The position numbers and the translations under genes are program-made. The notes beneath the pieces are model-generated. The model saw only the letters and a list, made by a program, of their open reading frames with translations. It had not been told where the DNA came from and did no database searches. DNA of 64,000 nucleotides from Candidatus Latescibacterota bacterium (GTDB lineage: Bacteria > Latescibacterota > UBA2968), in the NCBI GenBank assembly GCA_965208125.1, contig OZ242320.1, forward strand, positions 2,528,001-2,592,000, read 5' to 3'. Shown one piece after another: positions 1-64,000 of the stretch (position 1 is its first letter; each line of letters opens with the position of its first letter).

Positions 1-446
1 ATTATCACCCTGCGCTTGCCCAGGTACGCGATCTCTTCCATACGAGACCATCCGAGTTTCTCGTAATAATTCGGTAGCGTTCCGGATGTGTACAGATAGA
101 GTATCGGCCTGTTCAGCTTTCGGGTCTCTGCAATTGCACCCGCAACCAAAAATGCGCCTGCACCCCGGCGTCGAAAATTTGGAAAGACAAATAATTGCGC
201 TAACCAGGGCGCGATATCAGGACGGAGTGGCAGATCGTTTTCGAGTATGTTTACAGAGCCGAAGACGGTTGCGTTTTCTACGGCTACGAGCGTGGTGGGT
301 AGGCTCTCGGATTCGGCTGCGAAGTGGAGTAACTCGCGATATTCCGATAGCGTGTTTCGACCTGTAAGAGGTCCCCACAGTTCAAATTGCGCCTGTGATA
401 GTGTGTCAATGGCGTCAAGGTAGTGCTTGATATTCTCAATTTGCAT
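1..446 (-). CDS. GNAT family N-acetyltransferase (partial, runs off left edge)
   Basis: Read manually (absent from ORF track): ATG at 446, MQIENIKHYLDAIDTL...PWLAQLFVFPNFRRRGAGAFLV...LYLYTSGTLPNYYEKLGW; acetyl-CoA motif A (V-x-P-x-x-R-x-x-G-x-G) and YEKLGW. Confidence 0.85.
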   Translation of the reverse strand, partial: MQIENIKHYLDAIDTLSQAQFELWGPLTGRNTLSEYRELLHFAAESESLPTTLVAVENATVFGSVNILENDLPLRPDIAPWLAQLFVFPNFRRRGAGAFLVAGAIAETRKLNRPILYLYTSGTLPNYYEKLGWSRMEEIAYLGKRRVI

Positions 447-461
447 GGCTTATAAGACAGG

Positions 462-926
462 CTATTCCACATTCGTTTTTACGGTACCACAATAGAATTT
501 GTAGTACCTGTGCTGTCGCAGTCCAAGTTCCTCATAGAACGTGGCTGCGGGCGTTGCCTCATTGGCAATCAGGGACATGGATACGTCCGATTCTCCGAGT
601 TTGTCGAGGAGATGACGCACCAGTCTTCGTCCATGGCCCGACCGCCTTTGATCAGGATCAACAAAGAGTTCTTGCATGTAGTAGTTGATTCGGTCTTGCC
701 AGGGATAGCAGTATCCGAACATCGCGCCAATCACATCATCTTTGTCGAGGACGAGGAGGCAATGTTCGGGGTCGAACGTCCAGAATCGACTAAGGTACTG
801 GTGAGCCTGGGTAATGCTCCACGCTTCCTCGTACGGCCATTCGGAGAAGACCTCCACGTATAGACGCGCGCAATCTTCCAGGTCCTCTGATGTGATGGTT
901 CTTATCATTATCTGATTACTCCTCAT
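462..926 (-). CDS. GNAT family N-acetyltransferase
   Basis: ELFVDPDQRRSGHGRRLV motif A, FYEELG motif B. Confidence 0.9.
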   Translation of the reverse strand: MRSNQIMIRTITSEDLEDCARLYVEVFSEWPYEEAWSITQAHQYLSRFWTFDPEHCLLVLDKDDVIGAMFGYCYPWQDRINYYMQELFVDPDQRRSGHGRRLVRHLLDKLGESDVSMSLIANEATPAATFYEELGLRQHRYYKFYCGTVKTNVE

Positions 927-999
927 AAATTATCTGGACTACAGACTCTCTGCGATCACGCGATACATCAGTTCCCTTCCCTATCCTGGACAAGTTCTC

Positions 1000-2244
1000 C
1001 TATCTAATCCTTCTGTCCTCCATAACGGATTTTAGCAGTTCTATACACTTATCCCGGTTATGTCTATTCCTATTACCAAATGCTGCGTATGTTAAAGCAG
1101 TCCAATCCCGATTATCTTGCGCAAATATATTTGCTTCTGCCTGCAGAAGGAGTTTCAGGCCTTCGATATTTCTTCGTTCGGCGGCTATCATGAGTAGGGT
1201 TTTGCCCTGATCATTGGCAAGCGAAAAGTAGTCTGCACCCTGGTCCAATAACATTTTAGCACATTGCGTGTGGTCATATAATAGTGCGAATAACAATGGC
1301 GTTCTTTCCAATGCATCTCTTTGATTGATATTTATTTTGTTTTTTAACACTGTCTTTAACAGTGTTGTGTCACCCACGCCAGCAGCCAAATGTAAGATAT
1401 ATCTCTCATCTACACCACGTCTCAAAACTGTTTGCACGAGTTCTGCATCATTTGATTCAATAATCTTCTGAAGAACTGTTCTTTCATTTTCGTATATAAT
1501 ATTAATTTCTCTAAGCGAAAAGTCTGCGTCCTGGTCCAATAGCATTTTAGCGCATTGTGTGCGGTCATATAATAGCGCGAATAGCAATGGCGTTCTTCCC
1601 AATGCATCCCTTTGATTGATATTTATTTTGTTTTTTAACAGTGTCTTTAATAATGTTGTGTCACCCACACCAGCAGCCAGATGTACGATATATCTCTCAT
1701 CTACACCACGTCTCAAAACTGTTTGCACGAGTTCTGTGTCATTTGATTCAATAATTCTCTGAAGAACTGTCCTTCCTCTTTCGTCTATGCTATTGATTTC
1801 GATTCCATATTTTAATAATAAATCTACCATTTCGAAGTCTTCCCGTCCCAGGGCTATAAGTATAGGCGGTACACCCTCACCATTGGGAGCCGATGAATTA
1901 GCCCCATTTTTTAGCAAAATTTCTGCGGTGTTCACCTGTCCTCTATTGACTGCTGCAATAAATGCTGTTTGGTCGAAATGATCTTTGGCATGAATATCAG
2001 CATGAGATTCAAGTAGCATGTTTATGATGCGATCATGACCGTTCAGAGCCGCATAAATGAGAGCTGTTCGTCCGAAGCTATCTCGCTCATTTATATTTAC
2101 GTCTTTTTTTAGTAAGTTTTTTACTTTGGTGCTATCTCCCATCTGTGCCGCGATATTCAACTCACTCCCCATTATATTTTGTGTATTAGAAAAAAAGAGA
2201 ATTGAAAAACTTCCCAGAGTTCTCATAATGAATCTTGAATACAT
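1000..2244 (-). CDS. Ankyrin repeat protein
   Basis: Multiple G-x-T-A/P-L-x-x-A repeats; start moved to ATG 2244 behind AAGGAGA. Confidence 0.9.
   Translation of the reverse strand: MYSRFIMRTLGSFSILFFSNTQNIMGSELNIAAQMGDSTKVKNLLKKDVNINERDSFGRTALIYAALNGHDRIINMLLESHADIHAKDHFDQTAFIAAVNRGQVNTAEILLKNGANSSAPNGEGVPPILIALGREDFEMVDLLLKYGIEINSIDERGRTVLQRIIESNDTELVQTVLRRGVDERYIVHLAAGVGDTTLLKTLLKNKININQRDALGRTPLLFALLYDRTQCAKMLLDQDADFSLREINIIYENERTVLQKIIESNDAELVQTVLRRGVDERYILHLAAGVGDTTLLKTVLKNKININQRDALERTPLLFALLYDHTQCAKMLLDQGADYFSLANDQGKTLLMIAAERRNIEGLKLLLQAEANIFAQDNRDWTALTYAAFGNRNRHNRDKCIELLKSVMEDRRIR
1231..1776. repeat. Intragenic tandem duplication (~255 bp copies, 291-bp period) in ankyrin gene
   Basis: ~1231-1485 and ~1522-1776 are near-identical (e.g. 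atctctcatctacaccacgtctcaaaactgtttgcacgagttctg at 1401 and 1692). Confidence 0.9.
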
Positions 2245-2282
2245 GATTTTTCTCCTTGGGGTTGTGAGTATGTCTGACCAGA

Positions 2283-2579
2283 TTAACCACCATAGACGCT
2301 CGTATAGTGCTCTACTTCGGGAAATGGATCGTAGAAATGATGTAGCAACCTGCGCCATTCCTGGTACTGCTCGGATCCTCTGAACCCAATAGTATGATCT
2401 TCAAGCGTTTGCCAGTTTACCAGAAGGATGTAGCGGCTGTCTTTTTCAATACATTTCTGCAACTGATGGGAAATGTAGCCATCCATACTCGATATAATTT
2501 TTTGCGCCTCGCCAAAAGCAGTTTCAAATTCCTTCTCGCGCCCTGGCTTAACGTCCAATATTGCAACTTCTAAAATCAT
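2283..2579 (-). CDS. Antibiotic biosynthesis monooxygenase (ABM) family protein
   Basis: MILEVAILDVKPG...YILLVNWQTLEDHTIGFRGS...LLHHFYDPFP, typical 98-aa ABM. Confidence 0.9.
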   Translation of the reverse strand: MILEVAILDVKPGREKEFETAFGEAQKIISSMDGYISHQLQKCIEKDSRYILLVNWQTLEDHTIGFRGSEQYQEWRRLLHHFYDPFPEVEHYTSVYGG

Positions 2580-2622
2580 TTTCTGTTCCTTTTGTTTGTT
2601 GAGATGTCAGCCGACAAATTTC

Positions 2623-3159
2623 TCAATAATAAAAGATTCCCGCTAAATAGACTATCCAGCGGGAATCCGTATTTTTTTGATAAGCACATTGGAGTTCCTC
2701 TTCGTTTAGACCTGCCTTGATACCCAGGCCGTCATCTCGCCCAGGTGCAGAGTGAACAGCCATTACTCGCGTTCCGTCCGGCAGATTGGCTTCTATCTCA
2801 AGGGGCAACTCAGACAACCAGTTCAACCATCCTGCATTCGTTATGGCACCTTGAGTCCACGAAAAAGTTGTTGCACACTCCACAAGTGCCGTCAGTTTGC
2901 TGGGGTCTTTCGCGGCTTCCTGAATCGACGGTGGGGGGCGGTCAACAGCGAAGACATAACGATCCGTGTTGCCACGGATGATCCTGGTGTTTGGCAATGC
3001 GGAAACACGTTCGAGAACTTCGACAGGACAAGGCCCCAATGCTACAAGATCCCCAAGAATCCAATGCTCATCGAATGACCCCGAGTTTGCTATGTTCTTG
3101 AGAACGGCATCAAGTGCTATGATATTTCCGTGAATGTCAGAAAAAATGGCGACTCTCAT
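2623..3159 (-). pseudogene. Metallophosphoesterase (YfcE/calcineurin-like), probably 3'-truncated
   Basis: SDIHGN, LGDLV, RGNTD and VHS motifs present; final GHTH motif missing; ORF ends across a hairpin. Confidence 0.7.
2631..2678. terminator. Bidirectional hairpin/terminator-like element
   Basis: gattcccgct (2635-2644) / agcgggaatc (2658-2667) 10-bp inverted repeat flanked by A and T runs. Confidence 0.55.
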
Positions 3160-3803
3160 GCACAGTTCCCTTCTATGCTGAGTATCGATAAGCACCTTTG
3201 GGTTAGCTCCGTCACATTGGATTGCTGAACATCTACGAGAATGAACCCATGTTGGTTGGCTACCTCAATCATCTGTGCGTTATAGACGAGTGTGCGTTCC
3301 AGAAACTTATCAATCATCCTTCGTCCCCGAAGAGACTTCGAATGATACAGGCTTTCATCGCGGATCCTCTGCCGAAAAACTTCCTCACTCGCTGTAAGCC
3401 ATAATGCAGCGATATCGTCGAAGTTCAGGGTTGCTACAAGTTCGGGCCATAGCGCTGATCCTTCTATGATTAATCCAGCCTGCGAAGGATCATTGACGTG
3501 AGAGGAGACAATTTCCTCAACTTTTGGCCATACATTGATCCTGTAGTGGTGGAGCACATCCACGATCAGTTCCTCAACTGATAGGGAGAGATAGTGTTCC
3601 GCCACATGGTCTGGGACCTTTTCTGGTTCGGGTCGCCATGGTCGGCCGGGATGACGGGCAAGTGTGTCTGTGGAGATTCGGTTCCATCCCAAGTTTTCGG
3701 CTATTGACTCGGATAGGGCCGATTTTCCGGAGTGGGATGATCCTCCGATGAGAATCACTTTTAAGTTGGGATTTACATCACGCATAATCTTTTTCGAGTT
3801 CAT
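3156..3803 (-). CDS. P-loop kinase, 2-phosphoglycerate kinase-like
   Basis: VILIGGSSHSGKS Walker A, ISTD, LIIEG. Confidence 0.75.
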   Translation of the reverse strand: MNSKKIMRDVNPNLKVILIGGSSHSGKSALSESIAENLGWNRISTDTLARHPGRPWRPEPEKVPDHVAEHYLSLSVEELIVDVLHHYRINVWPKVEEIVSSHVNDPSQAGLIIEGSALWPELVATLNFDDIAALWLTASEEVFRQRIRDESLYHSKSLRGRRMIDKFLERTLVYNAQMIEVANQHGFILVDVQQSNVTELTQRCLSILSIEGNCA

Positions 3804-3924
3804 AGTGTGTTCTATCTATTCCATACACTGAAATTGCCTAATGATTCAAATTTTTTGGCTTCTCCCCGAACCTTTTGCGTTTTGAGAAGAGGCCAGTTTA
3901 ACCTGCGATAGCAGTTGAACAAAG

Positions 3925-4752
3925 TCAGGCGCATTGTCTGTTATTTTGTAAAAATGCTTGTACGCTCACATCGGGAAAGAAAAAGTATTTTAATGTGCCA
4001 CAAAGCTTGAATCCCAGACTTCTGTATAAGTGCTGGCCTATGTCAGTAGCTTGCAAGATGCAGTAATTGTATCCCAATTCTTGCGCTTCGTATATGCATC
4101 TTAGCATCATCTCCCTGCCCAGGCCGCGATTTCTCAATTCTGGAATTACAGATACAAAATAGATTCCAGCCACACCTGAGGATAAGAAGGTCATAGACGT
4201 AGCTACCACCTGGCCATTATGTGCACCAGAATAAAGTCTCACTTTTTTTCTATTCAATAAGGAACCAAATATATCCCTACCCAGGTAGGGATTGAACGAT
4301 CTTAACGCTACATCAATCCATATTCCAAAATCTTCCTGGTTCTCTATTTCAAAAATATCCAGCTTATTCGGCGTTGTAGATCTAAGGTGTTTTGCGTTCA
4401 GATCAAGAGCCATACGAGATCTCTCAACCAGCATCTGGAAGCCGTTTCTTTTTAGACACTCATCCAAATCATTTGGTTTTGCTTGATTGCCTACTTGTAT
4501 GACCGGCGGTGCGTCTAAATCTCTAATTTTTCTCGTAATCTGTGAAAGACGAAGAGATATAGACTGAGGTTTAAATTGGGGCCTGAAAATGAAATTGGGC
4601 CAATGAGGTCTGGCAATAACCCACGCGATATCTTCTTGTACGAATAATTCCCCTTTGTCCAGTTTTCCTATTTCGGTATATAAATCGTATAGATTGTTCT
4701 CCGTAGCGTGCGAGATTAGCTCAGGATTGGCTTCAGATAGAATATTGTCCAT
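3925..4752 (-). CDS. GNAT family N-acetyltransferase (two-domain)
   Basis: C-terminal VAGIYFVSVIPELRNRGLG...LQATDIGQHLYRSLGF; start uncertain (4752 or 4854). Confidence 0.8.
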   Translation of the reverse strand: MDNILSEANPELISHATENNLYDLYTEIGKLDKGELFVQEDIAWVIARPHWPNFIFRPQFKPQSISLRLSQITRKIRDLDAPPVIQVGNQAKPNDLDECLKRNGFQMLVERSRMALDLNAKHLRSTTPNKLDIFEIENQEDFGIWIDVALRSFNPYLGRDIFGSLLNRKKVRLYSGAHNGQVVATSMTFLSSGVAGIYFVSVIPELRNRGLGREMMLRCIYEAQELGYNYCILQATDIGQHLYRSLGFKLCGTLKYFFFPDVSVQAFLQNNRQCA

Positions 4753-4850
4753 GTGTAAAAGTAGCCCTTTCATCCTGCGGTATAGAGACTCGATCTTCGA
4801 ACACAATCGCGAAGCGATAACATTTGAAATGTCTCTTGTTATTTCTGTTT

Positions 4851-7211
4851 TCATTCATTGCGCAGGGCATCAACAGGATTTGCGGAGGCCACTTTGAGCG
4901 CTTGATAGCTCACAGTCAACCAGGCAATAATAAATGCTGCCCCACCTGCGAAAACAAAAACTTCTAACCCTATATTGATGCGATAGGCAAACGCGTTTAG
5001 CCACATTGTCATAAAGTAATAGGCTAAAGGTATGGCCAATACAAACGCAATTATCACCAACTTGATAAACTCTCTGGACAGCAATAAAATCAAATTGATA
5101 GCGGAAGCACCCAATATCTTTCTAATCCCAATCTCTTTGGTGCGCTGTTCCGCTGTAAAAGACGCCAAACCAAACAATCCCAAACAGGAAATAAAAATTG
5201 CCAAAGCTGCAAAAGTGGTGGTCAATTGTCCCAGCATCTTTTCTCTGCGATACATTCGCTCAAAGTCTTCATCCATAAACCGATATTCAAGTGGGTAGTT
5301 GGGGTTGAATTTTTTGAAAACCTTTTCCAAATTTGCCAATGCCTCGGCTGTTTGCCCTGCCCTGGTGCGTATATAAAGCTCGTTGCAAGAGGCTGGATCA
5401 ATACGAATAATCAGCGGCTCAATTGACGTGTGTATCGAACGAAAATGAAAATCTTCAACCACGCCAATTATCTCACCTTCATCTCCCCAAAATTTCAGCG
5501 TTTCGCCAATCGGATTGTCTATTCCCATCACATGTGCCATTTGTTCGTTTACAACATAATTTGAGGAATCGGTTGCAACCGCCTCAGAAAACGCTCTGCC
5601 TTGTACCACTTTCATTTTCATAGTTTCAACAAAATCAAAATCGGCATTGATAATGTGAAATACAATTTGGGACTCTGGGTCTTTTCCATTCCATTCGGGA
5701 TCGCTCGTTGAATGGCTAACGGATAGTGGATTTTGGCTGGATGCCGCCACGCTTTGAATGCCGGGTTGGCGCAGAAGTTCTAGCTTAACGGTTTCCAATT
5801 GTTGCTTTATTGGCCCTTCCAAACCTATAGACACCACATTCTTACGGTCCAGTCCCAGATTTTTGCTGAGGATATAATGTATCTGCTCATAAATCGTCAG
5901 TGTGCCAATAATCATCAAAATCGCCAATACAAACTGAAAAATCACAAGGCTTCGCCGAAAAAAAGTAGCACCCGATCCCGATTTTGACGAACCTCGCAAT
6001 ACGCCGATTGGGTTAAAACCCGACAAATAAAACGCCGGATAGCTCCCTGAGATTAGACTTGTTACCAATGTAATACCTGAAAAAACCGTCAAAATGTGTA
6101 TATCTAACCAATCAAGTACAAGTTCTTGGTCTGTCAGACTATTAAATGCGGGCAAGAAAATTTCCACCAAACCCAAAGCCAAAATTGAGGCAAAAACAGT
6201 TATCAACATCGACTCGCCCATAAATTGACCTATGAGTTCCCGCTTACTGGCTCCTACGGTTTTGCGAACGCCAATCTCTCGTGCGCGCTGAGTAGATCGC
6301 GCCGTAGCCAAATTCATAAAATTAATACAGGCAATGCACAAAATAAACAGTGCAACAAATGTAAACATCTGCACATACTCAACGCGCCCTCCAACTGACT
6401 TGCCATTTTTAAATTTAGAATACAGGTGCATATCCAATAAGGGGTGCAAAAAAACCGTGGCATTTGCCCATTTGTAATGGTCTAAGAGGACACGCTCAAT
6501 TTTTGCGTTTACATCTTCCAGGACAGCATTCTCTCGCAGCTTCACATAAAGTTGCAAACTGCTATTGCCCCAATGTTCGAGCCACTTGTTTTCGGCGACA
6601 TAATCTTCTATTGGGAGCACGAATTCAAAACGCAGAGAGGAGTTGCCCAGTACATCTCTAAATACTGCTTTAATGGTAAATTCTTTGCGATGGTCAACCG
6701 TCAAACGTTGCCCGAGAATCGATTGGCTCGCCCAATCTGGTCCAAAATATTTACCAGCCAATTTTTCTGAAATCGCAATGGCATTGGGTTCTGCCAATAT
6801 TGTTTGAGCATCACCTTGCAAAAGTGGGAATGTAAAAACATCAAAAAAAGAAGAACTGGCATATATACCAGATTCTCGAAATAATTGATTGTCTTTAGAT
6901 AGGAGAAGTTTTTGCCGGGTTATTAAAATAGCGTGGGTAATCTCTGGGTATTCTTCTACTAACACGTTGGCCAGTGGCATGGGAGCAGCAGACCAGGTAT
7001 AGATTTTGTCATTTGCAGAGAAATTACGCATCACCCGATAAATCTGAGTGCCCTGTTCATGAAATCGGTCATACGTAATCTCATGCTTTACCCACATAAA
7101 GATCAGAAAACTACAGGCCAGCCCTACAGAAAGCCCCGCCATGTTGATAAGCGAATACGTCTTCTGCCGCGAGAAATTACGCAACGCAGTTGTGAAGTAG
7201 TTTTTGAACAT
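4851..7211 (-). CDS. ABC transporter permease, duplicated MacB/FtsX-type
   Basis: MFKNYFTTALRN start at 7211 with GGAGGG RBS; ACINFMNLATARS, REIGVRK and KEIGIRK repeats, NPVDALRNE end. Confidence 0.95.
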   Translation of the reverse strand: MFKNYFTTALRNFSRQKTYSLINMAGLSVGLACSFLIFMWVKHEITYDRFHEQGTQIYRVMRNFSANDKIYTWSAAPMPLANVLVEEYPEITHAILITRQKLLLSKDNQLFRESGIYASSSFFDVFTFPLLQGDAQTILAEPNAIAISEKLAGKYFGPDWASQSILGQRLTVDHRKEFTIKAVFRDVLGNSSLRFEFVLPIEDYVAENKWLEHWGNSSLQLYVKLRENAVLEDVNAKIERVLLDHYKWANATVFLHPLLDMHLYSKFKNGKSVGGRVEYVQMFTFVALFILCIACINFMNLATARSTQRAREIGVRKTVGASKRELIGQFMGESMLITVFASILALGLVEIFLPAFNSLTDQELVLDWLDIHILTVFSGITLVTSLISGSYPAFYLSGFNPIGVLRGSSKSGSGATFFRRSLVIFQFVLAILMIIGTLTIYEQIHYILSKNLGLDRKNVVSIGLEGPIKQQLETVKLELLRQPGIQSVAASSQNPLSVSHSTSDPEWNGKDPESQIVFHIINADFDFVETMKMKVVQGRAFSEAVATDSSNYVVNEQMAHVMGIDNPIGETLKFWGDEGEIIGVVEDFHFRSIHTSIEPLIIRIDPASCNELYIRTRAGQTAEALANLEKVFKKFNPNYPLEYRFMDEDFERMYRREKMLGQLTTTFAALAIFISCLGLFGLASFTAEQRTKEIGIRKILGASAINLILLLSREFIKLVIIAFVLAIPLAYYFMTMWLNAFAYRINIGLEVFVFAGGAAFIIAWLTVSYQALKVASANPVDALRNE

Positions 7212-7225
7212 CACACCCTCCTGAT

Positions 7226-9703
7226 CTATTCTGTCCGCAGTGCGTTTATCGGATTGGTTGTCGCTGCTCTGAAAGTCTGGAAACCGATTGTCGTGAGAGA
7301 AGCGATGATCGTAATGATTCCGCTCAGAAGAAACGGCTCGATGCCCAATTGAATCCGGTAAGGGAAGCTCTCGAGCCAGCGGCTCAGGAGATAGAATGCG
7401 ATCGGTAAAGCAATGAGATTGGAAGCGACGATCAACTTCGAAAATTCGTTGAAGAGCAATAGTACAATGCTCGACACAGAGGCGCCAAGGACCTTTCGAA
7501 CGCCTATCTCCCGGGTTCGAAGTTGAATCATGAAGGAGGAGAGACCGACGAGTCCTAAACAAGCAACGAAGATGGCGATTAAAGAAAATGTACCGAAGAT
7601 CTGGCCCAGTCGAATTTCTTCTCTATAGTAGAAATCCAAACGCGCATCGAGGAATTCATAGTCGAACGGACGCTGAGGGAGAAAACGGTGCCAGGTTTTT
7701 TTGAGGAATTCCAGGGTTTCGGGCACACTTTCTGATGCGATCTTCAGGTGCAGGATTTTCATATTCCAGTGTTCTGTTGTGAACACGGCTGGCTCAATTT
7801 CCTCATGGAGCGTACGTAAATGAAAGTTTTTCACAACGCCTATGATCGTCCCTCTCGTTCGTCCTGCCCATTCGAATGACTGTCCGACGGGATGCGCCAA
7901 TCCCAGACGCTTTACGGCGGCTTCGTTGAGAATGAAATATTCCTCTTGTCCCGTCCTGATTCGTTCTCGATGTGCGATGGCCGTGTACTCCCTCGGGAAT
8001 GTCCTTCCCTCCACGAACGGAATCTCATACAGATCGAAAAAATCCTCATCCACTGGAAATGTCCGCATCTCCAAAAATTCAGCCATCTCTGGCGTTCTGA
8101 ATTTATAGTGTGCTGACCAGTCCTGTAGATAAAATCGCGACGTTGAGGCCTTCAAAACATTGGGGTGCTCGAGGAAGCCCTGCTTTATCGTCTGAAATCG
8201 TTTCTTTAACTGGGTCCCGAGAGGACCAAGCTCTTCGACGCTGCCGGCTACCTGGAAAATTGGCAACAGGACAATATGGTCTCTATTGAACCCAAATTGA
8301 GTGCGGATAAAAGATAGCTGGCTGGATACCACCAGGGTCCCCACAATCAGAATACTGGATATTGAGAACTGAAGAATGACCAGCACTTTTCGAAATCGGC
8401 CCCTTCTGCTTGATCTAAGTTGAGAGCCGCCTTTGAGATTACTCGCCGGTTGGAAGCCAGAAAGGAAGATGGCCGGATAGAGTCCCGCAGCAAGGCCAAC
8501 AATCAAAGCCAGTCCGAGTGACGAAATTGCAATTGCGGGGAGGTCTCCTGTTCTGATGAACAGAGGCCGGTCGATAAAGGACCGAAATATAGGCAGTGTG
8601 AGTTCCGTCAGAGCAATGGCAACCAGCAGCGCAAGCAGGGACAGCAGCAGGGACTCCCCTAAGAATTGTCTGATTAGTTGGCCCCGATTTGCTCCTACAA
8701 CCTTTCGCAGTGCGACCTCTCTGTTTCGGCTGATCGACAGAGCAGTAGATAGATTCACGAAATTTACTGCGGCAATGACGAGAATAAGGACTCCGATGAG
8801 CGAGGCTTGCTCCACGGTCCTCAGGCTCCCATACGGCCGTTTGATGATATAGCTGAATGTCTGTTTGAGAATGCCGAATTGGTCTCCCGATAGCAGGTAA
8901 ATGTCGTTCACACGCTGAAGATGATAGGCATTGGTCCTCGCAATTTCCTCGCCCATATGTCTCAGCATAGCGTTATTCAGCTTTGCTTCCAGGCTCTTCA
9001 AAGAGGCGGTTTCGGAAAGGCGCATATAGATCTCGACGCGAGCGGCACCTCGTGGAAGCCACATATCCCAGTAGCTGAACTCATTCCTCAGACTCTTCGG
9101 AGAGACGAGAAAATCAAAAAAGATCGTAGATGTATGCGGGATATCCTCCAGAACACCTGCCACACGGTATTCTCCTCCGAATATGTGGTTTTCTACTGAA
9201 AGGACCTGACCGATTGGGTTCTCGCTTCCAAAGAATTTCTGAGCTGCGGATTGCGTTACCAGGATTGATCCCGGTTCCCTGAGCACCCGCTGGACTGGTC
9301 CCCCAGTATGTACGGGAAAGTGAAACATCTCCATAAGCCCTTCATCGGCCAGACAGAAGATCTGCTCGAACACTCTGTCTTGATATTTTATCCAGGCGTC
9401 ACGGCGATGGAGACGAACTACTTGATTTACTTCTGGCATTTCTTCCCGAATAACCAGGCCAAGCGCGCCAGACAGTCGCTCTGAATATGTGGATTGACCC
9501 TGTTCGGATCGCATCTCTCGCAAGACCCGGTAGAGCAGATGAGAATCTTTGTGAAAGCGGTCATAACTAAACTCATGCTGGACAAAGAGCGCGATAAGCA
9601 TCACAGTGGTTATTCCTATGGCAAGTCCCGCGATATTCAATACGGCATATTGCTTGTTCTTCAGCAGGTATCGAATCAAGACTGCGATATAGTTCTTCAG
9701 CAT
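7226..9703 (-). CDS. ABC transporter permease, duplicated MacB/FtsX-type
   Basis: MLKNY start, NFVNLSTA, REIGVRKVLGAS, NPINALRTE. Confidence 0.95.
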   Translation of the reverse strand: MLKNYIAVLIRYLLKNKQYAVLNIAGLAIGITTVMLIALFVQHEFSYDRFHKDSHLLYRVLREMRSEQGQSTYSERLSGALGLVIREEMPEVNQVVRLHRRDAWIKYQDRVFEQIFCLADEGLMEMFHFPVHTGGPVQRVLREPGSILVTQSAAQKFFGSENPIGQVLSVENHIFGGEYRVAGVLEDIPHTSTIFFDFLVSPKSLRNEFSYWDMWLPRGAARVEIYMRLSETASLKSLEAKLNNAMLRHMGEEIARTNAYHLQRVNDIYLLSGDQFGILKQTFSYIIKRPYGSLRTVEQASLIGVLILVIAAVNFVNLSTALSISRNREVALRKVVGANRGQLIRQFLGESLLLSLLALLVAIALTELTLPIFRSFIDRPLFIRTGDLPAIAISSLGLALIVGLAAGLYPAIFLSGFQPASNLKGGSQLRSSRRGRFRKVLVILQFSISSILIVGTLVVSSQLSFIRTQFGFNRDHIVLLPIFQVAGSVEELGPLGTQLKKRFQTIKQGFLEHPNVLKASTSRFYLQDWSAHYKFRTPEMAEFLEMRTFPVDEDFFDLYEIPFVEGRTFPREYTAIAHRERIRTGQEEYFILNEAAVKRLGLAHPVGQSFEWAGRTRGTIIGVVKNFHLRTLHEEIEPAVFTTEHWNMKILHLKIASESVPETLEFLKKTWHRFLPQRPFDYEFLDARLDFYYREEIRLGQIFGTFSLIAIFVACLGLVGLSSFMIQLRTREIGVRKVLGASVSSIVLLLFNEFSKLIVASNLIALPIAFYLLSRWLESFPYRIQLGIEPFLLSGIITIIASLTTIGFQTFRAATTNPINALRTE

Positions 9704-9814
9704 GAAGCGATCTCCGGAAGTCCTGATAGCTGTAATTGCAATTACCCAGTTATACCAAATTTGACAATATCTCTCGTTGTTTTGTTTTTATTCATTACAG
9801 GTTGATCCCTTGAT

Positions 9815-12232
9815 TCACTCATAACGCAGCGCGTCAACTGGATTGGCGCGTGCAGCGCGGATGGCTTGTAAGCTGATGGTGCAGAACGCGATCACAAGCA
9901 CCAGCAGGCTTCCGATGAGAAATACGCTCGGATCCAGATCAATTCGGTAGGCAAAACGATCCAGCCATGACCGGACGAAGAGATATGCGGCAGGCCATGC
10001 CAGCAAACTTGCGACGATGATGAGTACTGCAAATTCCTTCAGTAGGAGAATTAGAATATCGCCAGACGATGCCCCCAGGACTTTGCGAACGCCGATTTCT
10101 TTGGTGCGAACTTCTGTGGTATAGGCAATCAGGCCCAAAAGACCCAAACAGGCGACGAAAATGGCCAGGCCCGAAAGATAGGTGAAGGCTTTCTGGGTAC
10201 GCATCTCGCCGTGGTAGAAGTTGTTTAAGAAATCATCGACGAAGAGGAATTTGAAGGCGTGAGCCGGTACAAAATCCTTCCAGACTGATGCGAGAAAATC
10301 CAGTGTTTTGGGCAGGTTGTCCATACGCACTTTCACGGTGACGTAATCGTACCAGGGTCGATATATAAGCATCAGAGGTCGCACGGGATTGTGCAGGCTG
10401 CTGTTGTGAAAGTCTTTGAAAATACCGACGACAGTGAAATTGAAATCCCTCCCCCCAAAGCTCAGGACGGTACCCGGTTTTGCGCCGCCCAGTGCCTGAG
10501 CGGCTGTTTCGTTCAGGAGCAAGTTGAATTGGTTCTTATCAGTTAGGGCCAATGGCCTGCCTTCGAGGATAGGGATGTTATAGACCTCGGTAAATTTGTG
10601 ATCCACCGACAAGAAGTGGACATTCACGGAATCTGCATGGTCCAGTCGTCTGATTAGCGAGCGATCAGTATTATTTTCATAACCAGGCGGAGCCTGAGAA
10701 ACAGTCACGCTCAAAATATCGGGACTTGTCTCAAAACGGTCTCGAATGCTTTCAAAGTGCTCGCGCAAGCGTCGGTCTTCTTTGAGCAGGGGCATGGTAA
10801 TCAAGCCCTCTTTTGCAAATCCGAGGTCGCGTGTGCGAATATAGTTTGTTTGCTGCCAGGCAATGAGGGTACCAATGACGAGGGCTACCGAAATGGCAAA
10901 TTGGAAAGTTACCAGACTTCGCCGAAGTTGGGATCGCCCGCCGATCTTCTGTCCTGAGCCTTTTAGAACTTGCACAGCAGCAAAGGATGATAGGAATACC
11001 GCTGGATAGATACCGGCAGTTAGGCCGACAAAGAGCGCGAGCAATGCAGCACCAACGACGGACCAGGCGTTTAGCTGTAAAGAAGAAATTAGCAGGTTGT
11101 TGACTATGGGAAGTGTAAGTTCGACAATGGCGAGTGCCAAAATAGCCGATATCCCGGCGAGGAGAACAGTCTCTCCGAGAAACTGGGTGACAAGCTGGGC
11201 GCGTGTGGATCCCACGGCCTTGCGTACACCAACTTCCAGGGCACGGTTCGCTCCCCGCGCTGTAGATAGGTTTACGAAATTGACACATGCCAGTGCCAAA
11301 ATGATTGCTCCTATAAGGCCAAAAGTATAGCAGCGGTTGATGTCCCCCTGCACAAGACCGTCCTGCTGGTCCAACACATCCATCTGCAATTGAAAATCGC
11401 GTCGGGCATACAAATGCTGACGACGCAAGGGCATAAGGTCGTAGGTGTCACGCGGGTCTGCGCCATTGCCCAGATGGCGGTGTGCAAATTCATGGAGCTT
11501 GGGGCGAAGAGATGACGGGGAGACATCAGGCGTGAGCCGAACAAAGGTTTTCAGAACGAGGAATTTTGTTGTGGGATACCACTGCCTTCCCCATGGTGGA
11601 TTTGTGAGTCCGGTGGTTCCTTCATAAGTGACTAACAGGTCAAACACAAACTCACCCGATGTGGCAACTGGTTGGTCTCGGAGAATACCGCCGATGTAGA
11701 AGTCGCCTTCCACCCACTTGTAGTAAATCTTGAGCGTTCGCCCGATAACTTCAGTGGTGCCAAAGAGCTTTTGTGCAAAACTTTCTGTGATATAGACGGA
11801 TCCAGGCGTTAATTCGGGCGGTTGGCTTCCATCAATCAAGGGAAAGGTGAAAAAGCGCAGAAAATTGGGATCGGCTACGGTACCTCGCACATCGAAGCCG
11901 CGATCTTCAAGACCCGCCCACATGGGCCGCGTGATGAAGTGGGTCATATCCTCAATTTCGGGCAATTCATTGACAAGTGTGGCGCCAGCCCGATATTGAG
12001 TGCCGAATGGATAGTATGGAAGGCCACCACCTGATGGGTGTACAAGTCGCATTACGCGATGAATGCGGTCTATGTCCCGATGATAGGCGTCGTAGCTGAA
12101 CTCGTGCTGCAAGAATAGACCGACGAGGATACAAGCCGCCATCCCCACGGCAAGGCCAAAGATGTTGACGAGTGTGTAAAGGCGATGCCGAAAAAGATTG
12201 CGGAAAGATGTGCGGAGATAACTCAAAATCAT
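9815..12232 (-). CDS. ABC transporter permease, duplicated MacB/FtsX-type
   Basis: MILSYLRTSFRN behind GGAGG; ACVNFVNLSTAR, KEIGVRKVLGAS, NPVDALRYE. Confidence 0.95.
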   Translation of the reverse strand: MILSYLRTSFRNLFRHRLYTLVNIFGLAVGMAACILVGLFLQHEFSYDAYHRDIDRIHRVMRLVHPSGGGLPYYPFGTQYRAGATLVNELPEIEDMTHFITRPMWAGLEDRGFDVRGTVADPNFLRFFTFPLIDGSQPPELTPGSVYITESFAQKLFGTTEVIGRTLKIYYKWVEGDFYIGGILRDQPVATSGEFVFDLLVTYEGTTGLTNPPWGRQWYPTTKFLVLKTFVRLTPDVSPSSLRPKLHEFAHRHLGNGADPRDTYDLMPLRRQHLYARRDFQLQMDVLDQQDGLVQGDINRCYTFGLIGAIILALACVNFVNLSTARGANRALEVGVRKAVGSTRAQLVTQFLGETVLLAGISAILALAIVELTLPIVNNLLISSLQLNAWSVVGAALLALFVGLTAGIYPAVFLSSFAAVQVLKGSGQKIGGRSQLRRSLVTFQFAISVALVIGTLIAWQQTNYIRTRDLGFAKEGLITMPLLKEDRRLREHFESIRDRFETSPDILSVTVSQAPPGYENNTDRSLIRRLDHADSVNVHFLSVDHKFTEVYNIPILEGRPLALTDKNQFNLLLNETAAQALGGAKPGTVLSFGGRDFNFTVVGIFKDFHNSSLHNPVRPLMLIYRPWYDYVTVKVRMDNLPKTLDFLASVWKDFVPAHAFKFLFVDDFLNNFYHGEMRTQKAFTYLSGLAIFVACLGLLGLIAYTTEVRTKEIGVRKVLGASSGDILILLLKEFAVLIIVASLLAWPAAYLFVRSWLDRFAYRIDLDPSVFLIGSLLVLVIAFCTISLQAIRAARANPVDALRYE

Positions 12233-12257
12233 TTTGACCTCCATCCTGAATCGCTGG

Positions 12258-14696
12258 TTATTTAATGTTTAATGCCTCCACAGGATTAATATGAGCCGCT
12301 TTCAATACCTGGGGTATCACAGAAAATATAGATATCGTAAAGGCACATATTCCGCCTACTAAGAAAGGAAATACTGTCATGTCAATTCGATATGCGAATC
12401 CCTGTAGCCAGCTCATGATAGCCATATAGGAGATGGGTCCTGCTAACAAGTAGGCAATTAAAAAAAGCTTAAAAGACTCTGTAAGCATTAACGTGATGAT
12501 ATTGGTTTCTGACGCACCCAATACCTTCCGGATCCCTACTTCCTTTCTTCTCTGTTCGGTCATAAATGAAACAAGGCCCAAAAGCCCCAGGCAAGCTATA
12601 AAGATGGACAGCATGGAGAACACACCAATAGCTTTGCTCAATTGACGTTCATTTTCATATTGCAGCATTAAATCATCATCCAGGAAAGTATAGCTGAAGG
12701 GACGCGAAGGTAGAAATTGTTCCCAGGTCTGCTTCATAAACGCTACTGTTTCGTCGAAGTATTCAGGTGAGACTCTAAGGTAGAGTGTTTTAGCAACATA
12801 ATCACTGGGACATAGTACCATAGGTTCAATAGATTCATACAAAGATTGCGTGTGATAGTTTTTTACGATACCTACAACGACGCCTGATTCCTGCCCTTTA
12901 AATCCGAATCTTTTGCCTATCGGCTCTGTCCATCCCAGTGTCTTAATAGCTGCCTCATTGAGGATATATTCCTGTTCTCCTGTAAAAAAGTTACTCACAG
13001 CATTTTTTGAAAAATTTCGACCGGCAATCAATTCTATGTCAAAAAATGGAATAAAGTCTTCATCAACCTCGTTTATTTGCATCCACCGCTCGTTTTGTTC
13101 ACCTTGATAAGCATCGAAGGAATTAAGGGGTGCATCTATTCCGTGCTTAAAACGCGATATGGTGGCTGTGGTAATGTTCGGATGTTGTAAAAATGCTTGT
13201 TTTACAACATTATATCTTTTATTCAGAGAATCGCTCATCCCATCTGGTGATTTGCGATGTTCCCAGAAGATCGGCATTGCGATTACCTGATCTTTGGCGA
13301 AACCAAGGTTCTTATTTTGAATATAGTGTACCTGTTCGAGTACAATAAATGTCACAACAATCAAGACGATTGAGATTCCAAATTGAAATATGATGAGGCC
13401 TTGCCGCAGTACCTTGCCTCGGGACCCTGTATCAAGCCTTCCTCTCAACGTTTCTATCGGTCGAAAGTGCGATAAATAAAAGGCTGGATAAAATCCCCCT
13501 AAAAGGCTTACCAATAGAGCCAATCCCAGAAATTCCAGTATTAGACCGCTGTTAAAATTCAAAGAGAGATTGATTCCCGGATAGGTATTAAATATTGGAA
13601 GTGCGAGTTCTACGATGCTAATGCCGATAACTAAACTTATAACTGCCAATAAGGATGATTCTCCTATGAACTGACATATCAAATTTCGCCGACTGGCACC
13701 AACGACTTTCCGAAGACCAACCTCTCTGGCTCTGTTTGCAGACCGCGCTGTTGCCAAATTTGTGAAGTTTATACAAGCAATAAGCAAAATAAAAATTGCT
13801 GCAAAAAATACCGTGTTGACCTGTGTGATGTTACCCTGGGGTATTTTTCCTTCCGATGCAAAGGTATGCCTGAGATCGTAATCCCGTTGGGAATAAAGAT
13901 AGACCTTCTTTAAAGGTTGTAAAAAGTACTCCATGTTTACGGCAATCTCCCGTCCCAGATGGCGTTCAATAAATGCGGGAAATTTAGATTCGAGAGAGGC
14001 TGGAGAAATGTCCTTTTTCAATAGCACATAAATGGAAAATGCACGCCATCTGGCGCTGGGTCGCCATTCGTGCCAGGTGGTAAATTCTGGATGTACTGAG
14101 GATGAAAGAAAATCAAATTGCAATGTGCTATGCCTTGAGACATCGCGCATGATGCCAGCAATTGTATAATCCCCCTCGACGTAACCTTCCCCTACATTGA
14201 TCACCTTTCCAATTGGGTCTTCTTCGCCAAAAAACTTTTTTGCGACTGATTCGGTTATCAAAACCGAGTTAGGTTGTAATAACGCTGTTTTATCTCCGCG
14301 AATAAGAGGAAACGTGAAAATATCCAGGAAATTGGGATCGGCGAGGCAAAAGGCTTGATTAAAAATTTTATCCTCGTGTTGAATCCATTCACGACGTATC
14401 ATAATGCGAACGGCTGCCTCAACTTCGGGAAGATCTTGAACCAGTGCAGGGCCTGTAGCACCAGACAATCTCCAATCATATACTTTTTCTCCATTTTCAG
14501 ACTTATATGCTCGAATCACACGATAAATGCGATCCCGATTCTCATGTTGAACATCATAGCTATATTGATCCTTAATAAATAGCATGATCAAGATTACAGA
14601 GGCGATACCTATTCCGAGCCCAATGATGTTTATAGCCGAATAAAACTTATATTTGAGCAAGTTTCGAACTGCTATGAGGATATAATTGCGAAACAT
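12258..14696 (-). CDS. ABC transporter permease, duplicated MacB/FtsX-type
   Basis: MFRNY start, ACINFTNLATARS, KEVGIRKVLGAS. Confidence 0.95.
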   Translation of the reverse strand: MFRNYILIAVRNLLKYKFYSAINIIGLGIGIASVILIMLFIKDQYSYDVQHENRDRIYRVIRAYKSENGEKVYDWRLSGATGPALVQDLPEVEAAVRIMIRREWIQHEDKIFNQAFCLADPNFLDIFTFPLIRGDKTALLQPNSVLITESVAKKFFGEEDPIGKVINVGEGYVEGDYTIAGIMRDVSRHSTLQFDFLSSSVHPEFTTWHEWRPSARWRAFSIYVLLKKDISPASLESKFPAFIERHLGREIAVNMEYFLQPLKKVYLYSQRDYDLRHTFASEGKIPQGNITQVNTVFFAAIFILLIACINFTNLATARSANRAREVGLRKVVGASRRNLICQFIGESSLLAVISLVIGISIVELALPIFNTYPGINLSLNFNSGLILEFLGLALLVSLLGGFYPAFYLSHFRPIETLRGRLDTGSRGKVLRQGLIIFQFGISIVLIVVTFIVLEQVHYIQNKNLGFAKDQVIAMPIFWEHRKSPDGMSDSLNKRYNVVKQAFLQHPNITTATISRFKHGIDAPLNSFDAYQGEQNERWMQINEVDEDFIPFFDIELIAGRNFSKNAVSNFFTGEQEYILNEAAIKTLGWTEPIGKRFGFKGQESGVVVGIVKNYHTQSLYESIEPMVLCPSDYVAKTLYLRVSPEYFDETVAFMKQTWEQFLPSRPFSYTFLDDDLMLQYENERQLSKAIGVFSMLSIFIACLGLLGLVSFMTEQRRKEVGIRKVLGASETNIITLMLTESFKLFLIAYLLAGPISYMAIMSWLQGFAYRIDMTVFPFLVGGICAFTISIFSVIPQVLKAAHINPVEALNIK

Positions 14697-14718
14697 CGTA
14701 ATATCTCCTTTGGAAAAC

Positions 14719-15348
14719 TCAATCTGAATTCGTACCCGAAGCTATGAATATACCGATGCTGGCGAATTTGCCGCCACAGCTCGACTGCGCTTCGCAACAT
14801 GTGCCGATGCTGTCAATATATACGTCTCTTAGTCCCGCGCTCTGAAACCATTCCACAATATCTGATCTTTTGAAACCCATCCAGCGATCGTGGTGTTCTT
14901 CCCGCAGGAAGTCGAATTCGTGTTCGTCCAGGTCCGTGATCACCAGTTTACCAGCGGGCTTCAGAATTCGGACCATTTCTGCGATTGCTTTGGAAGGGGA
15001 TTCAACGTGGTGGAGATACATGTTGGCAAAAGCATAGTCAACTGTTGCATCGGGAATGGGCAAGTTTTGGGCTTGTCCAACGCGATAGTCAATCGTCTCA
15101 ACGTCCGCAAATTTTCTCTTCATTTCTTTCAGGATTGCTTCAGACTGATCCACTGCAATGACCTGAAGTCCCTTCTGTATCAGACCTTCGGAGATAAAAC
15201 CTGTGCCTGCGCCGATATCAGCGGCAGTTTTGCCTTTTTGGATAGCAGCGATAGAAAGTGCTTCTTGCCTGACCTCATCGGAGAAGAAACTTTCTCGCAT
15301 TTCGTCCCAGTCCTGGGCAACACGATCAAAGTAGTCCTTACTGCTCAT
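14719..15348 (-). CDS. Class I SAM-dependent methyltransferase
   Basis: ADIGAGTG motif I, NMYLHHVE, RILKPAG. Confidence 0.9.
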   Translation of the reverse strand: MSSKDYFDRVAQDWDEMRESFFSDEVRQEALSIAAIQKGKTAADIGAGTGFISEGLIQKGLQVIAVDQSEAILKEMKRKFADVETIDYRVGQAQNLPIPDATVDYAFANMYLHHVESPSKAIAEMVRILKPAGKLVITDLDEHEFDFLREEHHDRWMGFKRSDIVEWFQSAGLRDVYIDSIGTCCEAQSSCGGKFASIGIFIASGTNSD

Positions 15349-15424
15349 TGGTATTTATTCCTTGCTGTAAAAGGTATATCAGGAATACCTGAATAGATGG
15401 GTTTGCCATCTCGATAAGGGGCTT

Positions 15425-17860
15425 TTACTCATCCCGCAGCGCGTCAACCGGATTGGCGCAGGCTGCACGCCAGGCTTGTCCGCCTACGGTTACGAGCACA
15501 ATTCCCAGCGTCAATAGCCCTGTCGCAATGAACATGAGTGGCCCCAGTTCGATGCGGTAGGCGAAATCATTGAGCCAGGAGGACATGAGATAGTACGCCA
15601 CCGGCCATCCGATTACATTGGCTATGATAGTTAGCCATAGGAAATTGCGGGTCAGCAATAGAATGATATTTCCCTCCGTGGCGCCGAGTACTTTGCGAAT
15701 GCCGATCTCTTTGGTGCGCTGTTGTGTGGCAAACGCGATCAATCCGAGCATTCCCAAACAACTGATAAAGATGGACAGCGCGGCAAAAACCCCGCACACT
15801 TTTTGCAGCGTTATCTCTGACTGGTAATAGGCATCGAGCGCTTCGTTGAAAAATCGATACTCAAAAGGCCGGTCCGGCAAAAACTGCTTCCACACGCTTT
15901 CCAGCGTGGCGAGTTGTGTCCTCAGGTCCCCGGGTGATAGGCGTACGGCGACCCAATGCAAACTGGGTGAGTTTTCCAATATCAGGGGTGCAATACCGTG
16001 GTGCAGTGACTGGTTGTGGTAATCCTTGACCAGGCCGATTACCTGTATCTGAACCCGGCCATCGGCATAGAAAAGAGACTTGCCTACGGGATCGTCCCAT
16101 CCGAGTTCCCGTGCGGCTGTCTCATTGATCAATGCGGAACCTTCCCATTTGTTTTCGTCGATTCTGCGAAAGTTAGGCATACCAATCAGGCTCCTGCCCG
16201 ATACAATGGACAATCCGAACAGATCGAGATAACTGTCATCAATGCCGTTCCAGTACAGCTTGAATGTCGCATCGCCATGCCCTTCGGCGCGCAGAATGCG
16301 TCTATCCACAGCGATTCGCCCAGGCGGTGTGTGAAATGCCGATGCTTTCAACACACCCGGTTGTGTGCGAAATTCATTGACGATGGCTCCCGCCTTTGGC
16401 CGCAGTCCCCGGTCTTTCAAAAAGAACGGCATCATGACAATGTGTTCCTTTTCAAATCCCAGTTCTTTGGTACGTACGAATGTAAGCTGACTATACACCA
16501 CCAGCGTCGTGATGATCAAGACCACAGATATGCCGAACTGTATCACAACCATTATCTGATTCATACCCCTGCGCCGAGACTGCAACGTGCCCTTCAGTGC
16601 TCGAACCGGCTCGAATGCCGATAAGACAAATGAAGGATAGCTCCCGGCGAGCAGGCCCGTGCCCAATAATACGCATAACGAGAGCGCCAGGACGAATACT
16701 GAGCCCGCGTCGGTCAAATGCAGATCAACGCCCATGAAGTCATTAAAAAAGGGCAGTGCATCGGAGGCAAATAATACCGCCAGCACGCCTGCTAATAAGA
16801 CGATGATCAGGGACTCGCCCAAAAATTGACCCATTAATTGCAACCGTGTCGCGCCTACGACCTTGCGCAGGCCAACTTCGCGTAGCCGACTGGCTGATCG
16901 CGCCGTTATCAGGTTGATGTAATTGATGCAGGCGATCAACAGTACGAGTAGTCCAATGAATAGCAGCGTATAACAGCGCGTGATGTTCCCGGCATTGATC
17001 TCCGCTGTGCCGTAATCCTGCATCGAGTACAGATGGATGCGGTCGAGCGACTGTAAGTAGAAATCATAGCGTTCGGGACCGTCAAGCTGATGGTCGGCTG
17101 CAAATGCGTGTAGTTTTTCTTGCAGTTCAGCAATATCGGCTCCCTGACGCACCAGCACATAAGTCCGCAACGGTCCGATAAACCAATTTGAGGGCCACTC
17201 GTCCCACACCAGTCGTCGCCATCCGTTTTCTGGATATTGTTCCGATGGTTGTGGATATGTGGTGGTGAGAAAATCGAACTGTAGCTTGTCATTTGATGTC
17301 TTTGGTTGGTTCTTCAGGATACCGGTAATTGTGAAATCGCCCTTAAACCACTTGTAGTGAATATTGACGGTTTTGCCTATGGGGTCTTCATCGCCGAACA
17401 ATTTGTGAGCCAGGGTCTGAGAGAGAAACGCGGTATGGGGATCGTTTAGTCCGGTTTTGGGATCGCCGACGACCATTGGTAGCGTAAAGACATCGAACAT
17501 CTCCGCATCGGTTATGCACACGCGCGTATTGAAACCACGATCCTCATGAGATGCCCACATACCCCTGACGAGCATTCGAGTCACTGCCTCAACTTCGGGG
17601 AATTTACCGCGCAGATGTGGAGCGACGGGCTTTGTTCCCAGGTCGTAGCGTTCGCCGCTGACATCCTTGATTTTTCGGATGACCCTGTAAATGCGGTCGC
17701 TTTTTTCGTGGTGCTGGTCAAAACGAAACTGGTAACCCACATACAATACCGCCAGCAACATGCACGCAATACCCACAGCCAATCCCAGGATATTCAGGAT
17801 TGAATAGAAGGCGTGCCGACGCAGATTTCTGAATCCAACGGTGAGGTAATTCCAGATCAT
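15425..17860 (-). CDS. ABC transporter permease, duplicated MacB/FtsX-type
   Basis: MIWNY start, ACINYINLITARS, KEIGIRKVLGAT, NPVDALRDE. Confidence 0.95.
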   Translation of the reverse strand: MIWNYLTVGFRNLRRHAFYSILNILGLAVGIACMLLAVLYVGYQFRFDQHHEKSDRIYRVIRKIKDVSGERYDLGTKPVAPHLRGKFPEVEAVTRMLVRGMWASHEDRGFNTRVCITDAEMFDVFTLPMVVGDPKTGLNDPHTAFLSQTLAHKLFGDEDPIGKTVNIHYKWFKGDFTITGILKNQPKTSNDKLQFDFLTTTYPQPSEQYPENGWRRLVWDEWPSNWFIGPLRTYVLVRQGADIAELQEKLHAFAADHQLDGPERYDFYLQSLDRIHLYSMQDYGTAEINAGNITRCYTLLFIGLLVLLIACINYINLITARSASRLREVGLRKVVGATRLQLMGQFLGESLIIVLLAGVLAVLFASDALPFFNDFMGVDLHLTDAGSVFVLALSLCVLLGTGLLAGSYPSFVLSAFEPVRALKGTLQSRRRGMNQIMVVIQFGISVVLIITTLVVYSQLTFVRTKELGFEKEHIVMMPFFLKDRGLRPKAGAIVNEFRTQPGVLKASAFHTPPGRIAVDRRILRAEGHGDATFKLYWNGIDDSYLDLFGLSIVSGRSLIGMPNFRRIDENKWEGSALINETAARELGWDDPVGKSLFYADGRVQIQVIGLVKDYHNQSLHHGIAPLILENSPSLHWVAVRLSPGDLRTQLATLESVWKQFLPDRPFEYRFFNEALDAYYQSEITLQKVCGVFAALSIFISCLGMLGLIAFATQQRTKEIGIRKVLGATEGNIILLLTRNFLWLTIIANVIGWPVAYYLMSSWLNDFAYRIELGPLMFIATGLLTLGIVLVTVGGQAWRAACANPVDALRDE

Positions 17861-17912
17861 ATCGGGCCTCCGTCTCTATTGCGAGGTAAGTACTATATAC
17901 ATTACGTTATGA

Positions 17913-17929
17913 AGCAAAAATTATGCCAG
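17913..17929 (-). promoter_or_regulatory. sigma54 (RpoN) -24/-12 promoter for the permease array
   Basis: Minus strand CTGGCATAATTTTTGCT: GG-N10-GC with TGGCA/TTGC consensus, ~52 bp upstream of ATG 17860. Confidence 0.8.
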
Positions 17930-17947
17930 AAAAGTCAAATATTGGAA

Positions 17948-17960
17948 TTACAACAAGTTA
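17948..17960. promoter_or_regulatory. Putative IHF site
   Basis: TTACAACAAGTTA, partial match to WATCAANNNNTTR, lying between enhancer-like sites and the sigma54 promoter. Confidence 0.4.
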
Positions 17961-17991
17961 CGAAAATTATCTGAATTTAGCGTCTTATAAA

Positions 17992-18030
17992 GTGTCCGAT
18001 TTTGATACAGTGGTGTCCGAAAATGAACAC
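17992..18030. promoter_or_regulatory. Tandem bEBP (NtrC-family) enhancer-like sites
   Basis: GTGTCCGATTTTGATACA and GTGTCCGAAAATGAACAC (TGT-N11-ACA and TGT-N10-ACA), starts 21 bp apart. Confidence 0.6.
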
Positions 18031-18065
18031 TTGATCGTAGAGAAATGTTAGTTGTGAAAATTCGT

Positions 18066-18091
18066 GAACCTTATGCCAAAAACTGTATCTA
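18066..18091 (+). promoter_or_regulatory. Putative ECF sigma autoregulatory promoter
   Basis: GAACCT-N16-TCTA directly upstream of the ECF gene, resembling the sigmaE-type GAACTT-N16-TCTRA consensus. Confidence 0.55.
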
Positions 18092-18121
18092 TTGTATGAA
18101 CGCGCGAATTGGGGTACTCTG

Positions 18122-19279
18122 ATGAATGATTCATTACCGGGCGACAAGACCCTGGTCAATAAAGCCTGTGGTGGAGATGAGAGAGCATTTGCCGATTTGA
18201 TTAACCAGCATCGATCTCTGGTGTTTGGGGTTATATGGGCTGTGCTGCGAGATGCTGATGATACCGAAGATGCCACGCAAGAGACATTTATTCTTGCCTA
18301 TCGGAATCTCAGCCAACTCGATGATGCCGGCAAGTTCTCATCCTGGCTTTATACAATTGCGCGCAACGTGGCTCTCAAATGGGTGAGAAAGCGAACCCTT
18401 GAGGCACGGGGATTATCAAGGGTGCAGGAATATCAACAACTCGAGTTTTTGCATCCTGAGAAAGTGGTGGAGTCACAGTACGCATCTGATCTGAAGCGGG
18501 CTTTCAAATTGCTTTCCCCGGCGGATCGGATGGTTACTACGCTGTTTTATCTGGTCGGATTACATCAGAATCAGATTGCCAGTATCCTCGGTATTCCGGT
18601 GGGTACTGTCAAGAGTCGGTTACACAGATCGCGGAAACAACTGAAAAGGAGGCTTTTAGTCATGGGAAATGAAACACATGTAGATCATGAAAATCAGGAA
18701 GATTACGGGCGCAGAGTTATTGGTGGAATGAGAGGGGTTATCCACTGGCAGAAATTGATTCAGGGCGATGGGTTGACGGACTGGCGTCCCGCAAAGGGAC
18801 ATACCGAAGCGTCTTTGCATCGCGTTTGGACGCGCACGGACGATGGCATCGTCGGTGAAGCAGGACCCTCAAGTGATAATGATTCTCCGCTTATTACAGG
18901 TGATTCTTCCTGGGGAAGTTATGAACTGTCGCTTCTCATTACGCCCATTTCTGGCGGCAATGCTCAGGTTTTCTTCCGAATGTCCGAAGACGAACGGTGC
19001 TGGTATTTGCTGGATTTCTTATTGGGCTGGCAGGCGGTTGCCATTAGTAAGGTTACTCCCGAGGGGCTAACAAAGCTCAGTGTGGTCAATTATCCCATTG
19101 AGCACGGACAGGAATACGATGTACAAATCGCCGCCCGGGGCGCGTCTCTTACATCATATATTGATGGCAAGTTGGTCAATCAAGTGACCGATTTTAGCTA
19201 TCAATCGGGACCGATTGCGCTGAATGTGTGGGAAAGCAAAACAGCTTTTCGAGACCTTCGATTCCGTCTTTTGCATTGA
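18122..19279 (+). CDS. ECF sigma factor with C-terminal DUF1080-like beta-sandwich domain
   Basis: sigma2 (DTEDATQETFI...FSSWLYTIARN), sigma4 (IASILGIPVGTVKSRLHRSR); C-terminal GNAQVFFR...IDGKLV...GPIALNVW...FRDLRF. Confidence 0.85.
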   Translation: MNDSLPGDKTLVNKACGGDERAFADLINQHRSLVFGVIWAVLRDADDTEDATQETFILAYRNLSQLDDAGKFSSWLYTIARNVALKWVRKRTLEARGLSRVQEYQQLEFLHPEKVVESQYASDLKRAFKLLSPADRMVTTLFYLVGLHQNQIASILGIPVGTVKSRLHRSRKQLKRRLLVMGNETHVDHENQEDYGRRVIGGMRGVIHWQKLIQGDGLTDWRPAKGHTEASLHRVWTRTDDGIVGEAGPSSDNDSPLITGDSSWGSYELSLLITPISGGNAQVFFRMSEDERCWYLLDFLLGWQAVAISKVTPEGLTKLSVVNYPIEHGQEYDVQIAARGASLTSYIDGKLVNQVTDFSYQSGPIALNVWESKTAFRDLRFRLLH

Positions 19280-19298
19280 ATCCTTAAAAAAAATTAGC

Positions 19299-19541
19299 TT
19301 AGTCCTGAGTGCGCTTGTCTCTGAAACAGGCTATTCCAAATATGATTGTAGCTGCTATGAGTATTCCCAGAGTCCATTTTGGAGGCAAGGGCAATGCAAA
19401 AGATACAAGTAGCAATATGAAACCACTAAGGGGACCTATAAAACGACGCAAAGACATTTGACCTTTTCGCCATTTTATGTATCCCACGACTTGATACGCA
19501 AACAGAACGCCTATAGCAAGGATCAGCAAGATCGTATACAT
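19299..19541 (-). CDS. Small hypothetical membrane protein (about 3 TM)
   Basis: Hydrophobic 80-aa ORF with AGGAGAG upstream. Confidence 0.6.
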   Translation of the reverse strand: MYTILLILAIGVLFAYQVVGYIKWRKGQMSLRRFIGPLSGFILLLVSFALPLPPKWTLGILIAATIIFGIACFRDKRTQD

Positions 19542-19749
19542 GGTTTTTCTCTCCTGAGATAATGGATAACATAAAGCCAGCAAGTTCTGTTTTTCTTGCT
19601 GGCTTTCTTATTTGAGAATCATCTTGAAGTTATCAACTTCCGATATTACTGTTTATTCGTAGCCTTTCGGAAACATCTGACTATACCATCCACAGATATA
19701 TAAAGAATGGCGATGCCACCCACAAAAACGGGTAGCCTATGTTCACTTA

Positions 19750-20686
19750 GGTAGTGTCTGAAAAGTCGTAAAGTATGTATTTTAGTTGCAGCATACGCCC
19801 AAGACAAAGGAGTATGATATGCAACGGAGATACGAACTGAGCGACGACGAATGGCATCTGATCCAAGACTTGTTTCCACCGCCGAAGAAGATGGGTCGTC
19901 CCCGTCGAGATGATCGTACATTATTCAACGGGGTCTTCTGGATATTGTGTTCAGGTGCAGCTTGGCGCGACCTACCAGAACGATATGGTCCTTGGCAGAC
20001 AGCCTTTGATCGATTCTGCAAATGGAAACAGGATGGCACTTTTGATCGCATTGTAGAAAAATTGCATCTCAAATTGGATGAAGATGGCCTTTTAGATTAT
20101 GCGACCTGGATGATGGATGCAACCCATATTCGAGCCACACAAGCCGCAGCAGGGGCGAAAAAAAAAGGGTAAAGAGGGTGAAGAAGAGCCCCCAGACCAC
20201 GCTTTAGGACGCTCTCGTGGCGGTTTGACCACGAAAATCCATCTTCTTTGCGATGCAGTCGGGCATCCTTTAGCAGTGGACCTGCTCCCTGGCAACCAGT
20301 CAGAATCCACACAGGCTGAAAGGCTGTTATCAAAGGTACGCATACCCACCAAACAAGGACGTCCAAGAAACCGACCTCAGTATCTGGTGGCTGATAAATC
20401 TTATGATGTCTCACGCATCAGAGTCTATCTACGCAAACGGGGTATCAAGGCTGCTATCCCAAACAAGGCGATTCCTAAAGGCAGAAAACGGCGTAAGAGA
20501 GGACCAAGGCCAAAGTGTGATAAAAGATTATATGCCAAACGCAATATCGTAGAGCGTCTCTTTGGTTGGCTCAAACACTGCCGACGGATTGTGACTCGGT
20601 TTGAAAAAAAGGCGACTCATTTTCTCACTATGGTCAAGCTGGCCTGCATCAGACAACTCTTCAAAGCTTACTTTTCAGACACTACC
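19750..20686 (+). mobile_element. IS5-family insertion sequence (IS427-like, 937 bp)
   Basis: Perfect 17-bp terminal inverted repeats GGTAGTGTCTGAAAAGT / ACTTTTCAGACACTACC; TA duplicated at 19748-49 and 20687-88. Confidence 0.92.
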
Positions 20687-20689
20687 TAG
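19819..20689 (+). CDS. IS5-family DDE transposase, two ORFs joined by a probable -1 frameshift
   Basis: orfA RYELSDDEW...WRDLPERYGPW...DATHIRA; A9GGG at 20158-20169; orfB GRSRGGLTTKIH, ADKSYD, RNIVERLFGWLK. Confidence 0.9.
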
Positions 20690-20887
20690 TTCTCCAAGTG
20701 CTGTATCATCGTAAATGATAGCAGTGTATCCGAGAAATATCCCTGTCATAAGTCCGACGCTCGCCATAATGATCGTAATGATTTGTGGAAGGTCAGGTTT
20801 GTTTTTTTTATAAAAGACGATACAGGTGTAAACAATCGCAAGCACTGCACCGAGAATTAGGCCGATTTTTTGTATGGTAAGCGACAT

Positions 20888-21118
20888 CTATCCTCTGCTT
20901 CCAACCTTGTATCCACAGAAAACACCGACAGCACCTCCGATGGCAATTCCCACTGGCCCAAAGGGACTGCCAAGTACCAGACCACCTATAAATCCTGAAA
21001 CTGCGGGTGTGTATGAAGCAAGGGGAGAGATTTGTGGTTGTCGGTACAGATTTTTACGATCAACGGATGCTGTGTTATCTGTTTGTTTGTGCTGATTTTT
21101 GCGATCAAATAATCCCAC
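20888..21118 (-). CDS. Small protein with C-terminal glycine-zipper-like segment
   Basis: GFIGGLVLGSPFGPVGIAIGGAVG; GTG start behind AAGGAGA. Confidence 0.5.
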   Translation of the reverse strand: MGLFDRKNQHKQTDNTASVDRKNLYRQPQISPLASYTPAVSGFIGGLVLGSPFGPVGIAIGGAVGVFCGYKVGSRG

Positions 21119-21222
21119 AGTCAATCTCCTTTTCTACTTGAGAATTATCTTATGGCGATATGGTCTCTTTCAATGATACCCAAAAGATACTTGATAAACA
21201 AACGGATTTTGTTTGTTTCGTA

Positions 21223-23214
21223 TTACCACCCGTGAATCCCATGCCCTTGATCTGGAAACCAGATTACATCTACGAGGAATGCGATTCCGATTGCAAATAC
21301 AAATCCCACGATTAGCCCATAACAACACGGGCGCACCCGCCGGTAGAGCAGGATCCCTCCGAATTGCAGTACCAGCAGCTTGGCCAGCCATACTAAGAAG
21401 ATATCGAGAATATAGATGCGCATGTACCAGCTATACATGACCATCAATCCCATGGGATGGATGGGCCACCAGGGGAGCCTCGCCTGAAGTACGGCAAATA
21501 GTAGCGCGCCCAGGGTGCCCAACAGGTACACACCTGTTTTTTCCAGGTCTGGAACAGACCGATCCGTATCGCCGACTGCTCCGGCGATAATATTGTACCG
21601 TTCTCTCGCCGAACCCTCCAGTGCCCAGGAATGAAAGCTGGCACCGCCCCAGGTATAACACAGCCAGACCGTATAAGAAGCGCCAATGATCACCCCGAGG
21701 AGCACGCCGATCCAGATCAATCGGTTTGTCTTTGTCGATCTTGCCATCGTCCGTTCTATATTGGGCAGCGCCGTTGGCACGCGCCAGCCTGCCAGCAAAC
21801 GGTGATTCACCATGTGCGTGCTTACCAGCGTGGGTGTGGACATGTTGCGCGTGCCCACAAACATATCGCCCAGTATGGTCGTTCCGCCTGCCCAAAAGGG
21901 GAATAAATAGGCGAAGCCCGTGGCTGCTACGAGCTTCATCGATACAAAGAGGCCGATCCAGAATGCCGCCATCCACAATATCAGTGTTGATGGGCTGTTT
22001 CCCGACTGATAAAGCCAGAATGCCATATAGATCAACCCGCCTGCAAGCACCAGCAAGGTGCTACGAGGAGACAGGATCATGGTTTCGGAGGCTTCGCCTG
22101 CAACTGGACTGCGAACCTGTCTCCAGACGCGTTTCAGATGCCCGCGTGCTGCCCATATCGCCCAGAGGGCTAGTCCCAGCATCGCCCCGTTGGAGAAAAG
22201 GTTTACTATGACGCCCGCATCGGCTTCTTGTCCGCTCATTCCCACTGTGAATCCCACGCGGTTCATGGCGTATTGTGCCCCCAGTCCTACGAGGTAAACC
22301 GACCAGATGCTGAACAGGATGTTCAGGTCGCACAAAAAAGTAAATCCCATCAGGGTGGGCAGGATGCGATAGGAGAAGGCAAATGGCGGCAAATACCGGG
22401 ACAGGGGTGCGCCTCTGCGTCCGGTTCGCCCGAACATGGGGTCAAAAATTGCAATGCGGGGAAAATCGGGGATGAAGTATTCTGCGATGTTCCAGAGGAG
22501 GGGAAATGCTGCAATAAAAAATCCGGCCCAGAATACTTTGCTCTTCATAAAGGCAGGCCAACCCGGTTTTCGGTCAAATCCTTCGGTGAGTTCCAGGGAG
22601 ACTTCGGCGAGGGGATAGACCAGGCGCTCGTGTTGCGCCCATTGTTTTTGAAATAATGCGGTCAATCCCAGGCCAATGGCCGTGATTGCAAGGGCGATGG
22701 ATCCCGCCCAGAAGATTGGCCCCAACCACGCGCCCCAGGGTACGTCTGACCACAGCCCCTGATAGAAGCCATCGACCACACCTGGACTGTTTAAGGGCAA
22801 CATCCAGTTGGGCAAGTCGTCAAAGTACAGTTCTTCCCAGCGGTTCTCCGGCGAAGCAAAATAGCGCGGTGCGGCCATCATGCCAGCCCACTGCGTTGCC
22901 CAGTTAAAGCCGGCAAATAAGCCGCCGACCCACAAGAGGCAAAATAGCACCCGCATCTCTGTTGCGGACAGGGATAACCGGGGCCAAAAGCGCTTCAATA
23001 CCGAGTTGCCCAGGAGCCAGAATACGAAGGGCAATAATACGGTCATTGGCAGATTGGACATTGCCAGAAGGCCGGATCGCGTGCTCAATTCCACATACGT
23101 TGACATGGCACACGCAAAGACCAGCGTACCTACCATCGCCAATACGGCTGTTTTGCGTACTCGGCTCTCGGTTTCTGTATTTGGAGTTTCAACGCGGTCA
23201 GGCGTTTGTGACAA
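21223..23214 (-). CDS. DUF6785/DUF6784-type polytopic membrane protein (putative transporter)
   Basis: 663 aa hydrophobic; ASPENRW, QWAQHERLVYPL, WWPIHPMG, terminal HGW. Confidence 0.75.
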   Translation of the reverse strand: MSQTPDRVETPNTETESRVRKTAVLAMVGTLVFACAMSTYVELSTRSGLLAMSNLPMTVLLPFVFWLLGNSVLKRFWPRLSLSATEMRVLFCLLWVGGLFAGFNWATQWAGMMAAPRYFASPENRWEELYFDDLPNWMLPLNSPGVVDGFYQGLWSDVPWGAWLGPIFWAGSIALAITAIGLGLTALFQKQWAQHERLVYPLAEVSLELTEGFDRKPGWPAFMKSKVFWAGFFIAAFPLLWNIAEYFIPDFPRIAIFDPMFGRTGRRGAPLSRYLPPFAFSYRILPTLMGFTFLCDLNILFSIWSVYLVGLGAQYAMNRVGFTVGMSGQEADAGVIVNLFSNGAMLGLALWAIWAARGHLKRVWRQVRSPVAGEASETMILSPRSTLLVLAGGLIYMAFWLYQSGNSPSTLILWMAAFWIGLFVSMKLVAATGFAYLFPFWAGGTTILGDMFVGTRNMSTPTLVSTHMVNHRLLAGWRVPTALPNIERTMARSTKTNRLIWIGVLLGVIIGASYTVWLCYTWGGASFHSWALEGSARERYNIIAGAVGDTDRSVPDLEKTGVYLLGTLGALLFAVLQARLPWWPIHPMGLMVMYSWYMRIYILDIFLVWLAKLLVLQFGGILLYRRVRPCCYGLIVGFVFAIGIAFLVDVIWFPDQGHGIHGW

Positions 23215-23230
23215 TTGGGCCTCCTCCCCG

Positions 23231-25189
23231 TTACCATCCGTGTACGAAATGTCGGTTCAATGGAAACCAGATCGCATCCACTATTGTCGAAGCTCCCACC
23301 CCCACCAGATATCCCACCACAATACCGTACCAAAATGGCAGCGATCGCCGATAGAGACTCACCCCGCCAAAGCGCAATGTCAATGACTTGGCCAGCCATA
23401 CGATGAATATCCCAAATCCGTAGCGAAATCGGCTGTCTGGAAAAGCCAGACCGAACGGGTGAATCGGCCAGGCCGCGTACCGCATGCCCAAAAGCGTCAA
23501 TAAGCCCGCCTCGGCAATACCCAAGAACCATACTATGGTTTTGTCCAGATCGAAATACGCTGGCTGTGTTCCTTCAATCAGCGACACTTGCCTGACCATG
23601 TGTCGCCAGTCGGGCATATAGGCATGATTCAATCCGCCTTCCATGTAACACAGATAAAGCTGTGCGGCACAGGCCACTGCAAATGCCCCCAGGAGGGCAA
23701 CGGGCAACACACCTGCGATGGTCCATGAGCGCTGCAGCCCATTACCCAAGAGCTTAAAAAAATGGGGAATTGCTGGCACAGATAGCATGCGGGCTGGCGC
23801 TCCGGCAAGGGCGTTTCGGCTTACCACTATCAAACCCGTCAAATCCCGGCTCGAAATATTTAATGTCCCGTAGAGCGCTTTCATAATCTGCCACCCTTTT
23901 TCTCCCTGAGGCGCGAGGAATACGTAGCCCGTGGCTGCCGCAAATTTGGTTACGCCGAGGTAGATGACGAATAGAAGGCCCATCTGCACCATTGCCGAGG
24001 GCAGACTGATGCCCATTGAGAGCAAAAAACCTGTGAAAAAGACTGTGGCACTTAAAAGCCCCAGCCAGGCCGTGCGATAGGACACGGGTACCCCATCGTC
24101 TTGGGAGCGCAGGTCTCCAAAAGCCTTGTGTAGCGTCTCCTTCAGGTGATCTCGGGCGACCCATACCGACCAGATAACCAGAAAAACCAGTGCGCCGTGT
24201 GCCTCCAGCATCAAAATTTCTTCGGGCGTAGCTGTCTGGCCCTGCAACCCGATGGTAAAGCCCGTGCGGTTCATCACTGTCATCTTAAATGCATTGACGA
24301 GGAAAAAAAACCAGAAACTCATCAAAATATTCAGCGGGCACAAATAGGCCAGACCCATCATCAGCGGGTGAATGCGCAAATAGATCGTGGGAATATACTG
24401 TCCCGTATCTACCGCTGTGGTCAGCCAGTGGTCGTAGATCGTGATGCGGGGCAATGTCAGGACAAAATAGCCGGTGATATTCCAGAAAATCACGCCGGCT
24501 GTACACGCAAATCCGGCCCAGAAAACCCAGTCTTTGAACACGTCGGGAACCCGGCTTCCCTCGGATTCTTCCAAAAGTGCCAGGGGTACTGTAGCCAGGG
24601 GAAAGGACAGGCGCTCGTGCAGGAGCCACTGTTTGTAGAATAGCACGCTGGCAAAAAATCCGGCCAGTACCAGAGATAGACTCCCCACAAACCACCAGAA
24701 CAGCGGAACGATCCAGTGTGCCCAGGGAATCTCGTCTCTGTGTTCCAATCCCACGTATAGTCGCTCTACCACCTCGCTTCCTCGATCCATAAATAACCAC
24801 CGGGGCAGGTACTGACCCGCTACTTCCCAGAATCGGTTTTCGGGTGAAGAAAACGCCGCTGGCGCCGAAATATCTGTGATTAAATACCCCACCCATCCGA
24901 TTGCGGGCACAGTGGCTACCATCCACACAATCCCAAAAATGGTCACTACTTCGCTGCGCGATAGGGCAAATCGGGGCGCTGTCAGTTTCAACACGGTGTT
25001 GATCCCGATCCACACCACGAGGGGCAGCAATGCGGTTACGGGCAAAAAACTCTTCATCAAATTTCGCCCGTAATAAGTCGCAAAAAGACACACCCCTGCA
25101 ATTGTGATCATGGCCAGAACAAAAGCTCTGAGCGTCACGCCCTGGGGTTCTGCAACGGGTGCCTCAATTGTGCGTTGGGAAATCGCCAC
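23231..25189 (-). CDS. DUF6785/DUF6784-type polytopic membrane protein (putative transporter)
   Basis: 652 aa paralog; SSPENRF, QWLLHERLSFPL, WPIHPFG, terminal HGW. Confidence 0.75.
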   Translation of the reverse strand: MAISQRTIEAPVAEPQGVTLRAFVLAMITIAGVCLFATYYGRNLMKSFLPVTALLPLVVWIGINTVLKLTAPRFALSRSEVVTIFGIVWMVATVPAIGWVGYLITDISAPAAFSSPENRFWEVAGQYLPRWLFMDRGSEVVERLYVGLEHRDEIPWAHWIVPLFWWFVGSLSLVLAGFFASVLFYKQWLLHERLSFPLATVPLALLEESEGSRVPDVFKDWVFWAGFACTAGVIFWNITGYFVLTLPRITIYDHWLTTAVDTGQYIPTIYLRIHPLMMGLAYLCPLNILMSFWFFFLVNAFKMTVMNRTGFTIGLQGQTATPEEILMLEAHGALVFLVIWSVWVARDHLKETLHKAFGDLRSQDDGVPVSYRTAWLGLLSATVFFTGFLLSMGISLPSAMVQMGLLFVIYLGVTKFAAATGYVFLAPQGEKGWQIMKALYGTLNISSRDLTGLIVVSRNALAGAPARMLSVPAIPHFFKLLGNGLQRSWTIAGVLPVALLGAFAVACAAQLYLCYMEGGLNHAYMPDWRHMVRQVSLIEGTQPAYFDLDKTIVWFLGIAEAGLLTLLGMRYAAWPIHPFGLAFPDSRFRYGFGIFIVWLAKSLTLRFGGVSLYRRSLPFWYGIVVGYLVGVGASTIVDAIWFPLNRHFVHGW

Positions 25190-25197
25190 GACAAATC

Positions 25198-26571
25198 CTA
25201 CCAGTCTCCGCGCTGATATTTGTCCCAGGTTTCAAAGAGTGTCTGTTCCAATGTTTGAAGTTTCTCGGCTGTGCCGGGGTGTGGGGTGTGTGTATAGACA
25301 GCCCGGTTGATGTCGGTTACTGCCTGGATCAGATTTTCGCGCGGGTTGCCCTGCAGGTCGTAATAGCCATTCTGGTTGTTCTTTGCGAGTGTGTCACCGC
25401 CCTGATCATACATACAGGCGCAATATGTGACGCCCAGAACCTGCGGGTCTTTGTAATGTCTCATCAGGCTTGCGCGGTATATTTCACCGCGTGCGTCGTG
25501 AGATGATACACCAGCGTGACGCTTGCCCTTTTCGCCGGGATAGTGGAATCCGAAATAGTCATCTGACATGAGGATGGGCAATTCTGCGGTATCGGCCAAT
25601 TTGTTGACTGAAATTGTGCGGTTAACATGTTGGGGTGCGATCATGTCGATGTAGGGTGCCGCTGCTTTCCACGAGTCTCCGGTTAAAGCCCATTCTTTGA
25701 TAAAAGAGCCAAAGATGAGGTGCTTGCTGTCCCACCGCCGAATGGCGGTATGGGCGATCTTGTAGAGTGTGACACACATGCAGGAGAGGATGGCTTCGAA
25801 GTCATCCAGTTGCCGTGGGTCCAGTGTTTTTTGTATTGCCGGATAATTGCGGTTCTCGAAGGCCTGATCGTAGGCGAGTATTTCCGTTTGTTTCAGGTCG
25901 GTAATCTGGCTCAAAGAAATGCCGTATATCCGGTTGAATTTTTGAACGTCGTTGTCATATCGTTGCGCGAGCAGGTCGATGATGGCATTTCGCCCGGGGC
26001 TGTCTGGCGGTAGGGACAGATGGTGATTCACCCAGTGTTCTGAATGGTTAAATGCGCCGAAGCCGTAATAATAGCCCATTACGAGCGGGTCATCTGCAGC
26101 GGCTGGACAAGCCGCTTCGGCTCTGGATTCGATCAGTTGTTCAAACGCGGGATCAAAAATATCCGGGAGTGTTTCTCCTTCGACAAATTCCCAGGGGTGT
26201 TTCAGCAAGATTACGCCTACTGCAAAGGGGAAATGCTCCTCTCGAAATATTGCTTCTGATTCTTCTATATCGACAAATCCGTTCAGGTTGCGTTCCGGGC
26301 TTGTGGCACCGCCCAGGGCGCAGTTAAAGCCCATTGCACGGGCATTGGCAAGCGAGCCGCGCACCCATGCTTCCCGGTCGCCTCCGTAGATATTTTCGCA
26401 GGCTACATCGCTTTCTCCTGACAACAGATGGCTGAGTGCCACGGGAAAAAAGACGTTGCCCTGCGGCGTTATAAACCAGTTTCGCCCATCGATTTTTTCC
26501 AGATGAAAAAAACCGGTCTTTTCGCCTTGAATACCCGTCCAACCACCGTATTCATCCAGTTCGTTGTTCAT
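25198..26571 (-). CDS. GH50 beta-agarase-like (GH-A) protein with atypical catalytic residues
   Basis: DEYGG, TGFFHLEKIDGRNWFITPQGNVFF, LPDIFDPAF, AIRRWDSKHLIFG; start set at MNNELDEYGG. Confidence 0.65.
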   Translation of the reverse strand: MNNELDEYGGWTGIQGEKTGFFHLEKIDGRNWFITPQGNVFFPVALSHLLSGESDVACENIYGGDREAWVRGSLANARAMGFNCALGGATSPERNLNGFVDIEESEAIFREEHFPFAVGVILLKHPWEFVEGETLPDIFDPAFEQLIESRAEAACPAAADDPLVMGYYYGFGAFNHSEHWVNHHLSLPPDSPGRNAIIDLLAQRYDNDVQKFNRIYGISLSQITDLKQTEILAYDQAFENRNYPAIQKTLDPRQLDDFEAILSCMCVTLYKIAHTAIRRWDSKHLIFGSFIKEWALTGDSWKAAAPYIDMIAPQHVNRTISVNKLADTAELPILMSDDYFGFHYPGEKGKRHAGVSSHDARGEIYRASLMRHYKDPQVLGVTYCACMYDQGGDTLAKNNQNGYYDLQGNPRENLIQAVTDINRAVYTHTPHPGTAEKLQTLEQTLFETWDKYQRGDW

Positions 26572-26610
26572 TGCGTTCATTCCTATGCGTTTCCCCCGTG
26601 CATTTTTCAG

Positions 26611-26655
26611 AAAAAAATAGGCGCCGACGGATGAGGGTACTCCGTCAGGCGCCTG
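26611..26655 (-). terminator. Intrinsic terminator after PorV-like gene
   Basis: Minus strand AGGCGCCTGACGGA-loop-TCCGTCGGCGCCT followed by ATTTTTTT. Confidence 0.65.
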
Positions 26656-26680
26656 TTGTACGACGGATGCAAACGCGGTC

Positions 26681-27754
26681 TTACTGTCCGAATTCAAATC
26701 CGACCGTCACGACATGTACTGAACCCAGACGGCCAAATTCGATATAGGCATAATCCACGCTGATCCCGTATTGATCGCGCTTCAGATTGAGGCCCCCGCC
26801 AGCGGTCAGGCCCTCTTCGTCGTAATTGAAGCGGTACCCACCGCGGAGATAGGCCAGGTTTCGCAATCCGTATTCGGCGGCTATGTGCATTTTTTCGTCG
26901 CCGTCATTGGGATGCGTAAACTCGGTTGCCACTGTGAGGAGATGGGGTTGGTCCTCTGACTGTTCGACCAGATCAAAAGCCGCACCGAGTTTGAATACCA
27001 TGGGCATTCGCACTTGCGATGGCGGTATTTGAATCTGTTCGTCGTATTTGGTGAACTCGGTATCGGGACCGAAATTTTGACCGAGCATGGCTATCCGCAG
27101 GCTTTTGATGCCGGTGTGATAGTACGTGCCGATATCAATGGCCCAGTTGCCGGTGGTGGCATCGTCCAGGGTTTCCTGGAAGTACTTCACGGTGCCGCCC
27201 ACCTGCAAGCGGTCTGTGATGCGCCGACCATAATTGATGCCCACGGCGAGATCACCGCCGGAAAACGTGCCCAAGCCGTCTATAACGGGCTGGGTGCGAC
27301 CCAGGGTTTCGCCATCGGGACCAAATAGTTCCTGGTTTTCCGTGCGTACCATATCCCCGTAATCGAGGGTGCTGATGCTGAGGCCGAAAACACCCCACTG
27401 GTCAAAATTTTTGACTACAGCACCGGAATAATAGGTGATGTCGGCAATCCAGTTCATGCTGCTGCCCGAAAGGCTGAGATTTGATACGTCTGAGATTGTA
27501 GCTGGATTGGTCAATGCGGCGTTGGCATCTGCCTTACTCAATACCGTTGCAATACCTCCCAGACTCGCCATGCGCGCCGAGGAGGGCAATTTGGCAAATT
27601 GCCAGCCCGACCGTCCCACGCGGCTATAGGGCAGGGCCTCAATGCCCGGTCCCACTTCCGCTTCGAACCGCCGCTGTGCGAACCCTTCACTTGCAAATCC
27701 CAGCACGAGCAAAAGGATTGGGATGATTGTCCATTTAAATGTACAACGTTTCAT
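26681..27754 (-). CDS. PorV/PorQ-family outer membrane beta-barrel
   Basis: Signal peptide; SARMASLGG, NPA, DIGTYY, YLRGGY, VDYAY...FGRLG. Confidence 0.8.
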   Translation of the reverse strand: MKRCTFKWTIIPILLLVLGFASEGFAQRRFEAEVGPGIEALPYSRVGRSGWQFAKLPSSARMASLGGIATVLSKADANAALTNPATISDVSNLSLSGSSMNWIADITYYSGAVVKNFDQWGVFGLSISTLDYGDMVRTENQELFGPDGETLGRTQPVIDGLGTFSGGDLAVGINYGRRITDRLQVGGTVKYFQETLDDATTGNWAIDIGTYYHTGIKSLRIAMLGQNFGPDTEFTKYDEQIQIPPSQVRMPMVFKLGAAFDLVEQSEDQPHLLTVATEFTHPNDGDEKMHIAAEYGLRNLAYLRGGYRFNYDEEGLTAGGGLNLKRDQYGISVDYAYIEFGRLGSVHVVTVGFEFGQ

Positions 27755-27766
27755 TATAGCCTCCGC

Positions 27767-29851
27767 TTATCGAATGATCATGAATTTCCCAACGTGAGAC
27801 TGGCCTTCTTGTCCCGCGACATGAGAGGTTACGTGATAGATGTAAAGTCCCGCGGCCGGGCTTTCGGAAAAGTCCGTTTGCAAATAATTGCCAGCGGCCT
27901 GGCTGCCCCAGGTGGTTTCGCCAAAACCGTCGTGTTCAATAATTTTTATCAGATCGCCCGCAAGCGTGTAAATCCGGATGGTGCATTTGGCCGGGATATT
28001 CACAAAAGCCAAACGGTTATTCTGCGCCGGATCCAATAATCCGCTGCGCTGCCGGAAGGGATTGGGCACGACGCGGATCTGGGTCATATCATCTGATGGT
28101 GCCTTGGGGGCTTCCGCAGCGAAAAACGTATAGGCCGTTATACCGCTTTCCAGGCCGTGCCTATCGTAGGAGGTCACAGCAAAGCGGAAAGGGATACCGG
28201 GATCGGTCTCGATTTGAAAAACGATCTTATCGCCCTGCTTATAAGCTGCAGCTTCTGAAGCGGAAATATCCTCAAGCAGTTCCCAGGGACCGGTGATGTG
28301 AATTTCTGATCGGTAAACCCGATATCCGGCAAGGTCATTTTCACCTGTACCCGGGTCCTGGTAATTGTCCGGCACGGCCTGCCAGGTCAAGGTGAAACCC
28401 TGTGTCCCGGTACTGGCGTCGGCAAATGGCTCAGCCTCCAGCTTGGGGTATCCGTCTTCAACAAATGGCTGGGTTCCCACAAGAGGGGGTGGGTACTGAT
28501 CGGCGGGCAACTTGTAGTTATTGGCGATCAGTTCCAGAGCCGAATCCCAGTTTTGCTTTAACGCAGAAATACCTTCTGCCTGGTATCGCTGTGCAGCTTC
28601 CAATCCACCGCGTTGCGACACATTGCGGTCCATCTCGCCAAAGCAATAGAGGATAATCAGTTCAATTTCATCGCCGGGCTGAAAAGTGTAGGGACCAATG
28701 TAGGAATACAGCATGGGAGATCGCTCGAAGAGATTGCCATCTACCGATCCGTCTTTGGGACGGGATGGGTCGTTCCAGAGGTCAATCCAGCTTGCGCGTT
28801 CTTGATCGTGTGAAAAGGCTATCAAATCCTGTTCCCAGCTTTGCCCGGCCCACAGACGCCCGGATTCGCGCGTTGGTACGCGATCGTCGCTCATCCTTCC
28901 TGCGAAGTTGCCCGTCCGCGTGCCAGACTCGGCCGCGGCCAGGATATTGTAATGGGGTTCTTCAGGCTGACCGTTGAAAGTCAGATTTAGAATGCCCCAC
29001 GCCCGGGCTTCTGGTTCGTAAAGCCTGCGATCCAGGGATCCTGCCTCGGTGATATTGCCGGGGTCGCCAGCATCACCTGTCACGTCTCCCGGTGGCTCGA
29101 ATATGCTAAACGAAATGGGCGCGCTTTCCGTGGTCGGCCACTGCACATCGTCGTAAAAAATGAAAATTTCCCGTTCGGGATCCCAGTCGAATTGCATGTC
29201 GTTCTTGAACTTGAAGGCGTTGTTCACGAGCTGACCGTTGTTGTATTGCACCTGAGCGGGAAAACACATGTAGAAATCTTCAAAGGGTACGTCATCCACA
29301 TGTTTGATCTTGATCTTATGGATGACAAAATCATCGTACTTCGGCACGCTCCACACCATAGTCTTGGTGGTAATTAACATCGCCCCCATTGGCTGGCCCG
29401 CGCTGGATGGATCCATTTTGAAGGTCTGGAAAACCCCTTCAGCCCATTGCTCGGCCTCGTTGGTTCCGCCCGTCCCCGCAAAATTGTAATTGTAATTGTT
29501 GACCATCGTCTGCGCAGCACCGCCATACGAAGTAATACTGCGTTCTGTTAAATTAATCTTAACCCGTCGTCCCTGATTGTTGACCCAGATCCAGGGTGCA
29601 ATCATATCCATATGATCCGGTGCCTGGTAATAGCCGGGATATGAAACGACATTGGGAATCGCCGTTTCTGCGTAATTCGCTGCGGTACTCGTGCCCCACC
29701 ACAATCTCCCGGCGGTAAATTCAATTGGGTTGTTGCCCACGAGTTGGCTCTCGGGCACTGGCTCCGTAAGCACCTGGGCATTTACAACCTCCGGCAACAT
29801 CAGCATCAGGCATATCACCCAGAGTGGGAGGAGCCTGCGTATTGCATTCAT
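27767..29851 (-). CDS. Secreted protein with FN3-like region and T9SS type A C-terminal sorting domain
   Basis: Signal peptide; LAGYRVYRS; C-terminal IRVVPNPF...IRIYTLAGDLIK...GLYIYHV...KFMIIR. Confidence 0.8.
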   Translation of the reverse strand: MNAIRRLLPLWVICLMLMLPEVVNAQVLTEPVPESQLVGNNPIEFTAGRLWWGTSTAANYAETAIPNVVSYPGYYQAPDHMDMIAPWIWVNNQGRRVKINLTERSITSYGGAAQTMVNNYNYNFAGTGGTNEAEQWAEGVFQTFKMDPSSAGQPMGAMLITTKTMVWSVPKYDDFVIHKIKIKHVDDVPFEDFYMCFPAQVQYNNGQLVNNAFKFKNDMQFDWDPEREIFIFYDDVQWPTTESAPISFSIFEPPGDVTGDAGDPGNITEAGSLDRRLYEPEARAWGILNLTFNGQPEEPHYNILAAAESGTRTGNFAGRMSDDRVPTRESGRLWAGQSWEQDLIAFSHDQERASWIDLWNDPSRPKDGSVDGNLFERSPMLYSYIGPYTFQPGDEIELIILYCFGEMDRNVSQRGGLEAAQRYQAEGISALKQNWDSALELIANNYKLPADQYPPPLVGTQPFVEDGYPKLEAEPFADASTGTQGFTLTWQAVPDNYQDPGTGENDLAGYRVYRSEIHITGPWELLEDISASEAAAYKQGDKIVFQIETDPGIPFRFAVTSYDRHGLESGITAYTFFAAEAPKAPSDDMTQIRVVPNPFRQRSGLLDPAQNNRLAFVNIPAKCTIRIYTLAGDLIKIIEHDGFGETTWGSQAAGNYLQTDFSESPAAGLYIYHVTSHVAGQEGQSHVGKFMIIR

Positions 29852-29888
29852 CTAAAACTCCTTTGTTGTTTGAGAAGGGAATTCGCAG

Positions 29889-29921
29889 GCCGGGTATCGT
29901 CCATTCATTGTGATACCCGGC
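29889..29921. other. Intergenic stem-loop (possible mRNA stabiliser) between TBDR and CTD protein genes
   Basis: gccgggtatc / gatacccggc 10-bp inverted repeat, no U-tract on the minus strand. Confidence 0.4.
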
Positions 29922-29929
29922 TATTTGTG

Positions 29930-32900
29930 CTAATACTCAATCGATAACGAGAAGAACAGTTCTCTCGGCTGCAAGTCCGGCCTGTAGATCAACCACTGGT
30001 CGGGTTCGACGTGTTCTGCCGGAGATCCATCCGCCTGCAGGTACGAGGCTTTTACCACGGGCAATTGTCCGTCATTCTCCATGTAATTGAACAGGTCCTG
30101 TCCGCCGAGTAGCCGCAATTGCTTGCTGTTGAACAAATTGTGTATATCTACGGCAAATTCGCCTCTCATGCCTCCCAACAGTCCGAATCGCTTTGAGAGA
30201 CGCGCATTTGTGCGGTGATAGGGTCTCCACGACTGGTTCAGCGGCTCGGTGCTGGTGTCTCCTGGAGAATGGTAAGTGAACCGCTCTGGCGAAGCGTAAG
30301 TGTAGTGCAAATTCAGGTACCAGTTGCTCAGGGGGTTGAAATTGCCCATCACGGGACCGAAGTTGTTGGGCGTGCTGAGCAATGCATTGATTTTGAATGT
30401 GTTGTGCGGGTTCCACAATTCGAGATTGTTTTCGCCAGAGCCGTGATAGCGATTCTGTCCGAGTTGCTTGATCGAACCATCGGGTTGTGGAATGGGAATG
30501 TAGAGGCTTGTGGGGCCATAAGCACCTGTGCTGGAATAGGACAGGTCGTACTTGAGCTGGAACTGTGCATTGGGCCAGCGTTTGGTGCTCAATTCCAATT
30601 CCAGGCCTCGCGCATCAAGGCGTCCACCTTGAATAGACCACGCGCCGCGGTTTGTGAAGTTAGCTTGAGGCGTCTGTTTTTGCGGGTTGACAGGATCCAT
30701 AAACAGGTTCACTTGAAGCCCCTGATTCGCGCCGTAAGCATTTTCTCGTCCCATCTGGTAGCCGCGCTTTGTCAGATCTTTGGCGTCCTTGTAATACATG
30801 GTCACATCCAGGCCGAGTGCGCCGGCAATATCCTGGTCAAAGCCCACTTCGTATTGAATCATTTTCTCGTATCCAATCTCCGGATTGCCCCCTTTGCCCC
30901 ACCAGTGGAGATAATTGTAGTCTTCCTCTGGATTGTGGTCATAAGTTGGGGGAAGCAGGTGCCCGGTGACAGGTGCGCCGCGGTTCCAGATCGTTTTGTT
31001 GCCAGCGATTTGTGTCCAGCCCGGGCGCTGGTTGAAATGCCCGTACATAAAGTGCAACACGGTGCTGGCTGTAATCGGATGTGCGATGCCCACGCGGGGT
31101 GACAGCGCGACCTGAAGCGGTGTCTTGACCGCATGGGGACCGTCCGGGTCAAAGGACAGAAGTCCGCCCGCGATATTGCCATCTGTGTCCCTCGCCAATG
31201 CGTAGGGATCCCACATGGTGTAATTCACCATCTTGTTGGCATTGAACATGTCCAGGCGCAAGCCCAGATTTACGATCATGCCCTCGGCTTCGATCTGGTC
31301 CTGTAAGTACGCGCTGAAATCCCACGGATAATAGTCTCGATGCGGCACTTTGTTAAATGGCGTGGAAGGAGGACCGAAGTTACCTGCATGCCATTCGTCT
31401 ATGTACTGAGGCTCGTAAGAAAAGCCCGCTTTGAACAAATTGTGTTCATTGACCTGGCTGGAGAAATCCAGCTTGACGGTGGTTTTCCAGTTGAAGGAAT
31501 GAAGCCTGGCTTGATCTACCGGCTGTTGCCTGCGGCTGATCACCGTGCTTATTGGGCTGGTGGGGAACCACTCGGGTGCTAATGGTGCGGTAGTTCGGTT
31601 TTCCCAGTCTTCAAAGGTATAGTGATAGAGACCTTCGTAGTGCATATCATACCGAACCTGATGGTACTGAACGCGGAATTCCAGGAATGTCCTGGGGCTG
31701 AAAATGTGCGTCAGTCTGGACATCGCCGTGTTGGTGCGAATGTACTGCGGAGGACGCGGAAATCTATTGTTTCCATGCAATACATTGGCAGAATTTGCAG
31801 ACCACTTCTGTTGATCGTAGGGCGTTTTGATTTCCCCTGTTTTGTGGTTGCCCGTCGCGTGTCCAATGTCGTCTGATGAGAGGTACGACATTTTTGGATA
31901 TCCGCTATTATCCGTTCCCTGATGCGTATAGGACAATGTGAGTCTGGTTTTGTCTGCTATTTGGTAATTGAGCTTGGAAATGAAGTTCCATTCGGGGCTG
32001 TAATTCAAGATGGATGGCCACCGGGTCACACCGCGCAGATACTTGCCGCTCAATAGCAAATCTATATTTGAACTGATGGGACCAAAAAGAGAACCCTCCC
32101 CTTCCCACTGATCCAGATCCGCGTAATTGCTCATAGTTTCCGGTGGCGTGGTGAATTCCTGGTATTTCTGCCAGTTGAACTCAGCGTCAGGCGTGATGCC
32201 CTGTTCCTGCCAGTAATTATTCCACGAGGCACCCATGTCGTTGTTTTCGAAGTATTCTCTGGTGATCAATGTGTGTTCGATATTTTCTTCGCTGTAAATA
32301 TTGCGTCCCCAGTGATACTTGCCGCGTGGGCGCATGCGTGTTTTTGCATTCCAGTGCCAGCGGTCTCGCGCTGATCGTGTTACGATATTGATGATCGCAT
32401 CGTTGGCCTGGCCGTATTCCGCGTTGTATCCACCCGAGAGCACTTCCATTTCCTGGATGGCTGAGGTATTGGTCACGACAAAACTGGATTGGGTGAAATT
32501 ATCCCGCATGTCAACGCCATCAACCATATAGGCTGCATTGACGCCAAAGCCTCCGCGTATGGATCCCCGGATGCCCACTCCCGATTGGATTTCTACGGCT
32601 TCTTCGACCGAGTTGACCCAGCTCAATTCCAATTCCTCAGTGGTCATAGTCTGCTTGCTCCCCGTGAGATCGAGTTCTACGGGGGGGCGTTCGGCCATGA
32701 CCAGTATCTCAGCTGCTTCAAGGGTTTCTTCACTCAATGTAAAATTGAGCTTTGTGGTCTGGTCAATTTTTACACGGACGTCGGTCTGTGTGACCTTTGT
32801 ATATCCCACCATTGACGCCTGTACTTCCAGCAGGCCAGGGGGGACATTGAGGATAAAATAATTGCCATCGGCGTCTGTTGTTGCGCCCAGACGAGTGCCA

Positions 32901-33040
32901 AGCACGACGACGTTTGCGCCGGGCAATACTTCTCCCGATTTGGCGTCTTTTATTACGCCGGCAACCTTCCCCGTGGTACCTGCAAAGGCTTGAGATACCA
33001 GGCAAAGGGAAATGATAAACAGCAAACACATTCGCTTCAT
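29930..33040 (-). CDS. TonB-dependent receptor with N-terminal carboxypeptidase-regulatory-like domain
   Basis: Signal peptide, GKVAGVIKDAKSGEVLPGANV, plug IRGG...GGYNAEYG, SPRVG, C-terminal PRELFFSLSIEY. Confidence 0.92.
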   Translation of the reverse strand: MKRMCLLFIISLCLVSQAFAGTTGKVAGVIKDAKSGEVLPGANVVVLGTRLGATTDADGNYFILNVPPGLLEVQASMVGYTKVTQTDVRVKIDQTTKLNFTLSEETLEAAEILVMAERPPVELDLTGSKQTMTTEELELSWVNSVEEAVEIQSGVGIRGSIRGGFGVNAAYMVDGVDMRDNFTQSSFVVTNTSAIQEMEVLSGGYNAEYGQANDAIINIVTRSARDRWHWNAKTRMRPRGKYHWGRNIYSEENIEHTLITREYFENNDMGASWNNYWQEQGITPDAEFNWQKYQEFTTPPETMSNYADLDQWEGEGSLFGPISSNIDLLLSGKYLRGVTRWPSILNYSPEWNFISKLNYQIADKTRLTLSYTHQGTDNSGYPKMSYLSSDDIGHATGNHKTGEIKTPYDQQKWSANSANVLHGNNRFPRPPQYIRTNTAMSRLTHIFSPRTFLEFRVQYHQVRYDMHYEGLYHYTFEDWENRTTAPLAPEWFPTSPISTVISRRQQPVDQARLHSFNWKTTVKLDFSSQVNEHNLFKAGFSYEPQYIDEWHAGNFGPPSTPFNKVPHRDYYPWDFSAYLQDQIEAEGMIVNLGLRLDMFNANKMVNYTMWDPYALARDTDGNIAGGLLSFDPDGPHAVKTPLQVALSPRVGIAHPITASTVLHFMYGHFNQRPGWTQIAGNKTIWNRGAPVTGHLLPPTYDHNPEEDYNYLHWWGKGGNPEIGYEKMIQYEVGFDQDIAGALGLDVTMYYKDAKDLTKRGYQMGRENAYGANQGLQVNLFMDPVNPQKQTPQANFTNRGAWSIQGGRLDARGLELELSTKRWPNAQFQLKYDLSYSSTGAYGPTSLYIPIPQPDGSIKQLGQNRYHGSGENNLELWNPHNTFKINALLSTPNNFGPVMGNFNPLSNWYLNLHYTYASPERFTYHSPGDTSTEPLNQSWRPYHRTNARLSKRFGLLGGMRGEFAVDIHNLFNSKQLRLLGGQDLFNYMENDGQLPVVKASYLQADGSPAEHVEPDQWLIYRPDLQPRELFFSLSIEY

Positions 33041-33144
33041 GTGTCAACTCCTTTGTTTGTGGTTTTGACGAGGATAGATTCCCCGCCTGACGACTTGGTT
33101 TTCTTCAAAATCTATCAACTCTCATTCCCTGAAGGCCTCCTTTC

Positions 33145-33948
33145 TCAGTGTAAATTATCCGTTCTCAATATCCAGTCCAACGGGGTCCAGTCCGTTTGGG
33201 GTGGTCCCGTTTTTGGAACGTATTGATATTCGGGGTCTGCCCTCAGCCATCCGTGAAACCCAACGCGGACATGGTCGCCCCGGTTGGCGGAAGCGGCGTG
33301 TACCATCAGATAATGGCATATCGCCACGTCGCCCGCCCGTGCGACGATGGGGATTGGATCGTTGAGCGGGATGTCCGGCGCGCCTGTGCTGCCGGTTGTG
33401 CGCCATTTTTCTCCGAGGTCGATGTTGTTGGTATAAGCCCACGAAAATACCTGTCGTGGACTGCCCGGCCATACGGTGAATGCGCCGTCGTGTGCATCCG
33501 TGTCTGTAAGATAGGCCATGACGAGGAGGAGAAAGTGGGTGGGATATACGGTGAGGCCATTGCCCTGGCGCGTGCCGTCGATATGCGCGCCGCCCGGTTC
33601 AAATTGTTTGGGTCCCGGCTGCGGAAATCGCAATATGGGGCTTAATCCCGGCTCACTGGTGACAGCCGGTCCGGCGAGTTCACGCACGATAGCTTTCAGT
33701 TTGGGCGAGATACACATGGTCCGATCAATCGCAATGCCTTCCTGAGTTACATGCATGCCATTTTTGTCTTTGGGCCATGTTTTTGACTCATCTGGTACAA
33801 TGCCGGTTTTGTTTTTTAGTTCTTTTAGTCCCGTGCGCACGCGGTCCGGATCGACGAGACCCGGGACGATGACAAATCCGTCATTCACAAATTGCGCGAC
33901 CTGCGCCTGTGTGAGGTGCGCTGTGCCTTCTGGCTGGGAAATAGACAT
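33145..33948 (-). CDS. PhyH-family Fe(II)/2OG dioxygenase
   Basis: LTQAQVAQFVNDGF, HIDG, WPGS, AGDV...HAASAN; start at MSISQPEG. Confidence 0.8.
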   Translation of the reverse strand: MSISQPEGTAHLTQAQVAQFVNDGFVIVPGLVDPDRVRTGLKELKNKTGIVPDESKTWPKDKNGMHVTQEGIAIDRTMCISPKLKAIVRELAGPAVTSEPGLSPILRFPQPGPKQFEPGGAHIDGTRQGNGLTVYPTHFLLLVMAYLTDTDAHDGAFTVWPGSPRQVFSWAYTNNIDLGEKWRTTGSTGAPDIPLNDPIPIVARAGDVAICHYLMVHAASANRGDHVRVGFHGWLRADPEYQYVPKTGPPQTDWTPLDWILRTDNLH

Positions 33949-33977
33949 GGAAATATCCCGAGGTTTTGAGGTTGGTA

Positions 33978-34697
33978 TTACAATCCCGCGGGCAAGAGAA
34001 TGAGTTCGGGTATCCGCGCACGCGAGGGCGTGGTCGCCACGTACAGGCATGCATCGGCTACGTCTTCTGGCTTTAGTGCTTTGGCCATGATTTCTGGGGG
34101 TGTGGGTACGGGGCGCTTTAAGACGATGGGCGTGTCGCACAATCCGGGGAAGATTACTGTGGTGCGAATGCCGTTTTCCTGTTCTTCCTGGAATGTCCCG
34201 TGCGCCAGGCCAGACATGCCGTGTTTGGATGCTTGATAAGATACGCCGGAGACATCGGGCGATTGTACGCATCCGGAAGATAGATAGATGATCAGGCCCG
34301 ATTGCTGTTTTCGCATGGTGGGCAATACCGCTTTTGTGCAGTTGAATGCGCCGGTCAGATTTGTGCCGATCATCATTTCCCACGTTTCATAGGTCAATAC
34401 TTCGAGGCTGCGGTCCGGGATGTTCGTTCCCGTGGCGTACACGAGGATATCGATTTGCCCGAATTTGTCCAGTGTTGTCTGGATTAAGTGGTTTACCTGT
34501 TCGATATCCCGCGCGTCTGTGGGACAGGCGATTGCGCGGTTTCCTATTTCTGCTGCAAGATTGTCTAATTTGTCTTTGCTTCGCGCTGCCAGTACCACGC
34601 TGGCGCCTGCCTGAGCATAAGATCGCGCGGTCGCTTTTCCCATTCCCGAACTGCTTCCTACAATTATAGCGACTTTGTTCTCCAGCGCGTGATGCAT
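33978..34697 (-). CDS. SDR family oxidoreductase
   Basis: GSSSGMG, YQASK. Confidence 0.9.
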   Translation of the reverse strand: MHHALENKVAIIVGSSSGMGKATARSYAQAGASVVLAARSKDKLDNLAAEIGNRAIACPTDARDIEQVNHLIQTTLDKFGQIDILVYATGTNIPDRSLEVLTYETWEMMIGTNLTGAFNCTKAVLPTMRKQQSGLIIYLSSGCVQSPDVSGVSYQASKHGMSGLAHGTFQEEQENGIRTTVIFPGLCDTPIVLKRPVPTPPEIMAKALKPEDVADACLYVATTPSRARIPELILLPAGL

Positions 34698-34866
34698 GGG
34701 CTTCTCCTTCGGATTGGACTCATTCAGATACAGTTATATAAAGTAATAAGGTTTATAAATGCGCGCAAGTGTGAGTGAAGTGGCAGTTGCATGCACATGC
34801 CCAGAACCGTATCTTTTACCGATAGTGGGAGATTATATAGATACTGAAAAACCGAAAGGATAAGAA

Positions 34867-36219
34867 ATGAGCGATTTGTTGATCGAAAAATATATGGCAA
34901 AAACGCCAAGGTCACGCGCTTTGTACCAGCGGGCGCGCGAGACTTTTCCCAGTGGGGTGACGCACGATACGCGCTATTTGATGCCCTATCCGCTTTCTGT
35001 TGCTCGGGCACAGGGTGGGCGCAAGTGGGATGTGGATGGGTGTGAATATGTCGATTATTTTGGGGGGCACGGTGCGCTAATTTTGGGGCATAATCATCCA
35101 GAGGTGACCGAGGCTGTGCGGGAGCAGTTGAGCAGGGGGACGCATTACGGCGCGTCGCACGAGCTGGAGTTGGAATGGGCAGAGCAGATTATTCGGATGG
35201 TGCCGTGTGCGGATAAGGTGCGTTTTACGTCGTCGGGGACAGAGGCGAGTCTTTTGGGGTTGCGCGTTGCGCGCGCTTTTCAGAATAAGCCTAAGATTCT
35301 GCGTTTTACGACGAATTTTCACGGGTGGCACGATCAGGTGGCTTTTGGTGCTTCGACGAGTTTTGACGGTACGCCTCCGAGCGGTATTACGGAGGATCAT
35401 ATCGAGAATGCCGTGTTGTGCGAGCCGAATAATATCGATCAGGTTACACAGGCACTTGAGAGTCGAGATGATATTGCCGCGGTTATTCTGGAGCCGACGG
35501 GTGCGAGTTTTGGGCGGGTTCCCACGCAGGGCGAGTTTTTGCGCCAGCTTCGCGCTGTGACCCGAGAACACGGAGTGTTGCTCATTTTTGACGAGGTGAT
35601 TACGGGTTTTCGCGTGGCGCCCGGCGGTGCTCAGGAATATTACGGTGTGACGCCGGATCTGGCACTTTTTGCGAAAATTGTTGCGGGTGGTTTTCCCGGT
35701 GGCGCGATTGCGGGGCGTGCGGATTTGCTCGATGTGATGACGTATCGCGACGATGCTTCGTGGAATGCCAGATACCGGGTGGCACACCAGGGTACGTTTA
35801 ATTCGAATCCGGTTTCAGCGCGGGCGGGGTTGACGACGCTTAAAATTGTTGCGGAAGATGAGATTACCGACCGGGCCAATCAAAATGGCGAGGTGTTGAG
35901 AAACGCGCTCAATGATGTTATTCAGAGACGCGGGGTGAACTGGCTTGTGTATGGCGAGTTTTCGGGGTTTCAATTTTTGCCGTTGTCCGAGGATCAGACG
36001 TACACCTGTTCGGATATTTACGATGGTACAGTGCCTCATTCGGTTCTGAAGGGCGGGATTTCGATGAAGCAGATTCACTATCTTCGCTGCGGTTTGATTG
36101 CAGAGGGGGTCGATGTGATGCCCTGGCCCGGTGGTGTGATTTCTGCTGTTCACAGCGATGCGGATATCGATCAGACGGCTCAGGCGTTTGATCGGGTGCT
36201 TAAGGCGTTTAAGGGCTGA
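34867..36219 (+). CDS. Class III aminotransferase, glutamate-1-semialdehyde aminomutase-like
   Basis: SGTEA, FHGWHD, LIFDEVITGFR, FAKIVAGG, HQGTFNSNP. Confidence 0.9.
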   Translation: MSDLLIEKYMAKTPRSRALYQRARETFPSGVTHDTRYLMPYPLSVARAQGGRKWDVDGCEYVDYFGGHGALILGHNHPEVTEAVREQLSRGTHYGASHELELEWAEQIIRMVPCADKVRFTSSGTEASLLGLRVARAFQNKPKILRFTTNFHGWHDQVAFGASTSFDGTPPSGITEDHIENAVLCEPNNIDQVTQALESRDDIAAVILEPTGASFGRVPTQGEFLRQLRAVTREHGVLLIFDEVITGFRVAPGGAQEYYGVTPDLALFAKIVAGGFPGGAIAGRADLLDVMTYRDDASWNARYRVAHQGTFNSNPVSARAGLTTLKIVAEDEITDRANQNGEVLRNALNDVIQRRGVNWLVYGEFSGFQFLPLSEDQTYTCSDIYDGTVPHSVLKGGISMKQIHYLRCGLIAEGVDVMPWPGGVISAVHSDADIDQTAQAFDRVLKAFKG

Positions 36220-36221
36220 TT

Positions 36222-36788
36222 TTATGCCTTAATGCGTACATTCCGAAAGTCAATGGGACTGCGGTGGTTTTGAAGGCCGATGTATCCGGTTTTTAAGCGG
36301 TCTTTGAGGTCCGGGTGTTTGCCTGTGTCACAGGATATGACTTCGCGCCCATTGATGATGACGTTTACCATTGTTCCCTGGCAGGATACTTCCATGGAGT
36401 TCCACTCTCCCGCCGGGTGAGACGGATCAACTGAGGGGGCGACCGCGTCGTAGATGGCACCGTTTGATTTATTGTTGAGCGGGTCGTGCGGTACGTCGTA
36501 AATTTGTATTTCCATTCCCTGATAGGCGGGGCGTCCTTCTTCGCTTGTCCGCAGGAATATTCCGCTGTTTCCTCCCGCGCTGTTTCGATAGTCCAGGCGC
36601 AGTACAAAATCTGTGTACATGGCTTTGGGGCGAATCCATCCTCTGCCTTCGCCATTGCATACCATCAATCCGTTCTGGACTTCCCAACCTTCTTCCGGTC
36701 CGATAATTTTCCAGTCGTTCAGGTCTTTGCCGTTGAATAAGGGCGCGAATCCTTCGGCTTGTTCTTCTGGGGATAAGTGTGTTGCCAT
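36222..36788 (-). CDS. DUF1080 (3-keto-disaccharide hydrolase-like) protein
   Basis: LFNGKDL..W, GNSGIFLR, EIQI, GEWN, GYIGLQNH, FRNVRIK. Confidence 0.9.
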   Translation of the reverse strand: MATHLSPEEQAEGFAPLFNGKDLNDWKIIGPEEGWEVQNGLMVCNGEGRGWIRPKAMYTDFVLRLDYRNSAGGNSGIFLRTSEEGRPAYQGMEIQIYDVPHDPLNNKSNGAIYDAVAPSVDPSHPAGEWNSMEVSCQGTMVNVIINGREVISCDTGKHPDLKDRLKTGYIGLQNHRSPIDFRNVRIKA

Positions 36789-36869
36789 TGGAGTTCCTCC
36801 GTAAATAATGATTGGTTCGTAACCTTTGGTGCGGGTTATCCATATAGTAAGGGCCTATATAGAGTTATA

Positions 36870-36932
36870 ATCGTCATTGCGGCATGCTTAAAGCCGCCAC
36901 GCGCAAGCACAACGTCAGTAATCCACACGCCT
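36870..36932. repeat. CGTC-type REP-like element, copy 1
   Basis: atcgtcattgcggcatg-N5-agccgccacgcgcaagcacaacgtcagtaatcca; second copy at 47457. Confidence 0.75.
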
Positions 36933-38120
36933 CTACTCTGAATCAGTTTCTCGCCATTTGATGAGTGCGTGGGCAACGGTTTCTACCATTTCTTTTATGT
37001 CGGCGTTGTGCGCATCAATGCTGTCGGGGATGGCTTGTAAAAAGGTGCGGATTGTGCCGGCTTGTTCGCAGATGTATTTGTCGCCATAGACGTTGTGTTC
37101 GGGTTGTCGGGGGTCGATGAGTACTTTTCGATTTTTTAATGGTTCAATGTGGTAGTTTTCGAAGATGGCTTGTTCGAGGATTTCCGCTTTTGCCCGAAGC
37201 CGGTGCGGCATAGATGCTTTGTCGTGCATGCCAATGCTTCGTGTAAAATCCGATCGCGTAAAGTGGGCGTGGACTTCTATGGATGCATCTGGTTTTTTTT
37301 CGAGGAGATACTGCCACAGTGCCGCGGTTTCTCTGGGCGCGCTTTTGCCTTCTACGAGGTGGTTGATTCCGAATTTTGGGACTTCGCCCAGGGCATTGGT
37401 TACGCTGCGTCCTTCGCAAACGCCGTCGGGATTTGTGATGGGCATGAGGCAGAATTGTACGTGGTCTAATAATCGCTGTGTGCGTGCGGTTGGGATGGTC
37501 AAGCTGTGGGCTATGTGCAAGATGCCCCAGGATACGGGTTCGCACGATTGCATTGTGGCATCGACGAGTAGTGTCAGGTCGCGCGGTTCGGTTTCCAATA
37601 CGCAAATCGGTCGTCCCTGGGCAGAGTGGCCGATTTCCCGGTAGGTCCAGATGTCGTATTGTTGGGATAGTTGCCGCGCTTTTTCGCAGACGACGGATGG
37701 GTCTTCATAAGGGGCAGATGCGATGCGGATGGTTTCTTGGGGTTGCAGGAGAACGGATATGTCGATGTGTTCTGTTGGGTGAAAGTCCGTGTTTTCAGAT
37801 GGTACCCACGCCCATCCCGTGTTTTCTCGCCAGATCCACCAGGGTGGATACATGTAGTTCGCGCCTTTTTTGCTGAGTAGGAATCGCAATGTTGCCCGTT
37901 TTGCGCGGTTGCCGAGGTGACGCACGCGCACATGGGCCATGTATTCTTTGGGTACGCCTGCACCGTCGAATAGTTCGTCCAACAGGTCCTGGAACCATTG
38001 CGGGATTTCTTCTGGTTTGTATCCGATTTCGCTTATGCCGGATTCTATTATTCGCATTTTTCCGGCACTGCTGCACGGAAAGTTGTCGTCGATGATGATG
38101 TCGTTGTTTTGGAGTTTCAC
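36933..38120 (-). CDS. M14 zinc carboxypeptidase-like protein (divergent)
   Basis: IGHSAQGRPI, MPITNPDG, IEVHAH. Confidence 0.7.
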   Translation of the reverse strand: MKLQNNDIIIDDNFPCSSAGKMRIIESGISEIGYKPEEIPQWFQDLLDELFDGAGVPKEYMAHVRVRHLGNRAKRATLRFLLSKKGANYMYPPWWIWRENTGWAWVPSENTDFHPTEHIDISVLLQPQETIRIASAPYEDPSVVCEKARQLSQQYDIWTYREIGHSAQGRPICVLETEPRDLTLLVDATMQSCEPVSWGILHIAHSLTIPTARTQRLLDHVQFCLMPITNPDGVCEGRSVTNALGEVPKFGINHLVEGKSAPRETAALWQYLLEKKPDASIEVHAHFTRSDFTRSIGMHDKASMPHRLRAKAEILEQAIFENYHIEPLKNRKVLIDPRQPEHNVYGDKYICEQAGTIRTFLQAIPDSIDAHNADIKEMVETVAHALIKWRETDSE

Positions 38121-39107
38121 TCAACATACCATCCCGCGTTTGGCGCGAATCCCATGGGCGGGCGGGTCGTCGCCAATCCAGCGTTCGTCAACGGGGTCCG
38201 ATGCGAGTTGATATCGCGTGTCGGATGATATGCGGTACTCTTTGGAGTGGTTGTCGGAGCTTGAGTGGAGTGTGTACATCGAAAATATCAGCAGGTCTCC
38301 CATTTCGTATTCCGATACCAGCCAGCGTCCGCCCAGTTCTTTGCGGGTGGGTATGGCATTAGAGGAATACGATCCGCTCGAGTTCCACTTTATAGAAGCC
38401 CGCTCTTGATTGGTCAAGTTCCGCCCTTCGGCGCGTGCGCGTTCTACTATTTCCTGGGCATCGTCTTTGTTTTCGCAGTATAGATCGACGTCTGTTGATC
38501 CATAGCCCGCTTTTAGGTCGTGCAGTTTGTGTGAGTTTTCGAGCAGCATCAATCCGCCCATGTAGGAGGGTACATCGCCATAGGGTATCCAGGCGGTGTA
38601 GAGGTTTTTTGTTCCGCGGCCCATATAGACGATGTCGCAGTGTGGATTGGTGGCGGTGTGCAGTCCGGGCTGTTTGGCTCGAAACCAGGTGTAGTCAAAG
38701 TAGCGCGCGGGTCCGTCTAAAAAGAAGTCAAAAAACGACATGATCGGGCCTTCGTGGATTACTTTGTCCAGGGGGGGATTGTTGCGCGCGAGCAGGGGCA
38801 TGAACGATCCCGTTGCGCGTCCGTCAATTTTCTTTTTTGAGGCTGCAATGCCGTCGATTGCCGGATAGCGTTCGTCTAATACACCCGCGCCCATGAGCCG
38901 ATCCATGACTTCCTGGCGAGCGGCTAATACTTCGTCTTTGTTCAGGTAATTTTTGAGAAATAAGTAGCCATTCTCTGTCATTCGGCGGTGGAGTTCGTCG
39001 CGATCATCTATCGCGTCATTGGATTTGCGTAAGCTGCCAAAGTCGTCCGACGAGTGGCCCAGGGGTTCGCCCTGATACGTGAGTTTTAATGCTTTTTTTA
39101 ATTCCAT
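38121..39107 (-). CDS. PhyH-family Fe(II)/2OG dioxygenase
   Basis: PHCDIVYMGRG, TAWIP, GDLLIF...HSSSDN, SSDTRYQ. Confidence 0.88.
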   Translation of the reverse strand: MELKKALKLTYQGEPLGHSSDDFGSLRKSNDAIDDRDELHRRMTENGYLFLKNYLNKDEVLAARQEVMDRLMGAGVLDERYPAIDGIAASKKKIDGRATGSFMPLLARNNPPLDKVIHEGPIMSFFDFFLDGPARYFDYTWFRAKQPGLHTATNPHCDIVYMGRGTKNLYTAWIPYGDVPSYMGGLMLLENSHKLHDLKAGYGSTDVDLYCENKDDAQEIVERARAEGRNLTNQERASIKWNSSGSYSSNAIPTRKELGGRWLVSEYEMGDLLIFSMYTLHSSSDNHSKEYRISSDTRYQLASDPVDERWIGDDPPAHGIRAKRGMVC

Positions 39108-39289
39108 AAATGCCTCCAGGATGTTTTGTTGTTTGTGTAATATAAGAAAATAATTTCGATAAACAACGCTGTGCGTTGGGGGTGATGGAAAATAGTTTCT
39201 CTTTTTTGGTTGTGATATATTATTTTGTCTCGGGGAGAGGCCGGGGGAGGGATCAGAGTTCGTTTTTAGACAGTTTTTAAGGAGTTTTT

Positions 39290-40036
39290 ATGTTTCTCGC
39301 CAATATGACTTCTCCCGATGTCGATGCTTTGTCGCGGGATCTGGTGGTTATTATTCCCGTGGCGTCGCTCGAACAACACAGTCTGCATTTGCCCGTTTTT
39401 ACCGATACGATGATTCTTCAGGAGGTGGTCAATCGCGTTGAGAAGCGGTTGTCCCGGGATGTGCTTATTCTGCCGGTTATGTGGCTGGGGTATTCGCAGC
39501 ATCATATGAAGTATCCCGGTACGGTTTCTGCGTCGTCCGAGACGCATCTGGCGATTATGGGCGATATGATCGCTTGTATGGTTGAACACGGTTTTACGCG
39601 ATTTCTTTTGATCAATAGCCACGGGGGCAATGAACCCAATATTTCGGTTTTGCGGCAGCGCGTTATGGAGAGGTTTGAAGATGTGGATCTTTACACGACG
39701 ACGCCGTATGCCGGGCCAGCAGATAAAAAGATCAATGAGGTTTTGACTCTGGGTGCAACGGGATCCGGACATGCGGGCGAGTGTGAGACTTCTATGATTA
39801 TGGCGATTGATCCCGGTCTGGTAAAGACACATGCGTTATACAGGGATGGTCAGCGTCGCATGGAGAGTATTCCGGGGTTGCGTCTGTACAAGCGGTTTGA
39901 TCAGAATACCGCGCACGGGGGGGCGGGAGATCCGCGTCCTGCTACGGCAGAGATGGGCGAGCAGATTTTTCAGATTGCCGAAGATTTTCTGGTTGAAGCT
40001 ATACAGGAGATTTATGGGGATGGAAGAGGTCAGTAG
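39290..40036 (+). CDS. Creatininase family amidohydrolase
   Basis: EQHSLHLP..TD, NSHGGN, HAGECETS. Confidence 0.9.
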   Translation: MFLANMTSPDVDALSRDLVVIIPVASLEQHSLHLPVFTDTMILQEVVNRVEKRLSRDVLILPVMWLGYSQHHMKYPGTVSASSETHLAIMGDMIACMVEHGFTRFLLINSHGGNEPNISVLRQRVMERFEDVDLYTTTPYAGPADKKINEVLTLGATGSGHAGECETSMIMAIDPGLVKTHALYRDGQRRMESIPGLRLYKRFDQNTAHGGAGDPRPATAEMGEQIFQIAEDFLVEAIQEIYGDGRGQ

Positions 40037-40061
40037 GGCCGGGTTTCAAACCCGGCCCTAC
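40033..40061. repeat. GTAG-type REP palindrome
   Basis: GTAGGGCCGGGTTT-C-AAACCCGGCCCTAC perfect inverted repeat. Confidence 0.75.
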
Positions 40062-40074
40062 AAAGTCGAAAATA

Positions 40075-40103
40075 AAAAGCCCGCACAGTTCTGTGCGGGC
40101 TTT
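40075..40103. terminator. Bidirectional intrinsic terminator between creatininase gene and ssb
   Basis: aaagcccgcacag-tt-ctgtgcgggcttt. Confidence 0.8.
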
Positions 40104-40119
40104 GTCGTTTGTATTGCGC

Positions 40120-40602
40120 CTAAAATGGCAGATCGTCGTCTGCAGCATAAGGAGGTGGCTCTGGAGAGGCCGCGTCGTCCGATGTAGAATCTGATGGCTG
40201 TGATCTTGACTGCCCTCCGCCCTGAGGCGTGCCACCGCCATAGCTACCGTCCATACCGTCCATTTCGCCGCGGGTATCGAGCATTTGCATGTCGCGGGCA
40301 ACCACTTCGGTGGTATAACGCTTTAGCCCATCTTGCCCTTCCCAACTGCGCGTTTGCAACTTGCCTTCGATATAGACTTTGCTGCCTTTGCGCAAATACT
40401 GGTTGCAGATTTCGGCCAAACGGCCCCACACTACAATGCGGTGCCATTCGGTGCGTTCTTGTCTTTCACCACTGCTGTCGGTCCAGCTTTCGTTGGTGGC
40501 GATGCTGAAGTTCGATACGGCTGTGCCTCCTGGCGTGTATCGAAGTTCGGGATCGGCACCTGCATTGCCGATCAAGATGACTTTGTTGACTCCTCGTGCC
40601 AT
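40120..40602 (-). CDS. ssb: Single-stranded DNA-binding protein
   Basis: [31 protein letters not shown], acidic tail DDDLPF. Confidence 0.98.
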
Positions 40603-40771
40603 ACGTGGCCTCCTTAGGATTGAGTGTGCGTTTCAGGGATCATGGCACGACCCTGTAAGAACTTGGTACGAATATACTTTTGCATGTGGGATTTGTCAAG
40701 GTGACATTGGTTAAAATAATGGCGAGGGGTGTTGCGATGCCCTATATTGGATACAATTTAAAGGAGGTGCT

Positions 40772-41719
40772 ATGAAATATCGCACACTGGGACGTACGGG
40801 TTTGAAGGTTTCGATTATGGGTATTGGTGGTGGCGGACCTACGCAAATGGGACAAAATACGGGTGTCGATCAGGCGGGCGTGAATCGATTGGTGCAGCGC
40901 GCGCTGGATCTCGGTATCAATTTTTTCGATACGGCTGCTGCGTATGGCGAGAGTGAGACGATTATCGGAAATGCACTTAAGGGCGTGCCACGCGATGATT
41001 ATATTCTGGCGACGAAATTTCACGCCCATCGTCACAGAAGTGATGAGTTTGTGGGTCCAGAGGAAGTCGTCGATACTATTGAGCGCAGTTTGAAGCGTTT
41101 GCAGGTGGATTATGTCGATGTGATGCAGTGGCACGGTGTTCGTCCGCATCAGTATTCTGAGGCTATTGAGGGGCTGTGGCCCACGGTGGAGAGGTTGAAA
41201 GATCAGGGGAAGTTCGGGTTTATGGGGGTGAGTGAGACGTATGCCGAAGACCACAAGCACGAGATGTTTTCTATGGCGCTATCGGATGATTTGTTCGATA
41301 CGGCTATGGTGGGGTATAATTTGTTGAGTCCAACGCCCGAGCACGAGATTTTGCCAAAGTGTCAGGAACTCAATGTGGGTGTGATTTGCATGGTTGCGGT
41401 TCGGCGAGCACTGGCTCGGCCCGATGTACTCAAAGAGCGCATTGCTTATGCAAAGGATAAGGGGTTGATTGCGCGAGATGCGCTGGACGATGAGGATCCG
41501 TTGGGATGGCTGGTCCAGGGCGATGTTACGTCGTTGCCCGCGGCGGGTTATAAGTATGTGAACGCGCATCCCGCGATGGGTGTGGTGCTGTCGGGGACCG
41601 CGAATATCAATCATCTGGAGGAGAATGTGAAGGCGATTCTCGGTCCTCCTTTGCCAGATGAAGATATGGCGCGGTTGCGTTCTATTTTTGGCGATGTGTG
41701 GGAGCCGTTGGGGAATTAA
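40772..41719 (+). CDS. Aldo/keto reductase
   Basis: MKYRTLGRTGLKVS, FFDTAAAYG, ATK, SLKRLQVDYVD. Confidence 0.92.
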   Translation: MKYRTLGRTGLKVSIMGIGGGGPTQMGQNTGVDQAGVNRLVQRALDLGINFFDTAAAYGESETIIGNALKGVPRDDYILATKFHAHRHRSDEFVGPEEVVDTIERSLKRLQVDYVDVMQWHGVRPHQYSEAIEGLWPTVERLKDQGKFGFMGVSETYAEDHKHEMFSMALSDDLFDTAMVGYNLLSPTPEHEILPKCQELNVGVICMVAVRRALARPDVLKERIAYAKDKGLIARDALDDEDPLGWLVQGDVTSLPAAGYKYVNAHPAMGVVLSGTANINHLEENVKAILGPPLPDEDMARLRSIFGDVWEPLGN

Positions 41720-41729
41720 AGGAGGTTTT

Positions 41730-42920
41730 TTGAATAATCCAATTTCTGAGTGGAATAAGGATTTTCGTTTGCTGGCGCTTGCGGTTGCTTCGCAGGGGAT
41801 TTTTTTTGGCGTACAGTTGACGCTTTACAACAATTTTGTTGTTGATCGCCTGAATATCGACGCGCACGAATTGGGGTATGTGGAAGCCCTGCGCGAGGTG
41901 TCGGGGTTTATGAATGCGTTTTTTGTCGCGCTGATGGTGCGATTCGCACCTCCTGTTGTGGCTGCGATTTCGCTGATGGTTATGGGTGCGGGCATTATGG
42001 CTTATGCCCAGGTTGATTCGGTTTTTTTGCTGGCGGTGTATTCGTTTGTGTGGGGTGTGGGTTTTCACTGCTGGATACCGATGGAGCAGTCGATGGCGCT
42101 GCTTTTTTCGCCAGGGGGTAAGAAGGGGAAGTGGTTGGGGCAGTTGCGCAGTGTGAATAGTGTGGCGTGGTTGTTGTCTATTCTGATTTGTAAATTGGCT
42201 TATGATTTTGTCGGGTACAATGGTTTGTTTATTATGGCGGGTGCTGCTACTGTGGGCGGTGGTTTTGCCATTTTGTTTGCGTCTCGCAGGCGGCCGCCCC
42301 ACGAGCGGAGTTTTGTGTTTAAGCGGCGGTATGGTCTGTATTACGCGCTGAATTTTCTGCAGGGTATGCGGAAGCAGATGTTTATTACGTTTGCGATTTT
42401 TGCTCTGGTGAAGATACACGGGATGCCCGTGCATACGACGATGATTCTGGTGTTGATGAATCAGACGTTGATTACGCTGACTGCGCCGACGATGGGCAAG
42501 TTGGTGGATCAGTACGGCGAGCGGAAGATGCTGTCGCTCAGTTATATCGGGTTGACTTTTGTGTTTGTGGGATACGCGGTGGTGACGCATCGCCCCACGC
42601 TGTACGTTTTGTATTGTGTCGATAATATTATCTTTTTTGGCGGGATCGCGCTGACGACGTATTTGCACAAGATCGCGCCGGAGTCGGATCTCAAGCCGTC
42701 GCTTGCGATGGGTGTGACGATGAATCATGTGGCTTCGGTCGCGGCACCGCTTTTGGGCGGTTTCGCCTGGCACTATTTTGGCTATCAGGTGATTTTCTTT
42801 AGCGGTGCTGTTCTGGCTCTGATTTCGCTGATTGTGAGTCAATGGGTCGATCCCGAGGGGCAGCTTCAGCGGGAGCGGGAGAAGATGCCCGGTGGCGTGG
42901 CTGCACAACCTGTGTCGTGA
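41730..42920 (+). CDS. MFS transporter
   Basis: About 12 hydrophobic segments, GKLVDQYGERK; TTG start behind AAGGAGG. Confidence 0.85.
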   Translation: MNNPISEWNKDFRLLALAVASQGIFFGVQLTLYNNFVVDRLNIDAHELGYVEALREVSGFMNAFFVALMVRFAPPVVAAISLMVMGAGIMAYAQVDSVFLLAVYSFVWGVGFHCWIPMEQSMALLFSPGGKKGKWLGQLRSVNSVAWLLSILICKLAYDFVGYNGLFIMAGAATVGGGFAILFASRRRPPHERSFVFKRRYGLYYALNFLQGMRKQMFITFAIFALVKIHGMPVHTTMILVLMNQTLITLTAPTMGKLVDQYGERKMLSLSYIGLTFVFVGYAVVTHRPTLYVLYCVDNIIFFGGIALTTYLHKIAPESDLKPSLAMGVTMNHVASVAAPLLGGFAWHYFGYQVIFFSGAVLALISLIVSQWVDPEGQLQREREKMPGGVAAQPVS

Positions 42921-42951
42921 CCACCTAAGAACGCAGATGAAACGCGATGGT

Positions 42952-43010
42952 GTAGGGACAGGTTCCCCAACCCAACCAATTGTAGGGGCGGGTTTCCCAA
43001 CCCGCCCGAC
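42952..43010. repeat. Two tandem GTAG-type REP units
   Basis: gtagggacaggttccccaaccc... and gtaggggcgggtttcccaacccgccc. Confidence 0.65.
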
Positions 43011-43021
43011 GGAGACGTCCG

Positions 43022-44956
43022 ATGTCAGATAATGCGTTTGATACATGGGAACCAATTGTTGAAGATGACGAGGCGATCCGAGCGGCGTTGGAGGATGCGA
43101 ATATTCCCGCGTTGATGGTTTCTCTGGTGCATTTGACCGGGGATATGGGCATTGTTCGGGGGGAGATTCGTCCGCGGGCGAGGAATCTGGCGGATCCACA
43201 GGCGGGTGTGAAAGAGGATCAGCAGACGGTTGTCCGGGAGATCGCTTTTGAGGTGTTGAAGGCCTATCGGGATCGCGGTTGTACTCTGCCACCTGCACCG
43301 GGTCGGGCGCGGGTTTGGGAGATGATGAATTTTATGATTGGGGAGGAGATTCCCGAAGATTACGGGGCGTTTTTGGAGGGGGAGTTGTCTTTAAATGGCG
43401 AGGATCCTTTTGTGCCTCCGGGTATGGATGATTTGCCCGGGGATAAGAAGCGGGATTTTCGCGTTTTGATTATTGGGGCGGGGATGTCCGGGTTGCTGGC
43501 GGCGCATCGGCTTCAAGAGGCGGGGATTTCGTTTACGGTGGTGGAGAAGAATGCCGATGTGGGTGGCACATGGCTGGAGAATACGTATCCGGGATGCCGC
43601 GTTGATAGTCCGAATCACTCGTATTCCTATTCTTTTGTGCCCAAAAATTGGCCGCAGTATTTTTCCACGCAGCAGGTGCTCCTCGATTATTTCAGGCAGT
43701 TTGCAGAGGATTTTCATCTGCGCGAGCATGTCCGGTTTCAGACAGAGGTGGTGTGTGGTCGTTTTGATGAAGAGAGTAAGGTCTGGAAGGTTGAGGTGCG
43801 GGACAAAGAGGGGGTGCGGCAGACGATTGAGGCGAATGCCATTATCAGTGCTGTGGGGCAACTCAATCGCCCGAAGTTGCCGGATATTGCGGGGCGCGAG
43901 AGCTATCGGGGGGTTGCATTTCATTCTGCGCGATGGCCGCGGGAATGCGATTTGACGGATAAGTGCGTTGGTGTGATTGGTACGGGTGCGAGTGCATTTC
44001 AGTTTGTGCCGGAGATTGCAAAGCAGGCGCGCGAGGTTTTTGTGTTTCAGCGCACGCCGCCCTGGATTCAGCCCAATCCGCATTATCACGCGGATGTGCC
44101 AGAGGGGCAGCACTATCTCTTGAATCATGTGCCGTTTTACGCCAAGTGGTTTCGGCTGTTTATGTTCTGGCGTTCGGCAGAGGGGATGCTCGGTGCGGCG
44201 AAAAAGGATCCGGCGTGGCCGCATCAGGAACGTGCGGTGAGTAAGGCGAATGACAAGGTGCGCCAGCGGATTATAGAATATATCGAGTCGGTGCTGGGCG
44301 ACGATCCCGAGTTGATGCAGAAGTGTATTCCGGATTTTCCGCCAGCCGGTAAGCGCATGTTGTGGGACAATGGCCTGTGGTTGCATACTTTGAAGCGAGA
44401 GAATGTGCATCTTATTACGGATTCGATTGAGAGGATTACGGAGTCTGGTTTGGAGACGCGGTCGGGTGAGGGCTATGATTTTGATGTGCTGATTTACGGT
44501 ACGGGATTTCAGCCGAGTCGGATGTTGTGGCCGATGACGTTTGAGGGGATTGGGCGCAGGGATTTACAGGCGCATTGGGATGGCGATCCGCGCGCGTATA
44601 AAGGCGTTTCTATTCCGGGATTTCCCAACTTTTTTTGTATGTATGGGCCAAATACGAATATTGTTGTGAATGGCAGTATTATCTTTTTTTCCGAGTGCGA
44701 GATGAGGTATATCCTGGGGTGTATCAAGTTGCTGATTGAGACGGGATGCGCTGCGATGGATTGCAAACGGGATGTTCACGATCGGTATAATGAGCGCATT
44801 GATGCGGGTAATCTGGAGATGGCATGGGGTGCGCCAAATGTTCGGAGTTGGTATAAGAACGAGGCTGGGCGGGTGACGCAAAATTGGCCGTTTTCAATGC
44901 ACGAGTTCTGGAAGCAGACGCGGGCACCCGATTCCGGGGATTATGTGTTTATTTAG
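43022..44956 (+). CDS. Baeyer-Villiger monooxygenase, 4-hydroxyacetophenone monooxygenase-like
   Basis: N-terminal extension ANIPALMVSLVHLTGD, GAGMSG, GGTWLENTYPGCRVD, fingerprint YRGVAFHSARW, GTGAS. Confidence 0.88.
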   Translation: MSDNAFDTWEPIVEDDEAIRAALEDANIPALMVSLVHLTGDMGIVRGEIRPRARNLADPQAGVKEDQQTVVREIAFEVLKAYRDRGCTLPPAPGRARVWEMMNFMIGEEIPEDYGAFLEGELSLNGEDPFVPPGMDDLPGDKKRDFRVLIIGAGMSGLLAAHRLQEAGISFTVVEKNADVGGTWLENTYPGCRVDSPNHSYSYSFVPKNWPQYFSTQQVLLDYFRQFAEDFHLREHVRFQTEVVCGRFDEESKVWKVEVRDKEGVRQTIEANAIISAVGQLNRPKLPDIAGRESYRGVAFHSARWPRECDLTDKCVGVIGTGASAFQFVPEIAKQAREVFVFQRTPPWIQPNPHYHADVPEGQHYLLNHVPFYAKWFRLFMFWRSAEGMLGAAKKDPAWPHQERAVSKANDKVRQRIIEYIESVLGDDPELMQKCIPDFPPAGKRMLWDNGLWLHTLKRENVHLITDSIERITESGLETRSGEGYDFDVLIYGTGFQPSRMLWPMTFEGIGRRDLQAHWDGDPRAYKGVSIPGFPNFFCMYGPNTNIVVNGSIIFFSECEMRYILGCIKLLIETGCAAMDCKRDVHDRYNERIDAGNLEMAWGAPNVRSWYKNEAGRVTQNWPFSMHEFWKQTRAPDSGDYVFI

Positions 44957-44962
44957 ATTCTC

Positions 44963-47389
44963 ATGTTCTCCAACTATTTCACCATCGCATGCCGCAACCT
45001 GTGGTCGCACAAGCGCGATACGCTGATCAATTTGCTCAGTCTTATTGTGGGGCTGTCGTGTTGTGTGATGGCGATTGTGATTATTTTTTTCGAGATGAGC
45101 TATGACCGGTTTCATCCGGATGTGCATCGCATTTATCGGGTTTTGCGGGAGCGGGTGAGCAATGAGCAGACGCAGGTGCGGTGGCTGACTTCGGGGGCGC
45201 TCGCCCGGACACTTGAGGCGGAGATGCCCGAGGTTGAGTTGGCGTCCAAGAATCGCATTTATCCGGTTGTGGTGCGTTTTGAGGATCGAGAATTTACGCT
45301 GGCGCAGGGGCAGGTTGATGACCGGTTTTTTGAGTTGTTTCACTTTCCTTTTTTAACTGGTGATGCCAGTGCGCTGTTGCAGCCGTATCGGGTTGCGATT
45401 ACGCAATCAGCAGCAGAGAAGTTGTTTGGCAAGGTTGATCCTATAGGCAAAGTTATTACTATTCGCGAGCGGTATTACGGTGGCGATTATACGGTTGCCG
45501 CTGTTTTGCAAACGCCTCCGAGTTTTTCGTCCCTTCAGTTTGATTTGTTGCATTTTACCGATGGGCGGACAGTGGAGGCTATTTTTGATTGGACGCAGTG
45601 GCAAGGGCGGGTGCAACAGGCGGGTATTGAGACTTTTGTGCGTTTGCGTGAAGGGGTCGATGCGGGTGAATTCGAAGCAAAAGTGTCGGGTGTTATTGAA
45701 CGGCACATGGGCGCGGATGTGCGCCGCATTCTTTCGTTTCGCTTGCAGCCTCTTGGACGGTTGCATTTATATGGGGTGCAGGATTACAATTTGTCTTCGG
45801 GTGGCAATGTCCAGGCGCTCTATCTTTTTGCAGCGATTGCTGTGCTGGTGCTGGCGATTGCGGCAATCAATTTTGTCAATCTCGCTACGGCGCGTTCGAT
45901 GTATCGAGCGCGCGAGGTGGGGATGCGGAAGGTGGTTGGGGCGCGTCGCGGTCAGTTGATTCAGCAGTTTTTGTGCGAGACGGTTTTGCTGGCGTTGCTG
46001 GCTGTGGTTGTAGCCGTGCCCATTGCGCGTATCGTACTGTTGGAAATCAGCGCGCGGACGGACGCGCATTACGCGCTTGACGCGCCGATGCTGTTCGTGC
46101 TCTTGCCGGGTCTTTTTGCGCTTGCCGTGTTCGTGGGGTTGATGGCGGGAATGTATCCCGCGTTTTATTTTTCGGGGTTTCGTCCGGCTGATGTGCTTAA
46201 GGGCGTCGCGCATTTGCAGGGTGCGCGGCTTCGGCAGGTTCTGGTTGTGACGCAATTTGCCATTGCTATTTTGCTTATGATTGTTACGGATGTTATTTAT
46301 AGGCAACTGGACTATATTCAGCACAAGGATCTGGGTTTTGATAAAGAGCATCTCGTTTTGTTGCCTATTTTTAAGCTGGATCGCCGGCTCAAGACCAATC
46401 ATGATCCCTGGCTTGTGGCGCAGTACAATGCTGTAAAGCAGGCGTTTTTGGTACATCCCAATGTTGTTTCGGTGTCTGCTTTTCGCTTTTTGCCCGGGCA
46501 AGATGGCGGTGGTTTTGTGAGGATTGTCAAGCCAGAAGGTCAGGATCATACCGAGTGGCGGATGCCCGTGCAGGAGGCTGATGAAGATTTTTTTGCTACT
46601 TTCGGTGTGTCCATTTTGGCTGGTCGCACGTTTTCGCCCGGGATTGAGCGCGACCGCACGCATGCGTATATTCTCAATGAGACCGCTGTGCGCGCGCTTG
46701 GGTGGACAGTGGAGGATGCCGTGGGGCGGCGTTTTGGACGGGCGCGTTCAGAAGAGGATGCCAAAGGTACTGTGATTGGTGTGATTGCAGATTTTCACTA
46801 TGCATCTCTTCGAGAACCGATTGGACCGGCGGTTTTTGCCTATCGCCAGTGGTTTTACGATTATCTGGCGCTGCGGGTGCGCGATTTTTCAGGGGTTCGA
46901 CCTTTTCTTGAGGAGGCCTGGGATACGTTTATGCCAGCCGATAAGCCTTTTGAATTTACATTTCTGGATGAGGAACTCGATGCGATTTATCGGGTGGAAA
47001 GGGTTTTGGGGCAGGCTGTTACCGCTTTTGCCGGGTTGGTGTGTTTGCTGGCGTGTTTGGGTTTGTTCGGTCTGGCGGCTTTTACGGCTGAACGCCGCAG
47101 GCGCGAGATCGGCATTCGCAAGGTGCTCGGTGCGTCTGTTTCAAGTGTTGTTTTGTTGTTGTCCAAAGCGTTTTTGAAGCTGGTGCTTGTCGCCAATCTC
47201 ATTGCCTGGCCCATTGCTTATTATTTGACAAATATCTATTTGCAAAATTTTGCGTATCGCACATCTTTCAGTTTGTGGCCGTTTGTGTTTGCGGGTTTGC
47301 TTGCGCTTTTAATTGCGCTTTTGACCGTTGGTACGCAGGCGTTCAGAGTGGCGCATACCAATCCCGTGGAAATACTGAGGCATGAATAG
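44963..47389 (+). CDS. ABC transporter permease, duplicated MacB/FtsX-type
   Basis: MFSNY, INFVNLATARS, REIGIRKVLGAS, NPVEILRHE. Confidence 0.95.
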   Translation: MFSNYFTIACRNLWSHKRDTLINLLSLIVGLSCCVMAIVIIFFEMSYDRFHPDVHRIYRVLRERVSNEQTQVRWLTSGALARTLEAEMPEVELASKNRIYPVVVRFEDREFTLAQGQVDDRFFELFHFPFLTGDASALLQPYRVAITQSAAEKLFGKVDPIGKVITIRERYYGGDYTVAAVLQTPPSFSSLQFDLLHFTDGRTVEAIFDWTQWQGRVQQAGIETFVRLREGVDAGEFEAKVSGVIERHMGADVRRILSFRLQPLGRLHLYGVQDYNLSSGGNVQALYLFAAIAVLVLAIAAINFVNLATARSMYRAREVGMRKVVGARRGQLIQQFLCETVLLALLAVVVAVPIARIVLLEISARTDAHYALDAPMLFVLLPGLFALAVFVGLMAGMYPAFYFSGFRPADVLKGVAHLQGARLRQVLVVTQFAIAILLMIVTDVIYRQLDYIQHKDLGFDKEHLVLLPIFKLDRRLKTNHDPWLVAQYNAVKQAFLVHPNVVSVSAFRFLPGQDGGGFVRIVKPEGQDHTEWRMPVQEADEDFFATFGVSILAGRTFSPGIERDRTHAYILNETAVRALGWTVEDAVGRRFGRARSEEDAKGTVIGVIADFHYASLREPIGPAVFAYRQWFYDYLALRVRDFSGVRPFLEEAWDTFMPADKPFEFTFLDEELDAIYRVERVLGQAVTAFAGLVCLLACLGLFGLAAFTAERRRREIGIRKVLGASVSSVVLLLSKAFLKLVLVANLIAWPIAYYLTNIYLQNFAYRTSFSLWPFVFAGLLALLIALLTVGTQAFRVAHTNPVEILRHE

Positions 47390-47456
47390 GTGTGTAACTG
47401 GCCGTTCCCCGGGCCAATTCATAAATCCTATCCATCAACCCAGCCTATCAATCAGC

Positions 47457-47527
47457 ATCGTCATTGCGGCATGGTGTTAGCCGCCACGCGCAAGCACAAC
47501 GCCAGTAATCCAGAGGAACTCACGCCT
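47457..47527. repeat. CGTC-type REP-like element, copy 2
   Basis: Matches 36870-36932 except the 5-nt loop, one substitution and an 8-bp insertion. Confidence 0.75.
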
Positions 47528-47590
47528 TGCTAACACGTATAATATTGAAATTGTAATATTGAAATTGATCACTACTATGGAGGTCCTCAC

Positions 47591-48010
47591 ATGTTCTTCA
47601 CACTTCTCATCATCACTCTCGTAGTCGCCGCTCTGGTGTCTTTTATCGCTGTGCGTGCATTTAGCAGCGCTATCAATAGTATTCTTCACCGGCTTATTGA
47701 TGATGCGATAGCAAGTGCGTGGGTGCGCTATATGAAGTTTGCGATTTTTGTGGTGGGTATTTCTGGCGGTGTGCGTGTTCGTTCGCTGGAGCGTTATATT
47801 TTGCCGCAGGAGCATTTCGATTCCGCAGGTGAATCCCGCGATATGCCTCCCTTTGAGCTGACTACCGAACGGTGGGTGCTCGAGATATATCGCACGATTA
47901 TCGAGTCTCTGCAATCTATCGCGTGGATGTTGCTTGTCTTTTTTATTGTTTCACTCGGTATGTACATTGTCGTGCGTATCTTTGAAATGCGCCGAGGGAC
48001 GAACGCGTGA
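47591..48010 (+). CDS. Hypothetical membrane protein (about 3 TM)
   Basis: GGAGG RBS, hydrophobic segments, WVLEIYRTIIESLQ. Confidence 0.75.
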   Translation: MFFTLLIITLVVAALVSFIAVRAFSSAINSILHRLIDDAIASAWVRYMKFAIFVVGISGGVRVRSLERYILPQEHFDSAGESRDMPPFELTTERWVLEIYRTIIESLQSIAWMLLVFFIVSLGMYIVVRIFEMRRGTNA

Positions 48011-48081
48011 TGAGCAGAGAGGGGCGATAAAGCGGTGGACATCGGATTGCAGAGAATTATATTGGCGCAAAGGGGTCTGGT

Positions 48082-48612
48082 ATGGAGAAAATAGAGAAAA
48101 AAGTGATACCGGGCTGGACCGGGAGATGCTATGAGGATTTCGAGGTAGGCGAGGTCTATCGAAGCCGGTTCGGGCGGACGGTGACGACGGCTGACAACCA
48201 GCTGTTCACGCACCTGACCCTGAATACCAATCCGCTTCATTTTGACGAGGAATACGCCCGCCGGACGCGGTGGGGAAAGATCCTGGTGAACAGCACGTTT
48301 ACGCTCGCGCTGGTCGTGGGAATGAGTGTCCCGGACGTGAGCGAGCGGGCGATGGCGAATCTGGGTTGGAGCGAGATCCGGCTTCCGAATCCGGTATTTG
48401 TGGGAGATACGCTCTATTGCGAGACGGAGGTGCTCGCCAGGCGGGAGTCGAAGTCGTACCCGGAAGCGGGTATCGTGAAGGTGCGCACGCGGGGCGTGAA
48501 TCAGGATGGCCGCGTCGTCGTAGATCTGACTCGTAGCGTGATGGTCTATAAGCGGGCGCACGCGCCGTTGGAGGATGCCTTTCCCGAAATTCACGAGGAG
48601 AAAGACGAGTGA
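48082..48612 (+). CDS. MaoC-family dehydratase (RipB/itaconyl-CoA hydratase-like)
   Basis: GRCYEDFEVG, GRTVTTADN...LTLNTNPLHFD, ANLGW, PVFVGDTL. Confidence 0.88.
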   Translation: MEKIEKKVIPGWTGRCYEDFEVGEVYRSRFGRTVTTADNQLFTHLTLNTNPLHFDEEYARRTRWGKILVNSTFTLALVVGMSVPDVSERAMANLGWSEIRLPNPVFVGDTLYCETEVLARRESKSYPEAGIVKVRTRGVNQDGRVVVDLTRSVMVYKRAHAPLEDAFPEIHEEKDE

Positions 48613-49466
48613 AGTCGATGCGGTCCTGGCTTTTTGTACCGGGGTACTGGCAGCGTATGATCGACAAGGCTCTGGGCCTGCCGGCGGATGTGCTGATATT
48701 CGATCTGGAGGACGGCGTCCCGGAGGCTGAGAAGGATGTTGCGCGCAGTCGTGTCGCTGCCGCGCTGGACGGCGCGCGTGGCGGCCCAACGCAATTCGTT
48801 AGGGTTCACGATGCCGGTTCCTCCGAATTGGATGCCGATCTGCAGGCGATCGCGCGTGCGGGGTTGCAGGGACTCGTATTGCCCAAAGTGCAGGGACCGG
48901 AGGATGTGCTTCAGGTGTGCCAGTGGCTGGACCAGCACGAGACCAGAGCGGGTATTCCATCTGGAGGCGTCAGGCTTCTGGCGACCATTGAGAGTGCCCG
49001 GGGTCTGGTTCAGGCGCCTGCGATCGCATCCGTTACACCCAGGCTGGTGGGGCTCATGTTCGGCGCGGAGGATTTCGCGCTGGATCTGGGCCTTTTTTCG
49101 CACCCGGGACAGGGATTGGTCAATTACGCTCGGTCGGCGCTGGCGGTGGCTTCAGCAAGCGGACAAATCCGGGCTATAGACAAGGTGTTTACGGACATCA
49201 GCGATCCTGACGGGCTGGCCGCGGAGGCGCGGCGGGCCAGGGATCTGGGGTTTGTCGGAAAAGCCGTAATTCATCCGGGTCAGGTTGGGGTGGTGAATGA
49301 AATTTTCGGTCCCACGGAGGTCGAGGAGAGGTGGGCACGGCGAATTGTTGAGGCTTTTGAAGGGCGGGCGGACGAAGGCCCGGCGACCGTGGATGGCCGG
49401 ATGGTAGATAGGCCGATTCTGGAACGGGCGCGATGGATTCTGGATCGCCTTGAGGAAGAGGGTTAA
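48609..49466 (+). CDS. CitE/HpcH-family acyl-CoA lyase
   Basis: RSWLFVPG, DLEDGV, IESARG, FGAEDF, GKAVIHPGQ, DGRMVD. Confidence 0.9.
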   Translation: MKSMRSWLFVPGYWQRMIDKALGLPADVLIFDLEDGVPEAEKDVARSRVAAALDGARGGPTQFVRVHDAGSSELDADLQAIARAGLQGLVLPKVQGPEDVLQVCQWLDQHETRAGIPSGGVRLLATIESARGLVQAPAIASVTPRLVGLMFGAEDFALDLGLFSHPGQGLVNYARSALAVASASGQIRAIDKVFTDISDPDGLAAEARRARDLGFVGKAVIHPGQVGVVNEIFGPTEVEERWARRIVEAFEGRADEGPATVDGRMVDRPILERARWILDRLEEEG

Positions 49467-49467
49467 C

Positions 49468-50673
49468 TTGCACGATCAAAACCAACATCCACCCCTGAAT
49501 GGAATAAGGATTGTCTCGGTGGAGCAGTTCGGGGCGGGGCCGTGGGCAACGATGATGTTGGCGGACCTTGGGGCGGAGATCATCAAAGTCGAGAATCCCG
49601 AGACGGGTGGCGATGTCGCGCGTTACGTGCCACCCTATACCGCTGAACAGGATAGCGTGTATTTTCAGAGTTTCAACCGGAACAAGAAGAGTATGACGCT
49701 GAATTTGCAGCATCCAGGAGGACGGGAGGTGTTGCATCGGCTGGTGGGGATTTCGGATGGGGTGTTCAACAACCTGCGCGGAGATCTTCCGGCCCGGCTG
49801 GGTCTGGACTATCCGGCGCTGAGTGCGGTTAAGGCTTCAATTGTGTGTTGCTCGCTTTCCGCGTTCGGGCGGCGTGGGTCTCGAGCGGGCGAACCGGGAT
49901 ACGATTATCTGATGCAGGGATATGCCGGATGGATGAGTCTTACGGGCGAGCCAGATGGCCCACCGACGAAAACAGGACTTTCCCTCGTGGATCTCGGTGC
50001 AGGCACCATGGCGTCTCTGGGCATGGTCAGCGCGATTTTCCGCGCCAGACAGACGGGTTTGGGGTGCGATGTAGATGTGAATCTGTTCGATACGGCACTG
50101 GCGAATCTGGGATATGTGGCGGCGTGGTTCCTGACCAGAGGGTATCAGGCGCATCGGACGCCCGATTCTTCTCATCCGTCACAGATCCCGTCGCAGGTGG
50201 TGCCGACCAGGGACGGATGGCTCGTGATCATGTGCGCAAAGGAGAAGTTTTTTCAAAATCTGGTACGCGTTCTGGGGGTGCCGGAACTGTCGGAAGATCC
50301 CCGGTTCTGCTCTTTTGCGGATCGCCTGGAGAACCGGGATGTTCTGGTTCCGATTCTGAAGGATCTCTTCCGCAAGAAGACAACCGACGATTGGCTGGCG
50401 CTGCTCAAGGGCAAGGTGCCTTGCGCGCCCGTGAATACGGTTGAACAGGCTTTTGCCGACCCGCAGGTGGCCGAGGATAATATGATACTGGAGTTGCCGC
50501 ATCCGGATTTCGGAGTCGTCCGGGTGGTGGCGAGTCCCATAGAGGTCGGTGGCGGATCGATTGAACCCCGGCGCGGGCCTTCACTGGGAGAACACAACGA
50601 GTCGGTCTTGGGCGAATATCTGGGATATTCAATGCCAGAGATTGAGAAACTCCGAAGCGACGGTGCCATTTGA
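49468..50673 (+). CDS. Family III (CaiB/BaiF) CoA-transferase
   Basis: AGPWATMMLADLGAEIIKVE, NRNKKS, PGYD, P-x-LGEHN. Confidence 0.92.
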   Translation: MHDQNQHPPLNGIRIVSVEQFGAGPWATMMLADLGAEIIKVENPETGGDVARYVPPYTAEQDSVYFQSFNRNKKSMTLNLQHPGGREVLHRLVGISDGVFNNLRGDLPARLGLDYPALSAVKASIVCCSLSAFGRRGSRAGEPGYDYLMQGYAGWMSLTGEPDGPPTKTGLSLVDLGAGTMASLGMVSAIFRARQTGLGCDVDVNLFDTALANLGYVAAWFLTRGYQAHRTPDSSHPSQIPSQVVPTRDGWLVIMCAKEKFFQNLVRVLGVPELSEDPRFCSFADRLENRDVLVPILKDLFRKKTTDDWLALLKGKVPCAPVNTVEQAFADPQVAEDNMILELPHPDFGVVRVVASPIEVGGGSIEPRRGPSLGEHNESVLGEYLGYSMPEIEKLRSDGAI

Positions 50674-50677
50674 ATTT

Positions 50678-52045
50678 TCATGCATTGGGCAACTCCGTTC
50701 GCAACACAAGTTTTTCCTCGGGTGTTCCCGCGCCTTTTAATACTTCCAGATACGCTTGGTGCAGTCGCTGTGCTTCGGCCATGTTTTGCTGGTTATACAC
50801 GTTGTGCTTTTGCGCGAGGTCTGTTTGCAGGTCGTATAATTCCGCAGGCCAGTTGGGGCCGCGATAGTGCAAGGTCCAGTTGCCGTCTGTGATGCTGGAG
50901 CATACGCTTCTGTCTTCGCGCACTGGCAGGGTTGCCGATGTGACGGCGACTTTTCGTTGTTCTTCTGCTTTTTCGCCTTTCAGTATGGGGGCGACTGATA
51001 TCCCGTGTAGTCCATCGGGTTTTTTTATGCCTGCCAGATCGAGTATTGTGGGCATGAAATCGACGGGTTGTGTTAAGACTTTTGTGCGTTTTCCCGCTGC
51101 GTTGCTGCCGGGCACATATCCCATGAAGGCCGTGTGGGATACTTCTTCGTAATAGGGCCAGTCGCCGTCTGGTCCCTGTCCGCTTTTGCCAATGCGTCCG
51201 TGGTCGCCGATGTAATGTCCGTGATCAGACATGAAGATCACGGCTGTGTCTTCCCAGAGATTCAGGTTTTCTACTTTTTCCAACAGGTGACCGACCCAGG
51301 TGTCCATGAGTGTGACTTCACCTGCGTATAGCGCCCGCGTGTGTTTGATTTCTTCTGCGCTCAGGTAATCGCAATAGTCGTAAATGGGATGGTCGATGAC
51401 TTCACCTGCGTATCCGGGGTTGTACATATTGACGTAGTGCGCGGGGGGATCCCACGGTTCGTGAGGGTCAAAGGTGTCGATGTAGAGGAAGAATTTTTCG
51501 TGGGTGTGGTTTGCTTCCAGCCAGTCTGCGGCGCGTTGCATGGTGCGTGCGACAAAGGTGTCGCGTTCTGTTTCCCAGTGTGCTGCACGCCAGCGATAGT
51601 GATATTGTTGCATGCGCTCAGGTGTGCGAATTTTTTCGGGGACTGATTCGAAGGGGACGGGTATATCGTCTGTGATTGAGCGGTCGCCTTCTTGCCCGCG
51701 AATCCATTCCCAGCCCAAAAACCCGCGGTCAAATTGATGTCCGTCTCTTACGAGATGTGGTGTGTCACATAAGAGCATGGTTACATATCCCGCGTCTGTG
51801 AGGAGTTCGGCTAAGATGATTTCATCTTCGGGGAGCGGTGTCCAGCCGCGGAAGGGAAAAGTGAGTCTGCCGGTCATCATGTCTGTGCGCGTGGGTATTG
51901 TTGGAAACGACGCTTGATATGCGCGGTCAAAGACCATGCAGCGTTTGGAGAATGCGTCTATATGCGGCGTGCGGATCCAGTTATTGCCATGACACCCCAG
52001 GTGATCGTAGCGCAGGGTGTCGGACATTACGACGATGATATTCAT
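50678..52045 (-). CDS. Sulfatase-like hydrolase with Thr at the nucleophile position
   Basis: SDTLRYDHLG, TIPTR in place of CxPxR, DPHEPW, SDHG, ELYDL. Confidence 0.85.
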   Translation of the reverse strand: MNIIVVMSDTLRYDHLGCHGNNWIRTPHIDAFSKRCMVFDRAYQASFPTIPTRTDMMTGRLTFPFRGWTPLPEDEIILAELLTDAGYVTMLLCDTPHLVRDGHQFDRGFLGWEWIRGQEGDRSITDDIPVPFESVPEKIRTPERMQQYHYRWRAAHWETERDTFVARTMQRAADWLEANHTHEKFFLYIDTFDPHEPWDPPAHYVNMYNPGYAGEVIDHPIYDYCDYLSAEEIKHTRALYAGEVTLMDTWVGHLLEKVENLNLWEDTAVIFMSDHGHYIGDHGRIGKSGQGPDGDWPYYEEVSHTAFMGYVPGSNAAGKRTKVLTQPVDFMPTILDLAGIKKPDGLHGISVAPILKGEKAEEQRKVAVTSATLPVREDRSVCSSITDGNWTLHYRGPNWPAELYDLQTDLAQKHNVYNQQNMAEAQRLHQAYLEVLKGAGTPEEKLVLRTELPNA

Positions 52046-52219
52046 GTTAGTCCTCCAAAAAGGTTTCTGAATGCTGAAAATTGAGCTTGTGTAAAATAAT
52101 TCCTTTTTTTAATTCTGCAATACGAACGTCAGATGGTTCAAAATGGGGTTGTGGTTTGTATATTTTTTTCTCTATGTTTTTCAGAGTGAATATTTATAGT
52201 CACACGCATTAGGGAGGAG

Positions 52220-53107
52220 ATGATGGATTCTATTTATGGGATTGTGCCGCCAGTGGTGACGCCGTTTCGGGAGGATGACGCACTTGATGAGGGGGCGTTT
52301 CGAGCGGAAATTCAGTATATGATTGAGACGGCAGAGGTGCACGGGTTGGCGGTGACGGGGAGTACGGGCGAGGGGCATACGCTCGGGGATGATGAGGTGA
52401 GGCAGTTGACGCAATGGGCAGTGGAGGAAGCCGATGGGCGAGTGCCAGTGATTACGGGGATTATTACGGACAGTACGAAGTCGGCAATTGAGCGGGGGAA
52501 GGCTGTGGCCGATTTGGGTCCGGTGGCGTTGCAGGTGACACCAGTGCATTATTTGTTTCGGCCAGACGATGATGCGATGGTCAGGCATTTTGAGGCGTTG
52601 TGTGAGGGGACGGAGTTGCCGGTGATGATTTACAATGTGGTGCCGTGGACGTATTTGTCGCCGGAGTTGTTGACGCGGATTATTGACGAGGTGGATGGTG
52701 TGGTGGGGGTGAAGCAGAGTGCGGGAGATATGAAGTTGCTGGCTGATTTGTTGTTGATGGCCGGAGATCGAGCACGGATTATGACTGCGGTGGATGCGTT
52801 GTTGTATCCGTCATTTGTTTTGGGTGCGCACGGTGCGATTGCTGCGATTTTGACGGCTGTGCCCGAGTTGTGTGTGGCGGTGTGGGATGCGTGTCAGACG
52901 GGTGATCATAAAAAGGCGTTGGATTTACACGAGAAGTTGCTGCCGATTTGGAATGCGATTTTTGATGATAATTTGCCCGCAAATACCAAGTATGCGATGA
53001 AGCTGCAGGGACGTGATGGGGGTGTGCCGCGCCCGCCAATGCCACCGTCGTCTGCCGAGCAAGAGGGGCGGGTTCAGGCGGCATTGGAGAATGCAAGTGT
53101 GGTTTAA
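52220..53107 (+). CDS. Dihydrodipicolinate synthase family (class I aldolase) protein
   Basis: VTPF, GSTGEG, IYNV, GVKQS. Confidence 0.88.
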   Translation: MMDSIYGIVPPVVTPFREDDALDEGAFRAEIQYMIETAEVHGLAVTGSTGEGHTLGDDEVRQLTQWAVEEADGRVPVITGIITDSTKSAIERGKAVADLGPVALQVTPVHYLFRPDDDAMVRHFEALCEGTELPVMIYNVVPWTYLSPELLTRIIDEVDGVVGVKQSAGDMKLLADLLLMAGDRARIMTAVDALLYPSFVLGAHGAIAAILTAVPELCVAVWDACQTGDHKKALDLHEKLLPIWNAIFDDNLPANTKYAMKLQGRDGGVPRPPMPPSSAEQEGRVQAALENASVV

Positions 53108-54468
53108 TCCTGCGCCTTCAGCCTGATTGGCATTAGCAATGCCAGCCATTCCGCATTCAGGGGTGTGCGCAAGATGATCGCTTTTCCCTGTTCTCTAAAT
53201 TCTATTGTGATTTCATCGCTGTCTTCAAAGTCGAGAGCATGCAGGATCTTTTTGAGATATGCGAAGTTCACGGCGAACCTGAGTGTGTCTTCTGATGGTG
53301 TTTCAAATTTGGCATTGAGGGGTACTTGAAATATCCAATCTGCAACGCCTCCTGGCGAGTCGTCATCTTTCGCGTCGTGGAGATATTGGAATTTGCCATT
53401 GTCCTCTCGGGTATATCCCGTGTCCCGTGAGGTGAGAAAGGTTATGGTTTGGGTCAGTGGCGAGAGATGCAGATCTATACGAGGGCGGTATTGCCATGTG
53501 TCCGACTCTGGGTGCCGCGCTTCCATGAAGTCTTGTAGTAAGTTCAGTGCGTGTGCGAGAAGAGTCGAGGAGATGGAAACGCGCATTGTGGGATCTTCTT
53601 GCGGGATGACCTGTTCGTATTTGACATAAGGTCCTTCGATCAAGGGGACCTGAAGGGTTGTGCCATTGCCCTGGATTTCTGCGGTTGTTTCCGCAATTTT
53701 CAATGTGGCATGTTCGGGGAGTTGAATGCCTGACCAGGGTCCGATGACAATGGGTGCGGCTAATTCCGAGAGGCTTTTCAATGTGCGAATGATCATGATA
53801 TGCCCATTGGTCGCAATCGCGCGACCGCCTGTGTCGAGACATACGCCCTGCAAGATCGGGCGTTTTTCATCGTCGCTTACAAAACCGATTACTTTTTTGA
53901 GCGCGTCCATGTCCGCGCGGTTCAGTTCAGTTGTTTGCATTTGAATATCCGACATTTTGTGCAGCTCTCCTTTCAATTTGAGACGCGCACGCCTCAGGCG
54001 CCCGCGCACGGTTTCTACCGTGAGGTTCAGGAGGTCGGCTGTTTCCGCATAAGAATATCCTTTGAAATAGTGATGGGCGATTACCTGGCGATGTTCAGCC
54101 GATAGGATGCGTAGCGCGGCTCGTACAATGTGTTTGATTTCTTCTTCATCGTGCGGTGCGGGTTCTGGATAAAATGTTTCTTCCAGCCGCAATTGCACGG
54201 CTCGACGGCGATGATGGGAGTTGACGGCGTTGCGTATGATGCTGTGTAACCAGGGTCTAAATCGGTCGGGTTTGCGAAGTTGATGCAGATTTTCGTACAC
54301 TTTGATAAATACGATTTGGACCAGGTCTTCTACGTCATCGACCAATCGTATGGATCGGGCAATTTGGGCATACACATATCGCGAATAGCGTTGCACCAGA
54401 ACTGCGAATGCTTTGCGGTCGCCGTCTAAAATCCTGGCGATGAGCGCGCTGTCTTCAATCTGTTCCAT
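53104..54468 (-). CDS. ECF sigma factor fused to beta sliding clamp (DnaN) domains II-III
   Basis: sigma2 VEDLVQIVF...FRPWLHSIIRN; sigma4 SYAETADLL...TVRGRLRRAR; then RPILQGV, ATNGH, LIEGPYVKYEQVIP, VNFAYL..IL.AL, LLMPIRL. Confidence 0.8.
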   Translation of the reverse strand: MEQIEDSALIARILDGDRKAFAVLVQRYSRYVYAQIARSIRLVDDVEDLVQIVFIKVYENLHQLRKPDRFRPWLHSIIRNAVNSHHRRRAVQLRLEETFYPEPAPHDEEEIKHIVRAALRILSAEHRQVIAHHYFKGYSYAETADLLNLTVETVRGRLRRARLKLKGELHKMSDIQMQTTELNRADMDALKKVIGFVSDDEKRPILQGVCLDTGGRAIATNGHIMIIRTLKSLSELAAPIVIGPWSGIQLPEHATLKIAETTAEIQGNGTTLQVPLIEGPYVKYEQVIPQEDPTMRVSISSTLLAHALNLLQDFMEARHPESDTWQYRPRIDLHLSPLTQTITFLTSRDTGYTREDNGKFQYLHDAKDDDSPGGVADWIFQVPLNAKFETPSEDTLRFAVNFAYLKKILHALDFEDSDEITIEFREQGKAIILRTPLNAEWLALLMPIRLKAQD

Positions 54469-54509
54469 ATTTCTCGCTGCGAAAAATTAATCCACGCGTG
54501 TTTTAATAA

Positions 54510-54538
54510 GAGACGAGCCTGTATCCCGAAAGTGTCGC
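54510..54538 (-). promoter_or_regulatory. Possible ECF autoregulatory promoter
   Basis: Minus strand GCGACAC-N16-CGTCTC about 40 bp upstream of the sigma-clamp ATG. Confidence 0.35.
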
Positions 54539-54546
54539 ATGGATAT

Positions 54547-54583
54547 AAAAAAAGCCCCGGATTGTTCCGAGGCTTGATTTTTT
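54547..54583. terminator. Intrinsic terminator after PhyH gene
   Basis: A7-gccccgg-loop-ccgaggctt...T6. Confidence 0.55.
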
Positions 54584-54588
54584 CGATG

Positions 54589-55407
54589 TTAAGCATTGGG
54601 ACACTTGAAGTCCAGGCCATCCATGATGACTTTTATCTGATCGGATGGTTTGAAATAATCTGTTGCGGTATAGTTTTTGCCCAGGTCGCCCATTAACCGA
54701 CGGCGGCGGGGTGTCATGCGGGATAGAACTTCTTCGGGACATTTTTCGTAATCGTAAGGTCTGCACCACATTTGTCCATACCGGAAGGTGATGCTGCGCC
54801 GCACGACGTCTGTGTGATTTGGCGCAACTGCGTGCCACATGGTATTCGGAAAGATCGCGCAATCTCCCGCTTCGGCAATGAGTTGTATTGCGCCGGGCGG
54901 TGTTTCATTGCGCGCCTCTTTGGGCATTGGGCGGCGATGGCTGCCGGGTACCAGACAGAAGTTTGCACAATTTTCGTGTGGTATATCGGTGAGGAAAAAC
55001 TGAATTTTGAAGTTTAATGGCAGACTGTCTGGCGTGACCCGAATTTGTGCCAGTGAGCGTCCAGCATCGGTGTGCCAGCCGATCAGATTGTCGGATTTGT
55101 CATTTGGATAGCGCACGTAAATTTGCGATCCCATGATCTGGATATAAGGTCCCATCAGGTCGAGGATGACGCCAAATAAGTTGGGATGGTCCATTAACCC
55201 GTCAATACGATTCGTTCGGAAGAGCGTTTGGATGATGGTATAGACGCCTTTTTCGAGAACCTCGGGATATTTGGCTTCATACTCTGCGATTACTTCATTG
55301 GCCGCGTCGAGATAACCCGCTGCTTCGTCTTTGGGGATTACATTTTTGAGATGTAAATATCCCTGTTCCTGCCACTGTTGCCGCATGGATTTGCTCAATT
55401 GGTTCAT
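54589..55407 (-). CDS. PhyH-family Fe(II)/2OG dioxygenase
   Basis: GWHTD, VPGSH, AGD...WHAVAPN. Confidence 0.88.
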   Translation of the reverse strand: MNQLSKSMRQQWQEQGYLHLKNVIPKDEAAGYLDAANEVIAEYEAKYPEVLEKGVYTIIQTLFRTNRIDGLMDHPNLFGVILDLMGPYIQIMGSQIYVRYPNDKSDNLIGWHTDAGRSLAQIRVTPDSLPLNFKIQFFLTDIPHENCANFCLVPGSHRRPMPKEARNETPPGAIQLIAEAGDCAIFPNTMWHAVAPNHTDVVRRSITFRYGQMWCRPYDYEKCPEEVLSRMTPRRRRLMGDLGKNYTATDYFKPSDQIKVIMDGLDFKCPNA

Positions 55408-55519
55408 GTCAAAGCTCCTGTGTTTTGAATGTTGTTTTAGACCTTAGCCCTTGCCTGATTGTGTACAATGAGATATTTTTCGATGAAACTATCGGAAAAC
55501 AATATAAAAGGAGGCTTTT

Positions 55520-55840
55520 ATGCTCGTGTTGACAACCCCCAATATTGAGGGAAAAACTATTGATAGCTATCAGGGTATTGTGACTGGCGAAGCTATTTTG
55601 GGTGCCAATTTTTTCAAAGATATTTTTGCGAGTCTCCGCGATATTGTCGGCGGGCGTTCAGCCGCGTATGAGTCAGAACTCCGCAGAGCCAAAGATCTCG
55701 CCATTGAGGAAATGGTCGAACAGGCACGCGGTATGGGTGCCAATGCCGTCATTGGCGTGGATCTCGACTACGATACGGTTGGCGAGGGCAGTATGCTTAT
55801 GGTCAGTGCCAGTGGCACGGCTGTTACTTATCGGGCTTGA
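55520..55840 (+). CDS. YbjQ/UPF0145 family protein
   Basis: [12 protein letters not shown]...[12 protein letters not shown]...[12 protein letters not shown]...SGTAV. Confidence 0.92.
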
Positions 55841-55848
55841 GACGTTCG

Positions 55849-56715
55849 TTATTTGTAGTGTGTTTGGGTAAATTTCGATTCTTTTATTACGGTTTGCGAT
55901 TCGTAAATGGATCCGCTTCGGAGTGCGCCCGGCCAGGGCATTCGCACGGGTACGGCTTCCACGCGCGGGATGTTGGTCGGTTCGCCGCGCACGATTGTTT
56001 CATTGAACAAATCCCAGTTGTTCAGGCCAGATAGGGGATACGCATCGATCGCGCAGTATTGAAATAGGAGCAGTCGGCGGGGTTTGTCAGATGTATTGGA
56101 TACTGATCCGTGCAGCATGCGTACGTGATGAATTGTGATGCCGCCTGCTTTTACCATTACGGGGACGGCTCCTTTGTCGCTAAAGGTCGGATCAGTTACG
56201 GCGCCGCAGAAATGGCCATCGAGGTGATGATCGTACACTGGCCCTTTGTGCGAGCCGGGGATGACGAGCAAGGGGCCGTTTTCTTCTGTCATGTCGTCGA
56301 GCACTATGCCCACAGCGAGCAAATCGTCGTTGCTATGCGGATAAAATGCCCAGTCCTGATGCCACTCGACCGGGCTGCCGTAGCCGGGTTGTTTCATGTT
56401 GAGCTTGTTGCCATTGCAGCGCAGGCCGTATCCGATCAATTGCGATACGATGCCCAAAATTTTCTCGTGATGCAGGGTTTTGCGATATACTTCATGTAGC
56501 AGGATCGGACTTTTTAAGCGTCTCAATTTTGGGTTTTCGGGTGTGTGCCCGGGTTCGAGGTCGAATACTTCGGTGTGTTCGGTGACTTCCCGCGATTTTT
56601 CCACATATTCATCGGTTATCCGACGCAGGTTATTGACCTCGTCTTCACTGAGCACGTTCTCCACACCGAGATATCCGTGTTCGTGATAAAACGCAATTTG
56701 TTTCTGGGTGAGCAT
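55849..56715 (-). CDS. PhyH-family Fe(II)/2OG dioxygenase
   Basis: WHQDWAFYPH, ENGPL..IPGSH, HGSVSN. Confidence 0.9.
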   Translation of the reverse strand: MLTQKQIAFYHEHGYLGVENVLSEDEVNNLRRITDEYVEKSREVTEHTEVFDLEPGHTPENPKLRRLKSPILLHEVYRKTLHHEKILGIVSQLIGYGLRCNGNKLNMKQPGYGSPVEWHQDWAFYPHSNDDLLAVGIVLDDMTEENGPLLVIPGSHKGPVYDHHLDGHFCGAVTDPTFSDKGAVPVMVKAGGITIHHVRMLHGSVSNTSDKPRRLLLFQYCAIDAYPLSGLNNWDLFNETIVRGEPTNIPRVEAVPVRMPWPGALRSGSIYESQTVIKESKFTQTHYK

Positions 56716-56731
56716 GGTTTACTCCTTCTTT

Positions 56732-58204
56732 TTATGGATGTCGGTATTTGTTTTCAAATTTTTCGCGCAGTAAGACCGCGCCTTCTGCACGGTCGGTTTC
56801 TGCAAGGCGGTCGCAATAGTCTTCGAAAGCACCCCAGGTGTGCATTGGCCCACCTTCTTGCATGACTGTCCAGAGGGGATCGTTGTCGTAGGGTCGCGGC
56901 ATGGTTTCCATCATGTGGTCGTGCCAGTTCATGAGGCGATACGCAGCCTCGCGGCATATATTGGGATTTTCAGCCGCTACGTCGCGCATTTCCCAGGGGT
57001 CGTCTGATAGGTTAAATAATAGTTCGCGTGGGTAAAGTCGATATCCGTCGTGATAGGTGCGGATATAAATCCAGTCGTCAAAGCGGACAGCCCGCTGGCA
57101 CACATGGGCGCACTGGCTCAAGATTAATTCGTTGCGTCCAGCATCTGCACCTTCGGTAATGACAGTGGCATAACTTTCGCCATCCCACAACGCCTGTTTT
57201 TGCCCACCTAAAAGATCGGCTAATGTGGGCGCCAAATCAATATTGTAATGCAGGCCCTCGTCTGTGATTCCAGACTGCCCGCCGGGCCACTTTACAATCA
57301 TGGGAATATGGCAGGTTGCCTGATCGGCTGTTCCGTGTTCCCCGTATATGCCGAGTTCGCCCATGTTTTCGCCGTGATCTGCGCTGATGATGATCGCGGT
57401 GTCGTTCAGTACGCCTTTGTTTTCCAATATGCCCACAATGATGGCGATTTGATCATCTACGTACCGGATCGCGGTGTCGTATCCATCGATCATCCGCCGC
57501 AGGTCGTCCATGTTGTCCAGGCGCCCGGGGTGCCGGGGAAAGCGCGGATTGGGGCGGTCGTTCCACATCATGATGTCCTGCGCGGTGTGGGGACCGACGA
57601 GTTTTTTGTGTTCTTCCAGTAATTCGGGGGTCAGCCAGTCCGGTAGGGGGTCATCGGCAAAGGGTTCGCCGTATTCCGCTGGCGCGCGATAGGGTGTGTG
57701 TACATCCCAGTAGTTGATGTGCAAAAACCAGTTGTCGTCCGCGGCATTGTCATTCAGCCATTTTTCGACTACGGGTGTTACTTCTTCGGCTGATTCCATG
57801 CCGCCTTTGCCGGTGTTGTGTATTTCGTTGAAGCCCGCGTAAAAATGCCACGCGGCATGCCGCTGTCCAAAGGGGCTGATCATGGATGTTTTAAATCCCT
57901 GGCGTTGCAAGAAGCCAGCCAGGCCTTCGTTGGCGAGTCGATCTCGAAAACCGCGGTTTGGCCCATTTATCCGCCGTTCTGCCGCTGTGCCGCCATGCCC
58001 TACGACGCCCGAATGAATGCCAAATTGCCCGGAGTAAAGTGCGGTGCGCGATGGCAAGCAGGGCGCGTCTGTTGTATAGACCTGGTTAAATCGAATGCCT
58101 TCGGCTGCGATTTTGTCAATTGTTGGGGATGTGTTGCGGTGATATCCGTAACAGCCCAGGTGTGTGGGATTTAAGGCGTCGAGATCGAGGTACAGGATAC
58201 GCAT
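56732..58204 (-). CDS. Sulfatase (Cys-type formylglycine)
   Basis: CLPSR motif, DVHTPY, ADHGE; no signal peptide. Confidence 0.9.
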   Translation of the reverse strand: MRILYLDLDALNPTHLGCYGYHRNTSPTIDKIAAEGIRFNQVYTTDAPCLPSRTALYSGQFGIHSGVVGHGGTAAERRINGPNRGFRDRLANEGLAGFLQRQGFKTSMISPFGQRHAAWHFYAGFNEIHNTGKGGMESAEEVTPVVEKWLNDNAADDNWFLHINYWDVHTPYRAPAEYGEPFADDPLPDWLTPELLEEHKKLVGPHTAQDIMMWNDRPNPRFPRHPGRLDNMDDLRRMIDGYDTAIRYVDDQIAIIVGILENKGVLNDTAIIISADHGENMGELGIYGEHGTADQATCHIPMIVKWPGGQSGITDEGLHYNIDLAPTLADLLGGQKQALWDGESYATVITEGADAGRNELILSQCAHVCQRAVRFDDWIYIRTYHDGYRLYPRELLFNLSDDPWEMRDVAAENPNICREAAYRLMNWHDHMMETMPRPYDNDPLWTVMQEGGPMHTWGAFEDYCDRLAETDRAEGAVLLREKFENKYRHP

Positions 58205-58285
58205 ATACGTTCCTTTCTATATTTTTTTGAGTTCAAGGGACAATTTACCTTTAAAATTGTTTCTTAGCAAGTTTATCAGTGGTTT

Positions 58286-58365
58286 GTAGGGGACGGCCCC
58301 TGTGCCGTTCCGCACGACCACCTGTGTCTGACCTTCTGCGGGCGACCACAGGGGGTCGCCCCTAC
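58286..58365. repeat. Inverted pair of GTAG-type REPs (REPIN-like)
   Basis: gtaggggacggcccctgtgccgttcc ... gggcgaccacagggggtcgcccctac. Confidence 0.7.
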
Positions 58366-58439
58366 AAAACGGATTAACTTGACGGATCGGCCCGTTGACA
58401 TTATTCTGCATCGCACAAACAATAGCGAGGAGGCCGCAG

Positions 58440-59234
58440 ATGCCAGAGCCAACAATTTCTCTTTCACAGGAACAAATTCATTCATTTCACGAGGATGGGT
58501 TCCTCGTTCTCAATGCGATTACCACAGAGGAGGAGGTGGAACAGCTTCGGGAGATTTACGATGGGCTTTTTTCGGATCGCACGGGTTGGGATCAGGGGAG
58601 TCAGTTTGATCTGGCGGGTACCGATGAGGATGATCAACCACGCCTTCCGCAAATGCTCGGTCCCAGCCGTTTTGCGCCCGAACTGAAGGATACGCTCTAT
58701 CTGGCTAATGCGCGGGCGATTGCGCGGCAGTTGCTGGGTTCTGATATGCTCGATAGGAATGGCGAACACATGATTTACAAGCCGCCGCGTATTGGTGCGG
58801 CAACGCCGTGGCATCAGGATCAGGCGTATCACGATCCTACCATGGCGTACAAGGGCGTAAATTTTTGGATGCCGCTGGACGATGCGACGGTTGAGTCGGG
58901 TTGTTTGCAGTTTATTCCGGGTAGCCACAAGCTCGATGTTTTGCCGCATCACAGTATTAACCGGGATCCGCGCATTCACGGTCTTGAGGTTGATGATCCC
59001 GAACAGTATGCCGCTCGGGCAGTTCCCTGTCCCGTTGCGGCTGGCGGGGCTTCGCTTCACGCGTGTTATATGCTGCACTATGCAGAGCCAAATCGCACAG
59101 ATGTTCCGAGGAGGGCTTATACGCTTACGTTCAGGACACCACCCCAGATGCGCGATAAGCCCGTTGATGCGTACTGGCAAGAAAACAAACAGACAGCGCG
59201 GCAAGCAAGGGCAGATGCGTATCGAAAAAAATAA
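58440..59234 (+). CDS. PhyH-family Fe(II)/2OG dioxygenase
   Basis: TPWHQD, WMPLDD, IPGSH, HYAEPN; GAGGAGG RBS. Confidence 0.9.
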   Translation: MPEPTISLSQEQIHSFHEDGFLVLNAITTEEEVEQLREIYDGLFSDRTGWDQGSQFDLAGTDEDDQPRLPQMLGPSRFAPELKDTLYLANARAIARQLLGSDMLDRNGEHMIYKPPRIGAATPWHQDQAYHDPTMAYKGVNFWMPLDDATVESGCLQFIPGSHKLDVLPHHSINRDPRIHGLEVDDPEQYAARAVPCPVAAGGASLHACYMLHYAEPNRTDVPRRAYTLTFRTPPQMRDKPVDAYWQENKQTARQARADAYRKK

Positions 59235-59259
59235 ATAAAAAAATCACAAAGGAGTTTTT

Positions 59260-60267
59260 ATGAAAGTTCTTGTTACAGGCGCCGCCGGACAGGTGGGTTG
59301 CCGGCTGGTGCGCCAGTTGCTCGATCAGAATTGCGAAGTGCGGGGGACTATTCTTCCCGATGATCCCGCGCGCAGCCGTCTCGATGGTGTCGATATTGAG
59401 TTGCGCGAGGGGGATTTGACGGATTTATCTTATGTTAAAGATGCCGTCGAGGGTGTGGATGCGGTTATTCATACCGCCAATCTCGTCGGTCCGCATTTTG
59501 AACTCAACAATCAGATCAATCTCCAGGTTACACGCGCGTGTGAAGGGGTCGCCGATCATCTCGAACGCTATGTTTATACCAGTTCTTCGGGTGTGTTTCC
59601 CAATAATGGCGAAAATGTTCCGTGTGCGTATCACCCGGTGGATGAATTGCATCCCAAACGGCCGGATGGCGAGTATTCTATGTCCAAGTATTTCGGCGAG
59701 GTGATGGCAGAACGCGCGAATCGAGAGACGGGTTTGCGCTATTCTATTGTGCGTCCGAGTCACGTTTTGTCCGGGACTAAAATTTTGAATCAGTTCAGTG
59801 TTGCTCGCGTGGTCAATTTGTTGAAGAAAAGCCAGAGCAAGGCTGGCACAGAGCTGTACATGCCCGATGGTACGGAACTCTGGCACGATATCGAAGCGAA
59901 GGCAGCGTCTCCGCAGCAACCGTGTAGTATTACGGATGAGGATGGACGCCCCTGGCTTTATCAACCGCAGGATGCCCGCGATATTGCCCATTGTCTGGTT
60001 TGCGCTATGAACTCTGGCGCGGCACTGGGCGAGTCGTTTAATGCCGGCGCGCCAGAGCCATTTCCTTTTACCGAGGGGGCGCGTTTGCTTGCAGAAAGAA
60101 GAGGGGTTGAGCCGCTTGAGGTCAGAGTTCCCCTCCAGTATATGTATGACCATGCGATTGGCAAGGCCAAAAGTTTGATTGATTATCGTCCTCAAGGCGA
60201 TTTGAACACGATGGTTGAGTCGGCTTTTGCGTGTGAAGAAGGTGCGACGGATTATACCTGGGATTAA
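59260..60267 (+). CDS. NAD-dependent epimerase/dehydratase (extended SDR)
   Basis: VTGAAGQVG, TSSS, YSMSK. Confidence 0.88.
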   Translation: MKVLVTGAAGQVGCRLVRQLLDQNCEVRGTILPDDPARSRLDGVDIELREGDLTDLSYVKDAVEGVDAVIHTANLVGPHFELNNQINLQVTRACEGVADHLERYVYTSSSGVFPNNGENVPCAYHPVDELHPKRPDGEYSMSKYFGEVMAERANRETGLRYSIVRPSHVLSGTKILNQFSVARVVNLLKKSQSKAGTELYMPDGTELWHDIEAKAASPQQPCSITDEDGRPWLYQPQDARDIAHCLVCAMNSGAALGESFNAGAPEPFPFTEGARLLAERRGVEPLEVRVPLQYMYDHAIGKAKSLIDYRPQGDLNTMVESAFACEEGATDYTWD

Positions 60268-61286
60268 AGGCGCGTTTGCAAGGCATCTATCAGATTATCT
60301 GATGGTTCGCAGGGGAGTTCTACGGGCTGATGTTCCAGTGCGCTTGTGTAGATTCCCAGAATGATGTTGAAGTCGCGCAAGGCGAGGTCGAGGTTCAGAG
60401 GATGGACTTTTGCGTCGTCTTCAATCCATTGTAGCATGGCATCTGTCATGGTCGCTTGTCCGAGTATGTCTTCGTCCGGGTATTCGTGTGTGCCCCGCTC
60501 TATGTGGCCATCGATACCTGTTTCCCACGACCACATGGTCCAGTGTATATATCCCCGCGTGCCATAGGCGGCGATCCGCTTGTGGACATTGGTGCGGTCT
60601 TCATCTGTTACGCGCGGGGCAAATGGTCCCGATATGAGTTGGGCGCGCAGGCCATCGGCATATTCTATTGCTCCGATGCACTGGTCGGGCGCGAAGTGTT
60701 TTTTTGGCGTGTCTTCCAGTCCGTTCGTGCCAGAGGCTTGTCCCATTACTTTTATGGGGATGCCATCTGGATGAAAGGCGGCTATGGATTGTAGCGCGTG
60801 CGTGCCCTGATACGCCAGGTTCATGCCGCAGCTCGCTTCGATAAATCGCACGTCGCCGATTTTTCCGTCCTGTACGATTTTTTGCAAGTACTGCCTGCGC
60901 GGGTGAAAGTGTAGCTGGTGATTTACCGCGATTTTGATTTTTGCGGTTGCCGCAAAGTTTTTGATCGCACGCCAGTCTTCTCCCTGAATTGCTATGGGTT
61001 TTTCCACGAGGACAGCGGGTACTCCGGCGTTTTCCGCGGTTTCGAATACTTCCAGTCGCACACTGGGCGGGGTATTCACGTGTACCAGGTCTGGCTGTTC
61101 TTTTTCAAACATTTCCCGATAGTCCAAATACCGCGTATCGACGTCAAATGCATCGCCAAATGCGTGCAGGCTTTCTTCTGTTCGCGTGGAGATTGCGGCG
61201 AGTTTGCCGTGTGTTACGTGTTGATACGCTTCTGCCAATCCCCGCGCGCGCCCGCCGCTTACGCCGATTATTGCACATTTAAGCAT
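60264..61286 (-). CDS. Gfo/Idh/MocA oxidoreductase
   Basis: N-terminal Rossmann fold, LVEKPIA. Confidence 0.85.
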   Translation of the reverse strand: MLKCAIIGVSGGRARGLAEAYQHVTHGKLAAISTRTEESLHAFGDAFDVDTRYLDYREMFEKEQPDLVHVNTPPSVRLEVFETAENAGVPAVLVEKPIAIQGEDWRAIKNFAATAKIKIAVNHQLHFHPRRQYLQKIVQDGKIGDVRFIEASCGMNLAYQGTHALQSIAAFHPDGIPIKVMGQASGTNGLEDTPKKHFAPDQCIGAIEYADGLRAQLISGPFAPRVTDEDRTNVHKRIAAYGTRGYIHWTMWSWETGIDGHIERGTHEYPDEDILGQATMTDAMLQWIEDDAKVHPLNLDLALRDFNIILGIYTSALEHQPVELPCEPSDNLIDALQTRL

Positions 61287-61308
61287 TGAGTTCTTCCTCC
61301 TTTACACT

Positions 61309-62328
61309 TTATCCCCACGGTTTCAATACGACTTTTGCACACGCGCCTGTGGTTTGCAATTCCCAGGCTTTTTGTACGTCTTCGAGTGAGAATGTGTGTG
61401 AGATCATCCGGTTCAATTTGTCTGTGTTTGCGCGGACGACTTGCATGAGTTTTGGTACGTCTTTTAAGTTGTAATGCCATGAGCCGATGAGTGTGATGCC
61501 TTTTCGGATCATGTCCTGGCTGATGCGCAAGGGGGTTTCTTCTCCGCATTCGCCAACGAATGCCACCTGTCCGCGCCGTCGCACGGTGTCGATGCACAAC
61601 CGGTGTGCAGATACGGCACCCGAGCAATCTACGGCGGCATCCACGCCAACGCCGTTGGTGAGGTCCATTATTTGTTGTAGGGCGTTTTCTTCGAGCGGAT
61701 CAATTGCTTCGTCTGCGCCCAGTTCGAGTGCTTTTTCGCGCCGATAGGAGTTGATATCTACGGCTATTACGCGCGCGCCCAGGTGTTTGCTGTTGATTAC
61801 GCCTCCAAGGCCCACGGGACCGAGTCCGGTGACCATGAATGTGTCGTAGGCGTTTATTTGCATGCGCTGTATGGCGCCAAATGTGGGACCCAGACCACAG
61901 CAGGCCATTCCCCCGTGTTCATAAGAGACGTCGTCGGGAATTTTGGGCAGTAGCCAGTCGGGTTTTAACAGGTATTGCGCCATGGTGGCTCGGCCTTCGT
62001 TTCCGCCCGTGAATTCAGCGAAGTTGGCGCTTTGCTGGCAGTGGATATAATCGCCGCTGATACACAATGGGCAGGTACCACATGGATATTGGGGCATTAC
62101 GGCTACGCGGTCGCCGACTGATACGCGCCCGGGTTGGGCGATTTCAACGACTTCACCGGCTGCTTCGTGTCCCAGAGAGGTGGTTTTTCTGCCGCCTGTA
62201 AATCCTTTGTATTCTGTACACATCGGCGCGGCGTGAATTTTTACCAGTACCCAGTTGTCTTTTGGCTCCGGGTCTGGTACGTCTATTACGCCGCCTTTGC
62301 GTTCACCAAATATTGCAGCTACTTTCAT
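61309..62328 (-). CDS. Zinc-binding (MDR) dehydrogenase
   Basis: GHEAAG, CGTCPLC...C, GLGPVG. Confidence 0.9.
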   Translation of the reverse strand: MKVAAIFGERKGGVIDVPDPEPKDNWVLVKIHAAPMCTEYKGFTGGRKTTSLGHEAAGEVVEIAQPGRVSVGDRVAVMPQYPCGTCPLCISGDYIHCQQSANFAEFTGGNEGRATMAQYLLKPDWLLPKIPDDVSYEHGGMACCGLGPTFGAIQRMQINAYDTFMVTGLGPVGLGGVINSKHLGARVIAVDINSYRREKALELGADEAIDPLEENALQQIMDLTNGVGVDAAVDCSGAVSAHRLCIDTVRRRGQVAFVGECGEETPLRISQDMIRKGITLIGSWHYNLKDVPKLMQVVRANTDKLNRMISHTFSLEDVQKAWELQTTGACAKVVLKPWG

Positions 62329-62425
62329 TTTTTACCTCCAGAATGGGGTTGACAAGGGTCATGTCTCGCTATTCATTCACACGCTATAGAATATTTCTAA
62401 CCATAGATTTCACGGAGAATATGTT

Positions 62426-63445
62426 ATGGACAAAATCCGAGTTGCATTTATTGGCTGTGGTAATATGTCGTCGCAATTGCAACGGTGCATACCGCTGGTG
62501 CCGGAGTTCGAGTTTGTCGCTACTTGCGATCTCGTCGAAGAGAAGGCGAGGTCAAATGCGCGCAGGTTCGGCGCACTCCGCTATTATACCGATTATAATG
62601 AGATGTTCAAGCATGAAGGTCTCCACGCAGTTGCTGTTGTGGGCAGGCCAGAGGACAAATTGCATCGGGATATCGGTATTGAGTGTCTTCAGCGAGGTTA
62701 TCATATTTACACCGAGAAGCCGCCCGCGACTACCTCTGAAGGTGCGAAGATGCTGGTTGATGCCTCAATTGAGACCGGCAAAACAGGGATGGTGGGCACA
62801 ATGTGGCGGCATGCCCCCGCGCATCAGATTGCCAGAGAGTTGATGGGCGATGAGGCATTCGGCGACGCTTGTCAATACCATACTCGCTATATGGCGCCAG
62901 GCCCCCAGATACGGGAAGTGGGTTCGCCTTTTGCCTGGCCCTTTATGATTGATCAGGTTATTCATCCTACCGATTGCATGCGTTTTTTTATGGGGCAGGT
63001 CAGCGAGGTTTTTGCGCTGGGTTCTGTTGATGGTGCGTCTGGTACGGTGTCGATATCCGTTAATTTGCGTTACGAAAACGGTGGCGTCGGTACGATGACG
63101 CTCGGTACGGGTCCGGTTTTGGAGGCGATGATTTTTGTCAAGGGTACGAATAATCAGGCCATTCAGGTGTTTGAGACGCGCCACTTGCGCCGTTATCGCG
63201 CTCCGACATGGCTCGGTTCTGGCGGTGGCTACGCCAATACACCTACCGAAGAATGGGATCTCAATACCGCGTTTCACAGCGTCGGGCGTCCCGGCTATCT
63301 CGAGGAGATGCAACATTGGGCGCAGTCGCTACAAGCCGATATACAGCCCCATGCAAGTCTTGAAGATGCCTATCAGAATATGCGCGTTTTAGAGGCGATT
63401 AGCCATAGTGTTGAGACGGGAGAGATCGTTCAAATTTCTGCGTAA
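62426..63445 (+). CDS. Gfo/Idh/MocA oxidoreductase
   Basis: IGCGNM, TEKPPA, DQVIHPTD. Confidence 0.88.
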   Translation: MDKIRVAFIGCGNMSSQLQRCIPLVPEFEFVATCDLVEEKARSNARRFGALRYYTDYNEMFKHEGLHAVAVVGRPEDKLHRDIGIECLQRGYHIYTEKPPATTSEGAKMLVDASIETGKTGMVGTMWRHAPAHQIARELMGDEAFGDACQYHTRYMAPGPQIREVGSPFAWPFMIDQVIHPTDCMRFFMGQVSEVFALGSVDGASGTVSISVNLRYENGGVGTMTLGTGPVLEAMIFVKGTNNQAIQVFETRHLRRYRAPTWLGSGGGYANTPTEEWDLNTAFHSVGRPGYLEEMQHWAQSLQADIQPHASLEDAYQNMRVLEAISHSVETGEIVQISA

Positions 63446-63466
63446 CCTGTGGTAGAGGAATTTTTT

Positions 63467-64000
63467 ATGAACAAACCTATCCGCATGGCCGTGGTCGGTG
63501 TTGGGCGCATTGGCGTCTTTCACGCCCGGCATGTTCAGGAGCTCGCCCGGGAGACGGGTGTGTGTGAACTCGTCGCTGTGTCCGATACTTATGGCGATAC
63601 GGCCAGTCGCGTTGCAGTAGAGCTTCAGGCAGATCAGGCGACTGAGATTCACGCATTTGATGATGTATCTGATCTCGCGGCGTCGAATTTGATCGATGCC
63701 GCGCTTGTTGCGTCGCGCACGGAAGATCACGAACGCGATGCGCGAGTGCTTATTGACGCGGGTTGTCGCGTGCTTTTGGAGAAGCCGCTGACCCATTCGC
63801 TCGCGTCTGCCGAGGCTTTTGTTGCCGATTTGAATCGGGATCCCAGAAGGAAAAATGCGCTGATGCTGGCTTTTATGCGCCGGTTTGACGCGCCGTTGTT
63901 GAGGGCAAAAGCGTTGTTGGAGCAAAAGGCTATTGGCAATGTGTTCAAAATTGTCTCGGTTCTGGAAGATCCAATTCCTCCGCCGGATGGTTATAATAGC
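63467..64000 (+). CDS. Gfo/Idh/MocA oxidoreductase, inositol dehydrogenase-like (partial)
   Basis: Read manually: MNKPIRMAVVGVGRIG...LLEKPL...AFMRRFD; runs off the right edge. Confidence 0.85.
   Translation, partial: MNKPIRMAVVGVGRIGVFHARHVQELARETGVCELVAVSDTYGDTASRVAVELQADQATEIHAFDDVSDLAASNLIDAALVASRTEDHERDARVLIDAGCRVLLEKPLTHSLASAEAFVADLNRDPRRKNALMLAFMRRFDAPLLRAKALLEQKAIGNVFKIVSVLEDPIPPPDGYNS

What the first reader, a model, noticed from the sequence alone, without database searches (positions are those of the whole stretch)
53104..54468. ECF sigma factor fused to a two-domain beta sliding clamp: candidate new sensor system
Seen: residues ~1-170 are an ECF sigma (sigma2 + sigma4); residues ~172-454 follow DnaN domains II-III in order: SDDEKRPILQGV (cf. 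DVRYYLNGM), ATNGH (ATDGH), LIEGPYVKYEQVIP (LVDGRFPDYRRVLP), VNFAYLKKILHAL (FNVSYVLDVLNAL), LLMPIRL (VVMPMRL). Domain I is absent. Known: the pocket between domains II and III, built from the TDGH, Y..V and MPMR segments, binds clamp-binding motifs and inhibitors such as griselimycin; the normal dimeric ring needs domain I; two-domain clamps (PCNA, gp45) form trimers; phage T4 couples a clamp to a sigma for late transcription. Inference: either a one-component sigma that senses clamp-binding peptides/replication stress through a retained pocket, or a sigma carrying its own trimeric ring. No anti-sigma is adjacent, a candidate autoregulatory promoter lies upstream, and an internal SD-ATG could release the free clamp-like domain as a decoy. 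I know of no characterised example, but could not check novelty.
Basis: partly seen in the sequence, partly recalled or inferred. Interest (0 to 1): 0.88.

Follow-up and report, generated by a model that had tools for sequence, protein, structure and literature searches.

The report
Sigma factor fused to clamp-derived domain
This gene encodes an alternative sigma factor permanently joined to a two-domain copy of the cell's own DNA sliding clamp, a conserved but uncharacterised design that may tie gene switching to the replication machinery.

Summary
The ORF lies on the minus strand (54468 to 53104, 454 aa). Residues 1-170 are an ECF sigma factor (Pfam r2 3e-13, r4_2 2e-12). Residues 177-450 are a diverged copy of DnaN domains II-III: family profiles hit solved beta clamps at 2e-17, and all listed Foldseek hits are beta clamps, best 2e-15.

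The fusion is not an assembly artefact. It gave a match in 66 of 168 genomes of the phylum, named Latescibacterota by relatives' record titles, almost always in frames of 422-510 aa. Both halves are under purifying selection. A canonical dnaN exists elsewhere in the genome.

The module descends from the lineage's own DnaN and keeps the peptide-binding cleft motifs. It lacks domain I and one inner helix, and carries a conserved insert beside the former dimer-interface position.

No anti-sigma gene is adjacent. An ECF-type promoter precedes 30 of 33 loci. An SD-ATG at the hinge is present in 31 of 31 loci.

My best reading is a cleft-bearing clamp mimic acting as the sigma's regulatory or tethering domain. 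This mechanism is inferred, not shown. A ring-forming, T4-like sigma is not excluded. I found no description in print.

The parts
53104..54468 (-). Whole ORF, 454 aa plus stop: ECF sigma fused to a clamp-derived module
   Evidence: 47 relatives found, about 35 of them full length. A match in 66 of 168 genomes of the phylum.
53956..54468 (-). Residues 1-171: ECF sigma. Sigma2 is 24-90, sigma4 is 114-166. The linker carries the family motif RRRxVQLRLEE (87-97).
   Evidence: Q92 is kept in 28 of the 30 non-redundant sequences with a residue in that column. Linker residues 100-106 have pLDDT below 50.
53107..53955 (-). Residues 172-454: hinge plus the clamp-derived module. Domain II is about 178-290 and domain III about 295-450.
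53953..53973 (-). Candidate internal ribosome-binding site (AAAGGAG, 53973-53967) and the ATG of M172 (53955-53953)
   Evidence: ATG plus GGAG is present in 31 of 31 loci. Background is 19 of 258 other in-frame ATGs.
54512..54537 (-). ECF-type promoter: -35-like CGACACTTTC (54537-54528), 12-nt spacer, -10-like CGTC (54515-54512)
   Evidence: The same architecture (GGATACTTTC-N12-CRTC) lies upstream in 30 of 33 loci, down to 35% protein identity.
54494..54499 (-). ACGCGT palindrome 12 nt downstream of the -10, in the leader. Function unknown.
   Evidence: ACGCGT or a CGCG-rich variant recurs at the same place in most diverged loci printed.
54552..54575 (-). Terminator-like hairpin plus T-run ending the upstream PhyH-like gene. 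It insulates the sigma gene.
   Evidence: Similar hairpin and T-run sequences are visible in the printed upstream regions of other loci.
53482..53530 (-). Residues about 313-329: family-specific insert (F/H-L-E-x-R-H-P ... W-x-Y-x-P) next to the position of the beta dimer-interface residues
   Evidence: H319 is kept in 35 of 38, Y327 in 35 of 38 and P329 in 33 of 38 non-redundant sequences.

Best explanation
What it is (shown): an autoregulated, monocistronic gene for an ECF-type sigma factor. Its sigma4 domain is joined by a hinge of about 10 residues to a 280-residue module that arose by duplication of domains II-III of the lineage's own beta sliding clamp.

How it most likely works (inferred): the module is not a replication clamp. 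It is a cleft-bearing clamp mimic that replaces the missing anti-sigma factor, in the way other fused C-terminal extensions of ECF sigmas (groups ECF41 and ECF42) control their sigma. Its retained hydrophobic cleft would bind a clamp-binding-motif-like peptide. That peptide could come from a replication or repair protein in trans, or from the sigma's own conserved linker in cis. Binding would either switch the sigma between a closed and an RNAP-competent state, or tether the holoenzyme to clamp partners. Sigma activity would then follow the state of the replication and repair machinery.

A conserved SD-ATG at the hinge probably also yields the free module, which could titrate the same ligands.
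For: Identity and fold.

Conservation: a match in 66 of 168 genomes of the phylum, in frames of 422-510 aa in nearly all. 32 of 34 loci in genome contigs carry the fusion. dN/dS is 0.10-0.16 for the sigma part and 0.12-0.24 for the module.

Origin from own DnaN: 27% identity overall (79 of 290 columns, E 7e-13). The interdomain connector LIEGPYVKYEQVIPQ is 14 of 15 identical to own DnaN, whereas E. coli has LVDGRFPDYRRVLP.

Cleft retention in 38 sequences below 70% identity: R203 33, T220 31, G222 36, Y284 34, V287 31, N401 31, M446 34, P447 37, R449 28. Residues 362-366 of E. coli beta are part of the cleft that binds clamp-binding motifs (PMC3022782, passages read).

Loss of ring features: no domain I. 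Domain II has one helix in both models, and the alignment shows a 5-residue deletion there. An insert lies a few residues past the I272/L273-equivalent position.

No anti-sigma neighbour and no neighbour conserved across all lineages. This pattern is reported for ECFs with C-terminal extensions (PMC7826278, passages).

A family-specific linker motif is present. The ECF41 extension acts by contacting a linker motif (PMC8999054, passages).

Own promoter conserved in 30 of 33 loci.

Internal SD-ATG in 31 of 31 loci. Synonymous-codon chance is about 0.004 over five lineages.
Against: No binding, activity or regulon was measured. Every mechanistic step is inference.

The cleft motifs are also the most conserved structural motifs of DnaN in general, so their retention may partly reflect fold constraints.

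The AlphaFold models give no confident sigma-module packing: pTM is 0.57 and 0.68, and the linker has pLDDT below 50.

The linker motif QLRLEE shares only Q-L-x-L with clamp-binding motifs and lacks their terminal hydrophobic residue.

The promoter motif is not enriched elsewhere in the genome: 3 strict hits against 2 in the control, and the 2 other hits lie inside ORFs. No regulon points to replication or repair.

No Y-family polymerase (PF00817) was found in this genome, which removes one obvious ligand class.

A Met at the end of sigma4 also occurs in two neighbouring paralogous ECFs. The invariant M172 therefore need not be a start codon.
Confidence: 0.45

Rival explanations
1. A sigma with its own sliding ring. 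The two-domain modules would assemble head-to-tail, for example as a PCNA-like trimer, around DNA upstream of the promoter. The holoenzyme would then track along DNA or be loaded at nicks by the clamp loader. This would be a covalent, cellular version of T4 gp45 with gp55 and gp33.
For: The module has two clamp domains, the domain count of PCNA and gp45 protomers. This point is recalled, not from a call.

It hangs from the C-terminus of sigma4. In T4 late complexes the clamp sits at the upstream face of RNAP through gp33 and gp55 (PMC12867686, discussion read; the geometry is recalled).

The retained cleft is also the clamp-loader docking site in beta (recalled).

Clamp-dependent transcription by host RNAP is established for T4 and Mu.
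Against: The second inner helix of domain II is missing in both models and is shortened in the alignment.

A conserved insert lies a few residues past the position of the beta dimer-interface residues I272/L273.

The predicted inner helices carry few conserved basic residues, as read from the alignments.
Confidence: 0.15
2. The clamp fold has been re-used for something other than the cleft. The family-specific surface (R318-H319-P320, Y327, G351-Y352, W378) would be the functional site, for example a small-molecule or protein sensor, or a dimerisation surface. The DnaN-like motifs would persist only as the structural core.
For: H319 (35 of 38), Y327 (35 of 38), G351 (36 of 38), Y352 (34 of 38) and W378 (37 of 38) are as conserved as any cleft residue. 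They lie in two inserts with no DnaN counterpart.

The module also occurs with other partners: a zinc ribbon in P0102 and a SEC-C motif in P0117.
Against: The cleft-lining residues are kept at the same level. The connector stays nearly identical to the host DnaN, although overall identity is 27%. Together these suggest that the cleft still matters.
Confidence: 0.2
3. The main active product is the free 283-aa module made from the internal start. It would act as a monomeric clamp decoy that sequesters clamp partners, for example to brake replication. The sigma half would mainly provide positive-feedback expression.
For: An invariant ATG with GGAG 9-11 nt upstream is present in 31 of 31 loci.

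A gene call starting exactly at this Met exists in the protein collection on a 46.5-kb contig (P0083).

A monomeric E. coli clamp with a functional cleft could not be cloned and was suggested to be dominant-negative (PMC3022782, passage).
Against: No stop or frameshift separates the halves in any of the 31 loci used for the hinge count.

Most 'stand-alone' hits sit on contigs of 1-1.4 kb and share clusters with forms of 449-466 aa.

Met and K-E residues at the end of sigma4 also occur in paralogous ECFs.
Confidence: 0.12
4. An artefact: a chimeric assembly or a missed stop codon joins two separate genes.
For: None found.
Against: The same continuous frame occurs in 32 loci from separate assemblies. 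It also occurs in 66 of 168 genomes. Identity tiers follow taxonomy. Both halves are under purifying selection.
Confidence: 0.01

Closest known systems
ECF sigma factors with fused C-terminal regulatory extensions (ECF41 SnoaL-like, ECF42 TPR, ECF238 Cys-rich)
   Same: The sigma2-sigma4 core is followed by a long C-terminal domain. No anti-sigma gene lies next door. A group-specific motif sits in the sigma2-sigma4 linker. The gene has its own ECF-type promoter.
   Different: The extension is a two-domain derivative of the replication clamp. I did not find that extension type in the main text of the ECF re-classification (0 occurrences of clamp, DnaN or polymerase III) or of the review. Their supplements were closed.
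Bacterial beta sliding clamp (DnaN)
   Same: The fold and order of domains II and III match. The connector and cleft motifs are kept. The module is clearly a paralogue of the same lineage's DnaN.
   Different: There is no domain I. One inner helix is lost. Two inserts sit in domain III, one beside the former dimer-interface position. The module evolves faster: 32-41% identity between lineages whose DnaN stays 48-71% identical. It is fused to a sigma. The real dnaN is elsewhere in the genome.
Phage T4 late transcription (gp45 clamp, gp55 sigma-like, gp33) and phage Mu MuC with the host clamp
   Same: A clamp-fold protein is coupled to promoter-specific transcription by bacterial RNAP (PMC12867686, abstract and discussion read).
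   Different: In the phages, a separate ring is loaded by a clamp loader and contacted through short clamp-binding tails. Here the clamp-derived domain is covalently part of a cellular ECF sigma, and ring formation is unproven.
Two-domain clamp-fold proteins (PCNA, T4 gp45, herpesvirus processivity factors, short phage PolIII-beta-like factors)
   Same: Two clamp domains per chain. The viral fold search also lists short phage factors of 211-244 aa and PCNA-like or herpesvirus factors, at weaker scores.
   Different: By both sequence and fold, the module is closest to three-domain bacterial DnaN, not to those families.

Membership tests
ECF (group 4) sigma-70 family | Sigma2 and sigma4 domains present, above curated thresholds | tested here: met
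   PF04542 scores 49.7 bits (cut-off 24). PF08281 scores 47.2 bits (cut-off 25.7). TIGR02937 scores 94.4 bits (cut-off 42.9)..
ECF (group 4) sigma-70 family | No sigma1.1 or sigma3; short sigma2-sigma4 linker | tested here: met
   Only r2 and r4 models match within residues 1-170. The linker is about 20 residues.
ECF (group 4) sigma-70 family | Bipartite ECF-type promoter (-35 with an AC core, -10 CGT-like) upstream of its own gene | tested here: met
   GGATAC/CGACAC-N16-C(G/A)TC is found in 30 of 33 loci. That the sigma uses this promoter was not tested.
ECF sigmas regulated by a C-terminal extension | Extension longer than 50 aa, and no anti-sigma gene in the neighbourhood | tested here: met
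   The extension is 283 aa. The flanking genes are PhyH-like and DHDPS-family. No neighbour is conserved across all lineages.
ECF sigmas regulated by a C-terminal extension | The extension modulates sigma activity | not testable with these tools
   This needs in vitro transcription or reporter assays with truncations.
DnaN / beta sliding clamp | Three clamp domains (Pfam beta, beta_2, beta_3) above threshold | tested here: not met
   Domain I is absent. beta_2 scores 13.7 bits and beta_3 12.9 bits against a cut-off of 27. Homology appears only with profiles.
DnaN / beta sliding clamp | Clamp fold of domains II and III | tested here: met
   Foldseek E 2.3e-15 to 7ybd; all listed hits are beta clamps. 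Module pLDDT is mostly 90 or more in the second model.
DnaN / beta sliding clamp | Hydrophobic cleft residues between domains II and III | tested here: met
   Met at the sequence level only. Equivalents of R152, L155, T172, G174, Y244, V247, N320, Y323, M362, P363 and R365 are conserved. Peptide binding was not tested.
DnaN / beta sliding clamp | Head-to-tail dimer interface (domain I with domain III, I272/L273) forming a closed ring | tested here: not met
   There is no domain I. The I272/L273-equivalent position is D313/F314, followed within a few residues by a family-specific insert. Whether another kind of ring forms is unknown.
PCNA / gp45-type two-domain trimeric clamp | Homotrimeric ring of two-domain protomers | not testable with these tools
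   No usable oligomer evidence was obtained; see Tried and rejected.
T4-type clamp-activated late transcription | A separate clamp loaded by a clamp loader contacts sigma or co-activator tails through clamp-binding motifs | tested here: not met
   Here the clamp-derived domain is covalently fused, and no dedicated loader gene is adjacent. Functional analogy remains possible.

The most novel reading that the evidence does not exclude
This would be a cellular counterpart of phage clamp-dependent transcription. The sigma factor carries a domesticated copy of the host's own clamp cleft. Through it, the sigma reads or joins the clamp-partner network. It could do so by being recruited to or released from replication and repair proteins that carry clamp-binding motifs, by being handled by the clamp loader, or by assembling on DNA. 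Transcription from its promoters would then be directly coupled to replication or repair status. A second product, the free module from the internal start, would tune the response.
Probability: 0.3. Interest if true: 0.9.

Novelty: new variant of a known kind. Interest (0 to 1): 0.74.

Why it matters
ECF sigmas with fused regulatory domains are known. A regulatory domain derived from the replication clamp is not among those I could find in print. Clamp-coupled transcription is so far a phage speciality (T4 and, recently, Mu).

A conserved cellular sigma-clamp fusion would be a directly testable link between the clamp interaction network and promoter selection. It would also add a new input type for ECF signalling, and it is a natural example of a domain-I-less clamp that keeps its cleft.

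The protein is short, soluble-looking and has a defined candidate promoter. Binding, oligomeric state and in vitro transcription can therefore be tested by heterologous expression, even though the host phylum is uncultured.

Tried and rejected
Homotrimer prediction (complex prediction, 3 copies of residues 172-454 with alignment A2): the verdict was 'no answer', score 0.00 against a mark of 0.42.

Regulon search:
- Strict and relaxed promoter patterns in the own genome gave 3 hits against 2 in the control, and 15 against 18.
- The two extra strict hits lie inside coding sequence.
- In five genomes of another genus, a 17-base pattern with up to 2 mismatches gave 10 hits against 0 in the control.
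- Four of those 10 are the gene's own promoter.
- Only one other hit (L043, upstream of an FtsX/MacB-like permease gene) is intergenic and correctly oriented, and it was seen in one genome only.
- No regulon could be defined.

Stand-alone modules. I first read the 270-290 aa hits as free forms. One search showed that most lie on contigs of about 1-1.4 kb and share 90% clusters with fused forms of 449-466 aa, so I withdrew that reading. P0083 (46.5-kb contig) starts at the internal Met, but its context could not be fetched: the metagenome scan found nothing.

Cis clamp-binding motif in the linker (VQLRLEE). The resemblance is weak: it shares Q-L-x-L and has no terminal hydrophobic residue. The models do not dock the linker. 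I keep it only as an option.

Defence role: there were no PADLOC hits for the protein, and the neighbours are metabolic genes.

Phage origin: phage clamps match no better than bacterial ones, and the connector motif matches the host DnaN.

Expression. RNA-library contigs from four runs (88-95% alike, so relatives) cover the gene, and one 800-base contig spans the hinge. Contigs in RNA libraries do not prove transcription and show no ends. The shares of unlaid DNA runs (0.22-0.29, sponge, marine and coral labels) are not used as habitat evidence.

ESM Atlas: best scores were 0.82-0.84, below the level that counts, so they are leads only.

An ECF group with this extension could be listed there.
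Full report
**1. The observation**

The ORF at 53104-54468 is on the minus strand. Its ATG is at 54468-54466 and it encodes 454 aa.

Residues 1-170 are an ECF sigma factor. Pfam Sigma70_r2 covers 24-90 (E 3.3e-13) and Sigma70_r4_2 covers 114-165 (1.7e-12). NCBIfam TIGR02937 scores 94.4 bits against a cut-off of 42.9.

For the single sequence, the clamp signal is only sub-threshold. DNA_pol3_beta_2 matches 196-279 (E 0.08) and beta_3 matches 394-449 (E 0.1), both about 13 bits against a cut-off of 27. With relatives it becomes unambiguous:
- A profile of 22 full-length homologues hits solved beta clamps at 5.6e-14.
- A profile of the C-terminal part alone (20 sequences) returns 55 PDB sequences at E<=0.001. 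All are beta clamps, and the best is 2.4e-17.
- That profile aligns module positions 8-142 to E. coli beta 125-268, and 218-275 to beta 312-366.
- PHROG 947 (processivity factor) scores 3.5e-19.

Two AlphaFold models were made (pLDDT 78.1, pTM 0.57; and pLDDT 88.2, pTM 0.68). For the first, all listed Foldseek PDB hits are bacterial beta clamps, best E 2.3e-15 over about 287 columns. Domain I is absent.

**2. Not an artefact, and where it occurs**

The word-based search found 47 relatives. About 35 are full length (440-504 aa), down to 38% identity. All 22 aligned members carry both halves.

In genome contigs, 32 of 34 confirmed loci encode the fusion. Nearly all record titles read Candidatus Latescibacterota. 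A few read Gemmatimonadota, 'uncultured Gemmatimonas' or 'uncultured bacterium', but at least L019, L020 and L026 share synteny with Latescibacterota loci.

Within the phylum's genome set, the module gives a match at E<=1e-10 in 66 of 168 genomes:
- By family: f1 15/30, f2 18/22, f3 2/3, f4 30/76.
- There were no matches in the 36 genomes of ten other families.
- Among high-quality genomes: 16 of 52.
- There was one match per genome, in open frames of 422-510 aa in nearly all.
- One match has an internal TAG, and one genome keeps only a 149-aa remnant.
- Five of 20 other genomes of the own genus gave no match.

The exhaustive search with the C-terminal part found 216 representatives at E<=0.001. 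All 10 of the 10 longer ones (403-494 aa) that I scanned have sigma r2 and r4 domains, at module identities down to 21-30%.

dN/dS against six relatives is 0.10-0.16 for the sigma half and 0.12-0.24 for the module.

The own genome has a canonical dnaN (424-aa frame; PF02768 at 76.8 bits) next to a recF-like gene, my reading of its sequence. It has only one copy of the fusion.

**3. Anatomy of the module**

The module is a paralogue of the lineage's own DnaN. Identity is 27% over 290 columns (E 7e-13). The interdomain connector LIEGPYVKYEQVIPQ is 14 of 15 identical to the host DnaN (LIEGPYVDYEQVIPQ). E. coli has LVDGRFPDYRRVLP there.

DnaN stays 48-71% identical between lineages in which the module is only 32-41% identical.

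Cleft-lining positions are well kept. I list them by recall of the E. coli literature; residues 362-366 are confirmed as cleft residues in PMC3022782 (passages read). In 38 sequences below 70% identity the counts are:
- R203 33, L206 26, T220 31, G222 36.
- Y284 34, V287 31, N401 31, Y404 28.
- M446 34, P447 37, R449 28.

Three features depart from a working clamp:
- There is no domain I.
- The second inner helix of domain II is replaced by a short Gly/Pro-containing loop. This is seen in both models, and the alignment to DnaN shows a 5-residue deletion there.
- Domain III has two inserts carrying residues as conserved as the cleft: H319 35/38, Y327 35/38, G351 36/38, Y352 34/38, W378 37/38.

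The first insert starts a few residues after the position equivalent to beta I272/L273. [quoted passage not shown] The equivalence comes from my reading of the alignments.

**4. Gene organisation**

The upstream PhyH-like gene ends in a hairpin with a T-run (54575-54552).

An ECF-type promoter follows: CGACACTTTC-N12-CGTC at 54537-54512. The same architecture (GGATACTTTC-N12-C[G/A]TC in diverged lineages) lies upstream of the gene in 30 of 33 loci. An ACGCGT palindrome follows the -10 element.

The downstream gene is a convergent DHDPS-family gene that overlaps by 4 bases.

Neighbours differ between lineages, and none is an anti-sigma factor.

At the hinge, the ATG of M172 with GGAG 9-11 nt upstream is present in 31 of 31 loci. 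Background is 19 of 258 other in-frame ATGs and 890 of 13,895 codon positions. Given the amino acids and local codon usage, GGAG in five lineages has a chance of roughly 0.004 (my multiplication).

One caveat applies. Paralogous ECFs nearby also end sigma4 with E-x-x-M.

**5. Mechanism**

Shown: what the protein is, that it is conserved, that it has its own conserved promoter, and that it lacks a partner gene.

Inferred: the module acts like the C-terminal extensions of other ECF groups. Those extensions correlate with the absence of anti-sigma factors (PMC7826278, passages). In ECF41 the extension works by contacting a linker motif (PMC8999054, passages).

This family has its own linker motif, RRRxVQLRLEE. 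Q92 is kept in 28 of the 30 non-redundant sequences with a residue in that column.

The cleft is retained and the connector stays host-like. I therefore think the module binds clamp-binding-motif-like peptides and so couples sigma activity or location to clamp partners.

The rivals are:
- a ring-forming, T4-like arrangement (for the T4 and Mu precedents);
- a new function on the insert surface;
- a free decoy as the main product.

No regulon could be defined. The models do not dock sigma and module confidently.

**6. Novelty**

I ran three full-text searches: 'ECF sigma' / 'sliding clamp' / 'C-terminal extension'; ECF / sigma factor / DnaN / fused / beta clamp; and Latescibacteria / sigma factor. 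None found a description.

The main texts of the ECF re-classification and of a review of non-canonical ECFs hold no occurrence of clamp, DnaN or polymerase III.

One database entry already carries precomputed PF02768 beside the sigma domains (P0030). The architecture is therefore visible in domain databases, but it is uncharacterised as far as I could see.

I file it as a new variant of a known kind: an ECF sigma with a fused regulatory domain.

**7. Verdict**

Interest is high for sigma-factor and replication specialists, and the mechanism is open and testable.

Noticed in passing
window 54494-54499 (minus strand), and the equivalent place in L015-L023: An ACGCGT or CGCG-rich palindrome lies about 12 nt downstream of the -10 element, conserved across diverged loci. 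It may be an operator or a leader element.
   Followed up: no
L030:4114-5817 (-) and L030:7746-9650 (+); also L015:4270-5088 and L016:4826-5581: Other ECF sigma genes flank the fusion gene in some lineages. The two in L030 (567 and 634 aa) have long helical C-terminal extensions that look TPR-like to my eye; no family scan was run. This phylum seems rich in extended ECFs.
   Followed up: partly
P0102 (324 aa) and P0117 (348 aa), metagenome proteins: The same clamp-derived module occurs behind an N-terminal zinc ribbon (P0102) and in front of a C-terminal SEC-C motif (P0117). Both come from contigs of about 2 kb, so their context is unknown.
   Followed up: partly
DnaN and module of G000, G042, G061, G052, G167: The residue at the E. 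coli H175 cleft position is the same in DnaN and module of one genome in four of five cases (H/H, A/A, A/A, A/A, S/A). Three of those cases are one family, so this is only a hint of co-variation.
   Followed up: no
relatives P0008, P0012, P0014 against the window protein, domain III loop near residue 393: A 12-residue insertion or deletion polymorphism (466 against 454 aa) among close relatives lies in a loop just before the VNFAYL segment.
   Followed up: no
own genome G000: No match to the Y-family polymerase domain PF00817 at E<=0.001 (genome completeness 96%), while the control genomes ring.
   Followed up: no
L043 (G052:C1:2412581-2415606): A second site with a perfect -35 element, a 12-nt spacer and CATC lies about 50 nt upstream of an FtsX/MacB-like permease gene, named from its N-terminal sequence by eye. 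It was seen in one of five genomes searched.
   Followed up: partly
window 49450-58204: The neighbourhood holds two sulfatases, two PhyH-family dioxygenases, a family III CoA-transferase, a DHDPS-family enzyme and a YbjQ-like protein. It is a catabolic setting with no replication or repair genes.
   Followed up: yes
G086:C1:4852481-4852663: One genome of the own genus keeps only an 85%-identical remnant of the module's last 60 residues, in a 149-aa frame. Five others gave no match. The gene therefore seems dispensable in some strains.
   Followed up: no
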